DNA of 25,516 bases from a virus (lineage: Duplodnaviria > Heunggongvirae > Uroviricota > Caudoviricetes): the IMG/VR virus record IMGVR_UViG_2671180439_000001, one strand, 5' to 3'. The notes beneath the pieces were generated by a model. It saw only the letters and a program-made list of their open reading frames with translations, did no database searches and was not told the origin of the DNA. How positions within the stretch are numbered: the stretch's first letter is position 1; each line of letters starts with the position of its first letter. This document shows, piece after piece, positions 1 to 25,516 of this stretch. The translations under genes were made by a program, and so were the position numbers.

Positions 1-242
1 AAAATCGTGTTGAGGCCAACGCCCATAATGCGGGCAGTTGCCCGGCATCCAACGCCATTCATGGCCATATCAATGATTTTCTGGTGCGTACCGGGTTGAG
101 AAGCGGTGTAAGTGAACTGCAGTTGCCATGTTTTACGGCAGTGAGAGCAGAGATAGCGCTGATGTCCGGCGGTGCTTTTGCCGTTACGCACCACCCCGTC
201 AGTAGCTGAACAGGAGGGACAGCTGATAGAAACAGAAGCCAC
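1..242 (-). CDS. insA: IS1 InsA (transposition regulator), partial; first ~80 codons, 3' end lies outside the window
   Basis: Minus-strand frame starting with GTG (reverse complement of 240-242) translates to [66 protein letters not shown]..., matching InsA. The 70-aa ORF-track entry 59-271 is a different frame and is not InsA. Confidence 0.85.
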
Positions 243-297
243 TGGAGCACCTCAAAAACACCATCATACACTAAATCAGTAAGTTGGCAGCATCACC
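1..297 (-). mobile_element. IS1: IS1 insertion sequence, left-end portion (about 297 of 768 bp); the element continues beyond the window start
   Basis: Reverse complement of 275-297 is GGTGATGCTGCCAACTTACTGAT, the IS1 terminal inverted repeat. The adjoining bases read as the IS1 insA region. Identification from recall of the IS1 sequence. Confidence 0.9.
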
Positions 298-355
298 GAC
301 AAACCTTTATTTCAAGATTAAAGAAGATAAGCGCAAGGCTGCGAGAGGTGAATAA
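298..355 (+). pseudogene. 3' remnant of a phage-21-type pinholin (S21-like) gene, truncated by the IS1 insertion
   Basis: Frame ending at TAA 353-355 reads [18 protein letters not shown]-stop, resembling the charged C-terminus of the phage 21 pinholin as I recall it. The stop overlaps the endolysin ATG (TAATG). The IS1 end abuts at 297/298. Confidence 0.6.
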
Positions 356-852
356 TGCCTCCATCATTACGAAAAGCCGTTGCTGCTGCTATTGGTGGCG
401 GAGCAATTGCTATAGCATCAGTGTTAATCACTGGCCCAAGTGGTAACGATGGTCTGGAAGGTGTCAGCTACATACCATACAAAGATATTGTTGGTGTATG
501 GACTGTATGTCACGGGCATACAGGAAAAGACATCATGCTCGGTAAAACGTATACCGAAGCAGAGTGCAAAGCCCTCCTGAATAAAGACCTTGCCACTGTC
601 GCCAGACAAATTAACCCGTATATCGAAGTCGATATACCGGAAACAACGCGCGGCGCTCTTTACTCATTCGTTTACAACGTGGGTGCTGGCAATTTCAGAA
701 CATCGACGCTTCTTCGCAAAATAAACCAGGGCGATATCAAAGGCGCATGTGATCAGCTACATCGCTGGACATATGCTGGCGGTAAGCAATGGAAAGGTCT
801 CATGACTCGTCGTGAGATTGAGCGTGAAATCTGTTTGTGGGGTCAGCAATGA
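355..852 (+). CDS. R: SAR (signal-anchor-release) endolysin, phage 21 R-like, T4-lysozyme-like muramidase
   Basis: 165-aa ORF. N-terminal Gly/Ala-rich weakly hydrophobic segment ([20 protein letters not shown]) typical of SAR domains, followed by a lysozyme core; near-identical to my recollection of phage 21 R. Confidence 0.9.
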
Positions 853-1313
853 ACAGAGTAACCGCGATTATCTCCGCTCTGGTTATCTGCATCATCGTCT
901 GCCTGTCATGGGCTGTTAATCATTACCGTGATAACGCCATTACCTACAAAGCCCAGCGCGACAAAAATGCCAGAGAACTGAAGCTGGCGAACGCGGCAAT
1001 TACTGACATGCAGATGCGCCAGCGTGATGTTGCTGCACTGGATGAAAAATACACGAAGGAGTTAGCTAATGCGAAAGCTGAAAATGATGCTCTGCGTGAT
1101 GATGTTGCCGCTGGTCGTCGTCGGTTGCACATCAAAGCAGTCTGTCAGTCAGTGCGTGAAGCCACCACCGCCTCCGGCGTGGATAATGCAGCCTCCCCCC
1201 GACTGGCAGACACCGCTGAACGGGATTATTTCACCCTCCGGGAACGACTGGTAATGATGCAGGCCCAACTTGAAGGTGCTCAGCAATACATAACCGAACA
1301 GTGTTTAAAGTAA
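849..1313 (+). CDS. Rz: Rz i-spanin (inner-membrane spanin subunit)
   Basis: Translation [40 protein letters not shown]... closely matches lambda Rz: N-terminal TM helix plus coiled-coil periplasmic domain. Start chosen at ATG 849 overlapping the R stop (ATGA); the ORF-track start 837 is an upstream in-frame alternative. Confidence 0.9.
1069..1254 (+). CDS. Rz1: Rz1 o-spanin (outer-membrane lipoprotein), embedded in the +1 frame of Rz
   Basis: 61-aa ORF wholly inside Rz. Lipobox LVVVGC followed by a proline-rich stretch ([16 protein letters not shown]); AGGAG Shine-Dalgarno 8 nt upstream; matches lambda Rz1. Confidence 0.85.
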
Positions 1314-1450
1314 AATCTTAACTACAATATGATTCATTTTGATGATTGTTTCATAAGGAACAGTGAAGTAAGATCTAAGAGGAGTTAAATTTTATACAGT
1401 ATAATCATAATATTGCAGCAAGGTGGTTATAATTGAAAGAATATTTAGAT

Positions 1451-2908
1451 ATGAATACATCTCATGTAAGAGTTGTTACTCATATGTGTGGGTTCCTGGT
1501 TTGGCTCTATAGTCTTTCAATGTTGCCACCAATGGTTGTAGCATTGTTTTATAAAGAAAAAAGCCTGTTCGTTTTCTTTATAACTTTCGTTATATTTTTT
1601 TGCATTGGTGGCGGAGCGTGGTATACAACTAAGAAATCTGGCATTCAATTACGTACCCGTGATGGGTTTATTATAATTGTAATGTTTTGGATTTTGTTTT
1701 CTGTTATTAGTGCATTCCCTTTATGGATTGACTCAGAACTTAATTTAACGTTCATTGATGCTCTGTTTGAAGGGGTTTCTGGAATAACAACAACAGGAGC
1801 AACTGTAATTGATGATGTTAGTTCATTACCTCGGGCATATTTGTACTATCGGTCACAGTTAAATTTTATAGGTGGTTTAGGAGTTATTGTTCTGGCGGTT
1901 GCTGTATTGCCATTATTGGGTATTGGTGGTGCAAAGCTTTATCAGTCAGAAATGCCGGGGCCATTTAAGGATGACAAACTCACTCCCCGCCTGGCCGATA
2001 CGTCACGGACACTGTGGATAACTTATTCTTTATTAGGTATTGCTTGTATTGTCTGTTATAGACTTGCAGGAATGCCTTTGTTTGATGCTATTTGTCACGG
2101 GATTTCCACAGTTTCGCTTGGTGGTTTCTCAACTCATAGCGAGAGTATCGGATATTTTAATAACTATTTGGTTGAGCTGGTGGCTGGTTCTTTTTCCCTG
2201 CTATCGGCTTTCAACTTCACTCTTTGGTATATTGTTATTAGCAGGAAAACGATAAAACCTTTAATCAGAGATATTGAACTTCGTTTCTTTCTGTTAATAG
2301 CCTTAGGGGTGATCATTGTTACCTCTTTCCAGGTCTGGCATATAGGTATGTATGACTTGCATGGAAGTTTTATTCATTCGTTTTTTCTTGCCAGCTCCAT
2401 GCTCACTGATAATGGTTTAGCTACGCAGGATTATGCAAACTGGCCCACGCACACGATAGTGTTTTTGCTGTCGTCAAGTTTCTTTGGGGGATGTATAGGT
2501 TCAACTTGTGGTGGAATTAAGTCACTTCGATTTCTTATACTTTTCAAACAAAGCAAACACGAGATAAATCAGCTTTCTCATCCCAGAGCGTTGTTGAGTG
2601 TAAATGTAGGAGGGAAGATAGTTACAGATCGTGTAATGAGGTCTGTATGGAGTTTCTTTTTTCTTTATACTCTCTTCACGGTGTTTTTTATACTGGTGTT
2701 AAATGGTATGGGATATGATTTTCTTACATCATTTGCAACAGTGGCTGCATGTATTAATAATATGGGATTAGGTTTTGGGGCTACTGCATCGTCATTCGGA
2801 GTGCTTAATGACATTGCAAAATATTTAATGTGCATAGCTATGATTCTTGGTCGCCTTGAAATTTATCCTGTTATTATATTGTTTTCAGGTTTTTTTTGGC
2901 GCTCCTAA
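1451..2908 (+). CDS. trkG: TrkH/TrkG-family potassium uptake membrane protein (Rac-prophage-type TrkG)
   Basis: Polytopic membrane protein with repeated pore-loop-like glycine motifs (GITTTGATV, LGGFSTHSE, GLGFGATAS). Strongly AT-rich coding sequence unlike its flanks. Start placed at ATG 1451 (MNTSHVRV..., 485 aa); an in-frame TTG at 1433 with an AAGGTGG Shine-Dalgarno 6 nt upstream is an alternative. Confidence 0.88.
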   Translation: MNTSHVRVVTHMCGFLVWLYSLSMLPPMVVALFYKEKSLFVFFITFVIFFCIGGGAWYTTKKSGIQLRTRDGFIIIVMFWILFSVISAFPLWIDSELNLTFIDALFEGVSGITTTGATVIDDVSSLPRAYLYYRSQLNFIGGLGVIVLAVAVLPLLGIGGAKLYQSEMPGPFKDDKLTPRLADTSRTLWITYSLLGIACIVCYRLAGMPLFDAICHGISTVSLGGFSTHSESIGYFNNYLVELVAGSFSLLSAFNFTLWYIVISRKTIKPLIRDIELRFFLLIALGVIIVTSFQVWHIGMYDLHGSFIHSFFLASSMLTDNGLATQDYANWPTHTIVFLLSSSFFGGCIGSTCGGIKSLRFLILFKQSKHEINQLSHPRALLSVNVGGKIVTDRVMRSVWSFFFLYTLFTVFFILVLNGMGYDFLTSFATVAACINNMGLGFGATASSFGVLNDIAKYLMCIAMILGRLEIYPVIILFSGFFWRS

Positions 2909-3045
2909 TATATGGCTGATTTATAATTGTGAGTTTAATATTATATTGACTCACTCATTGATCCAATACCTAACTTTACCAGCAACACCTCCGCCCCCAG
3001 TAGCACTGGCTGCTGGGGTGCGTTTTATTCATAAAGCAAGGCTGT

Positions 3046-3834
3046 ATGAGCGAGAAATTAAAGATAGTCTATCGCCCATTACAAGAATTGTCACCGTATG
3101 CGCACAACGCCAGGACGCACAGTACTGAGCAGGTGGCACAACTGGTAGAAAGTATTAAGCAATTCGGCTGGACTAATCCGGTGCTGATTGACGAAAAGGG
3201 CGAAATTATTGCGGGTCACGGTCGTGTTATGGCGGCTGAAATGCTCAAAATGGATTCTGTTCCGGTCATTGTTCTGTCTGGCCTGACGGATGATCAGAAA
3301 AAGGCGTACCGCCTGGCAGATAATCGCCTACCGATGAATGCTGGCTGGGATGAAGATCTGTTGCGGATGGAGCTGTCGGACCTAATCAATGCTGATTTTG
3401 ATGTCTCCCTGACAGGCTTCGGCCCGACAGAAATTGATGAACTGTTGACGGATGTTTTGCCCGGTACAGGAAATAAGGAGGAGCCGTATACGACGAAAAT
3501 TGATACGCCTGTTTATGAGCCGTCGGGCGGTAAACCGGATATCAGTGAACTGTACGACGATACGAAAACTCAGGAGCTGATCAGCCGGATACGTTCGGCG
3601 TCCCTTGATCCTGATATTGAGAAATTCCTCCTGTGTGCGGCAGAACGTCACACGGTGTTTAATTTCAGCAGAATTGCGGACTATTACGCTCATGCCCCCG
3701 CTGAAATTCAGTGCCTTTTCGAGGAGTCGGCGCTGGTGATCATTGATTATCAGCAGGCTATTGAAAATGGATTTGTCCGAATGACGCAGCGCATGGTGGC
3801 GATCATGCATAGCGGGGAGGAGGAATATGCGTGA
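3046..3834 (+). CDS. ParB-like nuclease domain protein (ParB/sulfiredoxin N-terminal fold)
   Basis: 262-aa ORF. N-terminal region KLKIVYRPLQELSPYAHNARTHS...IIAGHGRVMAA...VPVIVLSGLTDDQKKAYRLADNRL resembles the ParB N-terminal domain; the C-terminal half is acidic with no recognised domain. Confidence 0.7.
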   Translation: MSEKLKIVYRPLQELSPYAHNARTHSTEQVAQLVESIKQFGWTNPVLIDEKGEIIAGHGRVMAAEMLKMDSVPVIVLSGLTDDQKKAYRLADNRLPMNAGWDEDLLRMELSDLINADFDVSLTGFGPTEIDELLTDVLPGTGNKEEPYTTKIDTPVYEPSGGKPDISELYDDTKTQELISRIRSASLDPDIEKFLLCAAERHTVFNFSRIADYYAHAPAEIQCLFEESALVIIDYQQAIENGFVRMTQRMVAIMHSGEEEYA

Positions 3835-4759
3835 TGATTTTTGCGCCTTTATTCTGACTCACGGGCGACCGGACAAAGTTCTGACTTACCGGACGTTGCG
3901 TCGTGCTGGCTATACCGGGAAAATTTTTATCGTTGTTGATGATGAAGATAAGACACGGCATCAGTACATGGCTGAATTTGGTGAACAGGTGCTGGTATTT
4001 TCCAAAGCAGATATTGCCAGTCGTTTTGACGAAGCCGATAATTTTGGTGACCGCCGCTCAATTTTTTACGCCCGTAATGCCTGTTTCGACCTGGCAAAAC
4101 TGGTCGGGTGTAAATACTTCATTCAGCTCGATGATGATTATCACGAGTTCCAGTTTCGGGTGGATCGCAACTATGACCAGGCCTATTTCCCGATAAGGAA
4201 ACTGGATGCGATCCTTTCTGAAATGCTGGCGTATTACGAATCAATACCCGCGCTTTCCATCGCTATGTCGCAGGGCGGGGATTTTCTTGGTGACAATGGC
4301 GGCCATGCTTCGTGGGTGAAACGCAAGGCAATGAACAGCTTTATCTGTTCGGTTGATCGACCGTTCTCATTCATGGGGCGCATTAACGAGGATGTGAATA
4401 CGTACACGAATCTCGGTCGCCGTGGTGAATTGTTTATGACGATCGGTGCTGTCCAGTTAGGGCAGAAACAGACGCAGAAAAACAGCGGCGGAATGACCGA
4501 GCTGTATCTGGATTCCGGGACCTACGTTAAAAGTTTTTATTCCGTCATGTATGCGCCGTCGTGCGTAAAAATCTCACTGATGGGCGCCAGCCATAAACGC
4601 ATTCACCATCAGGTCACCTGGAACAACGCTGCAGTAAAAATCCTTCACGAAAAATACAGGAAGAAGACACCCTGCATATTAATGGGGGTGACAAATGATT
4701 CCGTATTCGAAAGTCGAGTCTCTGGCAGCGTGCCGGATGACTGCACAACAAATCGCTGA
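3827..4759 (+). CDS. Hypothetical protein with GT-A-like glycosyltransferase signature (two acidic motifs), possible nucleotide-sugar transferase; function unknown
   Basis: 310-aa ORF overlapping the ParB-like stop by 8 nt, GGAGGAGGA Shine-Dalgarno just upstream. Motifs KIFIVVDDEDKT (3932-3949 region) and YFIQLDDDY (LDDD at 4127-4138) resemble the Asp-rich and DxD motifs of GT-A fold (GT2-like) enzymes. No transmembrane segments seen. Confidence reflects the functional guess; the gene itself is well supported. Confidence 0.5.
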   Translation: MRDDFCAFILTHGRPDKVLTYRTLRRAGYTGKIFIVVDDEDKTRHQYMAEFGEQVLVFSKADIASRFDEADNFGDRRSIFYARNACFDLAKLVGCKYFIQLDDDYHEFQFRVDRNYDQAYFPIRKLDAILSEMLAYYESIPALSIAMSQGGDFLGDNGGHASWVKRKAMNSFICSVDRPFSFMGRINEDVNTYTNLGRRGELFMTIGAVQLGQKQTQKNSGGMTELYLDSGTYVKSFYSVMYAPSCVKISLMGASHKRIHHQVTWNNAAVKILHEKYRKKTPCILMGVTNDSVFESRVSGSVPDDCTTNR

Positions 4760-4946
4760 CGTTCTGGATGTTGATCTGAACCGACTGAAAGAAAATCGGG
4801 AAGCAATGACAAATTTTTACGCGTCCATCCGTAAGGGCAGAGCGAAAGGTGAAGCCGAGCTACGGGCGGCATTGTTTAAGCTTGCCAGAAAAGGGGATGC
4901 CTTTGCCCTACGCGAACTACTCAGGGTGGATAAAAATCAGGACTAA
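4695..4946 (+). CDS. Hypothetical small protein, possible helix-turn-helix DNA-binding protein preceding the terminase genes
   Basis: 83-aa ORF ending 4 nt before TerS. Segment MTAQQIADVLDVDLNRLKEN looks HTH-like. Its 5' end overlaps the preceding gene by 65 nt, so the real start may be the internal ATG at 4737. Confidence 0.35.
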   Translation: MIPYSKVESLAACRMTAQQIADVLDVDLNRLKENREAMTNFYASIRKGRAKGEAELRAALFKLARKGDAFALRELLRVDKNQD

Positions 4947-4949
4947 CTG

Positions 4950-6044
4950 ATGAGCAGACCGGACTGGGGGGCGTTGCAGCAGGAGTATATTGCTGAATAC
5001 ACCCGCTCCGGTATATCTCCGGTGGCATGGTGTGAAGCAAGGGGACTGAATTACGCAACAGCCCGTCGTTACATCAAAAAACCTCCGAAAAATGCGCAGA
5101 CAGAAATGCGCAAAACTGCGCAAAAAAGTGCGCAGAAAAAATCTGCGCAGACTGCACAAAAGCGGAACGGAAAATCTCAGGAAAAAAAGCCAGTATCCGA
5201 TGCGTACCTGAATGAGGGCGATGCGGAAGAAATTTCGTTCTGTCCCGATGAATTCGGCGTTTCTGACCAGCAGGCGAAATTCGCAATGCTGGTTGCCCAG
5301 GGGAAAAAACTCGTTGAGGCATATCGCCTGGCAGGATACGAGTCAGAGGGGAATGCGGCCTACGTAACCGCCAGCCAGCTCCTAAGAAATCCTAAGGTTT
5401 TTCGTGCTATCAGCTACTTCCGCAATCAGTACCAGAAACGCTATACCGCAGACCTGGATTTACTGGTGAGTCAGTTGATGGCCATTGTCCAGGCCGACCC
5501 CAATCAGTTGGCACAATTTCGCCGTGTTAACTGCCGTTATTGCTGGGGCGAGAATCATCACTACCAGTGGCGCGATATAGCAGAATTCGATAAGGCAGCG
5601 GCGCAGGCCTCCAGAGATGGCAAACCCGAGCCGGAATATGGTGGCCTTGGCTTTGTTGATAACGCCATACCCAATCCGGACTGCCCGAAGTGCTGCGGTG
5701 AGGGAACGGGGCAGCTTTATATGGCTGATACCACTCTGCTTGATGGGGAAGCGCGGCAATTATATGCAGGGGCAAAGCTCGGAAAATTTGGTGTTGAGAT
5801 CCTGCTGGAGGATAAGGCTGCCGCCCGGCGTGAATTGTTGCGTTTGCTTGCTGCTGGTGGGGCTTTATGTGCAGATAAGCGGCTACAGGAACTGGAAATT
5901 GAACGGCGCAGAATGGAAAACCAGAAGCTGCGCAAAGAGATCGAAACGGTGGAAGATAATGAACATCCCCAACCTGTGGCGATCAATATTAATGTGGTTG
6001 ATGCCAGAGTAAGGAGTGATGAAGATGATCTCTCCGACGCTTAA
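4950..6044 (+). CDS. Terminase small subunit (Terminase_2/P27-like core) with N-terminal HTH and Cys-rich zinc-ribbon-like segment
   Basis: 364-aa ORF directly upstream of and overlapping the large terminase. Region SDQQAKFAMLVAQGKKLVEAYRLAGYESEGNAAYVTASQLLRNPKVFRAI fits the small-terminase pattern; N-terminal HTH-like segment (SPVAWCEARGLNYATARRYI); low-complexity K/A/Q linker; CRYC...CPKCC motif; C-terminal coiled coil. Confidence 0.75.
   Translation: MSRPDWGALQQEYIAEYTRSGISPVAWCEARGLNYATARRYIKKPPKNAQTEMRKTAQKSAQKKSAQTAQKRNGKSQEKKPVSDAYLNEGDAEEISFCPDEFGVSDQQAKFAMLVAQGKKLVEAYRLAGYESEGNAAYVTASQLLRNPKVFRAISYFRNQYQKRYTADLDLLVSQLMAIVQADPNQLAQFRRVNCRYCWGENHHYQWRDIAEFDKAAAQASRDGKPEPEYGGLGFVDNAIPNPDCPKCCGEGTGQLYMADTTLLDGEARQLYAGAKLGKFGVEILLEDKAAARRELLRLLAAGGALCADKRLQELEIERRRMENQKLRKEIETVEDNEHPQPVAININVVDARVRSDEDDLSDA
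5093..5149 (+). repeat. Array of five TGCGCA(G/A)A palindromic-core repeats inside the 5' part of the TerS gene (candidate pac/TerS recognition site)
   Basis: TGCGCA occurs at 5093, 5107, 5117, 5129 and 5144, spaced 10-15 bp, each followed by G/A then A. Confidence 0.5.
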
Positions 6045-7326
6045 TGTGCCTCAGGCGCGATTTCTTTCAATGCCCCACAAATTTAAAGCCTATGTCGCTG
6101 GTTTTGGCTCGGGTAAAACATGGATTGGGTGTGGTGGCATATGCAAGGGGATTTGGGAACATCCTGGTATAAATCAGGGATATTTTGCGCCAACGTATCC
6201 CCAAATTCGCGATATTTTTTACCCTACAGTGGAAGAAGTTGCTGCTGACTGGGGATTGAACGTAAAAATTAATGAGGGAAATAAAGAGGTTCACTTTTAT
6301 TACGGACGCCAGTATCGGGGAACCACTATCTGCAGATCGATGGAGAAGCCGCAAACGATCGTCGGTTTCAAAATTGGTAATGCGTTGGTGGATGAACTGG
6401 ACATTTTGCCGAAGGAAAAAGCCAGAACGGCGTGGCGCAAGATAATTGCGCGTATGCGTTATAAGATTGATGGACTTCGCAACGGTATTGACGTTACAAC
6501 CACGCCGGAAGGATTCAAATTTGTCTACGAGCAGTTTGTTAAAGCCGTGCGTGAAAAAACAGAGCTGGCCTCACTGTATGGTCTGGTGCAGGCATCTACT
6601 TTCGATAATGAAAAGAACCTGCCAGCAGATTACATTCCTTCGCTTCTTGAATCATACCCTCCAGAGCTGATTAAAGCCTATCTTCGAGGACAGTTTACTA
6701 ACCTGACAAGTGGTACTGTTTACCATCAGTTTGACCGGAAACTGAATAATTGCGAAGAAGTGGAGCAGCCAGGGGAGCCGATTTATATTGGGATGGATTT
6801 TAACGTTGGAAAGATGGCGGGAATCGTCCATGTGCTGCGTTTGGGGCTTCCATGTGCGGTAACTGAAATCATCAATGCCTACGATACGCCGGATATGATC
6901 CGCATCATTAAAGAACGCTTCTGGCTGTATGACGGGAATGATTACCGGAAAGTGAGGGAGATTTATATTTATCCAGATGCTTCCGGAGATTCCAGAAAAT
7001 CAAGTAACGCAAGTACGACGGATTTAGCCCAGCTTAAGCAGGCTGGTTTTAACGTTGTGGTGAACAGCTCGAACCCGCCAGTAAAAGATCGCGTTAACTC
7101 AATGAATGCAATGTTCTGCAATGCCAATGGCGAACGTCGCTATAAAGTTAATGTGAAGCGTTGTCCGGTATATGCCGAATCTCTGGAGCAACAGGTCTGG
7201 GATGATAAGGGGGAGCCTGATAAAAAATCAGGCAACGATCACCCGAATGATGCCGGAGGCTATTTCATCGTTAAGCAATTCCCTATTATCAAACCGACCG
7301 GAAGAGTCACATCACTTCGGATTTAA
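6025..7326 (+). CDS. Terminase large subunit (PBSX/Terminase_3-like ATPase-nuclease)
   Basis: Walker-A-like GFGSGKT near the N-terminus, acidic DELD (Walker-B-like), C-terminal nuclease-like region (IYIGMDFNVG). Start placed at ATG 6025, which has an AAGGAG Shine-Dalgarno 8 nt upstream; the ORF track starts at GTG 6016. Confidence 0.85.
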   Translation: MISPTLNVPQARFLSMPHKFKAYVAGFGSGKTWIGCGGICKGIWEHPGINQGYFAPTYPQIRDIFYPTVEEVAADWGLNVKINEGNKEVHFYYGRQYRGTTICRSMEKPQTIVGFKIGNALVDELDILPKEKARTAWRKIIARMRYKIDGLRNGIDVTTTPEGFKFVYEQFVKAVREKTELASLYGLVQASTFDNEKNLPADYIPSLLESYPPELIKAYLRGQFTNLTSGTVYHQFDRKLNNCEEVEQPGEPIYIGMDFNVGKMAGIVHVLRLGLPCAVTEIINAYDTPDMIRIIKERFWLYDGNDYRKVREIYIYPDASGDSRKSSNASTTDLAQLKQAGFNVVVNSSNPPVKDRVNSMNAMFCNANGERRYKVNVKRCPVYAESLEQQVWDDKGEPDKKSGNDHPNDAGGYFIVKQFPIIKPTGRVTSLRI

Positions 7327-7328
7327 TT

Positions 7329-8735
7329 ATGGCTGATATATCAACACCCAACCTCGACTATAACGATATGCTGGAGGCGTGGGATATTAACGACGCACTG
7401 ATGGGCGGTACGCTTGAAATGCGCAGGCAGGGGGAAAATTATCTCCCAAAATGGCCTAACGAAGATGAAGACGCTTATAAAAAACGCCTGTCTGTGGCTA
7501 CGCTACTTCCTGTGTATGAAGAAAGCATTAAGCAAAATATTGGACGCATATTTGCAGAGCCGACAGTATTGAGTGAGGAAACGCCGGAAAAAATCAGGGA
7601 ATATGCAGAAAATATCGACATGGAGGGGAGCCGACTGGATGTGTGGGCGCAGCAATTTTTCAGCCTCGCATTTCAGTATGGTGTGGCACATGCGCTGGTG
7701 GACTATCCACGAACGGATATGAAGGAGATCCGGACAAAAGCCGATGAAAATGCGGCTGGTGGTCGCCCATACGTTACGATGCTGAATCCACGCCAGGTTA
7801 TTGGATGGAAATCGAAAGTTGAAAAAGGGAAAGTTGTTCTTACTGATTTGCGTATAAAAGAGGTCATCATTGTTGATGGTGATGATTTCGGGCAGAAGAA
7901 GGTGGAGCAGATCCGCCATATTATGCCCCGTTGCGTTGAAATTTATCGACGCAGCGAAGGTACTAATGGCGAATCTGTCTGGACGCTTCACGAGTCATGG
8001 AATACCAGCCGTGATGATATTCCTCTGGTAACACTGTATACGAAGAAAACAGGGTTTATGCGTGGTACACCGCCATTGCTTAATCTTGGCTTGCTGAATA
8101 TCAAGCACTGGCAAAGCCAGAGCGAGCAGGACAATATTCTTCATGTTGCCCGCGTCCCATTGCTGGTGGCCTACGGGCTGGACAGGAATGAAGAACTGAC
8201 GGTTGGTGCATCCACCGCTACGATTTTTGAGGACAGAACAAAAAATGGCCTCGAATATGTTGAACATAGTGGGGCAGCGATAGAATCTGGCGAAACATCA
8301 CTGGAGAAGCTGGAAAATCAAATGCGTCATGCCGGCGCTAAACTTCTGCGGGCTGAAAATACATCCACCAAATCTGTTGATCAGACTAATGAAGAGCGGA
8401 TGCAGGAAAACTCGCCGCTTTATACAATGGCGAACTCCCTCGAAGATGCCCTCGATAATATTCTCCAGATAATGGCGGAATGGATCGGAGAGAGTTGCGG
8501 CGGCAATGTGGATGTGCGCACTGAACTGGATGTATCTGCCCAGGTGTTTGACTCATCCTCCGCGCTGGCTGTTCAGTCATTGCGTCAGGGCGGTGATATA
8601 CGTCAGATTGATGCGGTTCGGGTGTTGCAGGCGTTGAAATTTATCGATCAGGATTCCCGTCCAGAGGAAGTGATCGATGAATTAAACAATCAGAGTGTAA
8701 TGCTGATGGAAATCAATGATGCAAACCGTGAATGA
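7329..8735 (+). CDS. Portal protein (putative)
   Basis: 468-aa ORF immediately after the large terminase (2-nt gap) and before the head morphogenesis gene. Call rests on size and conserved gene order, not on a recognised motif. Confidence 0.7.
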   Translation: MADISTPNLDYNDMLEAWDINDALMGGTLEMRRQGENYLPKWPNEDEDAYKKRLSVATLLPVYEESIKQNIGRIFAEPTVLSEETPEKIREYAENIDMEGSRLDVWAQQFFSLAFQYGVAHALVDYPRTDMKEIRTKADENAAGGRPYVTMLNPRQVIGWKSKVEKGKVVLTDLRIKEVIIVDGDDFGQKKVEQIRHIMPRCVEIYRRSEGTNGESVWTLHESWNTSRDDIPLVTLYTKKTGFMRGTPPLLNLGLLNIKHWQSQSEQDNILHVARVPLLVAYGLDRNEELTVGASTATIFEDRTKNGLEYVEHSGAAIESGETSLEKLENQMRHAGAKLLRAENTSTKSVDQTNEERMQENSPLYTMANSLEDALDNILQIMAEWIGESCGGNVDVRTELDVSAQVFDSSSALAVQSLRQGGDIRQIDAVRVLQALKFIDQDSRPEEVIDELNNQSVMLMEINDANRE

Positions 8736-9831
8736 ACGGCTGCGTGATGAATCAATTGCTCATGCAGTCTGGATATCTCGCTATAGCACTGGTGTGGCTG
8801 CCAGAATGGTGAAAACACTGAATGACAGCGATGCGGAGCTTACAGCTCGCCTGTTGGTGGCACTGGACAGCCTCGATCCAAGTAGTTTCACCGTTACGCG
8901 CCTGGAGTCACTTCTGGCGAGTGTCAGAGAGGTTAACCGCGCTGCTATTAACAGCATGTTTACCAGTCTCTCCGGAGAGCTGAACGAGCTGGCAGTTTAT
9001 GAGGCTGGTTATCAGTTAAGTCTGTTTGATTCTCTGCTACCTGATTTTGTTGCTGATGTTCATCCTCTGGTTGGTATCTCACCTGATGCACTTTATGCTG
9101 CTGCAATGGCGCGACCATTCCAGGGACGACTGCTCAGTGAGTGGGCCTCAGATCTTGAGGCGGATCGGCTCAGACGCATAACAAATACGGTGCGTCAGGG
9201 TTTTTTGTTGGGGGATACCAATGAGCAGATCGCAAGAAAAATTCGGGGACATGTCAGTAAGGGATTTCAGGATGGTGCATTGCAGATGAGTCGGGCTAAT
9301 GCGGCCAGCATTGCAAAAACAGCGGTTGGACATCTTGCTGCTACTGCCCGTGAGAGTTTTGCCAGCGCGAATAATGATTTGATTAAGGGTAAGCAATGGT
9401 TATCAACGCTTGATAATCGTACTACGCCACAATGTCGAATCAGGGATCGCCTCAAATATACGCTGGATAATAAACCTGTAGGTCACAGCGTGCCTTATTT
9501 ACAGGGGCCGGGGAAAATTCATTTCTGCTGTCGCTCAACGGAAACGTTCATTCTGAAATCAGCGAAGGAACTGGGTATTGATGTTCGTGATATTTCCCCG
9601 GCTGAGCGGGCCAGCATGGATGGCGTGGTGGCCGGAGATACAACCTACAGGGAATGGTTTTTGCGTCAGCCTTACACCAGACAAAAACAGATTGTGGGGG
9701 AAACCCGGGCAAAGCTGATTCGGGATGGCGGTATGTCGCCAGATGAATTTTACACCGATAAAGGCGAATGGCTGACGCTGAAGCAACTCCGTGAGCGTGA
9801 TGCACAGGTATTCAGAAAAGCAGGGATTTAA
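8716..9831 (+). CDS. Head morphogenesis protein (SPP1 gp7 / Mu F-like minor head protein)
   Basis: 371-aa ORF overlapping the portal stop. Contains the TTPQCR motif region typical of gp7/F-like minor head proteins, in the expected position after the portal. Confidence 0.72.
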   Translation: MMQTVNERLRDESIAHAVWISRYSTGVAARMVKTLNDSDAELTARLLVALDSLDPSSFTVTRLESLLASVREVNRAAINSMFTSLSGELNELAVYEAGYQLSLFDSLLPDFVADVHPLVGISPDALYAAAMARPFQGRLLSEWASDLEADRLRRITNTVRQGFLLGDTNEQIARKIRGHVSKGFQDGALQMSRANAASIAKTAVGHLAATARESFASANNDLIKGKQWLSTLDNRTTPQCRIRDRLKYTLDNKPVGHSVPYLQGPGKIHFCCRSTETFILKSAKELGIDVRDISPAERASMDGVVAGDTTYREWFLRQPYTRQKQIVGETRAKLIRDGGMSPDEFYTDKGEWLTLKQLRERDAQVFRKAGI

Positions 9832-9850
9832 ATAAATCATTTATTACAAC

Positions 9851-9877
9851 AGGCTACCTTCGGGTGGCCTTTTTTAT
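9851..9877 (+). terminator. Rho-independent terminator after the head morphogenesis gene
   Basis: AGGCTACC-TTCG-GGTGGCCT: 8-bp stem with one G-U pair, tetraloop, then TTTTTTATT. Confidence 0.6.
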
Positions 9878-9935
9878 TGCTGCGATCCGGATGGTGAGCA
9901 GCGTAACTGTCGGAAGACTTAAACCAGGTACTAAT

Positions 9936-10700
9936 ATGAAACTGAAAACTGTCGAGATTAACGGAAAACAATACGCAGAAATTGATACTGCTGGCCTGCC
10001 AGTTTATGTGCACGACGATGGTAAAGAAATCGGCTTCGATGCACCGCTGGCGATAAAAAAAATTACAGAGCTTAATGGCGAGGCAAAAAATCATCGCCTG
10101 GCTAAAGAAGCTGCAGAGGAAAAACTGGCTAAGTTTGCCGCTATCGAAGACCCGAAGAAGGCGATCGAGGCACTGGAAATGCTGTCAAAAATCGACCAGA
10201 AAAAGCTGATCGATGCGGGACAGGTTGACCAGGTTAAGGCAGAAATTACGAAAAATTTTCAGCAGCAATTAGATGAAGAAAAGCAACGCTCTCAGATGCT
10301 GGAGACGCAACTTTACGATTCTATGATTGGCGGTAGTTTTGCGGGTTCAAAATATATTGCCGATAAAATTGCGATCCCGGCAGATTTATTACAAGCCCGC
10401 TTCGGGCAGGCATTCAAAGTGGAAGAAGGGAAGATCGTTGCTTATGACGCTTCCGGCAACAAAATTTATTCCCGCGCGAAGCCTGGCGAACTGGCGCAGT
10501 TTGATGAGGCGCTGGAGTTCCTCGTCGAAAATTACCCTCAGAAAGACTACATCCTGAAAGCCAGTGGCAACAATGGCGGCGGCTCCCGTCCGACACAGCA
10601 TGATATTGGTCAGAAAACGATGAAACGCTCTGCTTTTGATGCACTGGATGTTGCAGGTAAGCAAAACGCATTGAAAGACGGTATCACAATTGTTGATTAA
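9936..10700 (+). CDS. Scaffolding protein (putative)
   Basis: Start taken at ATG 9936 (MKLKTVEING...), downstream of the terminator; the ORF-track start 9864 overlaps the terminator hairpin. Acidic, helical, K/E/A-rich protein located between the head morphogenesis and capsid genes. Confidence 0.6.
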   Translation: MKLKTVEINGKQYAEIDTAGLPVYVHDDGKEIGFDAPLAIKKITELNGEAKNHRLAKEAAEEKLAKFAAIEDPKKAIEALEMLSKIDQKKLIDAGQVDQVKAEITKNFQQQLDEEKQRSQMLETQLYDSMIGGSFAGSKYIADKIAIPADLLQARFGQAFKVEEGKIVAYDASGNKIYSRAKPGELAQFDEALEFLVENYPQKDYILKASGNNGGGSRPTQHDIGQKTMKRSAFDALDVAGKQNALKDGITIVD

Positions 10701-10798
10701 CACATTTGTCAGCTTCCGGATGGGAGCTGGTGTCAGGGCTGGATAGCTCATTACTCCATCTATTCACAATTACGCAAATTTTTAAGGAATATTTAATT

Positions 10799-11938
10799 AT
10801 GGCTGGAAATACCCTGACCGGGTTGATCCCGACTATTTACACCGCCCTGGATGTTGTATCCCGTGAGCAGGTAGGTTTTATCCCTGCGGTAGCAAAAAAC
10901 GCAAAAGCTGACGCCGCAGCAAAAGATCAGACGGTAACCGCGTCAGTTGCGCCTGAGGCGAAAACCGAAGATATCGTACCGGGGCCGTCAGCTCCGAATA
11001 CCGGTGATCAAAATATTGGCACTGTTGATGTAAAAATTACTAAATCCAAAATGGCGCCGGTTAAATGGAATGGTGAAGAACAACTGGCTCTTGGCCCTTC
11101 AGGGACTTACAACACCATTCTGGCTGATCAGTTCAAGCAGGCTTTTCGCGCCCTTGCAAACGAGGTTGAGGCTGATCTTGGTGCGTTGTATTTCGGTGCT
11201 TCCCGCGCCGTGGGAACCGCAGGGACAACGCCGTTTGGTGTTAAAGATGATCTTTCTGATGCTGCTCTGGCTCGTCAGGTTCTGGAGGATAACGGCGCAC
11301 CGACAACAGATCTGCAGATGGTGCTTGGCTCCAGTGCCATTGCTAATTTGCGCGGAAAACAGTCTGTACTGTTTAAAGTGAATGAATCCGGCACTGAACA
11401 GCTACTGCGTGAGGGCGTGTTGGGGCGTCTGGAGGGATTCAATATTCACAGTTCGGCAGGTGTAAAACGAGCGCCAAAGGTTGCTGCAACTGGTTATCTC
11501 GTGAATGGCGAGAAAAAAGAAGGCGATGTTCTTATTTCCATTGATACTGGTTCGGGGAGTATTTCTGCAGGTCAGATTGTTACGTTCGCTGGCGATCCGA
11601 ATCAGTATGTTGTGGCAGCAGCGACCAGCAATCTGATTACTCTTGCAGCGCCCGGACTGCGTCAGGATCTGGCCGATGATACTGCAATCACAGTTGTTGG
11701 CTCCTTTACTGCAAATATGGCGTTTGATCGCAACGCGTTTCTGCTGGCATCCCGTACTCCGGCAATGCCGGAAGGTGGCGATAATGCTGATGATGTAATG
11801 AATGTTACGGACCCGATTTCAGGGATTACGTTCCAGATTGCACTGTATCGTCAGTATCGCCAGGTGCGCTATGAAGTTGGACTGGCATGGGGTGTTTCAT
11901 CAGTGAAGCCGGCACATGGTTGTCTGATTCTTGGTTAA
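10799..11938 (+). CDS. Major capsid protein (putative)
   Basis: 379-aa ORF from ATG 10799 with an AAGGA Shine-Dalgarno; follows the scaffold gene and is followed by a terminator. The ORF-track TTG start at 10706 is unlikely. Assignment by position and size. Confidence 0.68.
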   Translation: MAGNTLTGLIPTIYTALDVVSREQVGFIPAVAKNAKADAAAKDQTVTASVAPEAKTEDIVPGPSAPNTGDQNIGTVDVKITKSKMAPVKWNGEEQLALGPSGTYNTILADQFKQAFRALANEVEADLGALYFGASRAVGTAGTTPFGVKDDLSDAALARQVLEDNGAPTTDLQMVLGSSAIANLRGKQSVLFKVNESGTEQLLREGVLGRLEGFNIHSSAGVKRAPKVAATGYLVNGEKKEGDVLISIDTGSGSISAGQIVTFAGDPNQYVVAAATSNLITLAAPGLRQDLADDTAITVVGSFTANMAFDRNAFLLASRTPAMPEGGDNADDVMNVTDPISGITFQIALYRQYRQVRYEVGLAWGVSSVKPAHGCLILG

Positions 11939-11948
11939 ACATTCAAAC

Positions 11949-11968
11949 GGGGCTTCGGCCCCATTTTT
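11949..11968 (+). terminator. Rho-independent terminator after the capsid gene
   Basis: GGGGC-TTCG-GCCCC stem-loop followed by ATTTTT, 11 nt after the capsid stop codon. Confidence 0.6.
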
Positions 11969-11980
11969 AATGGAGGGCAT

Positions 11981-12157
11981 ATGGCCGGATTAACTAAAGA
12001 GCAAAGAGCACAGCGTGAAGCCGCACAAAAAACGCAAATTGAGTTAGTGGTTATGGTGACCGATTATCAGATGTTTCCCGGCGCACCAACTATCGCTAAT
12101 GTTCATCCTGATGAAGTTGACAACTGGAAGGCTCTGGGCTGGAAAACTCAGGAGTAA
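11981..12157 (+). CDS. Small hypothetical protein (58 aa), absent from the ORF track
   Basis: ATG 11981 preceded by a GGAGGG Shine-Dalgarno (11972-11977). Translation MAGLTKEQRAQREAAQKTQIELVVMVTDYQMFPGAPTIANVHPDEVDNWKALGWKTQE; stop at 12155-12157, 3 nt before the next gene. Fills the gap between the capsid terminator and the next gene. Confidence 0.4.
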   Translation: MAGLTKEQRAQREAAQKTQIELVVMVTDYQMFPGAPTIANVHPDEVDNWKALGWKTQE

Positions 12158-12160
12158 CAC

Positions 12161-12556
12161 ATGATCACTTACGTGACCTGTGATGACGTTGATAATGCGT
12201 TTGGGAACGCCTGGACGAGTGAGAACGCTAAAAATAAAGCTGTTTTAATGGCTAATGCCTGGCTTAATGGCTTCAGCCTGAAAATTAACCCATCCCGTAT
12301 TCCGGAAGAGGTAAAACTTGCGGGAGCATATGCAGCCAGAATTGCCTCTGTCGGTAAGTTGTTTCAGCAGAAAAATGATTCAGGCGTTGTTATCAGTAAA
12401 GCCGTGTCGGCTGACGGGGTCAGTGTATCGAAATCATTTGCTGAATTGCCAGCAAACAGCACTGCATTGCTTGAACCCGATTTACAGCTTGCGATAGCAC
12501 TGCTGAAACCGTACGGACTTAGTCGCTCACAAGTCAGGGTTGTGAGGGGGGGATGA
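12161..12556 (+). CDS. Putative head-tail connector / head completion protein
   Basis: 131-aa ORF, first of four tightly packed ~130-aa genes between the capsid and major tail genes. Assignment by position only. Confidence 0.4.
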   Translation: MITYVTCDDVDNAFGNAWTSENAKNKAVLMANAWLNGFSLKINPSRIPEEVKLAGAYAARIASVGKLFQQKNDSGVVISKAVSADGVSVSKSFAELPANSTALLEPDLQLAIALLKPYGLSRSQVRVVRGG

Positions 12557-12939
12557 TGGGGGTTCGTGAAGAGATTCAGTCAGAGGTTGCCGCTGCTTTT
12601 GATGAGGATTTAGCAGACGTCGTGAGTGATTTTTCTGGTTCTTACGTTACGTACCGGAACTGGGATCCTGTGACTGAAACTGGCGGTGAATCCACAGCAA
12701 CCTATACCGGGCGAGGCGTGTTGACGCGTTATAAGCTGGGCAGAATTGATGGGATTAATATTTTGCATGGTGACCTTAAATTAACTGCTCTGGTATGCGA
12801 GGTTACGGATAAACCCGCTGTCGGTCATATTATTGAGATTTATGATTCTGTATCAAGGCAGTTGCAACGATACGAGGTAATTACAGCGAGTGTAGATCCT
12901 TCCGCATCAGTTTACTCAATCCAGTTAAGGAGAGCGTAA
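12553..12939 (+). CDS. Putative head-tail adaptor / head closure protein
   Basis: 128-aa ORF overlapping the previous stop by 4 nt (ATGA). Assignment by position only. Confidence 0.4.
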   Translation: MMGVREEIQSEVAAAFDEDLADVVSDFSGSYVTYRNWDPVTETGGESTATYTGRGVLTRYKLGRIDGINILHGDLKLTALVCEVTDKPAVGHIIEIYDSVSRQLQRYEVITASVDPSASVYSIQLRRA

Positions 12940-13320
12940 ATGGCAAAGGCATGGGATATCGAACCGTCAATATTTGCCGGGATGATTGAGGAAGATGTGG
13001 GGCTGAAAATTCGCTACATCGCTATTCAGATTCTTACTGCTATTGATATTGCTGCTCCGGTTGATACCGGGCGTTTCAGAAATAACAACATGGTGTCGTT
13101 ACAGTATCCCGATTTTGGTATATCTGATAACGTGGATCCGAACGGTACGATTGCGGTTCAGCGTGGGATCGGAGTTATTTCGAAAGCTGCAAATTACGGA
13201 ATTATTTATATCCAGAATAACCTTCCTTATGCAGAGGCTCTTGAAAACGGTCATTCACAACAAGCGCCAACTGGCGTGTATGCCAACGCTTTTAATGGTG
13301 TTTTACAGGCTTACAAATGA
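12940..13320 (+). CDS. Putative tail component, HK97 gp10-like
   Basis: 126-aa ORF. Motifs PVDTGRFRNN and NNLPYAEALENGHS resemble the HK97 gp10 family as I recall it. Confidence 0.45.
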   Translation: MAKAWDIEPSIFAGMIEEDVGLKIRYIAIQILTAIDIAAPVDTGRFRNNNMVSLQYPDFGISDNVDPNGTIAVQRGIGVISKAANYGIIYIQNNLPYAEALENGHSQQAPTGVYANAFNGVLQAYK

Positions 13321-13709
13321 CGTTTACTGAAATCAGAAATACGGTCATTTCCAGAATGACGGCACAGACGGTTATTGATGGAAAAGACGTATTGTATCCG
13401 AACGGGCCAACGTTCGATCCTTCCGGTAAGTTAATCTGGGCGCGTTTAAGTAATATTCCCGGGCAGGCTGGAGTTAATGAAATTGGCGCGGGGCCGGTTG
13501 TTTATCGCACGGGGATAATCATTATTCAGTTATTTGTCCCCGCAGGTTCTGGTTCAAAACTCATTACTGAGACAGCCGATAAATTGCGGGAACTGTTTGA
13601 GTTTCAGGATGACGATCGTCTCAGTTACCAGGTTGTTTCCTCAATAGCCGTTGGCGAAAAGAATGGCTGGTTCCAGCTTAATCTTCAAATTCCATATCGC
13701 GCGCTCTAG
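13317..13709 (+). CDS. Putative tail completion / tail terminator protein
   Basis: 130-aa ORF overlapping the previous stop by 4 nt, immediately upstream of the major tail gene. Assignment by position only. Confidence 0.4.
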   Translation: MTFTEIRNTVISRMTAQTVIDGKDVLYPNGPTFDPSGKLIWARLSNIPGQAGVNEIGAGPVVYRTGIIIIQLFVPAGSGSKLITETADKLRELFEFQDDDRLSYQVVSSIAVGEKNGWFQLNLQIPYRAL

Positions 13710-13735
13710 CGCAATTAATGACATAGGAGGCTCCT

Positions 13736-14698
13736 GTGAGTTCAGGTGCAAAGGTTATCTCGGCATTTATCCGGGAGACGGTTGCAGGCACTACGCCAGC
13801 AAGTGGTGACTGGAGTTTATTAAAACGCACAAGCTGGGGAGTAAAACCCACCCAGAATAAAAGCGAAAATAATGAGATTGGTGGCTCCCGGATGGCTCAG
13901 GGGGCGACGCCTGGCACTGTGGATGTCGGCGGTGATGTTGGTACCAAATTTCGCTGGGGTCAACATGATGATTTTCTTGCATCCTGTTTCGGCGCGGAAT
14001 GGTCAGGCGATTCTCTGACAATGGGGAATGAGCGAATAACATTTTCTCTGGCGACCTATGCGTCCGATGTCGGAATTGCCTCTGTCGTCAGAGGAGCACA
14101 GGTTGGCTCATGGAAAATGCAGATCCCTAACGACGGCGATATTACAGCGACCGTAACCTTTGCCGGACTGGACTGGGAATCAAAGGCCGATGATACGAAT
14201 TTTATCAAAGGCGAACCTGTGGATAGTGCAGGAAAGCTACGTTATTCGTTTAAGGAGGTTTCAGCAGTAAGCCTGAATGGTGTTGCCGGAGGTAACGGTT
14301 TTTGTATCGACAGTTTTGATATTCAGTTCGATAACAAACTCCAGACACAGCGTTGTATCGGGACTGGCTCGCCTTATGCAGGAGCAAATATTCCGACTAC
14401 TTTTACACCGTCCGGTACGGTGACGCTTTCATGGTCTAAAGCCGCGTGGGAAATCTGGAGTAAAACACTGACTGGAGAAACAGTTCCGTTCAGCTTCACG
14501 CTTTCGAATGGAGAGGGGGCATACACTTTCAGTTTCCCGAAGGTTCAGGTGTCAGGTGAATGGCCTGATGGGGGTAATAGCGACATTATCCAGGTTCAAT
14601 TGAGCATTACCGCAGCAGATGAAACACCTACGATAACCAGAAAAAAAAATTCCCCGGCTGCCGTGATCGCAAAAGCCAGTGCTGAGGCGATTAGTTGA
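13736..14698 (+). CDS. Major tail (tube) protein, probably with a C-terminal Ig-like extension
   Basis: 320-aa ORF with GTG start 13736 and a strong AGGAGG Shine-Dalgarno (13725-13730). Sits before the chaperone/tape-measure genes; Ser/Thr/Gly-rich beta-like C-terminus. Confidence 0.6.
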   Translation: MSSGAKVISAFIRETVAGTTPASGDWSLLKRTSWGVKPTQNKSENNEIGGSRMAQGATPGTVDVGGDVGTKFRWGQHDDFLASCFGAEWSGDSLTMGNERITFSLATYASDVGIASVVRGAQVGSWKMQIPNDGDITATVTFAGLDWESKADDTNFIKGEPVDSAGKLRYSFKEVSAVSLNGVAGGNGFCIDSFDIQFDNKLQTQRCIGTGSPYAGANIPTTFTPSGTVTLSWSKAAWEIWSKTLTGETVPFSFTLSNGEGAYTFSFPKVQVSGEWPDGGNSDIIQVQLSITAADETPTITRKKNSPAAVIAKASAEAIS

Positions 14699-14746
14699 TT
14701 TTCCGTTATTCCTCCTGTGGTACTGCCCTACAGGGGGACGCATTGA

Positions 14747-15208
14747 ATGAGGTTATGGATGTTTATTCTTAATCAGAAAATTATCATTGGTGGAGAACGC
14801 TGGTTTACGCCAATGAAGGACTTAAAACCTGTAGACGGGTTAAAACTGTTGGTGGCAAGCAGCGATAACGATCAGTATCGCTCCCGTAATGCATTAATCC
14901 GTCGCCACATTGAGAAAATGGATGCCAGTTTGCACGTCGGAACGAAGGAGTTTGATATTTCAAAGGTTTCCGAGGTGGATTCTGTTGATGATTTACTCAT
15001 TGATAATGCCGCTCGTTATCTGCTGAAAGACTGGAAAGGGGTTGGTGAACTGGTTAATGGTGTTGAGGTTGCACTGGAATATACGGCAGAACGAGGGATC
15101 GCGCTGCTTAAGCAGAATCCAGAGTTGTACTGGCAGATCCTTGCAGAAGCAGCCAGCATCGCCCAGGGTAAAGAGCAGCAGAAGCAGGATACGATAAAAA
15201 AGCCATAG
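14747..15208 (+). CDS. Tail assembly chaperone (lambda G-like), zero-frame product
   Basis: 153-aa acidic ORF immediately upstream of the tape measure gene; AGGGGGA Shine-Dalgarno upstream; ends 4 nt after an A_AAA_AAG slippery heptamer. Confidence 0.6.
   Translation: MRLWMFILNQKIIIGGERWFTPMKDLKPVDGLKLLVASSDNDQYRSRNALIRRHIEKMDASLHVGTKEFDISKVSEVDSVDDLLIDNAARYLLKDWKGVGELVNGVEVALEYTAERGIALLKQNPELYWQILAEAASIAQGKEQQKQDTIKKP
15196..15202 (+). other. Programmed -1 ribosomal frameshift slippery heptamer A_AAA_AAG (tail assembly chaperone G/GT-type)
   Basis: In the chaperone reading frame the codons are AAA (15197-15199) and AAG (15200-15202), preceded by A at 15196. The -1 frame is open from here to 15516. 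Confidence 0.6.
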
Positions 15209-15516
15209 CTGCCCAGCGGTGGTTATCGGAGTTCGGGGGAGAAAGGGGGGAAAAGGCAAGATGGAAGCGAGAAAAACTCAGGTTGCCACCGATACCGGAA
15301 CCAGAAATAGACCCGGTGCTTAAGGAGTTGTTGTACGCCTATTCGGTAATATCCCGTGCCCGACGTTATGCTGGAATGGCTGGGGTGCCTTTGCCTTTAT
15401 CTCTGACAGAGATAAATGAATATTTAGCCACTCATCCGGTATTGATTGAGCGCGATGAATTTGAAGCAGTGATCTTTGCACTGGATGACCAGTATTTTCA
15501 GGAGCAGTGTGTGTAG
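15202..15516 (+). CDS. Tail assembly chaperone C-terminal extension (lambda T-like segment), expected only as a fusion via -1 frameshift
   Basis: The -1 frame continues without stops from the slippery site into the 77-aa ORF-track entry 15283-15516, which has only a TTG start and no Shine-Dalgarno of its own. Confidence 0.55.
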   Translation, partial: AIAAQRWLSEFGGERGEKARWKREKLRLPPIPEPEIDPVLKELLYAYSVISRARRYAGMAGVPLPLSLTEINEYLATHPVLIERDEFEAVIFALDDQYFQEQCV

Positions 15517-15636
15517 TTGTTAATTACGTACACTCTGTTACAGAGATGTGATGGTGTCTTTAATTAAATCGATGATGCTCCTGGAGAAAAGCATTGCGTG
15601 GCCTCGTAATCGCTATATCTACTATTATGTCGCCTG

Positions 15637-15662
15637 AAACCCACTTCGCGGTGGGTTTTTTG
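15637..15662 (+). terminator. Hairpin plus T-tract (terminator/attenuator) in the gap before the tape measure gene
   Basis: AAACCCAC-TTCGCG-GTGGGTTT stem-loop followed by TTTGTTG, 20 nt upstream of the tape measure start codon. Confidence 0.5.
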
Positions 15663-15681
15663 TTGTCAGGAGTTTTAATAA

Positions 15682-18600
15682 ATGGCAGAGCAAACCTCGC
15701 GTCTCGCAATAATTATTGATAGCACTGGAGCGAAAAATAATGCTGACAATCTGACCTCCTCATTAGTCAAAATGACGCAGGCTGGGGAAACTGCTGCAAA
15801 TAGCGCAGGGAAAGTGACTAAGGCAACAGAAGATGAGAAGAACGCGCTCGCAAAATTAAAAGCAGCTATTGATCCAGTTGGTGCCGCAATTGATACTGTC
15901 GGTCGACGCTATTCTGAATTAAAGAAATTTTTCGATAAAGGGCTTATTGATAAAGAAGAATATGAATTTCTTGTCCGTAAACTTAATGAAACCACAGAGG
16001 AATTGAGCGGGGTTGCGCAAGCGCAGAGAGAAGCCGAGAAGGCCGGAAAACTTGCTGCCGCCCAGCAGGAAGCGCAGGCTCAGGCCTTTCAAAGAATGCT
16101 GGACAAGATCGACCCTCTGGCTGCGGCGCTAAGAAATCTTGAACAACAGCATGATGAACTTAATGCTGCGTTTGCATCCGGGAAAATAAATGGTTCTCAG
16201 TTTGAGAATTATAGCCGAAAAATACAGGAAACACGGCGAGAGCTTACCGGAGAGGCTCAGGCAGAGCGAGAAGCAGCAAAAGCGCATGATGAACAGGTTG
16301 TTGCTTTGCAACGTCTGATTGCTCAACTTGATCCTGTCGGAACTGCTTTTAATCGTCTGGTAGAACAACAGAAACAGCTCAATGAAGCAAAAGCTAAGGG
16401 GATGCTTTCTCCTGAAATGTATGAGGAGCTTTCTGGAAAACTTCGTGCTATGCGGAGTGAGCTTGAGGTTACTCAATCACAATTAAGCAAAACCGGAATG
16501 TCGGCAAAACAAACGGCTTTTGCTATGCGCATGTTGCCTGCACAAATGACGGATATTGTTGTTGGGTTGTCCACTGGTCAGTCGCCATTTATGGTGTTAA
16601 TGCAGCAGGGCGGCCAGCTAAAAGATATGTTCGGTGGGATTGGCCCGGCGATCAAAGGTGTAGGTTCTTATGTGCTGGGATTAATTAATCCTTTTACCCT
16701 GGCCGCAGCAGCCGTTGGGGTCTTAGGACTGGCTTACTATAAAGGCTCTCAGGAGCAGGACGAATTTAATAAATCTCTTATTCTTACCGGAAATCAGTTG
16801 GGGACAACCAGCGGGCAATTGGGCGATATAGCTCAACGTGCCGGGAATGCGGCTGATTCGACAACTGGTGCTGCGGCGGCAGTATTAAATCAGCTTGTGC
16901 GTTCGGGAAAGGTAGCGAGCAGTTCGCTGGAGCAAGTGACGACAGCGATAGTAAAAACGAGCGAAGTAACAGGAATATCAACCGAACAACTGGTTAATGA
17001 CTTCAATGAAATTGCAAAGGATCCTGTCAGTGCCATATCAAAACTTAATGATCAGTACCATTTTCTGACACTTGCGACTTATAACCAGATTAAGGCGCTA
17101 CAGGATGAAGGGAACCAGCAGGAGGCCGCCCGCATTGCGACAGAAGAATACTCATCCTCAATGATCCAGCGCACCAACCAGATTAAAGAAAATCTTGGTT
17201 ATTTTGAGACTGCATGGAAAGCTGTCGCAGACTCCGCAAAATGGGCATGGGATTCCATGCTGGATATTGGCCGTGAGGCCTCCCTTGATCAAAAAATCTC
17301 AGATGTTCTCCGTCAAATTGATGAAATAGAAAAAAATACCCGACCCGGAGTTTTCGGGTTAGGTGGCATTGGAGATGGCGGAGCTCAAAATAAAAGGCTG
17401 GCACGATTAAAGCAGCAATTGGGCGTACTTCAAGCAGAAAAAATTGCTCAGGACGTACTAAATTCATCAATAAACGATTACAACAAGCGACAACAGGAAG
17501 GAATTGAACTCAGACAGAGAGCAGATGCCTTTTCAAAACAATATCAGACCCGGGAGCAGCAGAGAGCTAGTGAACTTGCAAAACTGGAAAAGCTAAAGAA
17601 TCAGTATTCAAAGGAAGAATATAATAATCTTATCGCTCAAATAAATGAGCGTTATAAAGATCCAAAGCAACCAAAGGCGAAAGGTTATTCTGATGATGCA
17701 GCCCAACGAATGATTGATCATCTGAATCAACAGAATGCGTTACTAAGTTCACAAGCTGAGTTGACCGTTAAATTAAGTTCCTCTGAACAGGAACTGGTTA
17801 AGTGGCGTCAGCGGATTGCCGACCTAGAGTCACGACCATCATCGAAATTAACCCAGGATCAGAAATCGCTTCTCTTACACCGGGAAGAAATAACCGCGTT
17901 GATGGAGAAAAATGTTGCGATTGAAAAGAATAACAGGCTAATCAAGGAATCCGCCGAAATAACAGCATGGCGTGATTCATTGCAGGCTTCGATTGATAAT
18001 CGTCAACAGGGGTATGATATTCAGATTGCTGGTTATGGGGTTGGCGATAAAAATCAGCAACGCCAGCAGGAATTACTGCGGATTGAACGTGAATATAACA
18101 ATCAGCGTCTGCAACTTGAACGTGACTATGCAGATAAATCCCGTGGGATGTCAAATCATGTTTTTCAGGAGAAAATGCAGACTCTGAATGATGCTCTGGA
18201 ACGAGAAAAAGAAATTATCAGACAGAAAAACGAGCAGCTCGATATTCAGGCAGGAGACTGGGTTAGTGGTGCCTCCCAGGGATTCAATAACTGGCTGGAT
18301 GACACTAAGGATATCAGTGAGCAGATAAAATCAACCACGACTCAGATGTTTGATGGAATGACCGATGCGCTGGGTGATTTTGTCACGACAGGCAAGGCAA
18401 ATTTTCGTTCTTTCGCTACTTCCGTGATTTCGGATCTTAGTCGAATAGCATTAAAGGCTTCAATTACTGGGATTTTCGACAGCATTAGTAACAGTTCTTC
18501 TGGGGGGATTTTAGGAACTATCGGGAGTGCTATTAGTAAATTTATTCCGAATGCAAAGGGCGGTGTTTATGAGTCTCCGTCATTGAACACGTATTCGAAC

Positions 18601-18915
18601 GGTATTTATGATTCCCCGCAATTTTTTGCTTTTGCAAGAGGGGCTGGTGTTTTTGGTGAGGCTGGTCCGGAAGCCATTATGCCATTAACACGAACTTCCG
18701 ATGGTTCTCTTGGTGTCAGAGCTATTAATAGTAAAAGTGGTAATGGAGGCGGAGATATTACCTATGCCCCTGTATACCAAATCACTATTCAAAATGACGG
18801 CCAGAATGGAGAGATTGGCCCTCAGGCAATAAAAGCACTTATGGGGATGGTTGATCAGCGGGTGCAGGGCAATCTGTTAAATATGCGACGTGATGGGGGA
18901 ATGTTAAGTGGCTAA
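15682..18915 (+). CDS. Tail tape measure protein
   Basis: 1077-aa ORF with AGGAG Shine-Dalgarno. Long coiled-coil regions, three N-terminal tandem repeats of about 58-80 aa, a central hydrophobic segment ([17 protein letters not shown]...[14 protein letters not shown]), and position upstream of M-L-K-I-J. Confidence 0.88.
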
Positions 18916-19246
18916 TACGGAAGAATTTCACTGGTTACCAGAGGATGGAATGAAAACAGAAAATAAACCATCGATAAAAACTGTAAGATTTGGCGATGGT
19001 TATGAGCAACGAAGTCCAAATGGACTTAATCATTCTCTGCGCGTTTTCACCTGTGATTTCAAAGTTGAGGCGAATGAACGTGATTCATTTGAAAAATTTT
19101 TAGCCCGGCATGAAGGCTATAAATCTTTTTTTTGGCGCCCGCCGGGTATTAACAGAAAAATCAGAGTGGTGTGTCGAACGTGGTCAGCGACAGAACATAT
19201 CACCTATACCGATTTTTCGTGTCAGTTTGACGAAGTGGTGATCTGA
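18908..19246 (+). CDS. M: Minor tail protein M (lambda M-like)
   Basis: Translation contains [16 protein letters not shown]...[16 protein letters not shown], close to lambda M. GTG start at 18908 overlaps the tape measure stop; an internal ATG at 18950 with a GAGGA Shine-Dalgarno is an alternative. Confidence 0.8.
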
Positions 19247-19944
19247 TGCAGGACATACAACAGGAAACACTGAATGAATGCATCCGTGTGGAGCAGACGG
19301 CCAGCGTGGTGCTCTGGGAAATCGACCTGACAGAGGTCGGCGGGGATCGCTACTTTTTCTGCAATGAGCAGAATGAAAGAGGTGAGCCGGTTACCTGGCA
19401 GGGGCGGCAGTATCAGGCATATCCCATTCAGGGGACGGGATTTGAACTGAACGGCAAGGGCAGTGCTGCCCGTCCGACACTGACGGTTTCTAACCTGCAC
19501 GGCATGGTCACCGGGATGGCGGAAGACCTGCAGAGTCTGGTCGGCGGAACGGTGGTCAGGCGTAAGGTTTACGCCCGTTTTCTGGATGCGGTGAACTTCG
19601 TCAACGGAAACAGCGACGCCGATCCGGAGCAGGAGGTGATCAGCCACTGGCGCATCGAGCAGTGCAGCGAACTGAGCGCGGTCAGTGCCTCCTTTGTACT
19701 GGCCACGCCGACGGAAACGGACGGCGCTGTTTTTCCGGGACGTATCATGCTGGCCAACACCTGCACCTGGACCTATCGCGGCGATGAGTGCGGTTATCAC
19801 GGTCCGGCAGTCGCGGATGAATATGACCAGCCGACGTCCGATATCACGAAGGATAAATGCAGCAAATGCCTGAGCGGCTGTAAGTTTCGCAATAATGTCG
19901 GCAACTTTGGCGGCTTCCTTTCCATTAACAAACTTTCGCAGTAA
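19246..19944 (+). CDS. L: Minor tail protein L (lambda L-like)
   Basis: 232-aa ORF highly similar to lambda L ([33 protein letters not shown]...). Start overlaps the M stop (TGATG). Ends with a Cys cluster (CSKCLSGC). Confidence 0.92.
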   Translation: MQDIQQETLNECIRVEQTASVVLWEIDLTEVGGDRYFFCNEQNERGEPVTWQGRQYQAYPIQGTGFELNGKGSAARPTLTVSNLHGMVTGMAEDLQSLVGGTVVRRKVYARFLDAVNFVNGNSDADPEQEVISHWRIEQCSELSAVSASFVLATPTETDGAVFPGRIMLANTCTWTYRGDECGYHGPAVADEYDQPTSDITKDKCSKCLSGCKFRNNVGNFGGFLSINKLSQ

Positions 19945-19949
19945 ATCCC

Positions 19950-20693
19950 ATGACACAGACAGAATCAGCGATTCTGGCGCACGCCCGGCGATGTGCGCCA
20001 GCGGAGTCGTGCGGCTTCGTGGTGAGAGCGCCGGAGGGGGAAAGATATTTTCCCTGCGTGAATATTTCCGGTGAGCCGGAGGATTATTTCCGGATGGCTC
20101 CGGAGGACTGGCTGCAGGCAGAGATGCAGGGTGAGATTGTGGCACTGGTCCACAGTCATCCCGGTGGTCTGCCCTGGCTGAGTGAGGCTGACCGGCGGCT
20201 GCAGGTGCAGAGTGATTTGCCGTGGTGGCTGGTCTGCCGGGGGGCGATTCACAAGTTCCGCTGTGTGCCGCATCTCACCGGGCGGCGCTTTGAGCACGGG
20301 GTGACGGACTGTTACACGCTGTTCCGGGATGCTTATCATCTGGCGGGGATTGAGATGCCGGATTTTCATCGCGGGGATGACTGGTGGCGTAACGGTCAGA
20401 ATCTCTATCTGGATAATCTGGAGGCCACAGGGCTGTATCAGGTGGCGTTGTCATCAGCACAACCGGGCGATGTGCTGCTGTGCTGTTTTGGTTCATCGGT
20501 GCCGAATCATGCCGCCATTTACTGTGGTGATGGCGAGCTGCTGCACCATATTCCTGAACAACTGAGCAAACGAGAGAGGTATACCGACAAATGGCAGCGA
20601 CGCACACACTCCCTCTGGCGTCACCGGGCATGGCGCGCATCTGCCTTTACGGGGATTTGCAACGATTTGGCCGCCGCATCGACCTTCGTGTGA
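19950..20693 (+). CDS. K: Tail tip assembly protein K (lambda K-like; MPN/JAMM plus NlpC/P60 domains)
   Basis: JAMM-type motif HSHPGGLPWLSEAD (H-x-H-x7-S-x2-D) in the N-terminal half and an NlpC/P60-like Cys/His region (GVTDCYTLF ... NHAAIY) in the C-terminal half; strong similarity to lambda K. The 3' end overlaps I by 103 nt in another frame. Confidence 0.9.
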   Translation: MTQTESAILAHARRCAPAESCGFVVRAPEGERYFPCVNISGEPEDYFRMAPEDWLQAEMQGEIVALVHSHPGGLPWLSEADRRLQVQSDLPWWLVCRGAIHKFRCVPHLTGRRFEHGVTDCYTLFRDAYHLAGIEMPDFHRGDDWWRNGQNLYLDNLEATGLYQVALSSAQPGDVLLCCFGSSVPNHAAIYCGDGELLHHIPEQLSKRERYTDKWQRRTHSLWRHRAWRASAFTGICNDLAAASTFV

Positions 20694-21238
20694 AAACGGG
20701 GGCCGAAGCCATCCGGGCGCTGGCCACACAGCTCCCGGCGTTTCGTCAGAAACTGAATGAGGGCTGGTATCAGGTGCGCATTGTCGGGCGTGATGCAGGA
20801 GAAAATGAATTATCTGCCCGTCTTAATGAGCCGCTGGCAAATGGTGCCGTGATCCACATTGTGCCGCGTCTGGCGGGAGCTAAAAGTGGCGGTGTTTTTC
20901 AGGCAGTGCTGGGTGCGGCGCTGATTGCGGTGGCATGGTGGAACCCTGTGGGCTGGCTGGGTGCCGCGGCTGTATCGGGCATGTATGCGGCAGGGGCCAG
21001 TATGATCCTGGGCGGTGTGGCTCAGATGCTGGCACCGAAAGCCAGAACTCCCCGCACACAGACAACGGATAACGGTAAGCAGAACACCTATTTCTCCTCA
21101 CTGGATAACATGGTTGCCCAGGGCAATGTTCTGCCGGTTCTGTACGGTGAAATGCGCGTGGGGTCACGGGTGATTTCTCAGGAGATCAGCACGGCAGATG
21201 AAGGAGATGGTGGTCAGGTTGTGGTGATTGGTCGCTGA
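20591..21238 (+). CDS. I: Tail assembly protein I (lambda I-like)
   Basis: Translation MAATHTLPLASPGMARICLYGDLQRFGRRIDLRVKTGAEAIRALATQLPAFRQKL... closely matches lambda I, including the C-terminal TADEGDGGQVVVIGR. Confidence 0.9.
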   Translation: MAATHTLPLASPGMARICLYGDLQRFGRRIDLRVKTGAEAIRALATQLPAFRQKLNEGWYQVRIVGRDAGENELSARLNEPLANGAVIHIVPRLAGAKSGGVFQAVLGAALIAVAWWNPVGWLGAAAVSGMYAAGASMILGGVAQMLAPKARTPRTQTTDNGKQNTYFSSLDNMVAQGNVLPVLYGEMRVGSRVISQEISTADEGDGGQVVVIGR

Positions 21239-21256
21239 TGCAGAATGTTTTGTGTG

Positions 21257-21280
21257 AAACCGCCTGCGGGCGGTTTTGTC
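21257..21280 (+). terminator. Hairpin between I and J (weak terminator or attenuator)
   Basis: AAACCGCC-TGCG-GGCGGTTT stem-loop followed by a short interrupted T-run (TGTCGTTT). Confidence 0.4.
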
Positions 21281-21298
21281 GTTTATGGAGCGTGAGGA

Positions 21299-24200
21299 AT
21301 GGGTAAAGGCAGCAGTAAGGGACATACCCCGCGTGAAGCGAGGGACAACCTGAAGTCCACGCAGTTGCTGAGTGTGATCGATGCCATCAGTGAAGGGCCG
21401 ATTGAAGGTCCGGTGGACGGATTAAAAAGCGTGCTGCTGAACAGTACGCCAGTGCTGGACAGTGAGGAGAATACCAATATCTCCGGTGTCACGGTGGTTT
21501 TCCGGGCAGGTGAGCAGGAGCAGACACCGCCGGAGGGATTTGAATCCTCCGGCTCCGAGACGGTGCTGGGTACGGAAGTGAAGTACGACACGCCGATTAC
21601 CCGGACCATCACGTCTGCAAACATCGACCGTCTGCGCTTTACCTTCGGTGTGCAGGCACTGGTGGAAACCACCTCAAAGGGAGACAGGAATCCGTCGGAA
21701 GTCCGCCTGCTGGTTCAGATACAACGTAACGGTGGCTGGGTGACGGAAAAAGACATCACCATTAAGGGCAAAACCACCTCGCAGTATCTGGCCTCGGTGG
21801 TGGTGGATAACCTGCCGCCGCGCCCGTTCAATATCCGGATGCGCAGGATGACGCCGGACAGCACCACAGACCAGCTGCAGAACAAAACGCTCTGGTCGTC
21901 ATACACCGAAATCATCGATGTGAAACAGTGCTACCCGAACACGGCACTGGTCGGCGTACAGGTGGACTCGGAGCAGTTCGGCAGCCAGCAGGTGAGTCGT
22001 AATTATCATCTTCGCGGGCGCATTCTGCAGGTGCCGTCGAACTATAACCCGCAGACGCGGCAATACAGCGGTATCTGGGACGGAACGTTAAAACCGGCAT
22101 ACAGCAACAACATGGCCTGGTGTCTGTGGGATATGCTGACCCACCCGCGCTACGGCATGGGAAAACGTCTTGGTGCGGCGGATGTGGACAAATGGGCGCT
22201 GTATGTCATCGGCCAGTACTGCGACCAGTCAGTGCCGGACGGCTTTGGCGGCACGGAGCCGCGCATCACCTGTAATGCGTACCTGACCACACAGCGCAAG
22301 GCGTGGGATGTGCTCAGTGATTTCTGCTCGGCGATGCGCTGTATGCCGGTATGGAACGGGCAGACGCTGACGTTCGTGCAGGACCGACCGTCGGATAAGG
22401 TGTGGACCTATAACCGCAGTAATGTGGTGATGCCGGATGATGGCGCGCCGTTCCGCTACAGCTTCAGCGCCCTGAAGGACCGCCATAATGCCGTTGAGGT
22501 GAACTGGATTGACCCGGATAACGGCTGGGAGACGGCGACAGAGCTTGTGGAGGACACGCAGGCCATTGCCCGTTACGGTCGTAACGTCACGAAGATGGAT
22601 GCCTTTGGCTGTACCAGTCGGGGGCAGGCACACCGCGCCGGGCTGTGGCTGATTAAAACAGAACTGCTGGAAACGCAGACCGTGGATTTCAGCGTCGGCG
22701 CAGAAGGGCTTCGCCATGTACCGGGCGATGTCATTGAAATCTGCGATAATGACTATGCCGGTATCAGCACCGGCGGGCGCGTGCTGGCGGTAAACAGCCA
22801 GACCCGGACGCTGACGCTCGACCGTGAAATCACGCTGCCATCCTCCGGTACCACGCTGATAAGCCTGGTTGACGGAAGTGGCAATCCGGTCAGCGTGGAG
22901 GTTCAGTCCGTCACCGACGGCGTGAAGGTGAAAGTGAGCCGTGTTCCTGACGGTGTTGCTGAATACAGCGTGTGGGGGCTGAAGCTGCCGACGTTGCGCC
23001 AGCGCCTGTTCCGCTGCGTGAGTATCCGTGAGAACGACGGCGGCACGTATGCCATCACCGCCGTGCAGCATGTACCGGAAAAAGAAGCCATCGTGGATAA
23101 CGGGGCGCACTTTGACGGCGACCTGAGCGGCACGGTGAATGGCGTCACGCCGCCCGCGGTGCAGCACCTGACCGCAGAAGTCACCGCAGACAGCGGGGAG
23201 TATCAGGTACTGGCGCGCTGGGACACGCCGAAGGTGGTGAAGGGGGTGAGCTTTATGCTTCGCCTGACCGTGGCAGCGGATGACGGCAGTGAGCGGCTGG
23301 TCAGCACGGCCCGGACGACGGAAACCACATACCGCTTCACGCAACTGGCGCTGGGGCGGTACACGCTGACAGTCCGGGCGGTAAATGCGTGGGGACAGCA
23401 GGGCGATCCGGCGTCGGTATCGTTCCGGATTGCCGCACCGGTAGCACCGTCGCGGATTGAGCTGACGCCGGGCTATTTTCAGATAACCGCAACGCCGCAT
23501 CTTGCCGTTTATGATCCGACGGTACAGTTTGAGTTCTGGTTCTCGGAAAAGCGGATTGCGGATATCAGGCAGGTTGAAACCAGTGCCCGCTATCTTGGCA
23601 CGGCGCTGTACTGGATAGCCGCCAGTATCAATATTAAGCCGGGCCATGATTATTACTTTTATATCCGCAGTGTGAACACTGTTGGCAAATCGGCATTCGT
23701 GGAGGCTGTTGGTCAGCCGAGTGATGATGCATCCGGTTATCTGGATTTTTTCAAAGGCGAGATAGGGAAAACCCATCTGGCTCAGGAGCTGTGGACGCAG
23801 ATTGATAACGGTCAGCTTGCGCCTGACCTGGCTGAAATCAGGACGTCCATTACGGGTGTCAGCAATGAAATCACGCAGACCGTCAATAAGAAACTGGAAG
23901 ACCAGAGTGCGGCAATTCAGCAGATACAGAAGGTTCAGGTTGATACAAATAATAACCTGAACAGCATGTGGGCTGTGAAGCTGCAGCAGATGCAGGACGG
24001 ACGCCTTTATATCGCGGGTATTGGTGCCGGTATTGAGAACACCCCTGACGGCATGCAGAGTCAGGTGCTGCTGGCGGCAGACAGGATTGCGATGATTAAT
24101 CCTGCGAATGGCAACACAAAGCCGATGTTTGTTGGGCAGGGCGATCAGATATTCATGAACGAAGTGTTCCTGAAACGCCTGACGGCTCCCACCATTACCA

Positions 24201-24778
24201 GCGGCGGTAATCCTCCGGTATTTTCCCTGACACCGGACGGGCGGCTGACGGCGAAAAATGCCGATATCAGCGGTAACGTGAATGCGAACTCCGGGACGCT
24301 CAACAACGTCTCGATTAACGAGAACTGTCGGGTTCTGGGAAAACTGTCCGCCAACCAGATTGAAGGCGATCTCGTTAAAACAGTGGGTAAGGCTTTCCCG
24401 CGGGACTCCCGGGCACCGGAGCGGTGGCCATCAGGGACCATTACCGTCAGGATTTATGACGATCAGCCGTTTGACCGGCAGATTGTTATTCCGGCGGTGG
24501 CATTCAGCGGTGCTAAACATGAGAGAGAGCATACTGATATTTACTCCTCATGCCGCCTGATAGTGAAGAAAAATGGTGCTGAAATTTATAACCGTACCGC
24601 GCTGGATAATACGCTGATTTACAGTGGTGTTATTGATATGCCAGCTGGTCACGGCCACATGACGCTGGAGTTTTCGGTGTCAGCATGGCTGGTAAATGAC
24701 TGGTATCCCACAGCAAGTATCAGCGATTTGCTGGTTGTGGTGATGAAGAAAGCCACTGCAGGCATCAGTATCAGCTGA
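21299..24778 (+). CDS. J: Central tail fiber / host specificity protein J (lambda J-like)
   Basis: 1159-aa ORF starting [42 protein letters not shown]... like lambda J; correct position after I. Confidence 0.92.
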
Positions 24779-24797
24779 ATTTTATAACCCATATACG

Positions 24798-24823
24798 GGC
24801 GCCAGAAATGGCGCCTTTTTTAT
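24798..24823 (+). terminator. Rho-independent terminator after J
   Basis: GGCGCC-AGAAAT-GGCGCC stem-loop followed by TTTTTTATT, 20 nt after the J stop. Confidence 0.7.
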
Positions 24824-24845
24824 TGCAGAAAAGCGAGAGGTAATT

Positions 24846-25445
24846 ATGCGTAAAGTTTGTGCAGCCATTTTGTCCGCAGCCATCTGTCTGGCCGTATCCG
24901 GTGCGCCTGCATGGGCGTCTGAGCAGCAGGCCACACTGAGCGCAGGGTATCTTCATGCCCGTACGAACGCTCCCGGCAGCGATAATCTGAACGGGATTAA
25001 CGTGAAATACCGTTATGAGTTTACGGACATGCTGGGTGTTGTGACGTCATTCAGTTATGCCAATGCCAAAGATGAGCAAAAAACGCATTACAGCGATACC
25101 CGCTGGCATGAGGATTCCGTGCGTAACCGCGGGTTCAGTGTGATGGCGGGGCCGTCTGTTCGCGTGAATGAATGGTTCAGCGCGTATGCGATGGCGGGTA
25201 TGGCTTACAGCCGCGTTTCGACTTTCTCCGGGGATTATCTGCAGGTGACCGACAATACGGGGAAAACGCATGATGTGCTGACCGGAAGTGATGACGGTCG
25301 CCACAGCAACACGTCTCTGGCGTGGGGGGCTGGCGTGCAGTTTAACCCGACCGAATCCGTGGCCGTTGATGTCGCTTATGAAGGCTCCGGCAGCGGTGAC
25401 TGGCGTACCAACAGTTTCATCGTTGGTGTCGGTTATAAATTCTGA
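24846..25445 (+). CDS. lom: Lom outer membrane protein (Ail/Lom family beta-barrel)
   Basis: 199-aa ORF with an N-terminal signal peptide (MRKVCAAILSAAICLAVSGAPAWA), beta-barrel-like alternating pattern and C-terminal aromatic residue (GVGYKF); matches lambda Lom in sequence and position. GAGAGG Shine-Dalgarno upstream. Confidence 0.9.
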   Translation: MRKVCAAILSAAICLAVSGAPAWASEQQATLSAGYLHARTNAPGSDNLNGINVKYRYEFTDMLGVVTSFSYANAKDEQKTHYSDTRWHEDSVRNRGFSVMAGPSVRVNEWFSAYAMAGMAYSRVSTFSGDYLQVTDNTGKTHDVLTGSDDGRHSNTSLAWGAGVQFNPTESVAVDVAYEGSGSGDWRTNSFIVGVGYKF

Positions 25446-25472
25446 TTAGCCAGGTAACACAGTGTTATGACA

Positions 25473-25499
25473 GCCCGCCGGTTCAGGCGGGCTTTTTTG
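25473..25499 (+). terminator. Rho-independent terminator after lom
   Basis: GCCCGCC-GGTTCA-GGCGGGC stem-loop followed by TTTTTTG. Confidence 0.7.
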
Positions 25500-25516
25500 T
25501 GGGGGGAATATGGCAG

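Follow-up and report, generated by a model that had tools for sequence, protein, structure and literature searches.

Lysis cassettes of the phage 21 type are known both from phage 21 itself, where the gene order is S21-R21-Rz-Rz1, and from the DLP12 prophage, where the corresponding genes are essD-rrrD-rzpD-rzoD. Pinholins of this type (class II holins) time lysis by opening nanometre-scale holes in the membrane; the membrane becomes depolarised, and no endolysins other than SAR endolysins are released. The late transcripts of lambdoid phages run from pR', are antiterminated by Q, and are expected to cross an IS1 element. Lambdoid Escherichia coli prophages that have been disrupted by insertion sequences (IS), or have decayed, provide the second point of comparison; in these, a host IS inactivates a prophage gene as one step of decay. 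In K-12, IS5 has inserted into lomR of Rac and into nmpC of DLP12. A deletion mediated by IS1A has been described for CP4-6 (PMC5009759).

The locus analyzed here has the same gene order as the phage 21 and DLP12 cassettes, with the same TAATG and ATGA overlaps between neighboring genes. It differs from them in that IS1 interrupts the pinholin ORF after codon 56, in its location in a Rac-type prophage, and in that trkG follows the cassette. As in the IS-decayed prophages, a host element has inactivated a prophage gene, but here there is a single, very recent insertion and the late region is otherwise collinear.

The window, by which we mean the whole stretch of DNA analyzed, is an entire draft contig of 25,516 nt, which is exactly the length of the longest contig on record for its tape-measure, J, and Lom proteins. 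Its first 297 bp belong to IS1, and it stops 71 nt past lom. Both ends are assembly breaks induced by repeats, the right one presumably at the repeated tail-fibre region. Past the lysis cassette, the window encoded trkG, a ParB-like gene, a TAGT-domain gene, both terminase subunits, portal, head, connector and tail genes, J, and lom. The genes downstream of the cassette were all open and had the expected family matches. This 25-kb late region was collinear, in one piece, with complete E. coli chromosomes (at least 80% of it was present in 684 of 5426 genomes), and in strain PSJ-07 the element was located at the Rac locus, adjoining ompN and ydbK.

Several features of the surrounding prophage deserve description in their own right. 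The cargo gene trkG, which encodes a K+ transporter (window positions 1451-2908), lay immediately downstream of Rz/Rz1, ahead of the packaging genes, as it does in the Rac prophage of K-12, which, unlike the prophage here, lacks a full lysis cassette and structural genes. Between trkG and the small terminase gene, at 3046-4759, a ParB_N gene (262 aa, ynaK-like) overlapped a gene with a PF20691 match (310 aa, 5.8e-36). PF20691 is the 'TET-associated glycosyltransferase' domain, while the UniRef name of the 310-aa protein is 'GREB1-related', and no TET/JBP dioxygenase was visible in the window. This gene pair may serve Rac-type phages as a module for DNA modification or anti-restriction. Additionally, the protein encoded at 12553-12939 (L008 24259-24642) was a head-closure protein (PHROG 161, 3.8e-28) with a RefSeq homologue named 'glutamate 5-kinase', a name that is likely a misannotation.

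Table 1. Features at the IS1 junction and in the lysis cassette, in window coordinates.
Feature	Position	Strand	Basis
IS1, left portion (297 bp), cut by the contig start	1..297	-	Sequence reading; InsA domains
insA, 5' end (80 codons from a GTG at 242; incomplete at the contig edge)	3..242	-	Pfam
IS1 left terminal inverted repeat (IRL), 23 bp	275..297	-	Direct reading; reverse complement is GGTGATGCTGCCAACTTACTGAT
Right copy of the inferred 9-bp target-site duplication, GACAAACCT	298..306	+	Single GACAAACCT in the intact allele, L001 9944-9952
Phage-21-type (essD-like) pinholin, 3' remnant, codons T54-E71 and TAA (353-355)	299..355	+	Reading; identity to the intact allele
SAR endolysin, intact, 165 aa, R21/RrrD-like	355..852	+	PF00959 3e-45; PDB matches
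Rz i-spanin, intact, 154 aa	849..1313	+	PF03245 5.8e-53; N-terminal hydrophobic segment
Rz1 o-spanin, intact, 61 aa, lipobox LVVVGC	1069..1254	+	PF06085 2e-19

The endolysin gene and those following it in the cassette (Table 1) closely matched the described systems. The endolysin aligned over its full length with RrrD (PDB 4zpu, 4.8e-110) and with the phage 21 lysozyme (3hde, 1.8e-109), was 97-98% identical to RrrD and R21, and had its own Shine-Dalgarno sequence, GAGAGGTG, at 342-349. The E-X8-D-X5-T triad of the GH24 SAR endolysins (E35, D44, T50) and a Gly/Ala-rich N-terminus, as is typical of SAR domains, were read directly from the protein. The start of Rz overlapped the endolysin stop (ATGA), and the two spanin components had the typical arrangement, that is, an Rz with an N-terminal transmembrane domain (TMD) and an Rz1 lipoprotein embedded within Rz in the +1 frame. 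Apart from Rz/Rz1, no free-standing small membrane ORF that could represent a second holin was found in the window, where all other genes had non-holin assignments, and the part of the late operon that it covers held no other holin-like gene. The Pfam and PDB matches, together with the split ORF, bear out the initial annotation, made from this DNA alone, in its view that the holin is disrupted while the SAR endolysin and spanins are intact.

The frame that precedes the endolysin comprised 18 codons without a start codon, and its TAA shares the final A with the endolysin ATG (355-357). Relatives were sought by exact look-up of the endolysin protein, which led to several contigs from E. coli that share the gene neighborhood. 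On L001-L004 there was an intact 71-aa PF04971 ('Bacteriophage P21 holin S') gene whose stop overlaps the endolysin start in the same way (TAATG). This gene spans 216 nt (L001 9786-10001, with L001 base 9944 as the counterpart of window base 298), and its product matched profile positions 1-63 of 64 of PF04971 (4.8e-35). Direct reading of the intact allele recovered the dual-start motif Met1-Lys-Ser-Met4, which with the PF04971 match extends the likeness to the phage 21 and DLP12 cassettes, and two TMDs, the first of which was weakly hydrophobic and SAR-like.

The window was 100% identical to L001-L003, which are sister Rac-type prophages, from 298 to 10852 (~10.5 kb), and the remnant therefore corresponds to codons T54-E71 of the intact-holin gene. 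The 1-nt indel that alignment of the window with L001-L004 seemed to show was an artefact at the IS1 junction, where the aligner had extended three bases into IS1, and there is no frameshift in the lysis genes. The frame beginning at 299 had initially been taken for the 3' end of a pinholin gene overlapping the endolysin start, and this identification stands, the remnant being identical to the C-terminus of the intact 'phage P21 holin S' protein. The accompanying statement that only the last 18 codons were left holds for the window contig but not overall, since the 5' 56 codons survive beyond IS1 on another contig. Judged from family membership and from the 100% identity of the remnant to the intact 3' end, the interrupted gene is a disrupted member of the S-type pinholin family, whose ORF is incomplete in this genome because IS1 splits it, with only codons 54-71 located in the window.

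Upstream of the remnant, the IS1 fragment had at least 99% identity with copies carried by thousands of E. coli genomes, and its insA pointed away from the lysis cassette. In a Pfam search, the 80 N-terminal residues of InsA matched PF03811 (Zn_ribbon_InsA, 1.3e-21) and PF12759 (HTH_Tnp_IS1, 2e-24), and the region encoding this zinc ribbon and helix-turn-helix (HTH) adjoined the left repeat. The terminal repeats of the IS1 family are imperfect and ~23 bp long (GGTGATGCTGCCAACTTA at the left end, GGTAATGACTCCAACTTA at the right end). The left one was read in the DNA and ended at 297, where the initial annotation had placed it, while the right one is known only through translation, as the VMTPTY-stop tail of the fusion protein P0001 described below. 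With an identical terminal inverted repeat, the InsA zinc ribbon and HTH, an inferred 9-bp duplication, and a locally AT-rich target, the element resembled IS1 of E. coli and Shigella, and no unusual feature was found in the 297 of 768 bp that are visible.

A promoter scan of this region returned a promoter-like site on the minus strand (290->263, CTGCCA-16-TATGAT), which fits the inward insA promoter, and no plus-strand site near the junction that might serve as an outward IS1 hybrid promoter. A candidate for the latter that was picked by eye, TTGGCA (284-289) followed after 16 nt by TTTATT (306-311), was rejected, as its second hexamer lacks A at position 2 and the scan gave no plus-strand site there.

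With the window beginning inside IS1, and the other ~470 bp of the element lying outside it, the second IS1 junction could not be read there. A full 768-bp IS1 also has insB' and the A6C -1 frameshift site. The product of that left junction was instead predicted beforehand, assuming a simple insertion in the observed orientation and the known IS1 right end, and duplications of 8, 9, and 10 bp were compared. A 9-bp duplication (GACAAACCT) predicted holin residues 1-56 followed by VMTPTY-stop (G GTA ATG ACT CCA ACT TAT TGA), giving MKSMDK...LTYLTNL+VMTPTY. Exact look-up recovered precisely this 62-aa protein, P0001 (WP_053287137.1 = MFO9976918.1), on four contigs, none longer than 3816 nt, whereas the products of the 8-bp (ending ...LTNR) and 10-bp (with a 26-residue tail) duplications were both absent on exact protein look-up. 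We infer the left copy of GACAAACCT from this exact fusion protein, that is, at the protein level and not from a contiguous read.

The pinholin 5' fragment abutting the other end of IS1 also co-occurred with rare proteins of the window contig. Specifically, the TAGT-domain protein and small terminase of the window are WP_053287080.1 and WP_053287081.1, its tape-measure protein is WP_053287087.1, J is WP_053287090.1 (= MFO9976351.1), and Lom is WP_053287091.1, with the tape-measure, J, and Lom proteins all being rare variants. The neighboring WP numbers, the common MFO99763xx-99769xx series, and a common UniParc batch indicate that both junctions occur in the same genomes, and the 8-9-bp target duplication typical of the family is thereby seen indirectly, at the protein level and through accession co-occurrence. 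In L001, another IS was located 3277 nt upstream of the target site, a spacing that fits a contig of ~3.8 kb between two repeats on the P0001 side. The target together with 20 bp on each side had a GC content of 39%, as opposed to 48% for the gene. Both the 9-bp duplication and the AT-rich target are consistent with the known behavior of IS1, which generates target duplications of 8-9 bp and prefers AT-rich targets (PMC5009759).

A different history was considered, in which an IS1 adjacent deletion, or recombination between two IS1 copies, removed the upstream portion of the pinholin gene, perhaps along with Q and pR', leaving a promoterless cassette in a defective prophage. Only one junction is present in the window, in other E. 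coli genomes IS1 adjoins essD-type cassettes and has unrelated DNA beyond it (as in MS6198, with an HTH gene and not Q), and IS-mediated deletions in prophages are common (PMC5009759), all of which would agree with such an event. Yet the exact reciprocal product exists, with the 9-bp duplicated codons and the IS1 right-end tail, in an accession series shared with the contig, and neither a deletion nor a recombination of two IS1 copies would leave a matching target duplication. We regard this history as highly unlikely.

Another explanation, that the IS1-holin junction is an assembly chimera, draws on the position of the IS1 segment at the extreme end of a draft contig, where misjoins arise. 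However, a metagenome scaffold from an independent assembly (L005) had the identical junction, the SKESA-type contig L006 began 3 nt past it, several other assemblies broke within 3 nt of the junction, and the reciprocal junction was present as a protein on four contigs, such that a chimera can for practical purposes be dismissed.

The interpretation that we favor with high confidence is that one simple IS1 insertion with a 9-bp duplication recently split the pinholin gene of a trkG-carrying Rac-type E. coli prophage and spared the endolysin and spanins. In this scenario, a single IS1 would have transposed by simple insertion into codons 53-56 of the 71-aa pinholin (an S21/essD homologue), encoded by the first gene of the lysis cassette, and would have duplicated the 9 bp GACAAACCT. 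Upstream of the element this would leave codons 1-56 plus six IS1-encoded residues (VMTPTY-stop), and downstream the last 18 codons without a start, with the SAR endolysin, Rz/Rz1, and morphogenesis genes untouched and the endolysin retaining its own ribosome-binding site. Upon induction, Q-antiterminated late transcription would presumably continue across the 768-bp IS1, and lysis would rely on slow spontaneous release of the SAR endolysin, making it late and asynchronous, not absent. The event itself would be recent, neutral or mildly deleterious for the phage, and limited to a small clone.

The consequence for the pinholin depends on where the 62-aa product ends. TMD1 and the larger part of TMD2 are retained, but Y57-F58-K59 are missing, as is the charged tail. 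Positions of the intact allele correspond to the S21-68 numbering of a mutational study (bioRxiv 10.1101/2021.04.20.440580), in which C-terminal truncation was tolerated down to K56 only, and the residue at position 56 had to be Lys or Arg, which anchors TMD2. In that numbering, the pinholin part of the 62-aa product stops at L53 and is followed by the uncharged VMTPTY. It would thus be non-functional for want of the required Lys anchor, and from this comparison the truncated pinholin is probably null.

We also weighed whether the 62-aa protein retains holin activity, or acts as a dominant-negative antiholin, in which case the cassette would be rewired and not broken. The presence of TMD1 and nearly all of TMD2, the PF04971 match of the truncated product (8.3e-27), and the finding that S21 does not need most of its C-terminal tail (bioRxiv 10.1101/2021.04.20.440580) are compatible with residual activity. 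The product nevertheless ends three residues short of the K56 limit in the same study, on a tail without positive charge, and we consider retained function very unlikely.

Loss of the pinholin is not the same as loss of lysis. SAR endolysins are released spontaneously in the absence of a holin, with lysis that is later and broader in time (PMC9239132, PMC12642591). Given this stochastic escape, the phenotype would likely be a lysis-timing defect and not an immobilised prophage, and delayed, asynchronous lysis is what we would likely expect upon induction. The 'immobilised cryptic prophage' that had been put forward as one outcome is thus not implied, as SAR endolysins leak and lyse the cell without a holin, only later (PMC9239132, PMC12642591).

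The insertion was rare, being found in a handful of draft assemblies and in none of 5426 complete E. coli genomes, which also had no IS1 within the holin ORF at this site. An exact 28-mer spanning the right junction had no match in IMG/VR, the GTDB representative genomes, or the JGI metagenomes. Apparent 'full-coverage' matches in complete genomes all consisted of two separate pieces, with IS1 located 180-450 nt further upstream than in the window, which places it 20-290 nt before the holin ATG. The identity of the flanks to IS1-free relatives over 10.5 kb points to a very young insertion.

Elsewhere, in approximately 29 complete E. coli genomes, an IS1 end oriented as in the window lay 20-290 nt before the start of an essD/essQ-type pinholin gene, at no fewer than 10 different positions. 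In MS6198, an IS1 variant ended 27 nt before the essD ATG (cf. L007 1480-1580), and the HTH gene lay beyond it in place of Q, an arrangement that suggests an IS1-associated deletion beside lysis cassettes. Random insertion would be expected, on a rough estimate, to give a few sites, and any enrichment of IS1 near pinholins would therefore be modest.

These observations bear on whether the insertion is adaptive, that is, a 'domestication' selected for blunting prophage-induced lysis while trkG and other cargo are kept. The IS1 ends near essD/essQ-type holins hint at recurrence. In the opposite direction, the 100% identity of the flanks to IS1-free relatives makes the event very young, it is confined to the few assemblies noted above, lysis by a SAR endolysin is not prevented by a holin null (PMC9239132), and IS1 favors AT-rich, dispensable DNA in any case (PMC5009759). 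Selection of this kind appears unlikely for the insertion seen here. The initial annotation had gone further in calling the locus a clear example of domestication, which is not sustained for so recent an insertion in so few assemblies with no sign of selection.

A broader version of the adaptive argument holds that IS1 in or near essD-type pinholins is a recurrent, selected taming of lambdoid prophages, of which the window is a fresh case, and that the 62-aa fusion maybe acts as an antiholin on co-resident prophages. We would give this little credence, but if it were true there would be a recurrent IS1 route by which lysis is slowed or desynchronised while cargo such as trkG is kept, with the window caught before further decay.

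On the simple-insertion interpretation, this is an ordinary IS1 insertion in a cassette of the phage 21/DLP12 type; its anatomy is not unusual, and it is a well-understood kind of prophage mutation. The main value of the finding lies in annotation, in that the contig break is explained and WP_053287137.1 is exposed as a truncated IS1 read-through product. This protein appears in RefSeq as a 'class II holin family protein', and by its sequence it joins residues 1-56 of the holin to six that are read from the right inverted repeat of IS1, making the RefSeq holin label an annotation artefact of the IS1 insertion and no true holin variant. Beyond annotation, the prophages with and without the pinholin, identical over the comparable 10.5 kb, form a natural near-isogenic pair that could be used for measuring the contribution of the pinholin to the fitness of phages with SAR endolysins.

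What the first reader, a model, noticed from the sequence alone, without database searches (positions are those of the whole stretch)
3046..4759. Translationally coupled ParB-like nuclease-domain gene and GT-A-like (DxD) gene upstream of the terminase: candidate DNA-modification or packaging-associated module
Two co-oriented genes overlap by 8 nt, and the second has a GGAGGAGGA Shine-Dalgarno inside the first, implying co-expression. The first has a ParB/sulfiredoxin-type N-terminal domain. The second (310 aa, soluble) carries two acidic motifs, IFIVVDDEDKT and YFIQLDDDY, arranged like the Asp-rich and DxD motifs of GT-A fold nucleotide-sugar transferases. Genes immediately before the terminase in phages often act on DNA before packaging. 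A ParB-like protein paired with a glycosyltransferase-like enzyme could be a DNA hypermodification or anti-restriction system, or an accessory nuclease module for packaging. I do not recognise the pair as a characterised system.
Basis: partly seen in the sequence, partly recalled or inferred. Interest (0 to 1): 0.75.

Follow-up and report, generated by a model that had tools for sequence, protein, structure and literature searches.

The report
ParB-partnered DNA-type glycosyltransferase gene pair
Two overlapping genes just upstream of the DNA-packaging genes of a Rac-like E. coli prophage encode a ParB-like protein and a sugar-transferring enzyme of a family known to decorate phage DNA; the same pair recurs in phages of many bacterial phyla and in an archaeal virus, but always without the enzyme that normally prepares DNA to receive the sugar, so its target is unknown.

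Summary
ORF A (3046-3834, 262 aa) and ORF B (3827-4759, 310 aa) overlap by 8 nt (ATGCGTGA), and GGAGGAGGA lies at 3816-3824. ORF A is full-length YnaK, a ParB/Srx N-domain protein. ORF B is a confident member of Pfam TAGT (TET-associated glycosyltransferase, PF20691). It has a GT-A fold, and both acidic motifs are invariant.

The pair is a fixed module. In 50 of 52 loci from many phyla, an archaeal virus included, the partner gene lies upstream of TAGT, directly in 48. Stop and start overlap in 46 of the 52. The module usually sits at the head of the packaging operon, ahead of unrelated terminase families.

Two refinements follow. The invariant partner is not the ParB domain but a strongly conserved, acidic C-terminal domain of about 115 aa with no Pfam or PDB match. 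That domain also occurs alone. No TET/JBP dioxygenase or thymidylate-synthase-type hydroxymethylase was found, not even in two complete phage genomes.

Best reading: a late-expressed, two-subunit, TET-independent DNA glycosyltransferase with an unknown acceptor. I file it as a new variant of a known, computationally predicted kind. It has not been characterised experimentally.

The parts
2995..3018 (+). Terminator-like hairpin plus T-run after trkG. It marks the boundary between the trkG moron and the pair (context only).
   Evidence: 10-bp stem, 7 GC pairs, tail TGCGTTTTAT.
3046..3834 (+). ORF A, the full-length YnaK-type partner protein (262 aa, pI 4.6, net charge about -21). Architecture: ParB/Srx N-domain, acidic linker, conserved acidic C-terminal domain.
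   Evidence: RefSeq annotation calls it ynaK / ParB/Srx family N-terminal domain protein.
3046..3465 (+). ParB_N domain plus helical extension (residues 1-140). This is the same module that forms the N-terminus of phage ParB-DNA methyltransferase fusions. Box I is N21-A-R23 and box II is G57-H-G-R60.
   Evidence: Pfam ParB_N; phrog_498 'DNA methyltransferase' E 3.4e-51, residues 3-141; PADLOC MTase_II E 1.2e-38, residues 10-141; PDB Spo0J/ParB/Noc N-domains.
3481..3834 (+). Conserved acidic C-terminal domain (residues about 146-262), with motif YTxKIxxPxYEP...FLxxAAxRHxVFNY..IADYYAH...SALVIIDxxxAIxxGF. This is the invariant partner of this TAGT subfamily. It has no Pfam or PDB match and also exists as a stand-alone protein of about 130 aa.
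3816..3824 (+). Shine-Dalgarno GGAGGAGGA for ORF B, inside ORF A.
   Evidence: sequence.
3827..3834 (+). ATGCGTGA: the start of ORF B overlaps the stop of ORF A (translational coupling).
   Evidence: The same kind of overlap occurs in 46 of 52 related loci.
3827..4759 (+). ORF B, a TAGT-family GT-A glycosyltransferase (310 aa, pI 8.4). The last 25 or so residues are a non-conserved, low-confidence extension.
   Evidence: PF20691 E 5.8e-36; phrog_842 E 1e-103; AF2 model pLDDT 88.9; Foldseek.
3866..3868 (+). R14 (THGRP), the invariant Arg of the R...DDD...ED active-site pattern of phage GT-A DNA glycosyltransferases.
   Evidence: the motif is described in the preprint read.
3938..3949 (+). D38-D39-E40-D41 at the C-terminal end of strand beta2, the position of the nucleotide-binding Asp in GT-A enzymes.
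   Evidence: strand E32-38.
4130..4138 (+). D102-D103-D104, a DxD metal/diphosphate motif at the end of strand E97-102.
4385..4393 (+). N187-E188-D189 (NEDV), corresponding to the 'EDY/F' catalytic motif.
4604..4609 (+). H260-H261, an invariant His pair in the subfamily-specific C-terminal subdomain. It is a candidate third metal ligand (inference).
4695..4946 (+). 83-aa ORF matching part of a small-terminase PHROG. It is packaging context, not part of the module, and overlaps the ORF B tail by 65 nt.
   Evidence: (phrog_309, E 2.5e-22).
4950..7326 (+). Terminase small subunit (4950-6044) and large subunit (6016-7326), the operon that the module heads.

Best explanation
The two genes encode a two-subunit glycosyltransferase that is made late in infection, is independent of TET, and most likely acts on DNA. 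ORF B is the catalytic subunit: a metal-dependent GT-A enzyme of the TAGT/JGT lineage that uses a nucleotide-sugar donor. ORF A is its obligate partner. Its acidic C-terminal domain is produced in stoichiometric amounts through the overlapping stop/start and binds or activates the basic GT. Its ParB/Srx N-module is the same module that phages fuse to DNA methyltransferases, and it couples the enzyme to double-stranded phage DNA. Expression from the late operon, directly ahead of the terminase, would mark newly replicated phage DNA just before packaging, so that the DNA is protected or recognised in the next host. This is the logic of phage Mu Mom and of late phage methyltransferases.

Shown here: the family and fold of the GT; conservation of the catalytic motifs; the obligate pairing and translational coupling; the position ahead of terminases; and the absence of a hydroxymethyl-pyrimidine-forming enzyme. 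Inferred: that DNA is the acceptor, that the two proteins form a complex, the timing of expression, and the biological purpose. The acceptor atom is unknown. Because no 5hmC or 5hmU source exists, it would have to be a canonical or host-modified base, or another DNA group.
For: The catalytic subunit belongs to a DNA-glycosylating lineage.
- It matches TAGT at 124.8 bits against a cut-off of 27.5 and phrog_842 at E 1e-103.
- The AF2 model (pLDDT 88.9, pTM 0.84) has beta2-DD and beta4-DDD placed as in GT-A enzymes.
- Foldseek's best PDB hit is TarP at E 4.9e-6, and every top hit is a GT-A glycosyltransferase. TarP is the same best PDB hit reported for phage GT-A enzymes shown experimentally to glycosylate 5hmC in DNA, which carry the motif R...DDD...EDY/F. 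Here R14, D102-D104 and E188-D189 are conserved.
- A T4-like beta-glucosyl-HMC-alpha-glucosyltransferase is a structural match at E 6.9e-8.

The pairing is obligate.
- The partner lies upstream of TAGT in 50 of 52 loci, directly in 48, from Proteobacteria, Bacteroidota, Firmicutes, Actinobacteria, Planctomycetes, Ignavibacteria, Chlorobi, Saccharibacteria and the archaeal virus HHTV-2.
- Stop and start overlap in 46 of 52 loci.

The ParB module points to DNA.
- It is homologous to the N-terminus of ParB-methyltransferase fusions.
- A ParB-like protein has been shown experimentally to activate a phage DNA thymine dioxygenase on dsDNA.
- ParB was proposed earlier to direct DNA-modification machinery during packaging.

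The genomic context is DNA-related.
- Within the next three co-directional genes there are terminases of at least four families (Terminase_6N 12, Terminase_3 8, GpA, TerL_ATPase).
- Phage c5 has the order cos-ParB-TAGT-TerS-TerL.
- Versions with the C-terminal domain alone sit beside DNA methyltransferases or replication genes.

Other support.
- TAGT is fused to sugar-tailoring domains (a second GT, SAM methyltransferase, sulfotransferase, P-loop kinase), as seen in DNA-glycan clusters.
- TAGT is 42-57% identical across hosts as different as E. coli, Bacteroides, Nocardia and Haloarcula. This points to a universal acceptor such as DNA rather than a host-specific polymer.
Against: - No TET/JBP (PF12851) or thymidylate-synthase-like hydroxymethylase was found. 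Searches covered the three genes on either side in 29 loci, eight Pfam-annotated contexts of 8-10 kb on each side, the complete 31.8-kb genome of phage c5 and a complete Rac-like phage. Every characterised relative glycosylates a hydroxymethyl group or a sugar already on DNA, so the known chemistry has no substrate here.
- The partner is strongly acidic (pI 4.6; C-terminal domain 4.5), has no recognisable DNA-binding domain, and its NTP-binding arginines are lost in several family members.
- GREB1, placed in the same superfamily as TAGT and JGT, has been reported to glycosylate a protein (my own recollection, not checked here).
- No modification of Rac-like or c5 DNA is reported in any paper I could search.
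- The gene is decayed or split in several dairy phages and missing in K-12, so it is dispensable under laboratory conditions.
Confidence: 0.5

Rival explanations
1. The acceptor is a protein, most plausibly the partner itself. TAGT would glycosylate an invariant Tyr or Thr in the YTxKIxxPxYEP segment of the C-terminal domain, as glycogenin primes itself, or another universally conserved protein. The ParB module would serve some purpose other than DNA modification.
For: The C-terminal domain is the only other component as conserved as the GT. It has invariant Y148, Y157, P155 and P159 in an apparently extended segment. Translational coupling is conserved. Glycogenin is among the fold hits. There is no DNA acceptor pathway. 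GREB1, a superfamily member, is reported to be a protein O-GlcNAc transferase (recollection).
Against: All characterised phage and kinetoplastid members of the lineage act on DNA. The ParB module is shared with DNA methyltransferases. The context is consistently DNA packaging, replication or methyltransferase genes. Glycogenin is no better a fold hit than dozens of other GT-A enzymes.
Confidence: 0.15
2. The enzyme glycosylates another universal nucleic-acid or nucleotide substrate, such as tRNA or rRNA bases or free nucleotides. This would reprogramme translation or nucleotide pools late in infection.
For: High cross-phylum conservation implies a universal substrate. A nucleoside-glycosylating GT-A (AvpGT with Ara-A) is among the better fold matches, TM 0.45-0.47. 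One locus inserts a cytidylyltransferase-like/His-phosphatase gene into the module.
Against: No RNA-binding or tRNA-related domain is associated with the module. The ParB-methyltransferase homology and the terminase adjacency point to dsDNA. The nucleotidyltransferase is explained more simply as a donor-sugar activating enzyme.
Confidence: 0.1
3. The pair is a prophage-encoded defence or superinfection-exclusion function. It would either glycosylate incoming foreign DNA to cripple it, or modify a cell-envelope polymer as TarP does.
For: TarP, a prophage wall-teichoic-acid GlcNAc transferase, is the best PDB fold hit. The preprint read raises antiviral hypermodification by prophage GTs as a possibility. 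The pair is very common in E. coli prophages.
Against: There is no PADLOC match for the GT. The module lies in the late operon next to the terminase, not in a lysogeny-expressed moron. A terminator-like hairpin separates it from trkG, and no better-than-chance promoter of its own was found. It occurs in phage c5, whose complete annotated genome shows no integrase or CI-type repressor. Its hosts have unrelated envelopes, including an archaeon. The protein is soluble, with no membrane partner.
Confidence: 0.07
4. ORF A is an accessory nuclease or site-recognition factor for the terminase, as HNH proteins are for HK97-like terminases, and the GT is an unrelated passenger.
For: The position is directly ahead of the terminase genes in most loci. 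In Nocardia phage NTR1 no separate small terminase is annotated between the pair and TerL. The domain has historically been annotated 'ParB-like nuclease'.
Against: The downstream terminases belong to at least four unrelated families with their own small subunits. HNH genes coexist with the pair in some loci. The ParB N-domain is the least conserved part, is absent or split off in many loci and loses its conserved arginines. The partner never occurs without the GT in the loci examined. Versions with the C-terminal domain alone lie far from any terminase.
Confidence: 0.05

Closest known systems
TET/5mYOX-associated GT-A DNA glycosyltransferases of phages (Pfam TAGT PF20691; Iyer et al. 2013 prediction; Burke et al. 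2021, PMC8256090; bioRxiv 10.1101/2023.12.21.572611)
   Same: Same Pfam family, with a score far above the cut-off. Same GT-A fold. Same best PDB hit (TarP). Same R...DDD...ED active-site pattern. Phage-borne, and often near ParB and terminase genes.
   Different: No C5-methyltransferase/TET or thymine-dioxygenase partner and no hydroxymethylase, so the documented acceptor (5hmC or 5hmU) is not made. This subfamily has an extra conserved C-terminal subdomain (residues about 215-285, HKRIHH) and an obligate acidic partner domain not described for those enzymes.
T2/T6-type beta-glucosyl-HMC alpha-glucosyltransferase of T-even phages (PHROG 842 label)
   Same: Same PHROG and Pfam family. A structural match to a T4-like phage orthologue (E 6.9e-8, TM 0.59/0.65). 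A soluble DNA glycosyltransferase.
   Different: Only about 23-26% identical to the T4-like Aeromonas phage members. Those enzymes add a second glucose to glucosyl-hmC in genomes that make hmC before replication, and they have no ParB-type partner. None of that pathway exists here.
ParB-dependent phage thymine dioxygenases (O'Toole et al. 2026, PMC13229309)
   Same: A phage ParB-like protein with a nucleotide-binding N-domain and a C-terminal domain but no DNA-binding domain is a required partner of a post-replicative DNA-modifying enzyme. Its NTP-site residues are not essential. GT, ParB and terminase genes co-occur.
   Different: The partner enzyme here is a glycosyltransferase, not a dioxygenase. 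I could not test homology between the C-terminal domains because no sequences were available. Here the C-terminal domain can work without any ParB N-domain.
Phage ParB_N-DNA methyltransferase fusions (phrog_498; PADLOC MTase_II; Kaljevic et al. 2025, PMC12704722)
   Same: The first 140 or so residues of ORF A are clearly homologous to their N-terminal module (E 3.4e-51 and 1.2e-38). Both are enriched in prophages.
   Different: The methyltransferase domain is replaced by an acidic domain of about 115 aa, and the effector enzyme is a separate, translationally coupled protein.
Phage Mu Mom
   Same: Works alike at the level of logic only: a DNA modification expressed late, just before packaging, and thought to protect DNA in the next host (my own knowledge).
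   Different: Unrelated protein family and chemistry (acetyltransferase-like, producing N6-carbamoylmethyl-adenine). It is a single protein.

Membership tests
TAGT (PF20691), GT-A DNA glycosyltransferases | Match to the family profile above the curated cut-off | tested here: met
   124.8 bits against 27.5, E 5.8e-36, residues 8-222. The precomputed PF20691 hit is present on all listed homologues.
TAGT (PF20691), GT-A DNA glycosyltransferases | GT-A Rossmann-like fold with an Asp after beta2 and a DxD after beta4 | tested here: met
   AF2 model with pLDDT 88.9. Foldseek top 50 PDB hits are almost all GT-A glycosyltransferases; the rest are GT-A-like nucleotidyltransferases (ADP-glucose pyrophosphorylase). 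TAGT proteins in BFVD match at TM 0.78-0.86.
TAGT (PF20691), GT-A DNA glycosyltransferases | Active-site pattern R...DDD...ED(Y/F), as reported for enzymes proven to glycosylate 5hmC | tested here: met
   R14, D102-D103(-D104) and D189 are invariant or nearly so across 64 sequences; E188 is invariant in the 15-sequence alignment. The third position of the last motif is V190, not Y/F.
TAGT (PF20691), GT-A DNA glycosyltransferases | Genomic association with a TET/JBP (5mYOX) dioxygenase or a pre-replicative hydroxymethylase that supplies the acceptor | tested here: not met
   No PF12851 or PF00303. None in the complete phage c5 genome or in a Rac-like phage.
TAGT (PF20691), GT-A DNA glycosyltransferases | Transfers sugar to DNA | not testable with these tools
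   Needs nucleoside LC-MS or an in vitro assay.
Canonical ParB CTPase clamp (chromosome or plasmid partition) | ParB_N fold | tested here: met
   PF02195 at 29.1 bits against 26.3. PDB Spo0J, ParB and Noc N-domains at E 4e-5 to 0.2.
Canonical ParB CTPase clamp (chromosome or plasmid partition) | Conserved box II GERR (phosphate-binding Arg and catalytic Glu) and box I Arg | tested here: not met
   E. coli has GHGR, so the Glu is replaced by His. Several family members have no Arg in box II (NGVYEQ, NKTHNK) and some have none in box I.
Canonical ParB CTPase clamp (chromosome or plasmid partition) | HTH parS-binding domain, a ParA partner, and TIGR00180 above cut-off | tested here: not met
   TIGR00180 scores 36.8 against 58.45. 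There is no HTH domain hit and no ParA in the neighbourhood.
ParB-type activators of phage 5mYOX dioxygenases | N-terminal nucleotide-binding domain plus C-terminal domain, no DNA-binding domain, encoded next to the enzyme it activates | tested here: met
   The architecture is shown, and adjacency. This is resemblance in architecture only.
ParB-type activators of phage 5mYOX dioxygenases | A cognate 5mYOX partner; sequence homology of the C-terminal domain | tested here: not met
   There is no 5mYOX nearby (see above). Homology of the C-terminal domains could not be tested because the paper's sequences are not held.
ParB_N-DNA methyltransferase fusions | Homologous N-terminal ParB module | tested here: met
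   phrog_498 E 3.4e-51; PADLOC MTase_II E 1.2e-38, covering model positions 13-148 of 436.
ParB_N-DNA methyltransferase fusions | Methyltransferase catalytic domain | tested here: not met
   No N6_N4_Mtase or other methyltransferase hit in ORF A. The matches stop at residue 141.

The most novel reading that the evidence does not exclude
The acidic C-terminal domain plus TAGT form a self-sufficient DNA glycosyltransferase that puts a sugar directly on a canonical or merely host-methylated nucleobase, or on another DNA group, without prior hydroxymethylation. That would be a previously unknown class of DNA modification. It would be carried by tailed viruses of bacteria and archaea and by a prophage present in 16-29% of complete E. 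coli genomes.
Probability: 0.22. Interest if true: 0.88.

Novelty: new variant of a known kind. Interest (0 to 1): 0.62.

Why it matters
All known glycosylated DNA bases (glucosyl-hmC, arabinosyl-hmC, base J and the recently described phage 5hmC glycans) need a hydroxymethyl group installed first. The preprint read notes that about two thirds of phage GT contigs have no such enzyme nearby, and sets them aside as less obviously involved in DNA hypermodification.

This finding isolates one very large, sharply defined subset of those orphans (at least 8000 clusters at 90% identity and 1334 at 50%). It shows that the subset has a fixed acidic partner domain, frequent ParB coupling, a position at the head of the packaging operon and translational coupling. 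It also identifies tractable models: Rac-like E. coli prophages, with K-12 as a natural null background, and the small Lactobacillus phage c5.

If the acceptor is DNA, this is a new modification chemistry. It would also be a second example, after the ParB-dependent thymine dioxygenases, of ParB-fold proteins acting as cofactors of DNA-modifying enzymes. If the acceptor is not DNA, the functional label carried by thousands of database entries ('beta-glucosyl-HMC-alpha-glucosyltransferase') would be wrong for them.

Tried and rejected
- The Iyer et al. 2013 paper that defined TAGT is not in the held library. What it says about ParB comes only second-hand.
- Literature searches for TAGT+ParB, ynaK, and beta-glucosyl-HMC+ParB found nothing specific.
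- A sequence search of the PDB with TAGT gave nothing. A profile of the C-terminal domain against the PDB gave only chance-level hits.
- The first AF2 model, from 15 close homologues, was poor in the C-terminal half (pLDDT 62.7). It was replaced by a model from 64 sequences.
- The afdb50 fold library was unavailable, so similarity to kinetoplastid JGT could not be checked directly.
- The viral-contig scan returned only near-identical E. coli loci and was useless for diversity.
- I looked for ParB-TAGT fusion proteins as Rosetta-stone evidence and found none. The long TAGT proteins are fusions to a methyltransferase, sulfotransferase, kinase-like domain or a second GT.
- The search with the ParB N-module was swamped by truncated E. 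coli copies and did not show architectures of distant relatives.
- Rejected: a partition function (no ParA, no HTH); a packaging nuclease; envelope seroconversion (see rivals).
- K-12 ydaY is not a remnant of either protein at the protein level.
Full report
**1. The observation**

The window is the late region of a Rac-type lambdoid prophage of E. coli. It is 100% identical over the finding to strain S1-INA-02-A, at the ttcA site. Gene order is: lysozyme/Rz/Rz1 (355-1313), the trkG moron (1433-2908), ORF A (3046-3834), ORF B (3827-4759), an 83-aa ORF, TerS (4950-6044), TerL (6016-7326), portal, a MuF-like protein, coat, then tail genes.

ORF A and ORF B overlap by the 8 nt ATGCGTGA. The description is accurate.

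**2. What the two proteins are**

ORF B matches Pfam PF20691, 'TET-associated glycosyltransferase' (TAGT), at E 5.8e-36, and PHROG 842 at E 1e-103. PGAP now sometimes names it 'GREB1-related protein'.

- With a 64-sequence alignment, AlphaFold2 gives a confident model (pLDDT 88.9, pTM 0.84). In it D38/D39 end strand beta2 and D102-D104 end the strand at residues 97-102. These are the canonical positions of the nucleotide-binding Asp and the DxD motif of GT-A enzymes.
- Foldseek against the PDB returns almost only GT-A glycosyltransferases: TarP first at E 4.9e-6, then RmlT, LARGE1, LH3, SunS, AvpGT, GpgS, glycogenin, GnT-I and SpsA.
- Against viral models it returns TAGT-domain proteins (TM up to 0.86) and a T4-like beta-glucosyl-HMC-alpha-glucosyltransferase at E 6.9e-8.
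- A 2023 preprint showed experimentally that phage GT-A enzymes of this kind glycosylate 5hmC in DNA. It reported TarP as their best PDB match and R...DDD...EDY/F as their active-site pattern. Here R14, D102, D103 and D189 are invariant in the 64-sequence alignment down to 39% identity, D104 is nearly invariant, and E188 is invariant in the 15-sequence alignment.

ORF A is the full-length form of YnaK. Residues 1-100 are a ParB/Srx N-domain. Residues 3-141 match, very strongly, the N-terminal module of phage ParB-DNA-methyltransferase fusions (phrog_498 E 3.4e-51; PADLOC MTase_II E 1.2e-38). The rest of the protein (residues about 146-262) has no Pfam, NCBIfam or PDB match.

**3. The pair is a fixed module**

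A scan of one genome per species recovered 42 loci, with TAGT at 46-81% identity, from eight or more phyla. A full-length ORF A homologue lies directly upstream in 40 of them. The other two lack upstream DNA or have a truncated TAGT gene.

After adding metagenomic contigs and cultured phages, 50 of 52 loci have the partner. The partner's stop overlaps the TAGT start in 46 of the 52, nearly always by 11 or 8 nt.

Cultured carriers include:
- Lactobacillus delbrueckii phages c5, phiLdb and PMBT4
- L. gasseri phage phi jlb1
- Nocardia phage NTR1
- Vibrio phages of 191-195 kb
- the haloarchaeal tailed virus HHTV-2

The family is very large: at least 8000 clusters at 90% identity and 1334 at 50%. 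In E. coli, 1580 of 5426 complete genomes match and 889 carry the pair nearly full-length. K-12 keeps only the first 89 residues of ORF A and has no TAGT.

**4. Position**

In 29 loci with enough flanking DNA, I scanned the next three co-directional genes. They include large terminases of unrelated families (Terminase_6N 12, Terminase_3 8, GpA 1, TerL_ATPase 1), several kinds of small terminase, and portals. Pfam-annotated contigs show the same arrangement. In phage c5 the order is cos site, ParB, TAGT, TerS, TerL.

The genes upstream are heterogeneous: SSB, VRR-NUC, DnaB and lysis genes. The module therefore heads the packaging operon whatever the packaging machinery is.

In the window, a terminator-like hairpin (2995-3018) separates the pair from trkG. 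The number of promoter-like matches is no higher than in shuffled sequence. This is consistent with late read-through transcription, but that is an inference.

**5. Two refinements**

*(a) The conserved partner is the C-terminal domain, not the ParB domain.*

- Across 28 partners the ParB N-domain is variable. Box II is GHGR in E. coli, with His in place of the catalytic Glu. It lacks the Arg altogether in several members, and some lack the box I Arg too.
- The last 115 or so residues are far better conserved (motif YTxKIxxPxYEP...AAxRHxVFNY...IADYYAH...SALVIIDxxxAIxxGF). Tyr, Pro, Arg, His, Glu and Asp residues are invariant from E. coli to HHTV-2.
- A profile of this domain finds 1208 proteins. 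Many are stand-alone proteins of about 130 aa.
- In their contigs the stand-alone protein again sits just upstream of TAGT: overlapping it in L129, L130 and L140, with a gap of about 116 nt in Vibrio phage phiKT1024, and with one intervening gene in L132 and L139. In some the ParB_N domain is a separate upstream gene (L132, L140). In others no ParB domain was detected among the annotated neighbours (L129, L130, L139, phiKT1024).
- The partner is strongly acidic (pI 4.6, net charge about -21; C-terminal domain pI 4.5). TAGT is basic (pI 8.4; family median 8.6).

*(b) There is no source of the known acceptor.*

No TET/JBP or thymidylate-synthase-type hydroxymethylase was found in any of the following:
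- the flanking genes of 29 loci
- eight Pfam-annotated contexts of 8-10 kb on each side
- the whole 31.8-kb c5 genome
- a complete Rac-like phage

A C5-methyltransferase lies within a few kb in two loci, and an SNF2-N6/N4 methyltransferase abuts TAGT in one. Methyltransferases are not a constant feature.

**6. Further clues**

TAGTs of this subfamily are sometimes fused to other domains:
- a second TAGT-like domain
- a class-I SAM methyltransferase
- a sulfotransferase
- a domain with a Walker-A-like N-terminal motif (GxxxxGKS), read here as a P-loop kinase-like domain; Pfam gave no match for it

One locus inserts a cytidylyltransferase-like/His-phosphatase gene into the module. One phage has tandem TAGT paralogues. 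Another has four GT2 genes after the capsid gene. Together these suggest that the first sugar is elaborated, as in the published 5hmC-glycan clusters.

TAGT is 42-57% identical between hosts as different as E. coli, Bacteroides, Nocardia and Haloarcula. That degree of conservation argues for a universal acceptor: DNA, a universal nucleic acid or nucleotide, or the co-conserved partner itself. It argues against host-specific envelope polymers or the very diverse capsid proteins.

**7. Mechanism proposed**

My best reading, at confidence about 0.5, is a two-subunit DNA glycosyltransferase.

- TAGT is the catalytic subunit.
- The acidic C-terminal domain of ORF A is an obligate cofactor made in equal amounts by translational coupling.
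- The ParB N-module, where present, couples the enzyme to dsDNA.

This is analogous to the ParB_N-methyltransferase fusions and to the ParB-like activators that a subclass of phage thymine dioxygenases needs specifically on dsDNA (O'Toole et al. 2026). It also fits the older proposal that ParB proteins direct modification machinery during packaging (quoted). Late expression ahead of the terminase would mark DNA just before encapsidation, as Mom does in phage Mu (my own knowledge).

What is missing is the acceptor. Known family chemistry needs a hydroxymethyl group or a sugar hydroxyl, and none is provided. The rivals are set out in their own section: a protein acceptor, possibly the partner's invariant Tyr/Thr motif; RNA or nucleotides; defence or envelope modification; and a packaging nuclease.

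**8. Relation to what is known**

ORF B is a member of TAGT by sequence, fold and motifs. It fails the contextual feature that gave the family its name. ORF A has a ParB fold but is not a partition ParB: it has no HTH domain and no ParA partner, box II is degenerate, and TIGR00180 scores below cut-off.

The general idea of a ParB plus a DNA-modifying enzyme near the terminase is already in the literature as a prediction, and for dioxygenases as an experiment. In the searchable literature I found no description or test of this TET-less TAGT subfamily coupled to the acidic C-terminal domain. The original TAGT paper could not be read. I therefore file it as a new variant of a known kind.

**9. 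Verdict**

Interest is moderate to high (0.62). A specialist would not be surprised by a phage GT next to a ParB-like gene. The points of real interest are the obligate unknown partner domain, the systematic absence of any acceptor-making enzyme, the reach into archaeal viruses, and the presence in a quarter of E. coli genomes with an easy null background. Together these make a long-noted set of 'orphan' phage GTs directly testable.

Noticed in passing
window 1433-2908 and 2995-3018: A full-length trkG potassium-transporter gene (TrkH family, E 6e-144) sits as a moron between the lysis cassette and the late packaging genes. A strong terminator-like hairpin follows it.
   Followed up: partly
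window 4695-4759: The E. coli TAGT gene runs about 20-25 codons past the point where all homologues stop, and so overlaps the next ORF (4695-4946) by 65 nt. The tail is not conserved and has low model confidence (pLDDT below 50 for residues 303-310). It looks like a read-through extension.
   Followed up: partly
window 4695-4946 and 4950-6044: The 83-aa ORF matches the middle of a small-terminase PHROG (phrog_309, E 2.5e-22). The annotated TerS (364 aa) contains a Lys/Gln/Ala-rich low-complexity stretch (about residues 43-80). The small terminase may be split into two genes here.
   Followed up: no
E. coli genomes; L137 4378-4981: Many E. coli strains carry truncated ynaK copies whose reading frame runs into fragments of Lom, tail-fibre-assembly or minor-tail genes. 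These are footprints of independent deletions in decaying Rac prophages. K-12 keeps only 89 residues, and its ydaY is not homologous to either protein.
   Followed up: partly
L002 26064-29457 (phage ON470595): The early region of an intact Rac-like phage carries an AAA+ ATPase (384 aa) followed by an S8 subtilase (738 aa). The pair looks like an anti-phage defence cassette.
   Followed up: no
L125 17837-20316: A phage carrying the ParB-TAGT pair also has three or four consecutive GT2-family glycosyltransferase genes directly after its major capsid gene. This suggests either a longer glycan or virion glycosylation.
   Followed up: no
L115 3587-6137; proteins P0146, P0148: Tandem TAGT paralogues follow a single ParB partner, and some single proteins contain two TAGT-like domains. 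This suggests stepwise addition of two sugars.
   Followed up: partly
Lactobacillus phages phiLdb, Ld17, LL-Ku, Ld25A: In several dairy L. delbrueckii phages the TAGT gene is split into two pieces, truncated, or reduced to its last 45 codons fused to the ParB gene. The module evidently decays in some lineages and is not essential.
   Followed up: no
L132 2603-3556: A gene encoding a histidine-phosphatase plus cytidylyltransferase-like fusion is inserted between the C-terminal-domain gene and TAGT. It may make the nucleotide-sugar donor.
   Followed up: no
proteins P0155, P0184, P0196: TAGT proteins with an N-terminal domain of about 180 aa that carries a Walker-A motif (GxxxxGKS) and has no Pfam match. 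It recalls the P-loop kinases of thymidine-hypermodification clusters.
   Followed up: partly

Follow-up and report, generated by a model that had tools for sequence, protein, structure and literature searches.

An array of TGCGCA hexamers within a prophage small terminase gene is a probable recognition element for DNA packaging

The window, i.e. the whole 25,516-nt stretch of DNA that was analysed, encodes a small (TerS) and a large (TerL) terminase subunit in overlapping genes (Table 1). TerS matches phrog_51 'terminase small subunit' over its full length (E = 1e-74), and residues 123-321 match Pfam Terminase_2 (PF03592; E = 1.7e-9; 38.9 bits against a gathering cut-off of 26.1). Pfam model positions 20-129 are spread over these residues, which implies that the core contains an insertion of ~90 aa. 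The relatives of TerL include Jersey-like and K1-ind-like siphophages. A preliminary description of this DNA had regarded TerL as PBSX-like and therefore as consistent with headful packaging; however, TerL scores 30 bits with TIGR01547 (PBSX) against a cut-off of 105, i.e. it is only remotely PBSX-like, and we discarded this argument because such a match says little about headful packaging. Among the relatives of TerL and those of the TerS core are phages that are considered to package by headful (Jersey-like phages and F116).

TerS has an additional N-terminal domain for which no Pfam family was found. In a single-sequence AlphaFold2 model, this domain is predicted to fold as a helix-turn-helix (HTH) with helices at residues 6-20, 24-31 and 35-41 (core pLDDT 86-89), of which the third contains Arg39. 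The best Foldseek matches to the model were all HTH DNA-binding domains, none of them significant (best E = 0.65). Moreover, the N termini of TerS and of P1 PacA matched weakly in BLASTP (E = 0.001; 34% identity over 35 aa) and have 'LN..TARRY' in common, TerS residues 6-79 weakly matched phrog_1711, the PacA family (E = 1.4e-4), and P1 PacA residues 3-104 weakly matched phrog_370, the 933W-type TerS family (E = 1.9e-4). These matches weakly support that the domain is homologous to the N terminus of P1 PacA. The composition of the linker that follows the domain arises because the hexamers described below, together with A-runs, encode it.

Table 1. Features of the terminase locus (coordinates are positions in the window)
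Feature	Position	Strand	Details
Small terminase (TerS) gene	4950..6044	+	ORF, 364 aa; Pfam Terminase_2; phrog_51
Extra N-terminal domain, aa 1-44	4950..5081	+	Predicted three-helix helix-turn-helix, PacA-like (AlphaFold2, BLASTP, phrog matches)
Arg39 codon	5064..5066	+	Helix 3; candidate specificity residue (Arg39/Lys39 loci compared with array type)
Linker, aa 45-100	5082..5249	+	Low-complexity Lys/Ala/Gln; tethers N-terminal HTH to core (translation)
TGCGCA copy 1	5093..5098	.	Frame aaT-GCG-CAg, Asn-Ala-Gln
TGCGCA copy 2	5107..5112	.	Different frame, aTG-CGC-Aaa, Met-Arg-Lys
TGCGCA copy 3	5117..5122	.	acT-GCG-CAa
TGCGCA copy 4	5129..5134	.	agT-GCG-CAg
TGCGCA copy 5	5144..5149	.	tcT-GCG-CAg
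Decayed sixth copy, TGCACA	5153..5158	.	One mismatch; perfect TGCGCA in many close relatives
Terminase_2 core	5316..5912	+	Pfam aa 123-321; canonical DNA-binding helices from ~5256
CxxC...CxxC insertion in core	5532-5693	+	Zn-ribbon-like; CRYC at aa 195, CPKC at aa 245
Large terminase (TerL) gene	6016..7326	+	Overlaps TerS end; Pfam Terminase_6N, Terminase_6C

The preliminary description had pointed to five TGCGCA hexamers in the 5' third of the TerS gene. All five lie exactly where it placed them, at nt 144-200 of the 1095-nt gene; as an array of five perfect copies this stands, while the array really consists of six units if the decayed copy is counted, and then extends over nt 144-209. Copies 1, 3, 4 and 5 share the frame xxT-GCG-CAr (x-Ala-Gln), from which copy 2 departs. 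The five copies are spaced by 14, 10, 12 and 15 bp, with 9 bp to the decayed sixth.

TGCGCA is not enriched in the window overall (13 copies compared to 11.8 expected). By contrast, five of the 13 copies fall within 57 bp, giving the local enrichment that had been suggested as a check: ~88 per kb compared to 0.31 per kb elsewhere in the window. This is the only TGCGCA cluster in the window, the next copy being at 5929, and no other hexamer is clustered as densely. When the window was shuffled 300 times with dinucleotide counts preserved, no hexamer ever reached five copies in 57 bp; likewise, placing 13 sites at random 200,000 times never brought five of them into 57 bp. We conclude that the cluster is real and non-random.

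We then compared 85 loci, one per species, whose hosts are various Enterobacterales, Vibrio and Aeromonas. All 85 encode the N-terminal domain followed by a hexamer array, and hexamer density is 24.6 per kb in nt 100-300 of the gene compared to 0.73 per kb in the flanks. Synonymous sites were analysed in 67 intact loci from different species by comparing Ala-Gln dipeptides of the linker with the rest of the same genes. The Ala codon was GCG in 235 of 255 linker dipeptides (92%) compared to 408 of 1464 (28%) in the rest of the genes, and the third base of the preceding codon was T in 241 of 255 compared to 25% elsewhere; by contrast, the third base of the Gln codon, which lies just outside the hexamer, was free (CAA 139, CAG 116). 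Moreover, 77 of 280 hexamers (27%) are outside the main frame, and in Klebsiella prophages six copies span all three frames (T-A-Q, L-R-T and K-C-A-E). The linker is rich in Ala-Gln in TGCGCA loci, in Ala-Asn in TGCGAAT loci and in Asp-His in GATCAT loci, and TGCGCA persists between genera in which the TerS cores are only ~40% identical. Thus, it is the hexamer as DNA, rather than the peptide, that is under selection, as the preliminary description had considered plausible. What it had named as counter-evidence, i.e. relatives that keep the linker peptide and lose the DNA repeat, is the opposite of what was found: the hexamer is kept while frame, spacers and linker peptide change. The spacing of roughly one helical turn that it noted holds approximately for the window; however, the spacing modes among relatives are 7, 9, 12, 14 and 16 bp, and we therefore rejected helical phasing of the array.

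Among close E. coli relatives (83 loci with 20 distinct versions), copy 2 is broken to TGTGCA in ~29 loci and copy 4 is TGCGCG in ~19. Single copies are thus often mutated, so no one copy is essential. The base 5' of copy 2 is A or G in the DNA of relatives and, as deduced from Leu variants, C, with the hexamer kept, and the size of the array differs by whole units (4-7 units). When hexamer columns and spacers of the 20 distinct versions were tallied by hand, variability of the hexamers was not significantly lower; this comparison is uninformative because these loci have diverged too little and recombine too often, and it is the use of one locus per species that makes the conservation test above informative. 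In Rac-SA53, a single and anecdotal case, the N-terminal domain is deleted and three of the five remaining hexamer units are mutated.

The sequence of the hexamer varies together with helix 3 of the N-terminal domain. The 73 loci with Arg39 contain on average 4.9 TGCGCA and 0.04 TGCGAA/TTCGCA, whereas the 12 loci with Lys39 contain on average 0.08 TGCGCA and 5.5 TGCGAA/TTCGCA, and all 12 carry TGCGAA/TTCGCA arrays. For residue 39 and array type in the 85 loci, Fisher's test gave P = 1.4e-11, a value that overstates the independence of the loci because a mere ~15-30 nt separate codon 39 and the beginning of the array. Accordingly, one historical event that was held by linkage and spread by recombination could underlie the co-variation. 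In the tree of the domain, the Lys39 loci are interspersed with Arg39 loci, and locus L112 (Lys39) differs from L099 (Arg39) at one other residue in 42. Aeromonas phage phiARM81mr and Vibrio phage douglas 12A4, inspected by eye only, have an Arg helix with TGCGCA arrays, that of douglas 12A4 being split (2 + 3). In Stx phages, the helix variant NTARTRIK, in which Arg39 is kept, is accompanied by four GATCAT repeats, and in P1 the 'TARRY' helix of PacA is the same yet goes with TGATCA hexamers; because of these two cases, residue 39 is not the sole determinant. In total, the helix-3 residue and the hexamer base change together.

Domain and array are present on at least three TerS cores, beside TerLs of the Terminase_6N, Terminase_3 and 933W types, and the array is always coupled to the N-terminal domain across these different cores and TerL types. 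The domain with its array occurs in 675 of 5426 complete E. coli genomes (about 12%) and also in Klebsiella prophages, and a GATC-containing version occurs in Stx-converting phages. As a separate observation, phage pPE4 encodes an unrelated type of N-terminal HTH, HTH_50, followed by GTTTCCAC/GTGGAAAC repeats; we do not generalise this arrangement because only one further locus has it in IMG/VR.

Altogether, selection at the DNA level and the change in step with the recognition helix make recognition by the packaging enzyme the most likely role of the array. We estimate at about 70% the probability that the TGCGCA array is the sequence-specific recognition part of the DNA-packaging (pac) site of the prophage. 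In the mechanism that we propose, the TerS oligomer would present several PacA-like HTH domains (residues 1-44), each tethered by a flexible linker of ~55 residues ahead of the Terminase_2 core and each able to bind one TGCGCA, so that the bound array would sit in the DNA encoding the linker itself. The base pair recognised by Arg39 of the recognition helix would be the G:C at position 5 of the hexamer. Multivalent binding would mark the phage DNA, the TerS core and TerL would assemble at the array, and TerL would make the first cut nearby and start the packaging series. Binding of the hexamer by the domain, the contact by Arg39, cleavage near the array and headful packaging are steps that we infer. 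A literature search on DNA ends, binding or packaging of phages with TGCGCA arrays returned nothing relevant. Four records of Stx phages stop after 787 nt of TerS; we rejected these as physical ends because this position equals the TerL start codon, i.e. the records have merely been re-linearised, and the paper describing them gives no termini. Likewise, the starts of the induced-prophage records ON4705xx-ON4706xx are not at the array.

The comparative evidence shows coupling of domain and motif only, not packaging, and would also fit if the HTH of TerS bound the array as an operator or roadblock that controls terminase expression or other regulation. Since the array is inside the TerS coding region, a bound protein could indeed hinder transcription. 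We nevertheless regard this alternative as unlikely: the domain occurs only at the N terminus of small terminases, and does so with three different TerS cores, the homologous arrangement in P1 is an experimentally proven pac site, and no promoter-like sequence was found near the array. Much less credible is that the self-complementary hexamers function in RNA, where they would pair into hairpins that affect how stable the terminase message is or how well it is translated, or that terminate antisense transcripts. The RNA fold of 5080-5170 is far more stable than that of shuffles (z = -5.3), three other arrays have z of -2.4 or below (Klebsiella L085, -3.6; L112, -3.9; L174, -2.4), and the minus strand scores as several terminator-like hairpins. 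However, this stability is not conserved (z = -0.55 in a Yersinia TGCGAAT array, -0.74 in Stx, -1.4 in pPE4 and -1.9 in P1), and TGCGAA direct repeats are unable to pair with each other. An RNA structure also leaves the joint change of hexamer and protein residue unexplained, and it is at odds with the free variation in spacing and copy number of the array.

Two further explanations would remove TerS from the function of the array altogether. The array could be bound by a different protein, with a link to TerS that is positional only. A ParB-like protein is encoded two genes upstream (3046..3834), and ParB-type proteins bind clustered palindromic sites; a host factor is the other candidate. 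Yet the domain and the array also occur together in phages of Klebsiella, Yersinia, Aeromonas and Vibrio and in Stx phages, where the upstream genes are unrelated and ParB is absent, and the motif changes with a residue that belongs to the TerS domain, which leaves this explanation little probability. We give least weight to the idea that the array is a by-product of replication slippage that expanded a (K)(S/T)AQ peptide repeat in a low-complexity linker and has no function at the DNA level. The linker is of low complexity, and the change by whole units among close relatives is what slippage would produce; however, synonymous positions are fixed inside the hexamer and free at the adjacent position, the 27% of copies in other frames encode different residues, the spacers have not been homogenised with the hexamers, and the hexamer is kept across genera despite the divergence of the TerS cores.

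Building on recognition of the array by TerS, a wider proposal, for and against which we see the odds as even, is that the PacA-like HTH and the array in its own linker DNA form a portable, self-contained cassette for pac specificity. Such a cassette would have been swapped between unrelated TerS cores and TerL motors among phages of Enterobacterales, Vibrio and Aeromonas, Shiga-toxin phages among them, and given new specificities by individual changes within helix 3 (Arg39 paired with TGCGCA, Lys39 with TGCGAA and the ARTR helix with GATCAT). How the TerS of pac phages reads its site has been called 'a key question still unanswered' (PMC9611059), and in vitro these proteins bind DNA only weakly and independently of sequence (PMC9611059; PMC4737164). 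The TerS family described here offers a short, repeated and sharply defined motif together with natural specificity variants that are one helix residue and one base apart, and recognition is therefore directly testable. Knowledge of the pac site would also be useful for engineering packaging-specific phagemids, which have already been made with P1 pac (PMC10028697). Moreover, because the cassette is common, such knowledge bears on predicting how neighbouring host genes are moved by generalised and lateral transduction. If the proposal of a portable cassette is true, it would provide a simple, readable recognition code for pac phages, and experimenters could redirect packaging and transduction.

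Among known systems, lambda resembles the locus in that the R-sites of cosB are several short repeats read by the N-terminal winged HTH of gpNu1. However, lambda is a cos phage with sites upstream of Nu1; each site is 16 bp long, IHF organises them, and gpNu1 belongs to another protein family. In the enterobacterial temperate phages P22 and Sf6, the recognition site is within the TerS coding sequence (PMC9611059), as is the array here. P22 has one asymmetric 22-bp site, to which binding of TerS was not demonstrable in vitro (PMC9611059). The P22/Sf6 TerS family is unrelated to the TerS described here, and P22/Sf6 have no repeat array.

SPP1/SF6 G1P are the type members of Pfam Terminase_2, i.e. 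they share the core family of this TerS, and their pac (pacL, pacC and pacR) overlaps the start of the TerS gene, which resembles the position of the array here. SF6/SPP1 pac has A-runs interspersed with G+C-rich elements (PMC4737164), and the same is seen here. In these phages, a single DNA-binding domain at the N terminus binds pac weakly and shows no sequence specificity, and the box repeats are irrelevant (PMC4737164). Unlike in SF6/SPP1, a short repeated motif appears to be recognised base-specifically here, through the additional N-terminal HTH of TerS.

The closest parallel is P1, whose hexamer pac site is experimentally proven (Sternberg and Coulby 1987; Skorupski et al. 1994, as cited in PMC10028697). 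Synonymous mutation of the P1 hexamers lowered packaging about 9-fold (PMC10028697). In P1 pacA, the region for an N-terminal HTH is followed by four TGATCA (nt 194-233), the annotated cleavage region (nt 276-285) and more hexamers (nt 324-380). In both P1 and this locus, a small-terminase-type gene has repeated palindromic hexamers in its 5' part, directly after the region encoding the 'LN..TARRY' HTH; the hexamers are irregularly spaced (7, 12 and 15 bp in P1; 14, 10, 12, 15 and 9 bp here) and use more than one reading frame. Together with the weak reciprocal homology to PacA, this makes the analogy to P1 pac, which the preliminary description had drawn from the repeated hexamers, closer than first noted. 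The two also differ. The P1 hexamer TGATCA/G contains GATC, a Dam site, whereas TGCGCA does not, and there is therefore presumably no control by methylation here. In P1, 4 + 3 hexamers flank the cut and an IHF site lies between the clusters; by contrast, there is one cluster of 5-6 copies here, and no IHF consensus was found from 4123 to 6114 with one mismatch allowed. In place of the rest of PacA, TerS has a Terminase_2 core that contains a Zn-ribbon-like insertion, and the Terminase_6N/6C TerL is unrelated to P1 PacB. On our best reading, the locus has a P1-like recognition array without the Dam sites, the IHF site and the bipartite layout, with the HTH fused to a Terminase_2 core.

All five TGCGCA copies claimed in the preliminary description are present in the small terminase (TerS) gene at exactly the positions claimed, and the array occupies nt 144-209 of the TerS ORF. 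With 13 TGCGCA sites in the window and 11.8 expected from shuffles, the hexamer shows no global enrichment. Five of these 13 lie within 57 bp, and no other hexamer clusters as densely in the window. The suspected local enrichment was borne out, as five copies of any hexamer within 57 bp were found in 0 of 300 dinucleotide-preserving shuffles, and 13 randomly placed sites included five within 57 bp in 0 of 200,000 placements. Copies 1, 3, 4 and 5 are in the frame xxT-GCG-CAr (x-Ala-Gln), while copy 2 is shifted by one frame (aTG-CGC-Aaa, Met-Arg-Lys).

Array units, terminase-region genes and TerS core types carrying the domain and array
Feature	Coordinates	Description
TGCGCA copies 1-5	starts 5093, 5107, 5117, 5129, 5144	spacings 14, 10, 12, 15 bp
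Sixth unit, TGCACA	5153-5158	one mismatch
TerS ORF, 364 aa	4950..6044	Pfam Terminase_2 over aa 123-321; phrog_51 over full length
Large terminase (TerL)	6016..7326	Terminase_6N/6C; 3' of TerS
Portal-type gene	7329..8735	DUF4055
Core 1 with domain and array		Terminase_2 with CxxC...CxxC insertion; window
Core 2 with domain and array		short Terminase_2
Core 3 with domain and array		Pfam-less 933W-type phrog_370

Among close relatives (83 IMG/VR loci, 20 distinct versions), arrays range from four to seven units, including four to six perfect ones, and both gain and loss of units are seen; in many loci, the sixth unit matches TGCGCA fully. Loss of single copies by mutation is frequent (copy 2 reads TGTGCA in ~29 loci and copy 4 TGCGCG in ~19), and individual copies are dispensable. 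The copy 2 hexamer is kept while the preceding base varies (A or G in DNA, C inferred from Met/Val/Leu protein variants). In our own tally of these loci, which has shallow depth, hexamer columns were not significantly better conserved than spacers. Many database TerS versions (P0021, P0026, P0028, P0035, P0039, P0040 and others), mostly from Logan read-set assemblies, are frameshifted in A-runs between hexamers and regain the frame later; errors in homopolymer assembly are the probable cause, with real slippage in A6-A7 runs conceivable. In Rac-SA53 (L001, KU052037; 2912-3060), TerS is an annotated deletion fusion that lost the N-terminal helix-turn-helix (HTH), with the joint at the array start; of the five hexamer units left, three carry mutations (TTCGCA, TGCGCT, TGCCCA). 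The protein versions P0050 and P0063 (565 aa) are glycosyltransferase-TerS fusions joined within the HTH. The array region possibly serves as a joint for deletion or recombination.

The decisive evidence comes from distant rather than close relatives. A ~44-residue N-terminal domain (M-x-x-P-D-W-G ... W-C-E-A-x-G-L-N-Y-x-T-A-R-R-Y-I-K) is common to TerS proteins of Klebsiella prophages, E. coli phage PHB10 and Yersinia phages, the cores of which are only ~40% identical or of a different type, and in all of them a hexamer array directly follows the domain. In Klebsiella phages, six TGCGCA copies are spread over all three frames (T-A-Q, P-A-Q, L-R-T, K-C-A-E). When the domain alignment was run against a single genome of each species, 80 loci were returned (Enterobacterales plus one Vibrio). 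With four phage loci and the window added, the set comprises 85 loci; in it, TGCGCA reaches 24.6 per kb at gene nt 100-300 vs 0.73 per kb in the flanks, 77 of the 280 hexamers are off the main frame, and the spacing modes are 7, 9, 12, 14 and 16 bp. In the 67 intact loci, Ala is encoded by GCG in 235 of 255 linker Ala-Gln dipeptides (92%) vs 28% in the remainder of the same genes, and the codon before Ala ends in T in 241/255 vs 25% elsewhere; the third base of the Gln codon, which is the first position beyond the hexamer, is free (139 CAA, 116 CAG). Because synonymous positions inside the hexamer are biased and the Gln third base is free, selection acts on the hexamer's six base pairs rather than the peptide. 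These observations support the DNA-level selection proposed earlier for the linker repeat, and the conservation to be expected from it is found in distant relatives, which keep the hexamer across frames.

In a single-sequence AlphaFold2 model, the domain has helices at residues 6-20, 24-31 and 35-41 (core pLDDT 86-89), with Arg39 and Arg40 in the third helix. Foldseek gave no significant match to this model, and its top, non-significant matches are HTH DNA-binding domains, e.g. DeoR, IstA, Aca1, Fis and TrpR; a Pfam search with the domain returned no family. Together, the model hints at an HTH fold. The TerS core retains the canonical Terminase_2 N-terminal helices from ~aa 103, and the window TerS is therefore predicted to have two DNA-binding modules. 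The domain and array are present on at least three types of TerS core, and the adjoining TerLs are of the Terminase_6N, Terminase_3 and 933W types, on which basis domain and array appear to behave as a mobile cassette. In the window, a ~90-residue insertion in the Terminase_2 core (5532-5693) has CRYC (aa 195) and CPKC-C (aa 245), a possible zinc ribbon that would be unusual among phage small terminases. Phage vB_Apl-pPE4 (L002, PP818812; 2707-2915) has a TerS core 78% identical to that of the window and an unrelated N-terminal domain (Pfam HTH_50, E 2e-6); at the equivalent place, a different repeat is present, with GTTTCCAC twice and then GTGGAAA, GTGGAAAC and GGAAAC in inverted orientation. 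The arrangement, possibly a second cassette of HTH plus array, was found in one further locus only. In the Morganella morganii locus L169 (1501-2217), a 933W-like core carries the same C-terminal tail as the window TerS (PVAININVIDARVR..., window 5973-6041) and is followed by the same TerL type, suggesting that the tail is a TerL-docking element swapped along with TerL.

The hexamer co-varies with the last helix of the domain. Every intact locus with the helix (T/S)ARR(Y/H)(I/V)K has a TGCGCA array. The 73 loci with Arg39, a few disrupted genes included, have on average 4.9 TGCGCA and 0.04 TGCGAA/TTCGCA, whereas the 12 with (T/S)AKRYIK have 0.08 and 5.5, respectively; Lys-type units are usually extended to TGCGAAT, often forming the palindrome TGCGAATTCGCA. 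The split is 69/4 vs 0/12 (Fisher P = 1.4e-11, without correction for phylogeny). Klebsiella phage RothD, an additional Lys-type locus, fits it, and TGCGCA occurs seven times in Aeromonas phage phiARM81mr and five times in Vibrio phage douglas 12A4, whose helices are both Arg-type. In a neighbour-joining tree with residue 39 masked, Lys-type domains are scattered among Arg-type domains, and one pair (L112, Lys; L099, Arg) has a single other difference in 42 residues. Codon 39 lies only ~15-30 nt from the first hexamer; thus, linkage and recombination could have spread one historical switch. That all copies within an array changed together with the helix holds irrespective of locus independence. 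Stx-converting phages (933W, VT2-Sakai type) have a more diverged domain with the helix N-T-A-R-T-R-I-K, followed by four (A/C)(T/C)(C/T)GATCAT units with a 12-bp period, which contain Dam sites, as in P1. In two of these phages (L170, PV189402; L171, VT2-Sakai AP000422; TerS nt 130-180 and 230-270), the GATCAT units encode I-D-H-E repeats, and one or two TGCGCA lie ~100 bp beyond the units in Stx-phage TerS genes; we found no published pac site for Stx phages in the literature. The linker peptide follows the DNA motif, being Ala-Gln-rich, Ala-Asn-rich or Asp-His-rich. Residue 39 is not the entire specificity code, because in P1 the same TARRY helix accompanies another hexamer and Stx phages retain Arg39.

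The window is placed as a Rac-like lambdoid prophage on the basis of a 491-aa ORF (1433-2908): it corresponds to the gene that phage record ON032529, 96% identical to the window, annotates as TrkG potassium uptake protein, and trkG is a gene of the Rac prophage in E. coli K-12. Both Salmonella phage SPF_0923 and a group of induced E. coli phages contain sequences 96% identical to the window, and the 161-bp array region occurs in 675 of 5426 complete E. coli genomes. Immediately 5' of the terminase genes, an overlapping gene pair (3046-4759) encodes a 262-aa ParB_N-domain protein (phrog_620; also the N-terminal part of a family of phage DNA methyltransferases) and a TET-associated glycosyltransferase (TAGT, PF20691; phrog_842 'beta-glucosyl-HMC-alpha-glucosyltransferase'). 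The pair may be a module for DNA modification; no TET/JBP gene was seen nearby. Just 5' of TerS, an 83-aa ORF (4695-4946) matches only positions 145-218 of the 319-residue small-terminase family phrog_309 (E 2.5e-22) and is joined in frame to TerS in some assemblies (P0011 and P0012, 435 aa); it may be what is left of a displaced TerS, or else a small accessory protein for packaging.

Alternatively, the array could be a peptide repeat or a by-product of slippage, which the codon and frame data contradict, or an element of mRNA structure. The array region does fold well (z = -5.3), because TGCGCA is self-complementary; however, non-palindromic arrays fold poorly (z -0.55 in Yersinia, -0.74 in Stx phages), and an mRNA structure leaves the coupling of helix and hexamer unexplained. 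A site for another protein, such as the product of the upstream ParB-like gene, is excluded by relatives that have the array and lack this gene. An autoregulatory operator instead of pac is a less likely alternative, in view of the precedent of P1 and the confinement of the domain to terminases.

In total, we assign a probability of about 0.7 to the overall mechanism, in which the array is a TerS recognition (pac) array, a proposal that the comparative evidence supports but leaves unproven. Judged from the sequence comparisons, selection on the DNA for binding by the N-terminal domain of TerS is more likely than this overall mechanism, and the putative pac function somewhat less likely than it. 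TerL, previously described as of the short PBSX-like type, is only remotely PBSX-like (30 bits vs a cut-off of 105); thus, headful packaging is an assumption, made from the TerS family and from relatives such as F116 and Jersey-like phages, which are regarded as packaging by the headful mode. How pac-type small terminases read DNA is still an open question (PMC9611059), and the main value of the array is as a tractable, sequence-specific case of it.

The analogy to P1 pac drawn in the preliminary description held up. The N-terminus of P1 PacA matches the window domain by BLASTP (E = 0.001, 34% identity over 35 aa); reciprocally, TerS aa 6-79 match the PacA family, phrog_1711 (E 1.4e-4; PacA itself matches it at 4e-202), and PacA aa 3-104 match the 933W-type TerS family (E 1.9e-4). 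These weak matches tentatively point to homology of the domain to PacA. Experiments have established the P1 pac site, and P1 packaging falls ~9-fold when the hexamers of the site are mutated synonymously (PMC10028697). The annotated P1 record places four TGATCA at pacA nt 194-233 (spacings 7, 12 and 15 bp), the mapped cleavage at nt 276-285 with an adjoining IHF site, and four TGATCA/G at nt 324-380, with hexamers in two frames. The window has the P1 arrangement of domain followed by hexamers; by contrast, its hexamer is TGCGCA instead of TGATCA, it has one cluster only, its array is without GATC or an IHF site, and the arrangement is grafted onto a different terminase. The array would thus represent the already known P1-type pac in altered form.

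What the first reader, a model, noticed from the sequence alone, without database searches (positions are those of the whole stretch)
14747..15516. Programmed -1 frameshift (A_AAA_AAG) joining two tail assembly chaperone reading frames
The 153-aa chaperone ORF ends 4 nt after a textbook slippery heptamer at 15196-15202, in the correct codon phase (AAA AAG). The -1 frame is open from that point through the 77-aa ORF to 15516, and that ORF has no ATG start or ribosome binding site of its own. This is the conserved G/GT-type recoding arrangement of long-tailed phages and predicts a fusion product of about 256 aa made at low frequency.
Basis: partly seen in the sequence, partly recalled or inferred. 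Interest (0 to 1): 0.5.

Follow-up and report, generated by a model that had tools for sequence, protein, structure and literature searches.

The report
Phage tail chaperone G/GT frameshift site
This is an ordinary, well-supported example of the programmed -1 ribosomal frameshift that long-tailed phages use to make two tail-assembly chaperones from one gene pair; the only new point is that public annotations of this prophage family miss it.

Summary
The chaperone ORF runs from 14747, or more likely ATG 14759, to 15208. It carries A_AAA_AAG at 15196-15202 in the correct phase, one codon before its stop. The -1 frame is open from 15172 to 15516. The pair lies between the tail tube gene and the tape measure gene of a lambda-like tail module.

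Fifty-seven distinct relatives from Escherichia to Pantoea and Serratia support it. All keep a shift site at the same aligned position. It is A_AAA_AAG or lambda's G_GGA_AAG, and once G_GGG_AAG. The preceding Val codon co-varies (GTA with AAA, GTG with GGA). The 0-frame stop varies from 1 to 35 codons after the heptamer. The -1-frame protein is conserved from the first codon after the heptamer, and third-position variation switches frame there. In 15 diverged loci no start codon exists in the -1 frame before codon +27.

A distant homologue in Acinetobacter phage TRS1 is already annotated as a joined CDS at the same position. No conserved stimulatory RNA structure or upstream SD was found, as in lambda. 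RefSeq calls the first ORF "YdaY" with a truncated start, and calls the second "hypothetical" or omits it.

Verdict: interpretation supported; known mechanism, low interest.

The parts
14759..15208 (+). Gene G: tail assembly chaperone, 0-frame product of 149 aa. An alternative upstream ATG at 14747 gives 153 aa. RefSeq names it ydaY and starts it at TTG 14849.
14749..14752 (+). Shine-Dalgarno-like GAGG, 6 nt before ATG 14759
   Evidence: Sequence. A GGAG/GAGG is found at the equivalent place in all relatives examined.
15172..15208 (+). Overlap window: the only stretch where both the 0 frame and the -1 frame are open, so the shift must occur here
   Evidence: upstream -1-frame stop TAA 15169-15171; 0-frame stop TAG 15206-15208
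15196..15202 (+). Slippery heptamer A_AAA_AAG, in phase (0-frame codons AAA AAG)
   Evidence: In 57 distinct relatives the same aligned position holds A_AAA_AAG or G_GGA_AAG, and once G_GGG_AAG. The preceding Val codon co-varies, GTA versus GTG.
15202..15516 (+). T segment: -1-frame coding region of 104 codons plus stop TAG 15514-15516. It is translated only as the C-terminal part of GT.
   Evidence: PHROG 1189 E=1.4e-36. Weak, sub-threshold Pfam PF23812 Phage_TAC_18 match in 8 of 16 family members. The protein is conserved from its first codon. Third-position variability follows this frame. No start codon before codon +27 in 15 diverged loci.
13736..14698 (+). Context: tail tube (major tail) gene directly upstream
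   Evidence: PF18906 Phage_tube_2 E=5.5e-32; PHROG 290
15682..18915 (+). Context: tape measure protein gene directly downstream
   Evidence: PF06791, PF09718, PF24622; PHROG 24. Followed by lambda M, L, K, I and J homologues and a Lom homologue.

Best explanation
Genes G (14759-15208) and T (15202-15516, -1 frame) of a lambdoid (Rac-like) siphovirus prophage are decoded like lambda G/GT.

Most ribosomes translate G and stop at TAG 15206-15208, giving a 149-aa tail assembly chaperone. A small fraction slip back one base, with tRNA-Lys in the P and A sites on A_AAA_AAG (15196-15202). They re-pair with AAA AAA, read GCC next, and continue in the -1 frame to 15516. This gives a 252-aa GT fusion (...QDTIKK|AIAAQRWLSEF...). 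The frequency is probably a few percent; this is inferred from lambda and from the known shiftiness of this heptamer in E. coli.

By analogy with lambda, many G copies and a few GT copies would coat the tape measure protein. The T domain would recruit the tail tube protein, and neither protein would end up in the virion.

Shown here: the sequence layout, family membership, and evolutionary conservation of the site and of -1-frame coding.
Inferred: that slippage occurs, its efficiency, and the assembly role.
For: Anatomy.

Location between the tube and tape measure genes of a lambda-like tail module.

G is in PHROG 313 (tail assembly chaperone). The fusion extends the match from profile positions 13-149 to 13-246 of 258, and the score rises from 158.7 to 174.4 bits.

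Comparative evidence:
- 57 distinct sequences, down to 55% G identity (Citrobacter, Raoultella, Siccibacter, Pectobacterium, Serratia, Pantoea, Scandinavium), all have a shift site at the same aligned position.
- The site alternates between A_AAA_AAG and G_GGA_AAG, with GTA paired to AAA and GTG paired to GGA.
- The 0-frame stop lies 1, 7, 25 or 35 codons after the heptamer.
- The -1 frame stays open for 263-335 nt beyond the 0-frame stop in the diverged genera.
- In the 27 codons after the heptamer, variable columns by -1-frame codon position are 15, 14 and 25. Upstream, the same third-position excess is in the 0 frame (22, 18 and 37 of 40).

No ATG/GTG/TTG occurs in the -1 frame between its upstream stop and codon +27 in any of 15 diverged loci. 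In two loci the first start codon is at +58.

Gene callers give T homologues arbitrary starts, with lengths of 60-138 aa.

Acinetobacter phage TRS1 has a T domain 39% identical. It is annotated as a joined (slippage) CDS, TRS1_19, and G_GGA_AAG sits at the homologous 'IVGK' position.

Against: There is no protein-level evidence for this family.

A few relatives lack a canonical heptamer at the homologous place: Pectobacterium G_GGG_AAG, Erwinia phage Gungnir39 C_GCA_AAG-TAA, and Pseudomonas phage Aurca01 G_GAA_AAG. The exact slippage mode may therefore not be uniform across the family.

Three of the 57 distinct sequences have a shortened T frame (L038, L040, L055). These are probably decaying prophages.
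Confidence: 0.93

Rival explanations
1. T is an independent small gene. It would be translated from its own internal start, as RefSeq (GTG 15316, 66 aa) and GenBank phage SPF_0923 (TTG 15331, 61 aa) annotate it, with no recoding.
For: Public annotations call it that way. AAGGAG at 15322-15327 lies just upstream of TTG 15328/15331. A Met codon (15376) is conserved in most relatives.
Against: The 38 codons upstream of GTG 15316 are conserved as protein in the -1 frame, starting at the first codon after the heptamer (AxxAQxWLxEFGGExGEKxxWxxEKLxLPxxPEPEID). They show a third-position excess of variation. No start codon exists before +27 in any of 15 loci, and none before +58 in two of them. The AAGGAG-to-TTG spacing is only 0-3 nt. 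The candidate starts are not conserved in position. Called T proteins have arbitrary N-termini.
Confidence: 0.04
2. The fusion arises by transcriptional slippage: RNA polymerase adds an extra A within the A6 run, rather than the ribosome slipping.
For: A homopolymeric A6 run is present at 15196-15201. Transcriptional slippage is a known route to frame changes on long A/T runs (review PMC5009743).
Against: Relatives replace the run with G_GGA_AAG (L011, L014, L015, TRS1), which has no homopolymer long enough for polymerase slippage but is a classic ribosomal shift site. The co-variation GTA-AAA / GTG-GGA preserves the X_XXY_YYZ codon-phase rule, which matters only for tRNA re-pairing. From general knowledge, efficient E. 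coli RNAP slippage needs runs of about 8-9 or more.
Confidence: 0.02
3. The two ORFs are a broken single gene, caused by a frameshift mutation, a sequencing error or prophage decay, with no functional recoding.
For: The homologous ydaY in E. coli K-12-like strains is an N-terminally truncated remnant (L009/L010 match only residues 34-149). A few database entries carry in-frame G-T fusions or rearrangements (P0001, P0002, P0123).
Against: The two-frame layout with an in-phase heptamer is found in 57 distinct sequences from many genera, and in over 700 E. coli genomes with near-full-length matches. Both frames are under coding constraint. Independent mutations would not preserve the same junction and a slippery site.
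Confidence: 0.01

Closest known systems
Bacteriophage lambda G / GT tail assembly chaperones (-1 frameshift at G_GGA_AAG; Levin, Hendrix & Casjens 1993; Xu, Hendrix & Duda 2004, 2013, 2014, as cited in PMC5009743)
   Same: The gene position is the same, between the major tail and tape measure genes. There is a short overlap with the downstream ORF in the -1 frame and no start of its own. An in-phase heptamer ending in A_AAG sits near the 3' end of G. Some relatives use lambda's exact heptamer. No downstream structure was detected in either: z=+0.63 here and +0.84 for lambda over 60 nt. The rest of the tail module (M, L, K, I, J, Lom) is homologous to lambda's.
   Different: There is no detectable sequence similarity of G to lambda gpG. 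The T segment is shorter (104 versus 144 codons) and matches PHROG 1189 / weakly PF23812. The heptamer is A_AAA_AAG rather than G_GGA_AAG. The 0-frame stop follows after one codon, versus five in lambda. A 165-nt spacer with a terminator-like hairpin separates T from the tape measure gene, whereas lambda T overlaps H.
Acinetobacter phage vB_AbaS_TRS1 genes TRS1_18/TRS1_19 (annotated tail assembly chaperone and its joined frameshift product, NC_031098)
   Same: The T domain is homologous (39% identity over residues 170-249 of the fusion). The layout is the same, and the shift site lies at the homologous 'V-G-K' position (G_GGA_AAG). The fusion is 248 aa, versus 252 aa here.
   Different: The G domains were not matched by tblastn in this record. 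The heptamer type differs, and the 0-frame stop is 26 codons after the heptamer. That record annotates the slippage; the E. coli, Salmonella and Klebsiella records do not.
HK97 tail assembly chaperone (PDB 2OB9)
E. coli dnaX and IS-element -1 frameshift sites on A_AAA_AAG
   Same: The heptamer and the tRNA-Lys re-pairing are identical.
   Different: dnaX-type sites rely on an upstream SD-like element about 10 nt away and a downstream stem-loop. Here an AGGA lies only 6 nt upstream and is not conserved. No significant or conserved downstream structure exists. A low, lambda-like efficiency is therefore expected rather than about 50%.

Membership tests
G/GT-type tail assembly chaperone programmed -1 frameshift of long-tailed phages | Two ORFs located between the major tail (tube) gene and the tape measure gene | tested here: met
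   Tube gene 13736-14698 (PF18906), G 14759-15208, T to 15516, tape measure gene 15682-18915 (PF06791/PF09718)
G/GT-type tail assembly chaperone programmed -1 frameshift of long-tailed phages | Downstream ORF in the -1 frame, overlapping the 3' end of the upstream ORF | tested here: met
   The -1 frame is open 15172-15516, and the overlap with the 0 frame is 15172-15208
G/GT-type tail assembly chaperone programmed -1 frameshift of long-tailed phages | In-phase slippery heptamer X_XXY_YYZ inside the overlap | tested here: met
   A_AAA_AAG at 15196-15202, phase verified. It is the only in-phase heptamer in the overlap.
G/GT-type tail assembly chaperone programmed -1 frameshift of long-tailed phages | Downstream ORF lacks its own translation start, yet is conserved as coding sequence from the shift site | tested here: met
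   No NTG codon before +27 in 15 diverged loci. Protein conservation and the third-position pattern begin at the heptamer.
G/GT-type tail assembly chaperone programmed -1 frameshift of long-tailed phages | Arrangement and shift site conserved among homologues | tested here: met
   57 distinct sequences with A_AAA_AAG or G_GGA_AAG at the same aligned position, with one exception (G_GGG_AAG). Two more distant phages have non-canonical sites.
G/GT-type tail assembly chaperone programmed -1 frameshift of long-tailed phages | Upstream product belongs to a tail assembly chaperone family or fold | tested here: met
G/GT-type tail assembly chaperone programmed -1 frameshift of long-tailed phages | Two proteins made at a fixed low GT:G ratio, both required for tail assembly and absent from virions | not testable with these tools
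   Needs protein analysis and genetics. The lambda values (about 30:1) come from PMC5009743.
Lambda gpG / gpT sequence families (homology to lambda proteins) | Detectable sequence similarity to lambda gpG | tested here: not met
   BLASTP of G against lambda G gave no alignment at E<=100. This does not bear on the mechanism, which is conserved despite low sequence similarity.
dnaX/IS-type stimulated A_AAA_AAG frameshift | Conserved upstream SD-like stimulator at about 10-14 nt and/or a downstream stem-loop | tested here: not met
   AGGA lies 6 nt upstream and is not conserved in L012-L014. Downstream fold z=+0.95 over 88 nt. RNAalifold consensus energy is -3.5 kcal/mol with 6 pairs. Per-sequence z-scores range from -0.81 to +0.84.

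The most novel reading that the evidence does not exclude
In this chaperone family the canonical heptamer may be dispensable. Relatives carry G_GGG_AAG, C_GCA_AAG followed directly by a stop codon, or G_GAA_AAG at the homologous junction. The conserved core of the recoding signal could therefore be single-tRNA-Lys slippage on A_AAG, or slippage next to a stop codon. A terminator-like hairpin conserved between T and the tape measure gene might add a second, transcriptional layer that sets chaperone-to-tape-measure stoichiometry.
Probability: 0.15. Interest if true: 0.35.

Novelty: new member of a known kind. Interest (0 to 1): 0.12.

Why it matters
The main value is for annotation. This prophage segment occurs in about 1,075 of 5,426 complete E. 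coli genomes. There the chaperone is labelled 'YdaY' with a start inherited from the truncated K-12 Rac remnant. The T frame is either a 'hypothetical protein' with an arbitrary start or is not annotated at all. The GT product, likely essential for tail assembly, is missing from protein databases for the Escherichia, Salmonella and Klebsiella phages of this family. Correct annotation links PHROG 313 and the 'unknown function' PHROG 1189 as two parts of one recoded gene. It does not change understanding of the mechanism.

Tried and rejected
- Downstream stimulatory RNA structure. The window has a local hairpin at 15203-15229 that starts directly after the heptamer. It is weak (several G-U pairs) and no more stable than shuffled sequence (z=+0.95 over 88 nt and +0.08 over 161 nt). 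It is not conserved, and 16 relatives show z between -0.81 and +0.84. Rejected.
- Upstream SD-like stimulator. AGGA lies 6 nt upstream in the window but comes from the Gln-Asp/Glu codons and is absent in L012-L014. Rejected.
- Rfam scan of the whole window: no family.
- Sequence similarity to lambda gpG: none.
- PDB sequence search with the fusion: nothing meaningful.
- NCBIfam: no model for G, T or the tube protein.
- Local Pfam: no hit for G. The database's precomputed PF27119 label for G homologues is not in the local Pfam copy.
- T-domain structure prediction: pLDDT 58, too poor for a fold search, so none was run.
- Literature search for ydaY: nothing relevant to function or recoding.
- The heptamer taken alone as a statistical signal: not significant. 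The significance comes from its phase, its position and its conservation.

Full report
**1. The observation**

The sequence at 14600-15700 and the ORF table show an ORF at 14747..15208 (153 aa) and a TTG-initiated ORF at 15283..15516 (77 aa). AAAAAAG occupies 15196-15202. Because (15196-14747) mod 3 = 2, the 0-frame reading is ATA AAA AAG CCA TAG, the phase A_AAA_AAG needed for tandem -1 slippage.

The -1 frame is closed by TAA at 15169-15171, then open from 15172 to the TAG at 15514-16. The two frames are therefore both open only over 15172-15208. Simulating the slip gives a 256-aa product from ATG 14747, with the junction ...QDTIKK|AIAAQRWLSEFGG.... The description is correct.

Two details need adjusting.
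- ATG 14759, preceded by GAGG at 14749-14752, is the start conserved in every relative examined. So G is more likely 149 aa (16.9 kDa) and GT 252 aa (28.7 kDa).
- The -1 ORF does contain NTG codons: TTG 15283, GTG 15316, TTG 15328/15331 next to AAGGAG, and ATG 15376. "No start" is really "no start upstream of codon +27".

**2. Is it more than chance?**

The heptamer alone is not unusual. It occurs 10 times on both strands against 6.6 +/- 2.5 expected. I counted 32 in-phase X_XXY_YYZ heptamers in about 8,025 codons of the window's long + strand ORFs.

What is exceptional is the combination. This heptamer is followed by 104 open -1-frame codons and sits one codon before the 0-frame stop. Every other in-phase heptamer has 36 or fewer -1 codons. 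The one exception is GGGGGGA at 12547, which simply runs into the next gene; that gene has its own ATG at 12553.

**3. Context**

The upstream neighbours are a tail terminator (13317-13709, PF13554) and the tail tube protein (13736-14698, PF18906). Downstream is a 1,077-aa tape measure protein (15682-18915; PF06791, PF09718, PF24622). Homologues of lambda M, L, K, I and J and of Lom follow. This is the canonical position of the tail assembly chaperone pair.

G matches PHROG 313 'tail assembly chaperone' (E=4e-46) over profile positions 13-149 of 258. The simulated fusion matches positions 13-246 with a higher score (174.4 versus 158.7 bits). So that family's profile already contains fused forms. 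The T segment matches PHROG 1189, 'unknown function' (E=1.4e-36). It also matches Pfam PF23812 Phage_TAC_18 weakly: below the curated threshold here, and at E<=0.01 in 8 of 16 family members, best 9.4e-6.

**4. Comparative evidence (the decisive part)**

I collected 15 loci from species-representative genomes and 80 from viral contigs. These gave 57 distinct sequences.

- *Shift site.* All carry a shift site at the same aligned position. It is A_AAA_AAG in Escherichia, Citrobacter, Siccibacter, Dryocola and Scandinavium. It is G_GGA_AAG, lambda's own heptamer, in Raoultella, Serratia and Pantoea. It is G_GGG_AAG in one Pectobacterium.
- *Co-variation.* The Val codon before the site is GTA when AAA follows and GTG when GGA follows. 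This synonymous co-variation preserves X_XXY_YYZ.
- *Stop position.* The 0-frame stop is not conserved. It lies 1, 7, 25 or 35 codons after the heptamer, and the 0-frame tails are unrelated in length.
- *The -1 frame.* It remains open 263-335 nt beyond the 0-frame stop in the diverged genera.
- *Protein conservation.* The fusion proteins align without gaps across the junction. The -1-frame sequence is conserved from its first codon: A-x-x-A-Q-x-W-L-x-E-F-G-G-E-x-G-E-K-x-x-W-x-x-E-K-L-x-L-P-x-x-P-E-P-E-I-D.
- *Codon-position pattern.* In the 40 G codons before the site, variable columns by 0-frame codon position are 22, 18 and 37. In the 27 codons after it, they are 15, 14 and 25 by -1-frame position. 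The coding frame switches at the heptamer.
- *Start codons.* In 15 diverged loci no ATG, GTG or TTG exists in the -1 frame between its upstream stop and codon +27. In two loci the first is the internal Met at +58.
- *Database entries.* T homologues have arbitrary N-termini, with lengths of 60-138 aa, and all are 'hypothetical'.

More distant homologues exist in phage records. Acinetobacter phage TRS1 has G_GGA_AAG at the homologous 'IVGK' position, and its fusion (TRS1_19, 248 aa) is annotated as a joined CDS.

Two other phages keep the two-frame layout but lack a canonical heptamer at the homologous place.
- Erwinia phage Gungnir39 has C_GCA_AAG followed directly by TAA.
- Pseudomonas phage Aurca01 has G_GAA_AAG, with a C_AAA_AAA 27 nt upstream.

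**5. Mechanism**

The best explanation is lambda-type programmed -1 ribosomal frameshifting on A_AAA_AAG. It would produce mostly G and a minor fraction of GT.

The review PMC5009743 states three relevant points. [quoted passage not shown] I found no stimulatory elements.
- The region 15203-15290 folds no better than shuffled sequence (z=+0.95).
- The local hairpin 15203-15229 starts immediately after the heptamer and is absent in relatives. The RNAalifold consensus is -3.5 kcal/mol with 6 pairs.
- Per-sequence z-scores for 16 sequences, including lambda, range from -0.81 to +0.84.
- The AGGA 6 nt upstream is not conserved.

A low, heptamer-only efficiency is therefore expected. This is an inference.

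**6. Rivals**

- *Independent initiation of T*, as RefSeq and GenBank annotate it. It cannot explain the conserved coding of the start-less 27-58 codons upstream.
- *Transcriptional slippage on A6.* It is contradicted by the G_GGA_AAG variants and by the codon-phase co-variation.
- *Pseudogene or sequencing error.* It is contradicted by conservation in 57 distinct sequences and more than 700 E. coli genomes.

**7. Comparison with the known and novelty**

This works like lambda G/GT and meets every sequence-level criterion of that class. It is not a sequence homologue of lambda gpG. It belongs to a different chaperone family (PHROG 313 plus PHROG 1189), one distant member of which (TRS1) is already annotated with the slippage.

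For the Escherichia, Salmonella and Klebsiella members the frameshift is not annotated. RefSeq names G 'YdaY' and starts it at TTG 14849, mirroring the truncated K-12 Rac remnant. T is either 'hypothetical protein' from GTG 15316 or is omitted.

It is therefore a new, unannotated member of a well-known kind. Its value is an annotation correction, not a new mechanism. Interest is low.

Noticed in passing
window 15517-15681; also L015, L017, L087, L093, L016, L085, L005, L012-L014, L072/L073, L091: The 165-nt spacer between the T stop and the tape measure start holds a terminator-like hairpin (15636-15659, 10-bp stem, 4-nt loop TTCG, then a T run) just before the tape measure SD. It also holds a 28-aa ORF (15551-15637) with no family match, whose ATG is ATA in L078/L083. 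In relatives this junction is either 29-39 nt, still with a short GC hairpin plus T run, or carries inserts of 450-2,100 nt. The two inserts I read end in a hairpin plus T run. One insert (L016) encodes a lipoprotein-like ORF, MKKMIVVAFVVLLAGC.... This looks like a conserved terminator-like element after GT and a hotspot for insertion of morons (extra cargo genes). Its role inside a late operon is unexplained.
   Followed up: partly
window 14849-15208 and 15316-15516; L001: RefSeq/PGAP annotates G as 'ydaY: protein YdaY' starting at TTG 14849 (119 aa). This copies the N-terminally truncated Rac remnant of E. coli K-12, although intact prophages have the conserved ATG 14759. T is annotated as a 66-aa hypothetical protein, or is not annotated in most genomes listed.
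   Followed up: yes
L013 2920-2926; L101 (Erwinia phage Gungnir39) near 1690; L099 (Pseudomonas phage Aurca01) 1587-1593: Some relatives lack a canonical heptamer at the homologous junction: G_GGG_AAG in L013, C_GCA_AAG followed directly by TAA in L101, and G_GAA_AAG in L099. All keep a conserved -1-frame T domain. This suggests turnover of shift sites, or single-tRNA slippage.
   Followed up: partly
window 15143-15187 (protein P0001): An E. coli database protein (P0001, 240 aa) is an in-frame G-T fusion lacking 12 residues. It is consistent with a 35-nt deletion between the 10-nt direct repeats GCAGAAGCAG at 15143-15152 and 15178-15187. That deletion would make GT constitutively and abolish G (repeat read). 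Other chimeric entries exist (P0040 and P0122 with ParB-like parts; P0123, a G N-terminus joined to T).
   Followed up: partly
window 14641-14649: A run of nine A's lies in phase (A_AAA_AAA / A_AAA_AAT) 16 codons before the end of the tail tube gene. The -1 frame gives only 11-12 codons before a stop, so any slippage product would differ only in a short C-terminal tail.
   Followed up: no
window 5183-5189 and 16905-16911: Two other in-phase, highly shift-prone heptamers occur inside long ORFs: A_AAA_AAG in ORF 4950-6044 and G_GGA_AAG in the tape measure gene. Their -1 frames close after 8 and 28 codons. They are probably incidental.
   Followed up: no
window 24846-25445: A full-length Ail/Lom family outer-membrane protein gene (PF06316, E=2.5e-120) follows the J-like tip gene, in the position Lom has in lambda. 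The coat protein (10706-11938) matches the P22 coat family weakly, so this is a mosaic of a non-lambda head and a lambda-like tail.
   Followed up: no
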